Shown piece after piece: positions 1 to 6,346 of a DNA stretch of 6,346 nucleotides. Under the pieces are notes generated by a model. That model ran no database searches. It was not told the origin of the DNA and saw only the letters and a list, made by a program, of their open reading frames with translations. Both the position numbers and the translations under genes were made by a program. The DNA comes from a virus (taxonomy: Duplodnaviria; Heunggongvirae; Uroviricota; Caudoviricetes). The DNA lies in the IMG/VR virus record IMGVR_UViG_2675903253_000005; one strand, written 5' to 3'. How positions within the stretch are numbered: position 1 is the stretch's first letter; every line of letters begins with the position of its first letter.

Positions 1-1
1 C

Positions 2-409
2 GCTGCAGAGTCCTCAAAAAGCGCGGCGGCTACCAGTGCCGGTGCGGCGAAAACGTTAGAAACGAATGCGGCAGCGTCACAACAATCAGCAGCCACTTCT
101 GCATCCACCGCGACCACGAAAGCGTCAGAAGCTGCCACCTCAGCCCGGGATGCGTCGGCTTCAAAAGAGGCGGCAAAATCATCAGAAACGAACGCATCAT
201 CAAGCGCCAGTAGCGCAGCTTCCTCGGCGACGGCGGCTGCAAATTCTGCGAAGGCGGCCAAAACGTCCGAGACGAACGCCAGGTCTTCTGAAACGGCAGC
301 GGGACAGAGTGCCTCAGCTGCGGCAGGCTCAAAAACAGCGGCTGCGTCGTCTGCCAGCGCCGCGTCAACAAGTGCCGGGCAGGCCTCAGCCAGTGCCACC
401 GCCGCCGGN
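2..409 (+). CDS. stf: Side tail fibre (Stf-like) internal fragment from the Ala/Ser/Thr-rich shaft; no start codon in window, 3' end broken at the ambiguous base 409
   Basis: Frame-2 translation [68 protein letters not shown]... is near-identical to 1028..1436 of copy B and 2101..2512 of copy C. The apparent stop at 428-430 lies beyond the junction and belongs to the upstream flank, not to this gene. Confidence 0.8.
409..409. other. Single ambiguous base (N) at the breakpoint between shaft sequence and the stf upstream flank
   Basis: Sequence ...gccgccgg-n-ccaggtaacacag: shaft homology ends at 408 and the upstream-flank sequence (also seen at 1484) begins at 410. Confidence 0.9.
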
Positions 410-431
410 CCAGGTAACACAGTGTTATGAC

Positions 432-458
432 AGCCCGCCGGTTCAGGCGGGCTTTTTT
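432..458 (+). terminator. Rho-independent terminator directly upstream of stf
   Basis: 8-bp perfect GC-rich stem agcccgcc (432-439) / ggcgggct (446-453), 6-nt loop ggttca, then a T6 tract (453-458). Confidence 0.75.
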
Positions 459-460
459 GT

Positions 461-466
461 GGGGTG
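461..466 (+). promoter_or_regulatory. Putative Shine-Dalgarno element for stf copy B
   Basis: ggggtga immediately upstream of ATG 470. Partial match to the extended SD (GGAGGTGA); spacing is short. Confidence 0.4.
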
Positions 467-469
467 AAT

Positions 470-1461
470 ATGGCAGTAAAGATTTCAGGTGTACTGAAAG
501 ACGGCACAGGAAAACCGGTACAGAACTGCACAATCCAGCTGAAAGCAAAACGTAACAGCACCACGGTGGTGGTGAACACGCTGGCCTCAGAAAATCCGGA
601 TGAAGCCGGGCGTTACAGCATGGACGTTGAGTACGGTCAGTACAGCGTTATTCTGTTGGTGGAAGGATTCCCGCCGTCACATGCCGGGACCATCACCGTG
701 TATGAAGATTCCCGACCCGGTACGCTGAATGATTTTCTCGGTGCCATGACGGAGGATGATGCCCGTCCGGAGGCACTGCGCCGTTTTGAGCTGATGGTGG
801 AAGAGGTGGCGCGTAACGCGTCCGCGGTGGCACAGAACACGGCAGCCGCGAAGAAATCAGCCAGCGATGCCAGCACATCAGCCCGTGAGGCGGCAACCCA
901 TGCGACTGATGCTGCAGATTCAGCACGTGCAGCCAGCACGTCAGCCGGACAGGCCGCTTCGTCGGCTCAGTCAGCGTCTTCCAGCGCAGGAACGGCATCA
1001 ACAAAGGCCACTGAAGCATCAAAAAGTGCTGCCGCTGCAGAGTCCTCAAAAAGCGCGGCGGCCACCAGTGCCGGTGCGGCGAAAACGTCAGAAACGAATG
1101 CTGCAGCGTCACAAAAATCAGCAGCCACTTCTGCATCCACTGCGACAACGAAAGCGTCAGAAGCCGCCACTTCAGCCAGAGATGCGGCGGCCTCCAAAGA
1201 GGCGGCAAAATCATCAGAAACGAACGCATCATCAAGCGCCAGTAGCGCAGCTTCCTCGGCGACGGCGGCTGCAAATTCTGCGAAGGCGGCCAAAACGTCC
1301 GAGACGAACGCCAGGTCTTCTGAAACGGCAGCGGGACAGAGTGCCTCAGCTGCGGCAGGCTCAAAAACAGCGGCTGCGTCGTCTGCCAGCGCCGCGTCAA
1401 CAAGTGCCGGGCAGGCCTCAGCCAGTGCCACCGCCGCCGGAAAATCGGCAGAAAGCGCCGC
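470..1461 (+). CDS. stf: Side tail fibre protein Stf, 5' portion (copy B); truncated by the N-run at 1462
   Basis: ATG 470 gives [36 protein letters not shown]..., which matches my recollection of the lambda Stf N-terminus. The ORF track starts at the in-frame GTG 464; ATG 470 is preferred. About 95% identical to the same region of copy C by eye. Confidence 0.85.
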
Positions 1462-1483
1462 NNNNNNNNNNNNNNNNNNNNNC
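1462..1483. other. 22-nt run of N (scaffold gap or masked junction)
   Basis: Literal n characters. Flanked on the left by shaft sequence (equivalent to copy C position 2541) and on the right by the stf upstream flank. Confidence 0.95.
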
Positions 1484-1504
1484 CAGGTAACACAGTGTTA
1501 TGAC

Positions 1505-1531
1505 AGCCCGCCGGTTCAGGCGGGCTTTTTT
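1505..1531 (+). terminator. Rho-independent terminator directly upstream of stf (second copy of 432..458)
   Basis: Identical hairpin agcccgcc/ggcgggct with loop ggttca and T6 tract, ending 12 nt before ATG 1543. Confidence 0.75.
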
Positions 1532-1533
1532 GT

Positions 1534-1539
1534 GGGGTG
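1534..1539 (+). promoter_or_regulatory. Putative Shine-Dalgarno element for stf copy C
   Basis: ggggtga upstream of ATG 1543; same sequence as 461..466. Confidence 0.4.
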
Positions 1540-1542
1540 AAT

Positions 1543-4500
1543 ATGGCAGTAAAGATTTCAGGTGTACTGAAAGACGGCACAGGAAAACCGGTACAGAACT
1601 GCACAATCCAGCTGAAAGCAAAACGTAACAGCACCACGGTGGTGGTGAACACGCTGGCCTCAGAAAATCCGGATGAAGCCGGGCGTTACAGCATGGACGT
1701 TGAGTACGGTCAGTACAGCGTTATTCTGTTGGTGGAAGGATTCCCGCCGTCACATGCCGGGACCATCACTGTGTATGAAGATTCCCGACCCGGTACGCTG
1801 AATGATTTTCTCGGTGCCATGACGGAGGATGATGCCCGTCCGGAGGCTCTGCGCCGTTTTGAACTGATGGTGGAAGAGGTGGCGCGTAACGCGTCCGCGG
1901 TGGCACAGAACACGGCAGCCGCGAAGAAGTCAGCCAGTGATGCCGGCACATCTGCCCGTGAGGCGGCAACCCATGCGACTGATGCTGCAGGCTCAGCGCG
2001 TGCAGCCAGCACGTCAGCCGGACAGGCCGCGACTTCGGCTCAGGAGGCGTCTTCCAGCGCAGGAACGGCATCAACAAAGGCCACTGAAGCATCAAAAAGT
2101 GCTGCCGCTGCAGAGTCCTCAAAAAGCGCGGCGGCCACCAGTGCCGGTGCGGCGAAAACGTCAGAAACGAATGCTGCAGCGTCACAAAAATCAGCAGCCA
2201 CTTCTGCATCCACTGCGACAACGAAAGCGTCAGAAGCCGCCACTTCAGCCAGAGATGCGGCGGCCTCCAAAGAGGCGGCAAAATCATCAGAAACGAACGC
2301 CTCCACAAGCGCCAGCAGTGCAGCCTCCTCGGCAACGGCGGCAGGAAATTCCGTGAAGGCGGCAAAAACGTCCGAGACGAATGCTAAGTCTTCTGAAACG
2401 GCAGCGGAACAGAGCGCCTCAGCTGCGGCAGACTCTGAGACAGCAGCTGCATCATCGGCCCGTGAGGCGTCCATTAAGGCAGAGGAGGCAGCAGTCAGTG
2501 CCACCGCCGCCGGAAAATCGGCAGAAAGCGCCGCATCATCCGCTTCAACAGCCACAACGAAGGCTGGCGAAGCCACTGAGCAGGCCACGGCAGCAGCGAG
2601 GTCAGCTTCCGCAGCGAAGACATCCGAAACGAACGCGAAAGCGTCGGAAACCCGTGCAGAATCCTCAAAAACGGCTGGCGCATCGTCCGCCAGTTCGGCG
2701 GCGTCATCGGCATCATCGGCGTCTGCTTCAAAAGATGAGGCGACCAGACAGGCGTCAGCAGCGAAGGGCAGCGCCACGACGGCATCCACGAAGGCGACAG
2801 AGGCTGCTGGTAGTGCGACGGCAGCAGCTCAGAGCAAAAGTACGGCGGAATCTGCAGCAACGCGCGCTGAGACAGCGGCAAAACGGGCAGAGGATATTGC
2901 ATCCGCCGTGGCGCTTGAGGATGCGAGCACGACGAAAAAGGGGATAGTACAGCTCAGTAGTGCGACTAACAGCACTTCCGAGTCACTGGCGGCAACGCCA
3001 AAAGCCGTTAAGGCCGCGTATGACCTGGCTAACGGGAAATACACCGCACAGGATGCAACGACAGCACAGAAAGGGATAATCCAGCTAAGCAGCGCGACCA
3101 ACAGCACGTCTGAAACGCTGGCGGCAACGCCAAAGGCAGTAAAAGCAGCCAATGACAATGCTGAGAAACGTCTGCAGAAAGATCAGAACGGTGCGGATAT
3201 CCCTGGCAAAGACACCTTTACGAAAAATATTGGTGCCTGCCGTGCCTTCGGTGGGTCAGTAAGCACAACAACAGGAAACTGGACGACTGCACAGTTTATC
3301 GAGTGGCTGGATTCTCAGGGAGCATTTAACCATCCATACTGGATGTGCAAGGGTTCCTGGTCTTATGGCAATAATAAAATCATTACTGATACTGGCTGCG
3401 GTAATATTCATCTCGCCGGAGCTGTCATTGAAGTAATGGGGATAAAGTCAGCGATGACGATCCGCATTACCACTCCGACCACATCCAGCGGTGGCGGAAC
3501 AACCAACGCCCAGTTTACCTATATTAATCACGGAACAGATTATTCACCTGGCTGGCGAAGGGACTATAACTCCAGAAATAAGCCAACGGCATCAGAGATC
3601 GGGGCGCTACCGTCAGGTGGAACAGCAGTATCATCAGTTAATCTGGCTTCAAAAGGTCGGGTAGCCGCGCTGACAGACAATACGCAGGGGGCAGCAGGTC
3701 TTGAGTTATACGAGGTGTATAACAACGGATATCCAACAGCGTATGGAAATATCATTCACCTGAAAGGGATGACAGCCGTTGGCGAAGGTGAGTTACTCAT
3801 CGGCTGGAGTGGTACAAGCGGTGCTCATGCTCCGGCATTTATTCGTTCACGACGGGATACGACCGACGCAAACTGGTCGCCGTGGGCGCAGCTTTACACC
3901 TCGGCTCATCCTCCTGCAGAGTTTTATCCAGTCGGTGCACCAATCCCGTGGCCATCAGATACCGTTCCGTCTGGTTATGCCCTGATGCAGGGGCAGACTT
4001 TTGACAAATCTGCTTACCCGAAACTTGCAGCCGCTTATCCGTCAGGCGTGATCCCTGATATGCGTGGCTGGACGATTAAGGGCAAGCCCGCCAGTGGTCG
4101 TGCCGTATTGTCTCAGGAACAGGATGGCATTAAATCGCACACCCACAGCGCCAGCGCATCCAGTACGGATTTGGGGACGAAAACCACATCGTCGTTTGAT
4201 TACGGCACTAAATCCACGAATAACACCGGGGCGCATACGCACAGTCTGAGCGGCTCTACAAGTTCAGCTGGGGCCCACCAACATAGTCAGACTGGGCCCA
4301 GAACGAATAGCGGGAGTCAACCTACTGGAATGTTTCCGGCAGGGAGTACTCAAGTTAGCGGGACTAATCAGGTTGGTATCAGTGGCTCATTAACCAGTGG
4401 CACCTCCCAATGGGTAGGTAAATCATCTTCAGAAGGAAACCATACACACTCACTGTCCGGCACAGCAGCATCTGCGGGTGCACACGCGCATACTGTCGGT

Positions 4501-4626
4501 ATTGGTGCTCATACGCACTCTGTTGCGATTGGTTCACATGGACACACCATCACCGTTAACGCTGCTGGTAACGCGGAAAACACCGTCAAAAACATCGCAT
4601 TTAACTATATTGTGAGGCTCGCATAA
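1543..4626 (+). CDS. stf: Side tail fibre protein Stf, full length (1027 codons): N-terminal tail-attachment region, Ala/Ser/Thr-rich shaft, two phage fibre repeats, receptor-binding domain, His-box (HxH) tip
   Basis: Uninterrupted ORF from ATG 1543 to TAA 4624-4626. N-terminus [20 protein letters not shown]... and C-terminus ...[29 protein letters not shown] match my recollection of lambda Stf. [23 protein letters not shown] fibre repeats are present. Seven HxH motifs lie in the C-terminal 140 residues. Confidence 0.9.
1900..2930 (+). repeat. Low-complexity Ala/Ser/Thr-rich shaft region with degenerate repeats (recurrent K(T/S)SETNA and SAAA/TSA motifs)
   Basis: The protein is dominated by A/S/T/K/E here. 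SETNA recurs at about 2161, 2287, 2371 and 2626. The GCN-rich codons create long spurious antisense ORFs. Confidence 0.7.
2938..3150 (+). repeat. Two tandem phage tail-fibre repeats within stf copy C (one 44-aa unit plus one core unit)
   Basis: [44 protein letters not shown] (2938..3069) followed by [29 protein letters not shown] (3070..3150). This is the conserved fibre-repeat motif shared by lambda Stf, P2 H and Mu S-type fibres. Confidence 0.8.
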
Positions 4627-4649
4627 TGGCATTCAGAATGAGTGAACAA
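4626..4649 (+). CDS. tfa: Tail fibre assembly protein Tfa, first 8 codons only (MAFRMSEQ), then broken at the ambiguous base 4650
   Basis: ATG 4626-4628 overlaps the stf stop (TAATG). MAFRMSEQ matches my recollection of the lambda Tfa N-terminus. After n4650 the sequence is mid-stf shaft, not tfa. Confidence 0.6.
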
Positions 4650-4650
4650 N
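4650..4650. other. Single ambiguous base (N) at the breakpoint between the tfa 5' end and mid-stf shaft sequence
   Basis: ...agtgaacaa-n-gggcagcgccacgacgg: tfa-like sequence ends at 4649, and from 4652 the sequence parallels copy C from 2767. Confidence 0.9.
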
Positions 4651-4651
4651 G

Positions 4652-6346
4652 GGCAGCGCCACGACGGCATCCACGAAGGCGACAGAGGCTGCTGGCAGTG
4701 CGGCAGCGGCAGCACAGAGCAAAAGTACGGCGGAATCCGCGGCAACGCGCGCCGAGACAGCAGCAAAACGGGCAGAGGATATTGCATCCGCCGTGGCGCT
4801 TGAGGATGCGAGCACGACGAAAAAGGGGATAGTACAGCTCAGTAGTGCGACTAACAGCACTTCCGAGTCACTGGCGGCAACGCCAAAAGCCGTTAAGGCC
4901 GCGTATGACCTGGCTAACGGGAAATACACCGCACAGGATGCAACGACAGCACAGAAAGGGATAGTTCAGCTCAGCAGTGCGACTAACAGCACTTCCGAGT
5001 CACAGGCGGCAACGCCAAAAGCCGTTAAGGCCGCGTATGACCTGGCTAACGGGAAATACACCGCACAGGACGCTACGACAGCACAAAAAGGAATTGTCCA
5101 GCTCAGTAGTGCAACCAACAGCACATCTGAAACGCTTGCTGCGACACCGAAAGCAGTGAAAGCAGCTAATGACAATGCGAATGGTCGGGTACCTTCTGCC
5201 CGTAAGGTGAATGGTAAGGCGCTTTCAGCGGATATAACACTGACGCCGAAAGATATTGGTACGCTTAACTCAACAACAATGTCATTCAGCGGTGGTGCTG
5301 GTTGGTTCAAATTAGCAACGGTAACCATGCCACAGGCGAGTTCTGTTGTTTCAATTACGTTGATTGGTGGCGCTGGATTTAACGTGGGGTCACCTCAACA
5401 GGCAGGTATATCTGAACTTGTTTTACGTGCAGGTAATGGTAATCCGAAGGGGATTACTGGTGCTTTATGGCAGCGCACATTGACAGGGTTTACAAATTTT
5501 GCCTGGGTTAATACATCTGGTGATACTTACGATATTTACGTTGCAATCGGAAATTATGCGACTGGTGTAAATATTCAATGGGATTATACCAGTAATGCCA
5601 GCGTGACGATTCATACGTCACCAGCATATTCTGCTAATAAGCCGGAAGGGTTAACGGACGGTACAGTTTATTCACTCTATACGCCATCAGAGCAGTTTTA
5701 TCCGCCTGGCGCACCAATCCCGTGGCCATCAGATACCGTTCCGTCTGGCTATGCCCTGATGCAGGGGCAGGCTTTTGACAAATCTGCATACCCGAAACTT
5801 GCAGCGGCTTATCCGTCAGGCGTGATCCCTGATATGCGTGGCTGGACGATTAAGGGCAAGCCCGCCAGTGGTCGTGCCGTATTGTCTCAGGAACAGGATG
5901 GCATTAAATCGCACACCCACAGCGCCAGCGCATCCAGTACGGATTTGGGGACGAAAACCACATCGTCGTTTGATTACGGCACTAAATCCACGAATAACAC
6001 TGGTGCGCATACCCATAGTTTAAGTGGCAGCACGAATGCAGCTGGTAATCACAGCCATAGAGATGGCCGTCGATTTAACCCCAGTGTTTTTAAAGATACT
6101 TATCAATATGGTTATACAAGCTCAGGTCAAAATACCTGGGGTGTACAAGGCTCAGTAGGTATGTCTACGGGGTGGTTAGCGAATACCAGTATAGATGGTA
6201 ATCATAGCCATTCACTGTCCGGCACAGCAGCATCTGCAGGTGCACACGCGCATACTGTCGGTATTGGTGCTCATACGCACTCCGTTGCGATTGGTTCACA
6301 TGGACACACCATCACCGTTAACGCTGCTGGTAACGCGGAAAACACC
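4652..6346 (+). CDS. Stf-like side tail fibre, 3' portion of a distinct allele (copy D): shaft end, three fibre repeats, alternative receptor-binding domain, His-box tip with alternative insert; partial at both ends
   Basis: Frame-2 open reading from 4652 to the window end with no stop. The first ~170 nt parallel copy C 2767..2937. Repeats [15 protein letters not shown]... occur three times. Region 5708..6031 is near-identical to copy C 3934..4257, and 6212..6346 to 4450..4584. Confidence 0.85.
4823..5167 (+). repeat. Three tandem phage tail-fibre repeats in copy D (two 44-aa units plus one core unit)
   Basis: Units begin at K codons 4823, 4955 and 5087. Sequences are [88 protein letters not shown] and [29 protein letters not shown]. 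Confidence 0.8.

Follow-up and report, generated by a model that had tools for sequence, protein, structure and literature searches.

The succession of tail fibre genes in this stretch of DNA most probably results from false or unresolved scaffold joins over paralogous prophage stf repeats of one E. coli genome, in a short-read draft assembly. We give this reading, which is based on sequence comparisons, a probability of about 0.86. The window, i.e., the whole stretch of 6,346 bp that was analysed, is the entire contig CXFG01000234.1 of the draft WGS assembly GCA_001250555.1, and both ends of this contig fall within stf repeats. It consists of four lambda-type stf pieces, all on the plus strand and with only runs of N between them: fragment A (1-408, followed by 1 N), an intergenic flank with copy B (410-1461, followed by 21 N), a second flank with the complete stf of copy C and the first 24 nt of tfa (1483-4649, followed by 1 N), and fragment D (4651-6346, up to the contig end). 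Ambiguous bases are found at 409, 1462-1482, and 4650 and nowhere else in the window. All three joins are made of N (1, 21, and 1), and base-level continuity is found at none of them.

A previous sequence-only reading had described truncated 5' stf modules in tandem, with the same flank re-entered after N characters. This structure is indeed present, with slightly corrected coordinates. The single N of the first run stands, but the second run has 21 N instead of 22. The breakpoints do lie in the shaft, even if their exact bases differ from those initially given: in the coordinates of copy C, the end of A corresponds to 2513 by ungapped alignment (formerly 2512), the end of B (1461) to 2534 (formerly 2541), and the re-entry of D to 2766 (formerly 2767). 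These three positions cover 253 nt, in agreement with the span of about 250 nt of shaft to which the breakpoints had been attributed.

Copy C (1543-4626, plus strand) is a complete stf. Translated from the ATG at 1543, it encodes 1027 aa; a gene caller placed the start at the GTG at 1537, which gives 1029 aa. It matches the Pfam families phage_tail_N, Phage_fiber_2 (twice), and Collar, as well as the PDB structures of the Mu tail fibre S (8ju3, residues 539-723) and of the T4 gp37 tip (2xgf, residues 794-1027, E 1e-81). As in a lambda-type stf, one finds a Prophage tail fibre N-terminal domain, an Ala/Ser-rich shaft, Phage_fiber_2 repeats, a Collar, and a T4 gp37-like His-rich tip. In hundreds of finished genomes, a single stf gene with lom on one side and tfa on the other is 96-98% identical to copy C, and an exact look-up of the 1029-aa protein in a protein cluster collection gave no match. 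The stf stop codon is overlapped by the ATG of the tail fibre assembly gene tfa (TAATG), of which the first 24 nt (8 codons; 4626-4649, plus strand) are in the window, and tfa follows stf likewise in finished loci. A pin-type recombinase gene is found just 3' of tfa in finished loci of this kind. The architecture of copy C is that of the lambda-type J-lom-stf-tfa locus, represented by lambda stf/tfa and by K-12 stfR/tfaR and tfaQ of the Rac and Qin prophages, and the likeness includes the lom terminator upstream and the overlapping tfa start downstream. Relative to lambda, the window shows 87% identity across the 55% of its length that matches. The domains and the synteny in finished genomes indicate that copy C is a lambda-type side tail fibre gene, with lom itself lying outside the window. 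Yet a real lambda-type locus has one stf start, whereas the window has two starts and two headless pieces (A and D), which are joined by N only.

The two stf starts are preceded by identical copies of the lom-stf intergenic flank (410-469 and 1483-1542, both on the plus strand), with a terminator-like hairpin (432-453 and 1505-1526, respectively), a T run, and a ribosome-binding site. The identity goes beyond the flank: an exact repeat of 287 nt follows each of the first two N runs (410-696 and 1483-1769) and is composed of the 60-nt flank, including hairpin and ribosome-binding site, and the initial 227 nt of stf. In finished genomes, the flank sequence begins 4 nt past the stop codon of the Ail/Lom gene, and lom homology extends upstream of the flank start in intact loci. 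Both copies in the window begin at exactly the same base, at CCAGG, despite the homology between loci continuing into lom. This start is not the fusion point of the Qin-type terminase::stf fusions, which lies 3 nt further in, at GGTAAC.

Fragment A (1-408, plus strand) is an internal part of the Ala/Ser-rich shaft of an stf allele that begins off the contig start. It lacks a start codon, is open in frame 2 only, and revealed no Pfam family. Its ungapped alignment to B 1033-1440 shows 13 mismatches (96.8% identity), all 13 of them within 133 nt of A (31-163), and the final 245 nt of A are exactly those of B 1196-1440. The single N of the first gap (409) leads from this shaft end to the first flank copy. 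Copy B (470-1461, plus strand) comes from a second stf allele, of which it has the 5' 992 nt, with the N-terminal domain (Pfam phage_tail_N, 1-134, E 1.9e-72) and part of the shaft, and is ended by the second gap (1462-1482), whose 21 N separate the end of its shaft from the second flank copy. A 356-aa ORF called on the contig crosses these 21 N into the flank. B and C are 94.7% identical, with 56 ungapped mismatches, and share exact blocks at 410-696 (287 nt), 974-1227 (254 nt), and 1423-1461 (39 nt) in the coordinates of B. Repeats that are exact over 287 nt and about 95% identical over 1 kb rule out chance as their source. The third gap, a single N at 4650, stands between the tfa start and fragment D (4651-6346, plus strand), which belongs to a different stf allele. 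D is the 3' part of this allele, entered in the middle of the shaft at the equivalent of C 2766; it matches Phage_fiber_2 (three times) and Collar in Pfam and runs past the end of the contig.

In finished genomes, each piece continues without a break within a single, ordinary stf gene of a J-lom-stf-tfa locus, save that the best match of A is in a remnant. That match (99.3%) is a terminase::stf remnant of strain Z226-5. The best match of B (98.3%) is an intact stf of 3,279 nt in strain 64EVA, which is unbroken where A stops. More than 200 finished genomes have an intact stf gene to which D is 99.2-99.4% identical along all of its 1,696 nt. In strain SE11 it matches positions 650,266-651,961 (99.2%), which start 1,223 nt into the stf gene of that locus, the same offset as in C. 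SE11 has this D-like gene at 650 kb and a C-like gene at 2.12 Mb, in separate prophages 1.5 Mb apart, and the pattern of shared blocks recurs in three or more stf loci of this genome alone. In finished genomes, the window as a whole collapses onto a single place with a length of about 3,155 bp. Complete E. coli genomes have a median of 3 such places and a maximum of 17, so one genome suffices as the source of all four pieces.

The copies represent diverged alleles of mosaic structure, in which exact blocks alternate with allele-specific stretches, and three haplotypes cover one and the same shaft interval. Codon differences are in majority synonymous (synonymous to non-synonymous ratios of 28:19 between B and C and of 9:3 between A and B). 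Three haplotypes would also be expected if the same assembly artefact had involved stf alleles from a mixed or contaminated culture, with at least two E. coli strains or with free phages. No allele was found at 100% in finished genomes, and none of these genomes has all four alleles at about 100%, the best values (99.3% for A, 98.3% for B, 96-98% for C, and 99.4% for D) coming from different strains. This, too, would fit a mixture, whose strains the tools are unable to separate. However, a mixed culture is unnecessary when the median complete genome already has 3 matching places and when SE11 by itself has at least three loci with shared blocks, and we consider it unlikely.

The sequence-only reading had offered two alternatives, an assembly or scaffolding artefact involving several lambdoid tail fibre loci or a mixed population, and a genuine tandem amplification. 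The former is favoured by the draft status of the contig, the N joins, the diverged alleles, the separate loci of the matches, and the absence of the junctions elsewhere. The latter would consist of two truncated 5' stf modules with their own lom terminator, ribosome-binding site, and start codon, placed upstream of a full stf, and would have arisen by illegitimate or repeat-mediated recombination followed by imperfect assembly. The common strand of all pieces and the identical flank after each of the first two N runs are in line with it. Truncated and doubled stf modules do occur in finished genomes: real rearranged stf genes are known there as terminase::stf deletion fusions, the type of remnant that gave the best match of A, and SE11 has two genes with the N-terminal domain in tandem. 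In contrast with the window, these rearrangements have junctions of defined sequence, in which the partner is a terminase gene or a tfa fragment, and none of them repeats the lom-stf flank. As for the second stf of SE11, this gene has diverged and is preceded by another upstream region instead of a repeated flank, and a local blastn search (word size 11) revealed no similarity between it and the window at the DNA level. On every point that can be judged from the sequence, the evidence goes against a tandem amplification. The joins in the window have no defined junction base, and the first two occur at different shaft positions instead of sharing one novel junction: A stops at the equivalent of B 1440, and B goes on for 21 nt before its 21 N. 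The units have diverged by 3-5%, mostly by synonymous changes, which argues against a recent amplification. Furthermore, the record is a draft scaffold of 6.3 kb with repeats bounding both of its ends.

None of the junctions recurred in the collections against which it was searched. These were of five kinds: complete E. coli genomes (5,426), phage records (50,697), species-representative genomes (185,579), metagenome records (241 million), and viral contigs (2.9 million). Alignments crossing junctions 1, 2, or 3 were absent from the complete E. coli genomes, as were alignments spanning junction 1 from the phage records; the order shaft then flank was found in 0 of 5,426 genomes and in 0 of 50,697 phage records. 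The exact pattern of junction 1 (with N as any base) had 0 matches in the genome, metagenome, and viral contig collections, and that of junction 3 had 0 matches in viral contigs, the only collection concerned; in these scans of contigs it is uncertain whether an N in a stored record can match, and the zeros cannot be read as absence of the source record. In six places of complete E. coli genomes, the two sides of junction 2 were found in one BLAST place. The two that were checked (A25 and SE11) are both short-shaft stf genes in which the flank comes first and the shaft lies downstream, and they were rejected as real joins. It is in our view very improbable that the isolate has a direct array of two truncated stf 5' modules without promoters, possibly a recombination reservoir of shaft variants, whose junction bases were missed by the assembler. 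Biological interest would be limited to a genuine array, which might store shaft variants, but nothing here supports one.

Tail fibre genes are classical targets of programmed diversification, either by invertible cassettes, such as the Mu G, P1 C, and e14 P segments, or by diversity-generating retroelements with a template and a variable repeat, and the pin-type recombinase gene that immediately follows tfa in the finished loci mentioned above might suggest such a system. Yet the window lacks inverted repeats of at least 18 nt, and its copies are direct throughout. What is repeated is the constant 5' module instead of the 3' end that binds the receptor. The copies differ by substitutions of every type, which are not adenine-specific and are mostly synonymous. 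Finally, we found no recombinase or reverse transcriptase ORF within the window. The lack of inverted repeats and the mixed types of substitution led us to reject both forms of diversification, which now seem extremely improbable.

The reading that we retain, that of scaffold joins over paralogous stf repeats, can be given a tentative mechanism. Four contig pieces, from stf genes of different lambdoid prophages or remnants of one E. coli genome, would have been chained as a scaffold. Given the exact blocks of 39-287 nt that the loci have in common, read pairs of one locus would also fit the contigs of another. We infer that a greedy scaffolder and a gap filler tied each piece to the contig holding the sole assembled copy of the shared continuation, and minimal N gaps would have been inserted wherever an overlap was not found. 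A could thus have been linked to B, which holds its final 245 nt and 21 more, B to C, which holds the shaft past the end of B, and C to D, which carries on from a block present in C. There would be no biological restart, and the true units would be ordinary J-lom-stf-tfa loci. The gaps, the draft origin, the divergence of the copies, and the lack of the junctions in other records are observed, whereas we infer the identity of the software as well as the exact linking path; our attribution of the record to a Velvet/SSPACE/GapFiller pipeline is guesswork, prompted by the ENA-style accession prefix. In published descriptions of that widely used pipeline, its own authors warn that greedy joining may be false, N are written at joins, gap edges are extended base by base, and repeat gaps stay open (PMC5320598, PMC3446322).

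The window shares with the joins of short-read E. coli drafts at multi-copy prophage genes its draft status, the N at joins, breakpoints at the borders of exact repeats between paralogues, and open repeat gaps (PMC5320598, PMC3446322). The duplicated exact block of 287 nt and the identical start base of the flank, on the other hand, lack a detailed account in these terms. A plain de Bruijn graph would not give an exact repeat of 287 nt twice with the same start base, and the artefact therefore needs duplication of the repeat or extension of edges in later steps. Similarly, a simple paired-end model yields no obvious link from the shaft end to the flank start. These points count against the artefact, and so does the fact that none of the four alleles occurs at 100% in a finished genome, where the real loci of the strain would be directly visible.

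The significance of these results is mainly that of a warning: draft E. coli contigs with N can chain pieces of paralogous prophage tail fibre genes. Gene callers read through such gaps, and records of this kind can introduce false truncated or fused tail fibre proteins into databases and give rise to false reports of tandem modules.

Three runs of N (a single N at 409, 21 N at 1462-1482, and a single N at 4650) split the window into four pieces, all on the plus strand, and none of its 6,346 bases outside these runs is ambiguous. Piece A (1-408) codes for Ala/Ser-rich shaft of the side tail fibre (stf) in frame 2, its sole open frame, and has no start codon. The second piece (410-1461) opens with a 60-nt lom-stf intergenic flank, containing a terminator-like hairpin (432-453, plus a T run) and a ribosome-binding site, and continues with B, the first 992 nt of an stf gene (Pfam Prophage tail fibre N-terminal domain, E 1.9e-72). 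The third (1483-4649) consists of the same flank, the complete stf gene C (1543-4626, 1027 aa), and the 5' 24 nt of tfa, which starts with an ATG overlapping the stop codon of stf. Finally, D (4651-6346), the 3' portion of a further stf allele, is cut off by the end of the window. The sequence-only reading had described pieces that restart through N and the same flank, and this layout is borne out: the 287 nt following the first two N runs (410-696 and 1483-1769) are identical. Its count of 22 N at the second gap should be 21, and its breakpoints, given as C equivalents 2512, 2541, and 2767, slipped slightly. We measured 2534 for the end of B and 2766 for the start of D, and the ungapped alignment of A with B 1033-1440 (13 mismatches, 96.8%) places the end of A at 2513.

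C itself is unremarkable: a mosaic side tail fibre gene of the lambda type. Its residues 539-723 match the Mu tail fibre protein S (8ju3), and residues 794-1027 match the receptor-binding tip of T4 gp37 (PDB 2xgf, E 1e-81). C and D have in common the collar region (approximately 96%) and the last 154 nt, and differ in the stretch between. Both have His-rich C-terminal tips (3922-4623 and 5700-6346, respectively) with repeated G-x-H-x-H-S/T motifs. The 132-nt (44-aa) Phage_fiber_2 repeat is present in three copies in D versus two in C, matching the number of Pfam stretches (TRF: period 132, 2.3 copies, 91% match; repeats at 4821-5124 and 2925-3170).

The differences between the copies are unevenly distributed. 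All 13 mismatches between A and B lie within A 31-163, and the final 245 nt of A equal B 1196-1440 exactly. B and C are identical over 410-696 (287 nt), 974-1227 (254 nt), and 1423-1461 (39 nt), with dense differences between these blocks, above all at 1228-1422. Where A departs from B, B agrees with C; in the next interval A agrees with B and both are unlike C. This alternation implies at least three mosaic haplotypes in the window. The substitutions are of all types and mainly synonymous (28 synonymous versus 19 non-synonymous codons for B/C, 9 versus 3 for A/B), which is the pattern of old, selected alleles, as in different lambdoid prophages. Mosaic, mostly synonymous differences of all types rule out a recent amplification. 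An invertible cassette or a retroelement has next to no probability as the source of the variants: substitutions of all types contradict adenine-directed mutagenesis, and the window contains no inverted repeats of at least 18 nt. The longer exact B/C blocks (254-287 nt) probably exceed the reads, making variant phasing in B and C insecure. None of 5,426 complete E. coli genomes has a full-length match to C at ≥99%; its 5' 1,544 nt are 98.4% identical to strain TB06052 and its 3' 1,581 nt 98.6% identical to Z1323HEC0016. Either C is mosaic by nature or part of it is mis-phased.

In these 5,426 genomes, the whole window falls onto one place of ~3,155 bp, annotated as a tail fibre gene plus tfa, and the median genome has 3 places matching the window (maximum 17). 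More than 200 genomes have an intact stf gene that matches D over its full 1,696 nt, at 99.2%-99.4%. Strain 64EVA has an intact stf of 3,279 nt whose 5' part is 98.3% identical to B, and the best match of A (99.3%) is an stf remnant fused with a terminase gene in Z226-5. In SE11, D starts 1,223 nt into its stf gene, at an offset equal to that in C, and a gene resembling both C and B is found 1.5 Mb away, in a different prophage. The gene order J, lom, stf, tfa is annotated at all intact loci inspected, and in the four that we read (Z1323HEC0016, A25, SE11 at 650 kb, and 64EVA) the flank (CCAGGTAAC...) starts 4 nt past the Ail/Lom stop codon. A mixed culture, rather than several prophages, might have supplied the stf alleles. 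We regard this as improbable, because a typical genome already has at least three stf places and a second strain is superfluous. Finished loci of the same type at the ydfJ (Qin) site carry a Pin-family recombinase gene ~100 nt 3' of tfa, on the opposite strand (L002 7678-8268, L004 [TB06052] 5316-5906, L005 6411-7001), leaving too little space for an alternative cassette in inverted orientation. This gene seems to be what is left of an invertible tail-fibre segment.

We searched the complete E. coli genomes with 200 nt centred on each gap, and for none of the three junctions did a single alignment cross the gap. Both halves of the shaft-to-flank joins (junctions 1 and 2) occur in one place in only six genomes, ~716-750 bp apart. 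The two that we inspected, A25 and SE11, have the flank first and the shaft piece downstream; their stf genes are normal apart from a shorter shaft. For junction 3, both halves occur in one place in five genomes; in TB06052, the one compared locally, the sequence that opens D precedes the end of stf and the start of tfa, whereas in the window it follows them. In 50,697 phage records, the two halves of junction 1 never occur in one place, and its exact pattern has no match in species-representative genomes, metagenome contigs, or viral contigs. That of junction 3 has none in viral contigs, the only collection scanned for it.

Finished genomes do contain rearranged stf genes, with defined junctions unlike the N joins of the window. 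Deletions fused the terminase large-subunit gene to stf in TB06052 (L004 2723) and Z226-5 (L006 3853). The fusion point of one is 3 nt into the flank, at GGTAACAC; that of the second is 415 nt into stf (the equivalent of window 885), and this gene is annotated as a single frameshifted 'terminase' CDS and carries the best match to A. The SE11 double locus (L010; NC_011415.1 1,732,000-1,750,000, record 1,740,294-1,749,569, minus strand) carries a tandem pair of 'prophage tail fiber N-terminal domain' genes and reads J, lom, stf pseudogene, tail fibre domain protein, tfa fragment, divergent stf (590 aa), DUF4376, and truncated ydfJ. Its second stf has a different upstream region and shows no DNA similarity to the window.

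The simplest account, to which we give a probability of about 0.86, is that the window is a scaffold chaining contigs from paralogous prophage stf genes. An exact-product look-up found the C protein, in its GTG-start form, in a single record (GCA_001250555.1, CXFG01000234.1, range 1-6346); the window therefore corresponds to an entire contig from a draft whole-genome shotgun assembly, one that begins and ends within stf repeats. Read and insert lengths are of the same order as the blocks shared exactly (39-287 nt), so that reads of one locus would fit contigs of another. Each piece would then precede the contig with the sole assembled copy of the sequence that continues it: the final 245 nt of A, with a further 21 nt, are in B; the shaft past the end of B is in C; and D picks up from a 45-nt block in C. 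Such links would imply overlapping contigs without end-to-end overlap, for which scaffolders would write a minimal gap. A common pipeline for bacterial drafts submitted to ENA runs Velvet, SSPACE, and GapFiller; its authors note that the tools are greedy, that false joins are possible, and that joins are written as N and gap edges then extended (PMC5320598). GapFiller extends edges base by base, with a majority vote at allelic differences, and the gaps remaining open are mostly in repeats (PMC3446322). The accession style suggests that this record may have been made in that way.

Both flank copies (410 and 1483) start at the same base, CCAGG. Since homology between the loci runs upstream into lom, a simple branching of the assembly graph does not account for this shared start, and for an exact 287-nt block to be present twice, a repeat must have been duplicated or an edge extended in a step after the graph. 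These two features, and the difficulty of deriving a concrete read-pair path from shaft end to flank start, leave a small chance of real structure. A genuine tandem array of stf modules is very unlikely: the join positions differ, the copies are 3%-5% diverged, the junction bases are undefined, and the junctions do not recur elsewhere. Of the two explanations first offered, scaffolding artefact or tandem amplification of a 5' stf module, these points weigh against the second, and the first is favoured by the diverged alleles, the N joins, the draft source, and the failure to find the junctions elsewhere. The layout of the window is thus in all likelihood not a real feature.

Two gene calls on the contig cross its gaps: 470-1540 gives a 356-residue product that continues across the 21 N to reach the flank, and 4626-4832 a 68-residue product that crosses the single N at 4650. 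Both products are spurious outcomes of the scaffold, and the 356-residue read-through shows directly how scaffolds of this kind yield false proteins.

Follow-up and report, generated by a model that had tools for sequence, protein, structure and literature searches.

Two natural alleles of a lambda-type side tail fibre gene, and a patchwork copy most likely made by the assembler, in an N-joined viral scaffold

The window analysed here, the whole 6,346-nt stretch of IMG/VR virus record IMGVR_UViG_2675903253_000005, consists of four overlapping contigs (A to D) that Ns join into one scaffold, and every one of them comes from a gene for a lambda-type side tail fibre (stf). Its three apparent stf alleles are two natural alleles, here called G1 and G2, plus contig B, a patchwork most likely made by the assembler. 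The scaffold probably consists of overlapping contigs of two co-sampled prophage or phage stf genes, with the allele switches in contigs B and C having arisen in silico. The pieces of the window are as follows.

1-408, plus strand: contig A, internal stf fragment from the Ala/Ser-rich shaft, frame open from position 2; G1 allele
409, no strand: A-B scaffold join, one N
410-1461, plus strand: contig B, lom-stf spacer, stf start (ATG 470) and first 992 nt of stf
432-453, plus strand: terminator-like hairpin of contig B, in the lom-stf intergenic spacer
1018-1195, plus strand: minimal G2-type tract in contig B (maximal 974-1227), flanked by 44 nt and 32 nt of shared sequence
1462-1482, no strand: B-C scaffold gap, 21 N
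1483-4649, plus strand: contig C, lom-stf spacer as in contig B, complete stf ORF and tfa start
1505-1526, plus strand: terminator of contig C, in the lom-stf intergenic spacer
1543 (ATG) to 4624-4626 (stop), plus strand: stf ORF of contig C, 1027 aa
4626 (ATG), plus strand: tfa start of contig C, overlapping the stf stop; first 24 nt of tfa only
4650, no strand: C-D scaffold join, one N
4651-6346, plus strand: contig D, 1.7-kb 3' portion of another stf allele, both ends open

The true stf 5' end is present in contigs B and C only, contig A being internal. Read from left to right, the window runs from a mid-gene fragment to a spacer and 5' part, then to a spacer with a whole gene and tfa start, and finally to a 3' fragment, an order that is biologically senseless. 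The ORF of contig B reads into Ns, beyond which lies intergenic spacer, and the A-B junction sequence, with any base allowed at the N, has no match in IMG/VR. N-free sequenced junctions between copies, the mark of a genuine tandem duplication, number zero of three, all three being Ns. The window contains no ORF of at least 40 aa outside the shadow of the stf frame.

Pfam searches place residues 1-134 of the contig C protein in the prophage tail fibre N-terminal domain (PF08400, E=1.4e-71), and the same domain is found in the contig B protein (E=4.5e-71). The distal half of contig C encodes two PF03406 repeats and a PF07484 collar domain; contig D encodes three PF03406 repeats and a PF07484 collar, with a central domain unlike that of contig C. 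This architecture (PF08400, Ala/Ser-rich shaft, PF03406, PF07484, His-rich C-terminus) is the same as in the lambda Stf, StfR (Rac), StfQ (Qin) and Tfa chaperone system, and the stf stop codon of contig C overlaps the tfa start as in lambda-type stf. NCBI lists prophage Stf homologues as "prophage tail fiber N-terminal domain-containing protein". In natural homologues the gene order is J-lom-stf-tfa, and this full context surrounds the near-identical genes of ECC-1470 and PCP06022; of it, the window retains 24 nt of tfa and the terminator-bearing spacer that follows lom, and nothing more. Sequenced lambdoid phages reach up to 96.7% identity to the window stf (PhiR68_2, mEp460). There is no functional difference from the lambda Stf family; what differs is that the gene is present here as four overlapping assembly fragments, and that contigs B and C hold parental combinations unseen in nature. 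Multiple stf copies per genome are ordinary in E. coli, with a median of 2-3 places per genome and a maximum of 17; the initial annotation had suggested multiple co-resident lambdoid prophages.

Two known sources of tail fibre variation were considered and rejected. A segment switched by an invertase of the Mu Gin, P1 Cin or e14 Pin type does not fit, as the window has no invertase gene, its inverted repeats are merely 20-23 nt with 75-80% complementarity, and contigs C and D part gradually, each collinear with single natural genes. The target of a diversity-generating retroelement does not fit either, since the differences between contigs A and B (7 transitions, 6 transversions) include T/C, G/T, C/A, C/T, G/A, T/G and A/C and are not restricted to template adenines. 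In the natural locus L089, pinR is found downstream of stf.

The copies were compared ungapped and pairwise, counting substitutions, with zero indels. Contig A (1-408) differs from contig B (1033-1440) at 13 positions, all within A 31-163, and A 164-408 is free of mismatches. Contigs B (410-1461) and C (1483-2534) differ at 56 positions, 16 at B 697-973 and 40 at B 1228-1422, leaving B 410-696, 974-1227 and 1423-1461 mismatch-free, and contigs A and C differ at 53 (13+40). The copies are therefore distinct, as the initial annotation had claimed, and all of the peptides that it quoted were found. It had described the differences as scattered, whereas alignment places them in blocks: the chance of 13 mismatches in 408 nt being confined to a span of at most 133 nt is 5e-6, and none of 200,000 permutations gave two B/C mismatch-free stretches of at least 254 nt. 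The exact A/B match that it reported exists, but as A 164-408 against B 1196-1440, not at B 1198-1425, which is ~15 nt off; likewise the alignments that it proposed start at 1033/1034 and 2106/2107 and not at 1028 and 2101. Codon differences comprise 9 synonymous and 3 non-synonymous between contigs A and B, and 28 synonymous and 19 non-synonymous between contigs B and C. Written as segment II followed by segment III, the 408-nt overlap occurs in three versions, a-y (contig A), x-y (contig B) and x-c (contig C), while the 5' end and the 3' end each have two versions and no third.

A recombinant patchwork, suspected earlier from the A/B pattern, is borne out, with contig B and not contig A as the mosaic. 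Under a copying model, contig B is parsed with 0 mismatches as G1 at offsets 0-563, G2 at 564-785 and G1 at 786-1051, the G2-type tract measuring 178-254 nt. All 13 of its segment II sites are those of contig C; at site 1018, contigs B and C have the base A and all 11 natural alleles of type "a" throughout have the base C. The junctions between segments II and III correspond to 47-mers of the A type (GCGTCGGCTTCAAAAGAGGCGGCAAAATCATCAGAAACGAACGCATCATC), the B type (GCGGCCTCCAAAGAGGCGGCAAAATCATCAGAAACGAACGCATCATC) and the C type (GCGGCCTCCAAAGAGGCGGCAAAATCATCAGAAACGAACGCCTCCAC). The a-to-y junction was found in 58 IMG/VR contigs and the x-to-c junction in 31. A search for the right-hand, x-to-y junction 47-mer of contig B gave no match among 2.9 M IMG/VR contigs, 241 M metagenome records and the GTDB species genomes. 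Across complete E. coli genomes (5,426 genomes, 4,091 places), the best match to the 101-mer at 1160-1260 was 94.1% identical and of pure C type. A search fragment by fragment, which had been proposed as a check, returned exact natural alleles for contig A and the contig C 5' part, and none for the contig B junction.

Neither parental allele is unusual, and both occur naturally. Contig A is 100% identical over 408 nt to at least six independent IMG/VR contigs (L005, L013, L020, L035, L038 and L047), and a 44-mer diagnostic for it is present in 58. The first 1052 nt of contig C (1483-2534) show 0 mismatches to L065. G1 is represented in the window by B 410-973, A 1-408 and C 2580-4649, and G2 by C 1483-2495 and contig D. 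The natural stf alleles collected are themselves mosaics of shared blocks of tens to hundreds of bases. Among complete E. coli genomes, the best matches to full-length G1 were 97.0-98.2% identical.

Contig C also changes type, being G2 to 2495 and G1 from 2580 on. The 104-mer spanning this switch (2488-2591) does not occur in IMG/VR, and a search with 2395-2880 in complete E. coli genomes gave no match of at least 99%; the natural combinations at this point are found in 6 and 27 fetched loci. Contig C from 2514 to 4649 fits with the contig B 5' part and contig A, and over 3167 nt the gene re-phased in this way differs from L020 and L048 by 3 mismatches, compared with 71 for contig C as assembled. 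Re-phasing the contig C 5' part with contig D gives 99.43% identity to L065 and a sequence collinear with many complete E. coli genomes (99.1%, 100% coverage; 149 records at 99% or more). The opposite reconstruction, joining the B/A 5' part to the contig D 3' end, is wrong: natural G1 alleles run into the 3' end of contig C, and natural C-type 5' ends run into contig D instead. Contig D differs from L065 at 8 positions only, all with the contig C/G1 state. One of its two "foreign" patches, the first G1-like one, occurs as a natural combination in 8 IMG/VR contigs and was ruled out as an artefact, indicating that not all of the oddities in the window are artefacts.

We propose that four overlapping stf contigs from two lambdoid prophages, or two phage genomes, in one sample were linked up by a short-read assembler or scaffolder. 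G1 and G2 share identical runs of tens of bases between their blocks of difference, and contigs B and C, and possibly contig D, cross between the parents at such runs; parent switching at shared stretches yields the three versions of the overlap region. N-joined stf pieces are also present in six fetched IMG/VR loci from independent draft assemblies. In IMGVR_UViG_2671180490_000011, two G1-like pieces depart from pure G1, and all 5 of the 5 comparable deviations have the state of the co-scaffolded allele; two further deviations lie past the end of that allele. The features resemble the repeat-induced fragmentation and the chimeric or duplicated contigs of short-read bacterial assemblies (general background, Kingsford et al. 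2010; PMC2821320): here too contigs break at the boundaries of shared sequence, shared segments are duplicated across contigs, and allelic pieces are linked by Ns, as in the six other draft contigs. A difference is that the contig ends here suit no single k-mer size.

Several observations are counterpoints to an assembler origin. In segment I, contigs B and C are phased correctly over shared stretches of 77, 65, 37 and 32 nt, so an assembler that managed these would be expected to phase the 44-nt and 32-nt bounds of the contig B tract as well; a simple model in which the assembler is unable to phase 32 nt or more is contradicted. The shared lead-ins at contig ends are 30, 18, 39 and 45 nt. Contig A starts exactly 30 nt ahead of the first allele-specific base, which would suit unitigs of a k=31 de Bruijn graph, but at the other ends the shared bases number 18, 39 and 45; as no single k suits the contig ends, we dropped a k-mer-size signature as evidence. 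Full-length G1 has been found in three IMG/VR contigs only.

The foremost alternative, possible though in our judgement doubtful, is that contig B is a real third haplotype, from a third stf copy or a subpopulation, produced by very recent short-patch gene conversion over the same 178-254 nt. A G1-type stf would have received segment II from a co-resident G2-type stf, and the same process would have homogenised patches in contigs C and D, so that the contigs would be faithful and the scaffold order still an artefact. The sample contains both parents, and contig B has no private mutation, as expected of a very recent event; natural stf alleles are finely mosaic, three or more stf copies are common in E. 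coli genomes, and the segment I phasing suggests that the assembler could phase such distances. Experiments have also documented that lambda recombines at stf-tfa with the prophages Rac and Qin: De Paepe et al. (2014; PMC3945230) described homologous recombination of lambdoid tail fibre genes between phages and resident prophages, with real recombinants recovered genetically. In form, contig B is what short-tract gene conversion between two co-resident alleles should produce; unlike those recombinants, it exists only as one contig of an N-joined scaffold, and no other sequence searched has its junction, which occurs at 0 of ~4,000 natural places in complete genomes and is absent from IMG/VR, GTDB and metagenome contigs. 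Gene conversion would moreover need several independent private events in one strain (the contig B tract, the contig C switch and the second contig D patch, at 5786-5916), the scaffold around contig B is demonstrably mis-built, and similar two-parent patching occurs in another N-joined scaffold. For these reasons we favour in silico switching.

Other sources are very unlikely even when taken jointly. A strain or phage mixture, from a metagenome or lysate, with more than two parental alleles would accord with a window that lacks host sequence. A genuine tandem stf array is made unlikely by the Ns at each junction, by the ORF of contig B reading through them into spacer and by the absence of the A-B junction from IMG/VR. 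As for consensus or polishing errors, which the initial annotation had named as grounds for refuting a multi-allele interpretation, almost all of the variant states are seen again in independent public contigs; the differences are blockwise, mostly synonymous and identical to alleles in dozens of such contigs, which excludes errors and shows that the copies are genuine variants. Least credible of all is the proposal of at least three source templates, that is, three prophage alleles with separate histories: the 408-nt overlap does hold three distinct sequences and several lambdoid prophages per genome are common, but every base of contig B has the G1 or G2 state in three contiguous blocks, no private site underivable from the other copies was found in it, two templates cover all four contigs, the true 5' and 3' ends have two versions only, and an independent natural allele should recur in databases, where the contig B junction never does.

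The finding is ordinary biology, and the main value of the case is one of caution. Multi-copy prophage tail fibre genes cause short-read assemblies to fall into overlapping allelic pieces, which scaffolders then join; single contigs in such scaffolds can be chimeras of co-resident alleles, and allele counts or recombination inferred from them can be too high. If contig B were real, it would be a snapshot of tail fibre mosaic formation inside a lysogen, caught with both unconverted parents: a neat, unsurprising instance of gene conversion between prophages that affects a receptor-binding gene, by a process already documented.

The window holds, in pieces, a gene with the lambda Stf architecture by Pfam (N-terminal PF08400, PF03406 repeats and a PF07484 collar). 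Ns at 409, 1462-1482 and 4650 divide the 6346 bases into four contigs, referred to as A to D:

1-408: contig A, an internal stf fragment, the counterpart of B 1033-1440 and C 2106-2513
410-1461: contig B, with a terminator hairpin at 432-453 and the stf ATG at 470
1483-4649: contig C, with a terminator hairpin at 1505-1526, the stf ATG at 1543 and a complete 1027-aa ORF ending at 4626
4651-6346: contig D, an alternative 3' part that begins at the equivalent of C 2766

Contigs B and C begin at the identical base, 4 nt past the stop codon that lom has in natural loci, and have the same terminator hairpin and stf start; the stf stop of C overlaps the tfa ATG. The pieces run in the order mid-gene fragment, spacer with 5' part, spacer with whole gene and 3' fragment, which is biologically senseless, and the A|B junction sequence has no match in IMG/VR. 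It follows that the window is a scaffold made up of repeat fragments. DNA searches demonstrated that the gene is present in thousands of E. coli prophages, with matches annotated as "prophage tail fiber N-terminal domain-containing protein" or stfR, and at a median of 2-3 places per genome (maximum 17). Homologues in complete genomes lie in the order J-lom-stf-tfa, and sequenced lambdoid phages also carry the gene, at 96.7% identity or less. The top complete-genome match to fragment A (NZ_CP159644.1 1947571-1947978, 99.3%) coincides with a feature labelled "phage terminase large subunit family protein"; the record probably has either a wrong annotation or a fused ORF at this place.

Pairwise alignment of the copies gave 13 (A/B), 56 (B/C) and 53 (A/C) mismatches and no indels, bearing out the initial annotation's claim that they are distinct; the peptides it quoted are all found in the window. 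The differences, which it called scattered, lie strictly in blocks, with clustering far beyond chance in permutation tests. In segment I (B 697-973), 16 sites separate B from C. In segment II (B 1063-1195) A stands apart from an identical B and C at 13 sites, and in segment III (B 1228-1422) C stands apart from an identical A and B at 40. The reported stretch of exact A/B identity exists, at A 164-408 and B 1196-1440, about 15 nt from the B coordinates first assigned to it. These are real alleles: the A-type segment II/III junction has exact matches in 58 IMG/VR contigs and the C-type junction in 31, at least six contigs match contig A at 100%, and locus L065 matches C over its first 1052 nt without a single difference. 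Nearly every state at 69 diagnostic sites, scored over the stf loci fetched for comparison, was seen again in independent contigs, and the codon changes among copies are synonymous in the majority. Consensus or polishing errors, a source that the initial annotation had itself raised, are thereby ruled out.

Six fetched loci (L005, L013, L020, L035, L048 and L056) combine segment I of B, segment II of A and the segment III common to A and B, and this combination was named allele G1; the second parental allele, G2, corresponds to the 5' part of C followed by D. The segment combination of B itself was found in none of the fetched loci. Its junction from x-type segment II to y-type segment III, queried as a 78-mer and a 47-mer, had no match in IMG/VR, in GTDB species genomes or in 241 million metagenome records, and across 5,426 complete E. 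coli genomes (4,091 places) the 101-mer 1160-1260 reached a top identity of 94.1%, exactly pure C type. Parsed with a copying model against 44 distinct natural alleles, B came out with zero mismatches as G1 type at offsets 0-563, G2 type at 564-785 and G1 type at 786-1051. The G2 tract is 178-254 nt long, lies between stretches of 44 nt and 32 nt that the alleles share, and includes site 1018, at which contigs B and C carry A and 11/11 natural all-"a" alleles carry C. B thus has no history of its own and is exactly a mosaic of the sample's two other sequences; the "recombinant patchwork" proposed at the outset describes this one piece.

Joined in order, B 410-1032, A and C 2514-4649 show 3 mismatches in 3167 nt with L020 and L048. 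In its assembled form, contig C shows 71 mismatches with its closest full-length relative and reaches 96-98% at most in complete E. coli genomes, split in two pieces. C 1483-2765 followed by D is collinear with many complete genomes (100% coverage, 99.1% identity; 149 records at 99% or better) and 99.43% identical to L065. The change from G2 to G1 state in C falls between 2496 and 2579. A 104-mer across it has no match in IMG/VR, C 2395-2880 has no match in complete genomes at 99% or better, and, of the two natural combinations at this region, one was seen in 6 fetched loci and the other in 27. D has only eight differences from L065, common to the natural D-type alleles L089 and L090; 8/8 have the G1/contig C state, grouped in two patches, of which one combination is natural (8 contigs) and the other was searched for and not found. 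After two-parent assignment, only bases 2678 and 2997 of C (positions 1196 and 1515 of the G1 reconstruction) match neither L020 nor L065, and these are private SNPs or residual errors. We conclude that two templates suffice for all four contigs.

The chimeric contigs probably arose by assembly phase-switching between two co-sampled stf alleles. The scaffold is plainly mis-built, its several unique junctions each join the same pair of co-sampled parents, and N-joined stf pieces occur in six fetched IMG/VR loci. In IMGVR_UViG_2671180490_000011, two G1-like pieces depart from pure G1, with 5/5 comparable sites carrying the state of the co-scaffolded allele and two more deviations beyond that allele's end. 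Evidence against an assembly origin comes from the correct phasing of B and C over shared stretches of 32-77 nt in segment I, from contig ends that agree with no single k-mer size, and from the documented recombination of lambda with resident prophages at stf-tfa (PMC3945230). The correct phasing would fit real recent gene conversion, as a third copy or in a subpopulation, an origin that is rather unlikely. Mixtures or other causes take up the small remainder. The three or more independent source templates initially proposed are not required and are highly improbable, as two suffice and B parses as a mosaic of the other two.

The public draft contigs with N-joined tandem stf fragments of this kind are L038 and L050 (IMGVR_UViG_2671180490_000011), L035, L039, L045 and L047. 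One piece of L050 stops within 6 nt of the end point of contig B and the next begins at the lom stop; the G1-like pieces of these drafts contain small patches of the co-scaffolded allele. In the natural locus L089 (E. coli ECC-1470, 12694-13284), whose gene is of the C5'+D type, pinR, a DNA invertase gene, and a second tfa that is truncated lie downstream of stf-tfa. They are what is left of an invertible tail-fibre segment, of which the window shows nothing.

C (2766-4649) and D (4651-6346) are alternative distal halves of Stf, with near-identical flanks:

2766-3078 in C and 4651-4963 in D
3920-4226 in C and 5694-6000 in D
4431-4584 in C and 6193-6346 in D (95%)

Between these flanks lie unrelated central or receptor-binding stretches, and D has one additional 132-nt PF03406 repeat (three copies by Pfam versus two in C). 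This is module shuffling typical of tail-fibre tips. His-rich repeated motifs at the C-terminus, at 4140-4570 (C) and 5915-6330 (D), are conserved in both and may be akin to the metal-binding HxH repeats found at the tips of other phage fibres. The Ala/Ser-rich shaft (840-1460 and 1910-2900) has internal direct repeats spaced 63, 84, 126 and 252 nt, all multiples of 21 nt (7 aa), a periodicity that suggests a heptad-based coiled coil. These repeats also offer recombination or mis-assembly many short runs of identical sequence. Overall, what is viewed here through a fragmented assembly is an ordinary lambda-type side tail fibre gene.

Follow-up and report, generated by a model that had tools for sequence, protein, structure and literature searches.

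A rare tip allele within an exchangeable, predicted receptor-binding module of a lambda-type side tail fibre gene

How do two copies of one phage fibre gene come to be almost identical on either side of a short segment and to differ sharply within it, and what does that segment encode? The question is raised by a window of 6,346 nucleotides (the whole stretch of viral DNA analysed here) that contains two copies, C and D, of a side tail fibre gene (stf). The window is made up of four pieces joined by N, with joins at 409, 1462-1482, and 4650; copy C lies on the piece 1483-4649 and copy D on the piece 4651-6346. After the N at 4650 the sequence resumes in the middle of stf, at the equivalent of 2766, and one IMG/VR contig with the C allele likewise starts exactly at the equivalent of this position. 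Because an N separates the pieces, the adjacency of C and D is unproven from the window, and the two copies need not share one genome as neighbours. The features on which the argument turns are as follows.

1537..4626, plus strand: stf copy C, a complete side tail fibre gene of 1029 aa (open reading frame list; Pfam PF08400, PF03406, PF07484)
3934..4226, plus strand: left flank, made up of the collar/knob domain plus that half of the needle stem that runs outward, in which His box 1 (HTH, 4138-4146) lies; 98.3% identical to D 5708-6000 and aligned to T4 gp37 from residue 816 onward
4227..4449, plus strand: exchanged cassette at the DNA level, C allele, delimited by mismatch maps against D and eight other alleles
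4285..4434, plus strand: hypervariable tip core of 50 codons, predicted distal receptor-contacting pole of the trimer, from alignment to T4 gp37 932-963 (tip subdomain plus four stem residues)
4450..4623, plus strand: right flank, comprising the returning half of the needle stem and the C-terminal strand; 98.5% identical to D 6212-6346, with invariant columns, and aligned to T4 gp37 964-1026
4626..4649, plus strand: start of tfa (MAFRMSEQ..., first 8 codons, read from the sequence), whose ATG overlaps the stf stop and which is cut by the N at 4650
4650..4650, no strand: a single N between pieces C and D, which marks a scaffolding or concatenation join rather than sequence
6001..6211, plus strand: counterpart cassette in copy D (the common allele), with its tip core at 6059-6196, from the C/D sequence comparison

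Copy C encodes, in order, a prophage tail fibre N-terminal domain (PF08400, E 1e-71), an Ala/Ser-rich shaft, two Phage_fiber_2 repeats, a middle domain, a collar ahead of the needle (PF07484, E 7e-12, residues 800-847 of 1029 aa), and the needle with its tip, and ends with a stop codon at 4624-4626. The N-terminus and shaft are those of a lambdoid side tail fibre, unlike the T-even distal half-fibre, and the associated chaperone is Tfa (Caudo_TAP), unlike that of the T4 gp37 system; a full-length tfa homologue in locus L082 matches PF02413 with E 1e-43. The window ends short of J and lom, but E. coli prophage genes 98.6-99.9% identical to copy C stf sit after these two genes, and the order J - lom - stf - tfa is present in the C-allele loci L001 and L085. 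Gene family, domain order, and the position after J and lom in homologous prophages are all common to copy C and Ur-lambda Stf/Tfa, and the two fibres have about 70% amino acid identity over the C-terminal domain.

The first-pass annotation regarded 3934..4257 and 5708..6031 as a near-identical left flank. Identity over this span is indeed high (309/324, 95.4%), but the joint at the DNA level lies at 4226/4227 rather than at 4257/4258. Within the tighter limits of 3934-4226 and 5708-6000, 288 of 293 bases agree (98.3%), including a perfect run of 194/194 over 4033-4226. From 4227 to 4257 the encoded peptide is the same in C and D while only 21 of 31 nucleotides are identical; because these differences are mostly synonymous, this stretch is assigned to the exchanged piece. 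The right flank that had been described, 4450..4584 against 6212..6346, is identical at 133 of 135 positions (98.5%), and the reported length difference of 12 nt is exact, 4258-4449 being 192 nt (64 codons) and 6032-6211 being 180 nt (60 codons). The two cassette peptides had each been quoted without their first residue (T). At the joints, C/D identity of 100% gives way to chance level over a few bases, with synonymous sites altered as well. The centre had been called unrelated, which holds for DNA: when the tip cores (4285-4434 in C, 6059-6196 in D) are compared, the DNA score is at the level of shuffled sequence (z = 1.0). The proteins, however, are a borderline case, with 15/50 residues identical and z = 3.7. 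A second fully different block between C and D is found in the middle domain (3157-3919 versus 5042-5693).

A kinship with T-even gp37 and lambda Stf tips, which the annotation had proposed, is borne out along the full length of the C-terminal 230 aa of copy C, which align with the T4 gp37 tip structure PDB 2XGF at E 1e-81 (phmmer against PDB: 2xgf_A, E 1.3e-81, query residues 1-230 to chain residues 32-242). Both proteins have a collar (D10 in T4), a needle (D11) with seven HxH boxes, a C-terminal strand, and a variable tip between boxes 3 and 4. In copy C the boxes read HTH, HTH, HQH, then the tip, then HTH, HAH, HTH, HGH; all seven, three before the tip and four after it, line up with those of T4 and do not vary among 47 homologues. 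The cassette spans His box 2 (4234-4242), His box 3 (HQH, 4276-4284), the tip core, and His box 4 (HTH, 4441-4449), and boxes 5-7 follow in the right flank at 4483-4491, 4510-4518, and 4537-4545. In T4, each HxH motif corresponds to one iron site. The variable core of C (4285-4434) aligns where T4 gp37 has its distal tip subdomain (residues 932-959), although the T4 core has 32 residues as against 50 in C and the sequences are unrelated (6/50 identities). Alanine scanning in this distal pole of T4 gp37 abolishes binding to both LPS and OmpC, and single tip substitutions suffice to abolish binding (PMC6957217). A single-chain AlphaFold2 model of the C-terminal 230 aa, built from a 47-sequence alignment, reached a mean pLDDT of 43 and a pTM of 0.16, the native fibre being presumably an intertwined iron-bound trimer. 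As this monomer model is unusable, it is by sequence homology with T4 that the residues encoded by 4285-4434 are placed at the predicted distal pole of the trimer, where they would contact the receptor.

Taken with the recombinants described below, this homology makes it very probable that 4227-4449 is the receptor-binding tip module of a lambda-type Stf, carried on a needle homologous to that of T4 gp37 and swapped by recombination in its flanks. By homology, three chains would run outward along the needle through His boxes 1-3, about 50 variable residues would form the distal tip, and the chains would then return through His boxes 4-7, with the seven HxH boxes holding iron ions on the needle axis. 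Since nearly invariant His-box sequence lies on both sides of the tip, which would be a self-contained insertion, homologous recombination in the flanking sequence could replace the tip alone, leaving the shaft, collar, needle, and Tfa chaperone unchanged. Co-resident prophages, superinfecting lambdoid phages, and T-even phages are among the likely exchange partners. We infer that the Stf tip contacts its receptor as the T4 tip does.

The proposal that this segment is a recombination cassette gains its main support from natural recombinants. E. coli 200164 carries the D tip on the backbone of the C gene, with 1366/1370 nt matching upstream; relative to C it has 4/1370 and 4/200 mismatches in the flanks and 91/223 in the cassette, so that this isogenic comparison gives a mismatch count of 8 in 1,570 bases for the flanks and 91 in 223 for the cassette (Fisher p = 2e-80). 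The reverse arrangement is found in E. coli BH100N, where the C cassette is identical (223/223) and the middle domain is unrelated (409/757 mismatches). The backbone of C occurs in 800 genomes and is joined to the C tip in only 11 of those, and of 80 viral loci, 73 combine another tip with two flanks that each match C at 95% identity or more. In all, the slot between the invariant flanks holds about 10-12 unrelated sequence types (120 homologues, 80 viral loci). The module also crosses to virulent phages: gp37 of the T-even phage P896 is identical to the D tip at 153 of 158 positions over 6053-6210, whereas its flanks are only about 65% identical (29/84 and 33/90 mismatches, p = 6e-15), giving a T-even/lambdoid pair with only the tip in common. 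These natural recombinants, in both directions, show at the level of sequence comparison that the cassette is exchanged by recombination.

Mosaics of cassette and backbone with abrupt joints are seen in the comparisons with L082, L085, and P896, and the right joint between P896 and D falls at the same base as that between C and D. Left joints lie at 4227-4263 (from His box 2 to just ahead of box 3) and right joints at 4450 or at about 4489-4520 (after box 4 or box 5), in agreement with the annotated position of the joints at conserved His-box segments. They are nevertheless spread over about 40 nt on each side, which points to recombination in the conserved flanks generally and does not single out the His-box motif itself as a preferred crossover site. 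The exchangeable unit extends at most over about 4227-4449 and at least from about His box 3 to His box 4.

Three other origins for the divergent centre have been weighed. Receptor-binding surfaces are commonly under diversifying selection, and D-type tips do contain small polymorphisms (e.g., TSTD/TSID and W/A), so the centre could in principle have diverged in place under strong selection without recombination. This is very improbable: the loss of identity at the joints is abrupt and includes synonymous sites, one cassette is found on unrelated backbones and different cassettes on an identical backbone, 5,426 genomes contain no intermediates, each having the C cassette at 95% identity or more or lacking it, and a near-identical D tip sits in a T-even phage between flanks that are about 35% diverged. 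Contradicted both by the E. coli recombinants and by P896, in-place divergence is rejected. That the window consists of four N-joined pieces with repeated stf fragments, and that a genome may contain up to 6-7 stf genes, might suggest a chimeric contig or scaffold mixing reads of several prophage stf genes. Copy C is, however, intact with both joints in 25 complete genomes, 5 IMG/VR contigs, and 3 metagenome contigs, and the copy D region occurs in 1,280 genomes and 7 isolated phages. An assembly chimera is hardly credible for the cassette itself and is rejected there, suspicion being limited to the adjacency of C and D. Equally remote is programmed variation, by an invertible tail fibre segment (Gin/Cin/Pin type) or a diversity-generating retroelement. 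Both mechanisms act on tail fibre tips in other phages, and in the C-allele prophage L001 one of the genes downstream of tfa encodes a Pin-like recombinase. Yet C and D have the same orientation and are whole genes rather than alternative 3' ends, the difference is a complete replacement with a change in length rather than a set of adenine-specific substitutions, and 24 of the 25 genomes with the C cassette carry it at 99% identity or more. Inverted repeats of at least 14 nt are absent from 3900-6346, and the window contains no direct repeat of the cassette that resembles a template; on these grounds both mechanisms are rejected. Nor is a reverse transcriptase encoded by the neighbouring genes in L001 and L085.

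Flank recombination leaves a further issue, which concerns what the exchanged tips bind. It is rather unlikely, though far from negligible, that both alleles bind the same receptor class, tracking its polymorphism or differing only in affinity. T4 gp37, which binds OmpC or the LPS core, and Ur-lambda Stf have tips unrelated in sequence, and both are reported to use OmpC (PMC6957217, PMC11338833, PMC11990801). The weak similarity that remains between the C and D tips also means that a fold, and even a receptor class, may be common to both. On the other side stand the T4 substitutions mentioned above: where single changes in the tip destroy binding, sequences as different as these are unlikely to be equivalent on one surface. 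Reasoning from these T4 mutants, we infer that the C and D tips probably recognise different receptors. The literature searched gave nothing specific on receptors for the C or D tips, for D-tip phages (PhiR34_1, mEp332, and others), or for Stf tip types.

The mosaic nature of gp37 and Stf tips, and their exchange at conserved His motifs, have been known in principle since the 1990s. The arrangement is well known, and the C tip is a rare new allele. Exchange of T-even adhesin specificities by recombination between conserved motifs is described in the work of Tetart et al. (1996, 1998), as related in PMC3157838 and PMC6957217. As in copies C and D, those adhesins have a hypervariable receptor-binding segment between conserved His-containing motifs, with natural mosaics jointed there. 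Unlike the T-even adhesin case, the exchanges here are among E. coli prophage stf genes and between prophage stf and virulent T-even gp37, on comparative evidence rather than from a cross.

The two alleles differ in how widely they occur, D being the common one and C the rare one. The C tip is present in 25 of 5,426 complete E. coli genomes, which together contain roughly 6,700 stf places. It was found in no isolated phage among 50,697 phage records, in which its closest relatives are the gp37 tips of T-even Mosigvirus phages (e.g., slur03/08/14, mar005P1, vB_EcoM_G2469). These have about 60% amino acid identity to C over the tip and His boxes 3-4 and a common framework, HQHSQTGPR...QPTG(M/I)FP...KSS(S/T)EGNHTH; their flanks are about 70-75% identical to those of C at the DNA level and have a T-even base composition. 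No relatives of the C tip were found in GTDB (one genome per species), JGI/ENA metagenomes contained it on three contigs only, all 100% identical, and neither collection yielded a diverged donor. Tentatively, the C tip may be an uncharacterised receptor specificity that a common E. coli prophage stf recently acquired from a T-even-like donor still to be isolated, with tip modules of about 160-220 nt moving between virulent T-even phages and resident prophages. If so, prophage stf genes would keep a permanent store of T-even host-range modules, and the smallest natural unit to plug in when retargeting a fibre would run from His box 3 to His box 4. The D tip is common, almost base for base, to a virulent T-even phage and temperate lambdoid phages. 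The rare C tip, in no isolated phage, is a candidate for a so far unsampled specificity, and such modules could be used directly to build lambda- or T4-based particles that infect new hosts. One Tfa chaperone would serve all tips: the same Tfa family stands behind every tip type, and the idea that Tfa co-varies with the tip is rejected.

The lambda Stf tip differs from that of C (TSGLRMNSSGWSQYG...). In lambda Stf the outgoing strand contains one more FDYGTK repeat than in copy C, and the returning strand one more HxH box; the lambda needle is therefore probably one rung longer. Base composition also distinguishes tips from flanks. GC3 is 0.38 in the C tip core versus 0.55 in the left flank, the D cassette region has a GC3 of 0.28-0.30, and the tip value is lower than the flank value in 9/9 lambdoid alleles examined.

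Copies C and D, the two side tail fibre (stf) genes that carry different tips, do not stand on continuous sequence. N characters occur in the 6,346-base window once at 409, 21 times at 1462-1482 and once at 4650, and these joins divide it into four pieces, all of them fragments of lambda-type stf genes:

1-408, piece A: Ala/Ser-rich shaft
410-1461, piece B: 5' third of an stf gene
1483-4649, piece C: full 1029-aa ORF (1537-4626), then tfa, of which only the opening eight codons are included
4651-6346, piece D: 3' half of another stf, continuing past the window end

Pieces A and B repeat a gene region that is also present in the 5' portion of C (91-100% identical). By Pfam, the window contains a prophage tail fibre N-terminal domain (PF08400), repeats of the Phage_fiber_2 family and a tail Collar domain. 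Piece D starts at the equivalent of C position 2766, and an IMG/VR contig with the C allele starts at exactly the same point, as contigs do when assembly breaks at the edge of a repeat. C and D therefore adjoin through scaffolding or concatenation and are no observed tandem, and the window as a whole has the look of contigs that were interrupted at prophage stf repeats and then scaffolded or concatenated. Three Phage_fiber_2 repeats are found in copy D and two in copy C; a tandem array at 4821-5124 (132-nt unit, 2.3 copies, 91% matches) codes for this repeat, and a block difference between E. coli Z1323HEC0016 and C, at about 2923-3100, lies within the same repeat region.

As the first-pass annotation had described, the two copies are near-identical on both sides of a variable part (95.4% identity for 3934-4257 vs 5708-6031; 98.5% for 4450-4584 vs 6212-6346), and the central pieces of 192 nt (C) and 180 nt (D) differ by 12 nt. 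Its left edge at 4258 is displaced, because the 31 nt before that position code for the same 11-residue peptide with synonymous differences and are part of the exchanged piece. The DNA-level joint is at 4226/4227, where 98.3% identity (3934-4226 vs 5708-6000) ends in an unbroken 194-nt perfect match over 4033-4226. The peptides it quoted for the two inserts each lack the first residue. The description of the centre as unrelated holds for DNA, in which the tip cores (4285-4434 in C, 6059-6196 in D) are like shuffled sequence (z = 1.0), but not fully for protein, in which 15 of 50 residues are shared (z = 3.7) and a faint resemblance, at most, may be present. A second, complete difference between the copies is the middle domain (3157-3919 in C, 5042-5693 in D). 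This domain, which follows the Phage_fiber_2 repeats and precedes the collar, is a second mosaic block and has a third version in E. coli BH100N; the C version has a Gp34_trimer match that is sub-threshold only.

The exchanged segment, or cassette (4227-4449 in C, 6001-6211 in D), is by homology the predicted distal tip of a needle of the gp37 type. The C-terminal 230 residues of copy C can be aligned from first to last with the crystal structure of the T4 gp37 receptor-binding tip (2XGF; E 1.3e-81), in agreement with the earlier assignment to the T-even gp37/lambda Stf arrangement. All seven HxH motifs (His boxes) are aligned, and they are invariant across 47 homologues:

4138-4146, His box 1: HTH, before the variable part
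4234-4242, His box 2: HTH, before the variable part
4276-4284, His box 3: HQH, before the variable part
4441-4449, His box 4: HTH, after the variable part
4483-4491, His box 5: HAH, after the variable part
4510-4518, His box 6: HTH, after the variable part
4537-4545, His box 7: HGH, after the variable part

In the T4 needle (domain D11, residues 882-1009), residues 882-931 and 960-1009 form the stem and 932-959 the tip subdomain; the needle holds seven iron ions along its length, and alanine scanning of the tip leads to loss of binding to LPS and to OmpC (PMC6957217). T4 H929/H931 is the counterpart of HQH in C, and T4 G964-H968 that of GNHTH, and the variable core 4285-4434 fills exactly the slot of the tip subdomain. 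Homology to T4 gp37, rather than a model, thus speaks against a buried or non-distal position of the variable segment, the refuting condition set by the first-pass annotation; single-chain AlphaFold2 of the C-terminal region gives a pLDDT of 43, a low score expected for a fibre that is an intertwined metal-bound trimer.

The tip slot, between essentially invariant flanks, is occupied by about 10-12 types of sequence, 30-55 residues long and unrelated to one another (120 protein homologues, 80 viral loci), and 73 of the 80 viral loci have both flanks at least 95% identical to C yet carry another tip. Recombinants in both directions are observed directly. E. coli 200164 combines the C backbone (1366 of 1370 bases over 2857-4226, 196 of 200 over 4450-4649) with the D tip, leaving 91 mismatches in the 223 cassette positions (Fisher p = 2e-80), and E. 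coli BH100N combines an intact C cassette (223/223) with an unrelated middle domain (409/757 mismatches). Among 5,426 complete E. coli genomes, 800 contain at least 80% of 3157-4649, and only 11 of these include the C cassette; the rest give two-piece matches that omit it, with spans such as a D-type, a K-type or a shorter tip would leave. The C cassette is present in 25 of the 5,426 genomes (at least 95% identical in all 25, at least 99% in 24), 14 of which are without the C middle domain. Genomes with the D allele number 1,280, and seven isolated lambdoid phages have it too (Kati, PhiR34_1, PhiR26_1, mEp460_ev081, PhiR30_1, PhiR68_2 and PhiR42_1).

The D tip is also found in gp37 of the virulent phage P896 (Gaprivervirus), in which window 6053-6210 is matched at 153 of 158 bases, as against 65% and 63% identity in the adjoining 84 and 90 bases (p = 6e-15). 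The left joint lies within His box 3, and the right joint coincides to the base with the C/D joint, where His box 4 ends. This match indicates a recent move of a roughly 160-nt tip between the virulent myovirus P896 and temperate lambdoid phages. Third-position GC (GC3) of the D cassette is 0.28-0.30, compared with 0.55-0.57 in the left flank and 0.32 in P896 gp37. In nine of nine lambdoid alleles the tip core (0.20-0.43) is below the left flank (0.41-0.58), and tip values are near those of T-even phages (0.26-0.27; comparison set: window C and D and loci L007, L008, L015, L016, L026, L043, L076, L092 and L093). This hint of a T-even origin suggests that lambdoid tips may often be imports from AT-rich T-even genomes. 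Closest to the C tip in 50,697 phage records are gp37 tips of Mosigvirus (for example slur03/08/14, mar005P1 and G2469; about 60% aa identity), and the closest prophage Stf tip is the "Q" type of L015 and L016 (22/50 identities, z about 9.5). The C tip itself is found in no isolated phage in these records; the best whole-domain match, 82.6%, is the value expected from identical flanks and a different tip.

As first proposed, the tip is exchanged as a unit via conserved flanking sequence; the natural recombinants show this both among prophage stf genes and with T-even gp37. In-place divergence of the central segment is excluded, since its joints are abrupt, mosaics occur in both directions, intermediates are absent and the tip matches a T-even phage. 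Complete genomes with the cassette likewise exclude an assembly chimera as its source, an exclusion that does not extend to the C-D adjacency. Switching by an invertase or a DGR is excluded as well: a search for inverted repeats of 14 nt or more in 3900-6346 found none, no template repeat was found in the window, the orientation of C and D is the same, and what separates them is wholesale replacement. Relative to C, left joints fall at 4227-4263 (from His box 2 up to shortly ahead of box 3) and right joints at 4450, directly after box 4 (D type), or at about 4489-4520, after box 5 (other types). In the proposed recombination of needle tips the His boxes would be preferred crossover sites, which is consistent with these positions; the boxes are simply the nearest conserved DNA too.

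From T4 mutagenesis and the general role of Stf, the tip would set the binding target of the fibre, and C and D would differ in target. Ur-lambda Stf reportedly binds OmpC, and BASEL data point to a further role against unmodified O16 antigen (PMC11338833, PMC11990801). The C and D tips may recognize different receptors, or instead variants within a single receptor class.

The mosaic tip architecture of gp37 and Stf is classical in the accounts of Tetart et al. (1996, 1998) as cited in PMC3157838 and PMC6957217. As a member of this kind, the C allele is rare and uncharacterised, with only a generic RefSeq annotation (prophage tail fibre or phage tail protein). Of practical value are the sharply bounded module limits and the near-identical tip that the virulent T-even P896 and temperate lambdoid phages have in common.

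The Tfa chaperone, a Caudo_TAP protein encoded downstream of stf, is outside the exchange module, and the tip alone is swapped. One Tfa family, with near-identical N-terminal and C-terminal stretches, follows C, D, K, S and other tips, a constancy in keeping with the conservation of the final 60 Stf residues. In a Qin-like prophage of E. coli Z1323HEC0016 with the C allele, a Pin-like "recombinase family protein" gene (7373-7963) lies just downstream of a frameshifted tfaQ; the annotation of this locus includes no inverted alternative fibre end. In E. coli GDSC2239PM (locus positions 2192-5675), an stf fragment with the C tip but without the 5' part lies downstream of an IS5 transposase gene. 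It is followed, in place of the tfa start, by a 296-aa Macro-domain protein (PF01661) with a His-box-like C-terminal end (...IGAHTHTLNKQYSVSDIK), and then by a tfa gene. Compared with window 4180-4220 and 4490-4520, lambda and the gp37 proteins of two T-even phages (P896 and G2469) each have an additional SSFDYGTKT repeat in the outgoing strand and an additional GAHxH box in the returning one; these look like matched insertions that would make the needle one rung longer.

Follow-up and report, generated by a model that had tools for sequence, protein, structure and literature searches.

HxH motifs in the tips of two Escherichia coli prophage side tail fibres align with the needle stem of bacteriophage T4 gp37

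A well-known tail fibre tip with HxH motifs is the needle of bacteriophage T4 gp37, which carries seven coordinated irons along its length, ferrous at all seven sites (PMC6957217). Among its iron-binding residues, H929 and H931 are essential, since alanine substitution of either abolished plaque formation (PMC6957217). The tip subdomain of the same protein, residues 932–959, is an insertion in the stem and forms the distal pole (PMC6957217). The side tail fibre of lambda (Stf), which binds OmpC, resembles the gp37 tip in both sequence and structure (PMC12617516), and the conservation of HxH motifs in lambda has been noted earlier (PMC11705849). Its contact with OmpC accelerates adsorption. Single HxH sites, proposed or shown to bind iron, are described from the tail spikes P2 gpV, Mu gp45 and Sf14 gp47 (PMC11821841), and putative HxH iron sites have been described in marine phage fibres in the context of the “Ferrojan horse” (PMC11705849). 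Both the iron-stabilised needle of the gp37 type and its occurrence in lambda Stf and related prophage fibres are already established, as is the exchange of tip cassettes. For the comparison that follows, the subdomain boundaries of T4 gp37 were adopted from PMC6957217, and its iron geometry was taken from secondary sources (PMC6957217, PMC11705849).

The window analysed here is the whole of a 6,346-bp draft contig, in which four stf fragments (A–D) are joined by Ns at position 409, positions 1462–1482 and position 4650. All features described below lie on the plus strand. Copy C (1537..4626, stop included) is, by its open reading frame and Pfam domains, a complete side tail fibre gene of the lambda Stf type, encoding 1029 amino acids. 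Its N-terminal phage_tail_N domain (PF08400, E 1.4e-71) is followed, upstream of the needle, by two Phage_fiber_2 repeats (PF03406) and then by a Collar domain. In 636 complete E. coli genomes, genes bearing the annotation prophage tail fibre share about 96% of its DNA sequence, and the PHROGs assignments point to tail fiber families (phrog_295, E 5e-133). The gene for the tail fibre assembly chaperone, tfa, starts immediately downstream (4626..4649, MAFRMSEQ), with an ATG that overlaps the stf stop codon (TAATG), and is interrupted by the N at 4650. A tail fiber assembly protein is also annotated right after stf in complete genomes and in phages including lambda and PhiR26_1. While J and lom are absent from the window, the copy C tip is found in a plain J-lom-stf-tfa module in the complete genome of E. 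coli BH100N. Copy D (4652..6346) is the 3' fragment of a second stf gene, an open frame of 565 codons truncated at both ends. It contains three Phage_fiber_2 repeats (PF03406), Collar and Phage_fiber domains, with the N-terminus missing, and runs to the end of the window without its last 13 residues.

An earlier note on this DNA had listed seven HxH motifs in each of the two tips, and translation returned them with exactly the identities and coordinates given there. In frame 1, copy C reads HTH (4138–4146), HTH (4234–4242), HQH (4276–4284), HTH (4441–4449), HAH (4483–4491), HTH (4510–4518) and HGH (4537–4545), the first three motifs corresponding to residues 868/870, 900/902 and 914/916 of the protein. 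In frame 2, copy D reads HTH (5912–5920), HTH (6008–6016), HSH (6050–6058), HSH (6203–6211), HAH (6245–6253), HTH (6272–6280) and HGH (6299–6307). Such a series is far from what composition alone produces: when the residues of the C-terminal 200 amino acids of copy C or 170 amino acids of copy D were shuffled 20,000 times, seven motifs were never reached, the mean HxH count being 0.9–1.1 and the maximum 5–6. The motifs account for all of the histidines in each tip (14 of 14 in copy C, 14 of 14 in copy D), and none of the eight histidines of copy C outside the tip belongs to an HxH motif.

The earlier note had named a lack of detectable homology to gp37-type tips as grounds for refuting its reading, and such homology is clearly present. 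A phmmer search against the PDB matched the T4 gp37 tip (2XGF) at E 9.1e-84 for copy C and 1.7e-74 for copy D, and the match spans collar, stem and C-terminus (copy C query 75–308 against chain 28–242). T4 residues 785–1026 likewise contain 14 histidines, which are exactly those of seven HxH motifs. In a MAFFT alignment, all seven motifs of copy C, of copy D and of the Stf of Escherichia phage PhiR26_1 share columns with those of T4 (H883/885, 915/917, 929/931, 966/968, 980/982, 989/991 and 998/1000), while lambda Stf has eight. The spacing between successive motifs is 32, 14, x, 14, 9 and 9 in T4, copy C and copy D, where x is 37 in T4, 55 in copy C and 51 in copy D.

The T4 subdomains can be traced along both copies. 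In copy C, the N-terminal half of the collar (3922..4134; residues 796–866, equivalent to T4 811–881) is covered by Collar (PF07484, E 1.2e-12, above its cutoff) and is identical to T4 at 59 of 71 positions. It is followed by the ascending half of the stem with HxH 1–3 (4135..4284), in which 40 of 50 residues are shared with T4 882–931. A hypervariable tip subdomain of 46 amino acids, presumed to be the receptor-binding head, occupies 4285..4422 and agrees with T4 at only 9 of its 46 positions and with copy D at 14. The descending half of the stem with HxH 4–7 (4423..4572) shares 33 of 50 residues with T4 960–1009 and matches Phage_fiber (PF03335), a 14-residue His repeat, at 35 bits against a cutoff of 20 and in five matched stretches. 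The C-terminal half of the collar closes the protein with 17 amino acids (4573..4623), of which 16 are identical to T4 1010–1026. The Collar domain is thus split by the inserted stem, with PF07484 on its N-terminal side and the T4-like 17 residues at the C-terminus. Alignment of the subdomains in copy D places the ascending half with HxH 1–3 at 5909..6058 (40/50 identical to T4), a 42-residue tip subdomain of a common allele at 6059..6184, and the descending half with HxH 4–7 at 6185..6334 (35/50 identical to T4).

The equal number of motifs in the two copies, which the earlier note had taken as conservation in spite of a swapped insert, holds as a count (seven against seven) but not as an independent signal of conservation. 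Because the flanks of copies C and D are near-identical and the differences are confined to a cassette with motifs 2 and 4 at its borders, an equal count is to be expected. HxH 1, 5, 6 and 7 sit in the flank common to both copies, and HxH 2–4 lie at the edges of the diverged cassette or inside it. The argument is weakened further by the variability of the count across the family: seven motifs are found in 152 of 206 complete tips, and the range extends from 5 to 10.

Seven is therefore the usual rather than a fixed number, and motifs are gained and lost as matched units on both halves of the needle. In a survey that took in the best 150 of 1,783 representatives with E ≤ 1e-3, the rule that the ascending half matches the descending half in units was obeyed by 204 of the 206 complete tips, with two violations. 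This matching on both halves fits the expectation for a needle that runs up and back. As a tentative generalization, rather less likely than not, the gp37/Stf needle may work as a stack of adjustable length, with iron layers gained or lost only as pairs of matched units, giving 5 to 10 metal sites. Under such a rule, a His-free ascending unit of 10 residues (SFDYGTKxTx) would always be paired with a descending unit of nine (IGAHxHxVx), and the 14-residue HxH units that flank the tip would be equal in number on its two sides. Lambda Stf carries as extras one 10-residue SFDYGTKTTG unit in the ascending half and one 9-residue IGAHQHPVV unit in the descending half. If true, the rule would account for the eight motifs of lambda as against seven in T4, copy C and copy D, and, if it is also undescribed, it would make it easy to design fibre tips with a chosen length.

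Taken together, the stretches 4138–4545 and 5912–6307 very probably encode the stem of the C-terminal, receptor-binding needle in a lambda-Stf-type side tail fibre carried by a lambdoid prophage of E. coli. The module is homologous to the distal tip of T4 gp37. The earlier proposal of an ion-stabilised gp37-type needle bearing a variable specificity element is strongly supported by this homology, namely by the 2XGF match and the 14 histidines in register, and no observation contradicts it. By homology with T4 and from the literature on it, three chains would intertwine, each running from the collar up the stem (HxH 1–3) to an apical head, down again (HxH 4–7) and back to the collar, with the hypervariable insert of 42–46 residues predicted to form the head. 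At each HxH layer, six imidazoles contributed by the three chains would hold a single metal ion at the threefold axis. The metal is probably iron as in T4, and seven such ions may keep the thin, Gly/Ser-rich fibre rigid. Host specificity would reside in the apical head, the insert being the presumed receptor-binding element, and trimer assembly is expected to require the downstream Tfa chaperone. Single-chain AlphaFold2 models had low confidence, with a mean pLDDT of 45.8 when 40 close relatives were supplied and of 60.6 with 80 more diverse relatives, the tip staying at or below 50. In a Foldseek search of the PDB with the better of these models, 2xgf_A was the sole significant match (E 2e-17). 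Since the model superposes poorly on that chain (TM 0.32–0.34, rmsd 14 Å), the fold search tells little more than the sequence comparison does.

The alternative that survives best concerns the nature of the ion: the same fold and the same HxH triads could hold a metal other than iron, either zinc or whichever divalent ion is available. The short tail fibre of T4, gp12, binds zinc through an HxH triad. The collar region of the tips described here has further matches among structures of short tail fibres (9cuy, E 2.4e-08; 1ocy and 5lye in the fold search), and the sequence does not discriminate between metals. Nevertheless, a non-iron metal is considered unlikely, given that the closest solved homologue, which is about 80% identical in the ascending stem and in which all ligands are kept, is ferrous at its seven sites (PMC6957217), and that the HxH sites of P2 and Mu-type needles are described as iron-binding (PMC11821841).

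Sliding identity between the two copies stays at 100% until about position 4225, drops to 30–60% between about 4235 and 4430, and returns to 90–100% from about 4445. The swapped cassette of copy C can thus be delimited at the DNA level to 4227..4449, starting just ahead of HxH 2 and closing with HxH 4, and on either side of it the two copies are 97–100% identical, including a run of about 180 nt without a difference. The earlier note had pictured specificity loops displayed between the His layers; instead, the swapped insert is by homology one apical tip subdomain, set between motifs 3 and 4. The divergence of copies C and D from each other and from T4 is confined to this segment. The slot after motif 3 takes up a dozen or so unrelated inserts in 108 of the 109 close relatives with a complete tip. 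The head would move between prophages as a cassette whose DNA boundaries lie in the conserved flanks of the His motifs. Among 5,426 complete E. coli genomes, the copy C cassette occurs in 25 and the copy D cassette in 1,144. The copy C insert is 100% identical in the prophage fibres P0001–P0003, P0001 matching the 233-amino-acid query at 100%, and near-identical forms of the copy D insert are found in P0022–P0047, with P0038 identical, and in the PhiR26_1 Stf.

Such boundaries could be read in another way, in which HxH motifs are kept mainly as DNA “His boxes” for tip-swapping by homologous recombination and not for a structural metal role, an idea reportedly put forward for T4 gp37 by Tétart and colleagues in 1996. 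The term “His box” itself was not found in a literature search. Divergence between copies C and D does begin just before HxH 2 and stop exactly at HxH 4, the many inserts all occupy one slot, and a 15-nt repeat (GGxGCxCATACGCAC) encodes two of the motifs. However, the conservation is at the protein level, as both histidines persist even where the residue between them and the codons change. Motifs 1, 5, 6 and 7 do not vary in relatives with identities as low as 55%. The DNA repeats are also too short and too few to account for the pattern: between 4100 and 4626, only pairs of 12–15 nt were found as direct repeats, which identifies the His motifs as a protein-level repeat and not as a DNA tandem array. 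Furthermore, the substitutions H929A and H931A are lethal in T4 (PMC6957217). A recombination role would in any case complement metal binding and not replace it, and as the main reason for the motifs it is even less probable than a change of metal; the metal-stabilised needle remains the preferred reading.

Least credible of all is a true two-tip locus in one prophage, for instance a phase-variable or invertible switch like Mu Gin (S/S'), P1 Cin or e14 Pin with the equal count reflecting a shared scaffold, because, even though two different tips stand on one 6.3-kb record with the first eight tfa codons between them, Ns separate the fragments, the join at 4650 leads from tfa codon 8 directly to an internal position in another stf gene, fragments A, B and D are each 87–95% identical to a stretch of copy C, which is what a scaffolder would give on chaining paralogous prophage genes, the copy C tip has its plain module in a complete genome while stf-type loci number a median of 3 and up to 16 per E. 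coli genome, both tips are on the plus strand, and the window holds no recombinase ORF and only imperfect inverted repeats of 17–21 nt, chance pairs on the strength of which the invertible switch was rejected. The adjacency of copies C and D is an assembly product, as this draft contig strings together four stf fragments with Ns between them, and the two alleles of the earlier note do not make up a two-allele locus. The contig is a scaffolding chimera and calls for caution against any reading of this kind.

As a fibre gene of an E. coli prophage, this is an ordinary case rather than a new one, since its HxH motifs belong to the well-known tip type of gp37 and lambda Stf. Public E. coli genomes already contain both tip alleles, under the annotation tail fibre protein. 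The value of the analysis lies in annotation and engineering: the boundaries of collar, stem and tip and the cassette junctions are now fixed for both alleles, and these junctions are natural splice points for chimeric Stf fibres that retarget lambda-based delivery particles.

Compared with known systems, the two tips would resemble P2 gpV, Mu gp45, Sf14 gp47 and the marine fibres in having an HxH triad on the trimer axis, proposed or shown in those proteins to bind iron and to stiffen the fibre or spike. Unlike copies C and D, these proteins have one site or another number and spacing of sites, and no homology was detected between the C and D tips and the P2, Mu and Sf14 spikes or the marine HxH fibres, whose sequences are unrelated. 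At the other extreme, there is essentially no difference from the E. coli prophage tail fibres P0001–P0120 and the PhiR26_1 Stf (PV340555). In the latter, a copy-C-like region ahead of the collar is joined to a tip of the copy D type, and the HxH motifs number seven. As the alleles are the same as in these public relatives, the window adds no new variant. The likeness to (Ur-)lambda Stf comprises the N-terminal domain, the Ala/Ser-rich shaft, the Phage_fiber_2 repeats, the collar and needle and the same C-terminal ending, as well as the J-lom-stf-tfa order and the overlap of tfa with the stf stop codon; besides its eighth motif, lambda Stf differs in a 45-residue insert and in its mid-fibre region. 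The C and D inserts in turn differ from those of both lambda and T4. With T4 gp37 (2XGF; D10 collar, D11 stem and tip), the tips share collar, stem and C-terminus at 66–94% identity by subdomain, all 14 liganding histidines and a variable tip between motifs 3 and 4. They depart from it in a tip subdomain of 46 (copy C) or 42 (copy D) residues against 28 in T4, 1.5–1.6 times as long and about 20% identical, and in the gene downstream, which is a lambda-type tfa where T4 has gene 38. Finally, in contrast to the T4 gp37 shaft, the module is mounted here on a siphovirus-type lambda Stf shaft of phage_tail_N and Phage_fiber_2 repeats.

The 3′ end of the lambda-type side tail fiber (stf) gene in the fragment designated copy C (4138–4545) encodes seven His-x-His (HxH) motifs, as does its counterpart in the second fragment with a tip, copy D (5912–6307). 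Translation confirmed these counts at the exact positions reported in the earlier note. In both copies, all 14 tip histidines are located inside HxH motifs, and none of the remaining eight histidines of copy C belongs to such a motif. Upon 20,000 shuffles of the last 170–200 residues, the mean HxH count was about one and seven was never reached. When scanned alone, both tips score above the cutoff for the 14-residue Phage_fiber repeat (PF03335; five matched stretches), which is the His unit itself.

The proposal of a needle of the T4 gp37 type was borne out by homology. A search of all PDB sequences matched both the C tip (E = 9.1e-84) and the D tip (E = 1.7e-74) to 2XGF, the crystal structure of the gp37 receptor-binding tip. 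In a MAFFT alignment of C, D, T4 gp37, lambda Stf, and the Stf of phage PhiR26_1, the seven HxH columns of T4 (H883/885, 915/917, 929/931, 966/968, 980/982, 989/991, and 998/1000) coincide with the seven of C and D, and T4 residues 785–1026 contain no other histidines. The spacing 32, 14, x, 14, 9, 9 is common to T4, C, and D, with x = 37, 55, and 51, respectively. According to the published T4 boundaries (collar 811–881 and 1010–1026, stem 882–931 and 960–1009, tip 932–959; PMC6957217), copy C is identical to T4 at 59 of 71 positions in the N-terminal collar, 40 of 50 in the ascending stem, 33 of 50 in the descending stem, and 16 of 17 in the C-terminal collar, but at only 9 of 46 in the tip.

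In DNA, the two copies are 97–100% identical over approximately 3935–4225, with about 180 nt free of any difference. Identity then drops to 30–60% in a stretch that opens shortly before motif 2 and closes with motif 4, beyond which it returns to 97–100%. The equal number of motifs despite the swapped insert, emphasized in the earlier note, does not constitute independent evidence, since it follows from this cassette structure. Moreover, what varies is a single continuous stretch at the apex, which does not agree with specificity loops displayed between the His layers. Both alleles are already present in public databases. The C insert is found at 100% identity in three database relatives (P0001–P0003), and the C cassette (4243–4440) in 25 of 5,426 complete E. 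coli genomes, 24 of them at ≥99% identity. The D cassette (6017–6202) occurs in 1,144 of the same 5,426 genomes, making it about 45-fold commoner, and also in PhiR26_1. In the Stf of this phage (PV340555, L003 778–3855), a copy-D-type tip insert accompanies a copy-C-like sequence ahead of the collar, a case from nature of tip cassettes being exchanged between these alleles. In E. coli BH100N (NZ_CP025703, L005 7746–11195), the sitABCD iron/manganese uptake operon directly follows the prophage carrying the C tip; this is probably just a prophage boundary or cargo.

A second, unrelated cassette is located mid-fiber, at 3162–3919 in C (about 255 aa) and 5179–5693 in D (174 aa). The two segments are unrelated in DNA with conserved flanks, and both are assigned to tail fiber families by PHROGs; that of copy C has a weak, below-cutoff likeness to the T4 gp34 trimerization domain (18.4 bits versus a cutoff of 27). 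By Pfam, copy C comprises phage_tail_N, two 41-residue Phage_fiber_2 repeats (PF03406; 2766–3161), and Collar, while copy D comprises three such repeats (4651–5178) and Collar; the alleles thus differ in shaft repeat number as well.

The position of the cassette boundaries agrees with the idea that HxH motifs are kept purely as DNA-level "His box" recombination sites. However, it is the protein sequence that is conserved, with motifs 1, 5, 6, and 7 unchanged in relatives as little as 55% identical; a recombination role would thus add to metal binding rather than replace it. For metal binding itself, T4 provides the model. Its needle holds seven coordinated iron atoms along its length, drawn as ferrous ions, and includes the iron-binding H929 and H931, at either of which alanine abolishes plaque formation (PMC6957217). 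The tip subdomain is a stem insertion that makes the distal pole and is the probable site of LPS and OmpC binding (PMC6957217). Another paper summarizes the T4 structure as iron bound by HxH pairs and presents an octahedral site in the fiber that it modeled (PMC11705849). By homology to the gp37 tip, 4138–4545 would encode both halves of the stem. Motifs 1–3 would lie on the ascending half, the 46-residue head (4285–4422) at the needle apex, and motifs 4–7 on the descending half, with one putative metal site per motif built from three chains, as in the close homologue. A metal other than iron, such as the Zn of T4 gp12, is disfavored because iron is the metal reported for the nearest homologue, even though sequence cannot discriminate between metals. 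Single-chain AF2 models reached a pLDDT of 45.8 when built from 40 relatives and of 60.6 when built from a more diverse set of 80 (collar 70–85, parts of the stem 67–76, tip ≤50). The sole significant Foldseek match in the PDB was 2xgf_A (E 2e-17), with a TM of 0.32–0.34 and an rmsd of 14 Å, a result that is uninformative for an obligate intertwined trimer.

Of 109 close relatives whose tip is complete, all but four have seven motifs (105 tips); the count is eight in two of the four (lambda type) and six in the other two. The relatives carry about a dozen unrelated inserts, always placed after motif 3 except in P0064, whose motif 3 is mutated. In a wider set of 94 complete tips from a 50%-identity representative library, 5 (18 tips), 6 (22), 7 (44), 8 (9), and 10 motifs (1) were counted, so seven is the usual rather than a fixed number. 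The spacings are 32, X, 9, 9 for five motifs; 42, X, 9, 9, 9 for six; 32, 14, X, 14, 9, 9 or 52, X, 9, 9, 9, 9 for seven; 42, 14, X, 14, 9, 9, 9 or 22, 14, 14, X, 14, 14, 9 for eight; and 62, 14, X, 14, 9, 9, 9, 9, 9 for ten. Each added 10-residue, His-free SFDYGTKxTx unit before the insert is accompanied by one added 9-residue IGAHxHxVx unit after it, and 14-residue HxH units are equally numerous on either side. Such matching is to be expected of an up-and-back needle, whose halves need to be of equal length. In the window, the stretches to compare are 4135–4284 and 4423–4572. Both rules hold in 204 of 206 complete tips, although these are not independent and the real weight is that of about seven distinct architectures, all obeying the rule. 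The two exceptions, P0064 and P0069, are single His substitutions (HTY and NTH) in standard seven-motif tips. Prophage decay or sequencing error may account for them; should these tips be functional, they would offer a natural test of whether each iron site is needed.

The gene order in the window is not real. The window is the entire draft contig CXFG01000234.1 (assembly GCA_001250555.1; 6,346 bp), which non-ACGT characters at 409, 1462–1482, and 4650 divide into four pieces, every one a lambda-type stf fragment, with A, B, and D 87–95% identical to stretches of copy C. Fragment A (1–408) matches C 2106–2513 at 87% identity, and fragment B (410–1461) matches C 1483–2534 at 94.7%. Fragment C (1483–4649) holds a complete 1029-aa ORF (1537–4626) and the first eight tfa codons. 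In fragment D (4651–6346), which covers the 3′ portion of a further stf gene, the frame stays open from 4652 until the contig runs out. B and C both begin at the same position, 54 nt before the stf gene. Across 4650, tfa codon 8 passes directly into the middle of a fiber gene; E. coli genomes have a median of three stf-type loci (maximum 16), and in a complete genome the C tip belongs to a plain tail module ordered J–lom–stf–tfa. The adjacency of C and D is thus a product of scaffolding, and the contig is a chimera of paralogous prophage genes. An invertible two-tip locus was rejected in view of the N gaps, the paralogous fragments, the draft status, and the plain module elsewhere, with no meaningful inverted repeats in the window and no recombinase gene among its ORFs. 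The many ORFs of 100–319 aa that overlap the Ala/Ser/Thr-rich shaft region in several frames on both strands (30–2950) are not genes; they arise from coding sequence that is GC-rich, repetitive, and of low complexity.

The stop codon of stf and the start codon of tfa overlap (TAATG, 4624–4628), and the annotated coordinates in lambda and PhiR26_1 likewise share one base, which suggests translational coupling of the fiber and its assembly chaperone. Lambda Stf, which binds OmpC, resembles the gp37 tip in sequence and structure, and no atomic structure of the Stf tip exists (PMC12617516). The eighth motif of lambda Stf is explained by the matched-unit rule, both extra units being visible in the alignment. 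HxH motifs have been stated to be conserved in coliphage lambda (PMC11705849). The interpretation in the earlier note is correct in substance: the HxH module is a textbook module already recognized in lambda-type fibers, to which the matched-unit rule for needle length adds what may be the only mildly new item.

Follow-up and report, generated by a model that had tools for sequence, protein, structure and literature searches.

A described counterpart of the locus analyzed here is the stf-tfa tail-fiber module of phage lambda and of the Qin and Rac prophages. One part of the window (the whole stretch of 6346 nt that was analyzed), which we call piece C, resembles it in the lom terminator-like hairpin at its start, in an stf gene with phage_tail_N, Phage_fiber_2 and Collar domains, and in a His-rich C-terminus followed by a TAATG overlap with tfa. 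In contrast to its finished relatives, where tfa encodes 191–194 aa, the tfa of the window is cut off by the contig end and has 8 codons only. A second parallel may be drawn with the misjoins of short-read prophage drafts (PMC5320598, PMC3446322), with which the window has in common runs of N inside a deposited "contig", pieces that are paralogous repeats, piece ends at sites that differ among the paralogs, and spurious ORFs across the gaps; it differs in that its gaps, at 1 and 21 N, fall well short of any real distance between the pieces. The Sanger prokaryote pipeline, which consists of Velvet, SSPACE and GapFiller, records joins as N gaps, and its paper acknowledges that the greedy tools SSPACE and GapFiller may join contigs falsely (PMC5320598). 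In GapFiller, each step adds a single nucleotide to a gap edge, subject to a 0.7 majority rule; according to its authors, what stays unfilled is mainly repeats, in which the alternatives have equal ratios (PMC3446322). A third parallel is furnished by the internally deleted stf remnants of two finished loci (L003 and L004), which likewise bring shaft sequence close to the stf 3' end and the tfa start; however, these have the normal order after a deletion, with the shaft 5' of the stf end, whereas in the window this order is reversed.

By exact-protein look-up the window proved to be the entire WGS record CXFG01000234.1 of the assembly GCA_001250555.1, a small draft-genome scaffold that contains nothing but repeat copies of stf; a literature search on the accession numbers of the record and the assembly returned no matches. 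Four stf pieces can be distinguished in it (Table 1), and its three runs of N, the only ones present, coincide exactly with the three points, and no others, at which collinearity between these pieces breaks. The jumps at the N runs all lead to an earlier part of the gene model, those at 409 and 1462–1482 from the shaft to the base 5 nt past the lom stop codon (CCAGGTAACAC...), and that at 4650 from tfa codon 8 to mid-shaft.

Table 1. Pieces, gaps and the chimeric reading frame of the window
Feature	Coordinates	Strand	Basis
Piece A: stf shaft fragment, Ala/Ser-rich, separate allele	1..408	+	Comparison with piece B
Single-N gap, mid-shaft stf back to lom-stf intergenic region	409..409	.	N run
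Piece B: lom terminator, intergenic region, initial ~1 kb of a second stf allele (start ATG, 470)	410..1461	+	Collinear with piece C
21-N gap, stf shaft back to lom-stf intergenic region	1462..1482	.	N run
Piece C: intergenic region, complete stf, first 8 tfa codons (4626–4649)	1483..4649	+	Pfam and genome comparison
Spurious 68-aa ORF: MAFRMSEQ, X, then out-of-frame shaft	4626..4832	+	Gene call on the public record
Single-N gap, the junction under study	4650..4650	.	N run and sequence comparison
Piece D: interior and 3' portion of another stf allele	4651..6346	+	Open frame from 4652, Pfam

Pairwise comparison identifies pieces A, B and C as differing alleles: piece A has 13 mismatches to piece B in its first 163 nt, its last 245 nt being identical, and piece B has 56 mismatches to piece C across 1052 collinear nt. 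In complete genomes, the position at which piece B starts is 5 nt past the stop codon of lom. The stf of piece C runs from an ATG at 1543 (or a GTG at 1537) to the TAA at 4624–4626, coding for 1027 or 1029 aa, and combines the attributes of a lambda-type Stf, namely the N-terminal phage_tail_N domain (PF08400, 1.4e-71), Phage_fiber_2 repeats (PF03406, 6e-37, two domains), a Collar domain (PF07484, 7e-12) and a position downstream of lom. Piece D, which has neither a start codon nor an upstream part, extends from about residue 408 to 14 codons short of the stop; three Phage_fiber_2 domains and a Collar domain are detected in it, and the N-terminal domain is absent because the piece is a fragment. 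Pieces C and D have their ends in common and differ in the receptor-binding middle. What the window really holds is one intact lambda-type stf, its tfa cut by a contig end, together with parts of further stf alleles, at least two and probably three in number, that belong to other prophages in this draft genome.

At the junction itself, the stf stop (TAA, 4624–4626) and the tfa start (ATG, 4626–4628) overlap as TAATG (4624–4628), and of tfa only codons 1–8 (MAFRMSEQ) are present, 24 of their 24 nt being the same as in tfaQ, tfaR or tfa at four complete-genome loci. Directly 3' of codon 8 stands the N at 4650, after which 4651–4950 match 2766–3065 at 97%, with the initial 45 nt identical. Shaft codons restart at 4652, the counterpart of 2767, in a frame offset by +2 from that of tfa; this frame is closed upstream by a TGA at 4643–4645 and runs without a stop through the remaining 565 codons of the window. 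A tblastn search of the window with full Tfa recovered residues 1–8 only, and the window has no complete ORF of ~190 aa overlapping the stf stop. The original prediction, which had described the truncated MAFRMSEQ start after TAATG, the N followed by sequence paralleling position 2767 onward in a frame other than that of tfa, and the absence of the expected Tfa continuation, is thus borne out in each of these particulars. A 44-nt pattern spanning the junction has an expectation of 0.00 occurrences in shuffles of the window, which takes chance resemblance out of consideration, and the pattern matches the window's own N. No homology was found at the 4650 joint, and homologous recombination there was rejected on that ground. 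The 68-aa ORF across the joint matched no family in a Pfam search, and a cluster look-up found neither this chimeric ORF nor the stf to have an entry in the collection. On the public record a second gene call (470–1540, 356 aa) runs straight across the 21-N gap; both this and the 68-aa call are artifacts.

Finished genomes place the two sides of the junction in separate prophages at different chromosomal sites, a point that the original prediction did not contain. For the 3' half of piece C, the counterpart at 98.8% identity is the stf of a Qin-like prophage, in which a full tfaQ comes next and the gene order is J, lom, stf, tfaQ, the pin recombinase, ydfK, ynfT and ydfJ; L001 and L003 both have tfa, pin and ydfK after the C-type stf end. 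The counterpart of piece D, at 99.4% identity, is the stf of a lambda-like prophage in which a J-lom-stf-tfa module adjoins ybhB (L002), the same J-lom-stf-tfa context being present at L001. In finished loci the 24 nt that end piece C are continued by GCACGGACC... or CCACGGACC... and open a tfa of 191–194 aa, and the remainder of tfa past codon 8 reads [G/C]CACGGACCATAAAA, also given as [G/C]CACGGACCATAAAAATTTATAA. When the 301 nt around the junction (4500–4800) were compared with 5,426 complete E. coli genomes, one or both halves were matched in 4,159 of them, and in none were the halves adjacent; the flanks of the joint are collinear in no finished genome. Five records cover at least 80% of the query, with the halves 160–360 nt apart in spans of 463–666 nt, and the two of these that were read (L003 and L004) have the shaft upstream of the stf end, the normal order. 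No record of the phage collection covered both halves. Neither the exact 44-nt junction pattern nor a gap-tolerant version allowing 0–30 bases at the gap had a match in genome_contigs, viral_contigs or metagenome_contigs, while the normal tfa continuation, as a positive control, was found in at least 120 viral contigs. A close finished relative of the source strain is lacking, the best identities being 98–99%.

Judged by these sequence comparisons, the junction at 4650 is almost certainly a false scaffold join or unfilled gap and not a real gene arrangement. The original prediction had proposed that a contig end was joined to another tail-fiber contig, and this is supported by the position of the joint on an N, by the two like joints in the window, by the scaffold being composed of stf only, and by the junction occurring nowhere else; its judgment that replacement of tfa by a second tail-fiber gene is unlikely agrees with the evidence for a false join. 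The like artifacts at 409 and 1462–1482, likewise marked by N, had gone unmentioned; they are further false joins of the same kind. A genuinely rearranged locus is not expected to carry an N at each of three new joints.

The course of events may be pictured as follows. The window is a complete small scaffold from the short-read draft of an E. coli-type genome with several lambdoid prophages, whose stf genes have long near-identical blocks in common, so that the assembler would not have resolved the copies. Four stf contigs would then have been strung head to tail with N gaps between them. Piece C would represent the true end of one stf together with the first 24 nt of its tfa, halting one base before a G/C site that differs among the co-resident tfa alleles, and piece D would belong to the stf of another prophage, beginning one base after an A/G site of the shaft alleles. 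In the true genome, piece C would presumably continue as a complete tfa (~190 aa), and upstream of piece D would stand its own stf 5' half. The software step is proposed to have been scaffolding by read pairs, after which gaps were filled base by base until an ambiguous base halted the process; a Velvet/SSPACE/GapFiller-type pipeline is a candidate. SSPACE probably writes a single "n" where contigs ought to overlap but no overlap is found. A point against this course is that the link from the end of piece C to the start of piece D is not obviously explained by simple forward-reverse read pairs.

If extension stops at the first base without a clear majority, ends at variable sites are to be expected wherever several stf-tfa paralogs are present. 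Among the retrieved copies, 91 have C and 33 have G immediately after tfa codon 8; at the base that precedes the equivalent of the start of piece D, 18 copies have A and 9 have G, and the 5' half of stf expected there would end in ...CAGCAGCGA[A/G]. Within 150 nt on either side of these two sites, 4.3% and 7.7% of the columns are variable in the finished loci, and the chance of both ends abutting variable sites is ~0.003, a figure that is post hoc and based on a small number of alleles. Pieces A and B end 3 nt short of the nearest polymorphic site in our own allele sample and not directly beside one.

The alternative that survives best, although it is rather improbable, would have unplaced repeat contigs concatenated deliberately, or under the guidance of a reference, on the same reference stf with N spacers and no read-pair link. 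One gene model accommodates all four pieces, which overlap one another on it, and gaps of 1 and 21 N fit tools that place a minimal N where mapped contigs overlap; however, the order A, B, C, D is not the one obtained when the pieces are sorted along a single stf model, whether by start or by end coordinate, and the record holds no description of such a step. Were it nevertheless true, the junction would still be an artifact, and the biological conclusion would be the same.

Much further down the scale of probability lies a real rearrangement, in which illegitimate recombination would have deleted tfa past codon 8 and fused it to a second stf in mid-shaft, the N at 4650 and at the other joints being only low-quality base calls. 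It would make of the window a decayed lambdoid prophage with an orphan stf fragment in a tandem direct array of stf fragments. Internally deleted stf genes do exist in defective Qin-/Rac-like prophages, and the gap is just one N long. As a separate observation, the Qin-/Rac-like remnants at L003 (3778–5643) and L004 (3778–5440) are internally deleted stf pseudogenes and the tfaQ adjoining the closest C-type stf at L001 (5427–5994) is frameshifted; genuine decay of this module is therefore common in finished genomes. Yet a rearrangement of this kind has against it the N at all three novel joints of the window, the missing joint in the 5,426 complete genomes and every contig collection searched, the lack of homology at the joint, and the allelic SNPs that both sides abut, as they would in assembly stalls; the C-type and D-type genes, moreover, reside at different loci in finished genomes, and piece D would be left with no start codon.

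Programmed tail-fiber variation, by which a Gin/Cin/Pin-type invertible segment or a diversity-generating retroelement would provide alternative stf C-terminal cassettes, is the least credible reading of all: a pin recombinase does lie downstream of tfa at the Qin-like loci with C-type stf, and pieces C and D do combine conserved ends with a differing receptor-binding middle, but every copy is in direct orientation, the window has no significant inverted repeats or crossover sites (only weak chance ones of 18–21 nt at 76–83%) and no recombinase or reverse transcriptase, the substitutions from C to D (T>C 3, A>G 3, G>A 2, T>A 1) are not adenine-specific, and piece D has no inverted tfa partner. 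Assignment to the invertible segments, which have inverted C-termini or tfa, crossover sites and an adjacent invertase, was rejected in view of the direct copies and the missing recombinase ORF, and assignment to the diversity-generating retroelements in view of the missing adenine bias and reverse transcriptase.

Returning to the false join, the junction at 4650 presents no biological novelty; it is an ordinary draft-assembly artifact, and no new biology follows from it. The value of recognizing it lies mainly in data hygiene, in that the spurious calls may pass for novel fusions or for tandem tail-fiber arrays. Multi-copy prophage tail-fiber genes are a predictable spot for scaffolding errors, and an N inside such regions is to be treated as a break and not as sequence.

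Several features of the stf pieces may be recorded in their own right. Taken entire, piece C has a best counterpart of 96.1% among the 5,426 complete E. coli genomes, while its halves are matched in different strains (98.7% for the 5' half and 98.8% for the 3' half); it is a natural mosaic stf, or else a chimera that arose within the contig in the ~250-nt blocks that are identical among alleles. Its best finished relative differs by one 132-nt unit (3035 versus 3167 nt), and such Phage_fiber_2 units of 132 nt (44 aa) occur twice in piece C (2918–3161) and three times in piece D (4803–5178). A G+C-rich hairpin with a T run (GACAGCCCGCCGGTTCAGGCGGGCTTTTTT) lies just 5' of each stf start, at 429–458 and 1502–1531, and looks like the lom terminator; it is present twice because pieces B and C both start there. 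The Ala/Ser-rich shaft is crossed by ORFs of 150–320 aa in the wrong frame or on the opposite strand (693–1652, minus; 2040–2789, minus; 2381–2947, plus), which as genes are unlikely and can be seen as by-products of the codon composition of the repeats. His-x-His motifs (HTHS, HAHT, HGHT) abound in the stf C-termini, at 4130–4560 and 5900–6320; the block that they form is conserved between pieces C and D, and the stretch between the Collar domain and this block differs.

Follow-up and report, generated by a model that had tools for sequence, protein, structure and literature searches.

The analyzed stretch of DNA, referred to here as the window, is 6,346 nt long and consists of four pieces, with runs of N between them at 409, 1462-1482, and 4650. 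Each of the four is part of a side tail fiber gene (stf) of the lambda type. The blocks common to these copies (A to D) are large and share 91 to 100% identity, and positions 409-708 match 1482-1781 without a difference (100%). Rather than true tandem genes, the copies are probably stf repeats that stem from different prophages or strains and were scaffolded or collapsed. Because N joins the pieces that hold them, copies C and D are not necessarily neighbors in a real genome, and the two look like stf alleles from different prophages or strains. The genes considered here are the following.

1537-4626, plus strand: copy C, a complete stf gene (1029 aa), followed by the first tfa codons.
4261-4449, plus strand: alternative tip cassette of copy C, used as the comparator, at the same position within the complete stf 1537-4626.
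4651-6346, plus strand: copy D, a partial lambdoid side tail fiber gene (stf), with frame 2 open throughout from 4652.

Copy D is truncated at both ends, on the left by the N at 4650 and on the right at 6346, where the window ends, and its N-terminus lies outside the window. Pfam domains in copy C are phage_tail_N (PF08400), Phage_fiber_2, and Collar; in copy D, they are three Phage_fiber_2 domains, Collar, and Phage_fiber, of which Collar and Phage_fiber exceed their cut-offs. The Phage_fiber_2 repeat is 132 nt (44 aa) long and occurs three times in D (4803-5178) and twice in C (2918-3161), a copy-number difference in the shaft. The mid-domains of D (5177-5692) and C (3157-3921) are unrelated. 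The mid-domain of D is A+T-rich (GC 0.452, GC3 0.343) and resembles that of a FelixO1-like fiber fragment (P0023), which has a 70% relative of the D tip. Because both mid-domain and tip are alike in this fragment, a module larger than the tip may be common to D and the FelixO1-like fiber by history.

In E. coli chromosomes, the usual order around a D-type stf is J, lom, stf, and tfa. At two loci with the D allele (L002 and L088), the full gene comes after J and lom, is annotated with a prophage tail fiber N-terminal domain, and has tfa directly downstream. In the window, the start of tfa follows copy C at 4626, and the downstream region of copy D itself lies beyond position 6346.

Homology and mosaic structure of the distal end of copy D

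The last 218 residues of copy D (5693-6346) matched PDB entry 2XGF, the receptor-binding tip of T4 gp37, with an E value of 2e-74 (residues 3-218), and the near-identity between the two was broken at the insert 6032-6211 alone. In gp37, residues 882-931 and 960-1009 form the stem and residues 932-959 the tip; seven histidine-bound iron atoms lie along the needle, and binding to LPS or OmpC is lost when the tip is mutated (PMC6957217). The collar and descending stem of D (5693-6003) aligned to 2XGF chain residues 29-130, and the insert aligned with the gp37 tip subdomain (residues 932-959) together with the two most distal HxH motifs. Within the insert, the core at 6059-6199 aligned to gp37 residues 933-959, between GEHSH and GNHSH. 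This core has 47 aa between HSH and GNHSH; the T4 tip core has about 27 to 33 aa. Copy D contains seven HxH motifs (at 5912, 6008, 6050, 6203, 6245, 6272, and 6299), and exactly seven are also present in C and in the four other distinct lambdoid tip alleles examined. The first-pass annotation had paired the two HSH motifs of the insert with the HQH and HTH of copy C, and the alignment places them (6050-6058 and 6203-6211) in this register.

These alignments indicate that the core 6059-6199 is the presumed receptor-binding surface, comparable to the distal tip of gp37, and receptor binding by the D tip would follow by analogy. Iron binding and a trimeric structure of the D protein are likewise suggested by homology with gp37. 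For the Stf of Ur-lambda, structural homology to gp37 and docking into the OmpC trimer have been reported (PMC12617516). The AlphaFold2 monomer model computed from the single sequence of D 5693-6346 reached a pLDDT of 40, too low for use.

To compare the blocks in DNA, copies D and C were aligned three ways with the gp37-type gene of Escherichia phage P896 (OL451225), and informative sites were counted. P896 is a virulent 170-kb myovirus of the Tevenvirinae (Straboviridae, Gaprivervirus) with 40% GC, and the match lies in its distal fiber gene (gp37-type), upstream of a gp38-like gene. The end of copy D was divided into the following parts.

5693-6003, plus strand: collar and descending stem with HxH motif 1 (5912-5920); 96.5% identical to C and 69% to P896; informative sites C to P896, 84:1.
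6004-6055, plus strand: left junction, from the HTH to the HSH codons, mixed; 12 sites P896-like, 10 C-like, and 7 other.
6040-6058, plus strand: codons of His box 3 (AGNHSH), left copy of a 19-nt direct repeat; HSH at 6050-6058.
6059-6199, plus strand: cassette core of 47 aa (RDGRRFN...NTSIDG), the truly divergent part and equivalent of the gp37 distal tip.
6193-6211, plus strand: codons of His box 4 (DGNHSH), right copy of the 19-nt repeat; HSH at 6203-6211.
6212-6346, plus strand: ascending stem with HxH motifs 5 to 7 (6245-6253, 6272-6280, and 6299-6307); 98.5% identical to C and 70% to P896; informative sites C to P896, 39:1.

Between the two stem blocks, the relationship was inverted: over 6056-6211, DNA identity was 96.2% between D and P896 and 46% between D and C, with informative sites of 80:2 in favor of P896. 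The right breakpoint falls between 6208, the last P896-like site, and 6214, the first C-like site, inside the GNHSH|S codons. The left side is less simple. HxH motif 2 (6008-6016) lies just beyond the block 5693-6003, and throughout 6004-6055 copy D is a clean match to neither C nor P896; the protein of this junction, TNAAGNHSH, matches that of a FelixO1-like fiber (P0022). Because the left junction is a mixed zone of 50 nt rather than a clean crossover, it points to more than one event or to a third parent. The core is bracketed by the 19-nt direct repeat (6040-6058 and 6193-6211), whose copies are 89% identical and encode (A/D)GNHSH. Judged from the alignment, this pattern is what the replacement of a cassette leaves behind when recombination takes place within or close to conserved His-box sequences, with the His boxes as the probable sites of the exchange.

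The Tfa proteins downstream of four tip types were 95 to 99% identical to one another, and P896 gp38 was 27% identical to them. Since Tfa is constant across tip types, the tip is exchanged independently of its chaperone, which belongs with the backbone and not with the tip.

Taken as a whole, the best explanation is that 6032-6211 is the distal receptor-binding tip of a gp37-type needle at the C terminus of a lambdoid Stf and that it was exchanged as a cassette; we put the probability of this reading at about 0.85. By homology with gp37, three chains would descend a thin stem held by iron ions on the HxH motifs, fold into a small globular tip, and return along the stem. The tip would sit between HxH motifs 3 and 4 and carry receptor specificity. 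Because stem and collar DNA is conserved and His-box codons lie on both sides of the tip, homologous recombination could swap the tip alone. Such a swap would change the host surface molecule that is bound and leave the rest of the fiber and Tfa untouched, and copy D would carry one such replacement.

Composition and codon usage of the insert

The insert is read in frame 2, which is the frame that is open in copy D. Its earlier translation is exact from 6035, and a start at 6032 adds one leading codon, Thr. The first-pass annotation had judged by eye that the insert is more A+T-rich than its flanks, and the computed values agree with this: GC was 0.428 in the insert and 0.546 in the flanks (5693-6031 plus 6212-6346; P = 0.0085, Fisher's test). 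Codon usage also differed, with a GC3 of 0.283 in the insert against 0.51 in the flanks (P = 0.0036, Fisher's test), so that the two are not indistinguishable. In a windowed GC scan, 2.8% of all 180-nt windows in the 6,346 nt were equally A+T-rich, and the insert was not the spot of lowest GC, as positions 5480-5599 in the D mid-domain were lower (GC 0.367). The richness in Tyr, Trp, and Gly described earlier is also borne out, as the 47-aa core contains 8 Gly, 3 Tyr, 2 Trp, and 2 Phe; the aromatic share is 15% in the D core versus 4% in the C core.

Synonymous codon choice was scored as a likelihood ratio between a T-even model, built from late genes of P896, and a lambdoid model, built from J, lom, stf without the tip, and tfa of one E. 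coli prophage. The insert scored +0.34 bits per codon toward the T-even model, and the core 6059-6199 scored +0.45; the flanks of the insert scored -0.16 and -0.02 bits per codon. Blocks of 60 codons had a mean of +0.37 ± 0.15 bits per codon in P896 and -0.42 ± 0.30 in lambdoid late genes; 1.2% of the lambdoid blocks reached the value of the insert. The GC3 of the insert (0.28 to 0.31) was equal to the gene background of P896 (0.27 to 0.31); lambdoid late genes had 0.58.

These features were not restricted to copy D. The cassette of copy C had a GC3 of 0.38 and a codon score of +0.32 bits per codon toward the T-even model. Six different tips were found on near-identical lambdoid flanks (D, C, mEp332, Turner, PhiR29_1/2H10, and 613R2), and their GC3 ranged from 0.30 to 0.39, with D the lowest. 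Upstream of the six tips, GC3 was 0.53 to 0.57, except for 0.45 in the more divergent 613R2 backbone. Thus, A+T-richness is a property of these tips generally, of which D is the extreme, and is not specific to D. Tips on the lambdoid backbone are compositionally foreign as a class, which fits a pool shared with A+T-rich virulent phages. Because the tip of C and the other tips are also A+T-shifted, the bias could instead be intrinsic to tips and not a mark of origin.

Distribution of the cassette and direction of transfer

Copy D is 99.2 to 99.4% identical over its full length to prophage tail fiber genes in E. coli chromosomes. The cassette itself was present at ≥95% identity in 1,144 of 5,426 complete E. 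coli genomes (21%), and 1,108 complete genomes held the D fragment at ≥80% coverage. Among 50,697 phage records, it was found in seven lambdoid phages (Kati, PhiR34_1, PhiR42_1, PhiR68_2, mEp460_ev081, PhiR26_1, and PhiR30_1; 97 to 99.5% nt identity) and in exactly one T-even phage, P896. Only 1 of about 212 T-even phages with flanks homologous to those of P896 carries the D tip. The cassette is thus not confined to the lambdoid lineage, given its 96% DNA identity to a T-even phage whose flanks are about 70% identical.

Searching 1.84 billion representative proteins exhaustively with HMMER gave few diverged relatives of the D tip. One of them, P0022, is a 1015-aa FelixO1-type fiber whose tip shares 70% protein identity and 73% DNA identity with the D cassette; its gene lies on a myovirus contig of 77 kb that also has genes for baseplate, thymidylate synthase, and DHFR. 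A second relative has lambdoid flanks and a tip of 61% identity. Three further matches (P0015, P0017, and P0018) have terminase- or portal-like N-termini fused to the Stf C-terminus. Most likely, repeated prophage DNA was assembled into chimeras in these cases, and the length and architecture of such matches are therefore not trustworthy. In IMG/VR, a scan with the D cassette returned 98 to 100% identical copies alone and no divergent relatives, and a scan with the FelixO1-like cassette returned His-box matches alone and no further copies. The low-GC flanks at the IMG/VR loci with the D cassette are probably prophage-adjacent DNA. The tip of copy C had no close match among the 50,697 phage records; its nearest phage relatives were gp37 tips of T-even-type phages of about 170 kb (one named Mosigvirus), with 55 to 59% aa identity.

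The first-pass annotation had proposed that the insert came from a different genomic background, and this interpretation is supported, since GC and codon usage differ from the flanks and homology reaches T-even and FelixO1-like phages. Lambdoid prophages and a T-even phage share this tip module, of which a FelixO1-like phage has a diverged form. The direction of movement is less clear. An identity of 96% leaves no time for amelioration, so the agreement of the cassette GC3 with the P896 background (0.27 to 0.29), far from the 0.58 of lambdoid late genes, favors a history in an A+T-rich phage. Related tips also occur in two different groups of A+T-rich virulent myoviruses, and the A+T-rich codon usage is compatible with a history of the tip there. 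We lean modestly, at slightly better than even odds, toward transfer from a T-even-like phage into lambdoid prophages.

The opposite course is possible, and we regard it as the less probable one: the tip would be native to lambdoid prophages, P896 would have acquired it through recombination with a resident prophage during infection of a lysogen, and the A+T-rich codon usage would be intrinsic to Stf tips. The abundance of the tip in prophages and its rarity in T-even phages fit this direction equally well, with 1,144 of 5,426 E. coli genomes and seven lambdoid phages on one side and a single T-even record on the other, and with more than 200 T-even phages that have the P896 flanks and lack its tip. 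The phage collection behind the phage counts is a biased sample. The A+T shift of the other tips on lambdoid backbones, that of C included, points the same way, and PMC3157838 reports the T4 g37 C-terminus itself as coming from a lambda-like phage.

More tentatively, lambdoid side fiber tips in general may be drawn systematically from a pool held mainly in A+T-rich virulent myoviruses (T-even and FelixO1-like), a proposal that we consider doubtful in this broad form. If it were true, E. coli prophages and lytic phages would continuously trade receptor specificities by His-box recombination, and the D-type tip, present in a fifth of complete E. coli genomes, would mark a widely used specificity that moved between lifestyles very recently (96% nt identity).

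Receptor-binding tips are under strong diversifying selection, and the insert has the same position and HxH frame as that in C, so point mutations in a C-like ancestor might have produced the D tip in place, without any transfer. This is highly improbable. Within the block, DNA identity between copies D and C is 46%, close to the random level, and outside it 96 to 98%; the right edge is sharp within 6 nt; and the block is 96% identical to a P896 gene whose flanks are 70% identical. Divergence in situ would not give the block pattern of the mosaic, and this candidate was rejected on the sharp block structure together with the identity to P896.

Programmed variation, by a diversity-generating retroelement or by a Pin/Gin/Cin-type invertible segment, is scarcely credible here. 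Tail fiber tips are classic targets of both systems, and in related lambdoid phages with the same stf backbone a gene for a Pin-type serine invertase lies directly after tfa, on the opposite strand, as listed.

L088 5368-5958, opposite to tfa: Pin-type serine invertase.
L089 2218-2402, opposite to tfa: Pin-type serine invertase.
L090 2209-2394, opposite to tfa: Pin-type serine invertase.

A retroelement target was rejected, as the 6,346-nt window has no second copy of the cassette that could be the template repeat; in addition, the differences between D and C are spread over the bases and are not limited to particular ones. An invertible segment was also rejected. No inverted repeats flank the D cassette, and it is internal to the open reading frame with conserved coding sequence on both sides, whereas such systems exchange the whole C-terminus together with tfa. 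Finally, the chance that the mosaic is an assembly or scaffolding artifact of the N-stitched window, whose four pieces repeat one another around the N runs at 409, 1462-1482, and 4650, is negligible and was dismissed, because 4651-6346 is free of N, the whole of D recurs at 99.2 to 99.4% in many complete chromosomes (1,108 genomes cover at least 80%), and seven sequenced phages have the same arrangement.

Significance and comparison with known systems

The exchange of the D tip by recombination fits a long-established principle. The homology of lambda Stf/Tfa with T4 gp37/gp38 is given as long known in PMC3157838, citing George 1983 and Hendrix & Duda 1992, and the same source describes the T4 g37 C-terminus and g38 as exchanged with lambda. 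[quoted passage not shown] Our literature search found no paper on the D-type tip or its receptor, and the allele is not mentioned in PMC12315714 (lambdoid phage genomics) or PMC11338833 (Stf engineering). Two points are mildly new: the very recent sharing of a tip (96% nt identity) between lambdoid prophages and one Gaprivervirus, which we did not find reported, and the class-wide T-even-like codon usage of Stf tips. In T-even fiber genes, recombination at conserved motifs (His boxes) reportedly swaps adhesin specificity (Tetart et al. 1998, J Mol Biol 282:543).

The tip determines which bacteria a phage fiber grips. A 47-aa module that occurs on lambdoid and T4-type fibers, and in diverged form on a FelixO1-type fiber, with the chaperone unchanged, is a ready part for engineering the host range of phages and of delivery particles derived from them. 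In addition, a prophage allele nearly identical to the tip of a virulent T-even phage is a concrete case, and one that can be dated, of genes moving between temperate and lytic phages.

Compared with the T4 gp37 needle, copy D is alike in its collar, stem, and seven HxH motifs, which align, and in the position of its variable block at the gp37 tip; both tips are rich in aromatic and glycine residues. As to differences, no sequence similarity can be detected between the D core and the T4 tip, and the backbone is a lambdoid Stf (phage_tail_N and Phage_fiber_2 repeats) and not a T-even distal half-fiber. With the Ur-lambda Stf and StfR-type fibers with Tfa, copy D shares the gene family, the position in the order J, lom, stf, and tfa at the related loci, and the N-terminal and repeat domains. 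The stf gene of lambda matches the collar part of D alone (88%), and its tip and distal stem differ. The gp37-type fiber of P896 (OL451225) has the same tip cassette (96% in DNA and 92% in protein) but differs in its flanks (about 70%), in its chaperone (27%), and in belonging to a virulent 170-kb myovirus. The P896 gene (L001 2259-5447) further differs in having eight HxH motifs, with an extra VGIGAHTHT unit, and a duplicated SSFDYGTKT unit; repeat-number changes thus occur in the stem itself.

A further parallel is the receptor-binding protein family of PMC9659904. Like its members, the D cassette has conserved flanks, has been exchanged across lineages, and is bounded by conserved motifs as crossover points, with no essential difference. 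The swapping of tail fiber tips between phages is already well known, and the D cassette belongs to this family as a textbook case. Because the principle was established in the 1980s and 1990s and has been restated recently, the D cassette serves as an illustration of it rather than as a discovery.
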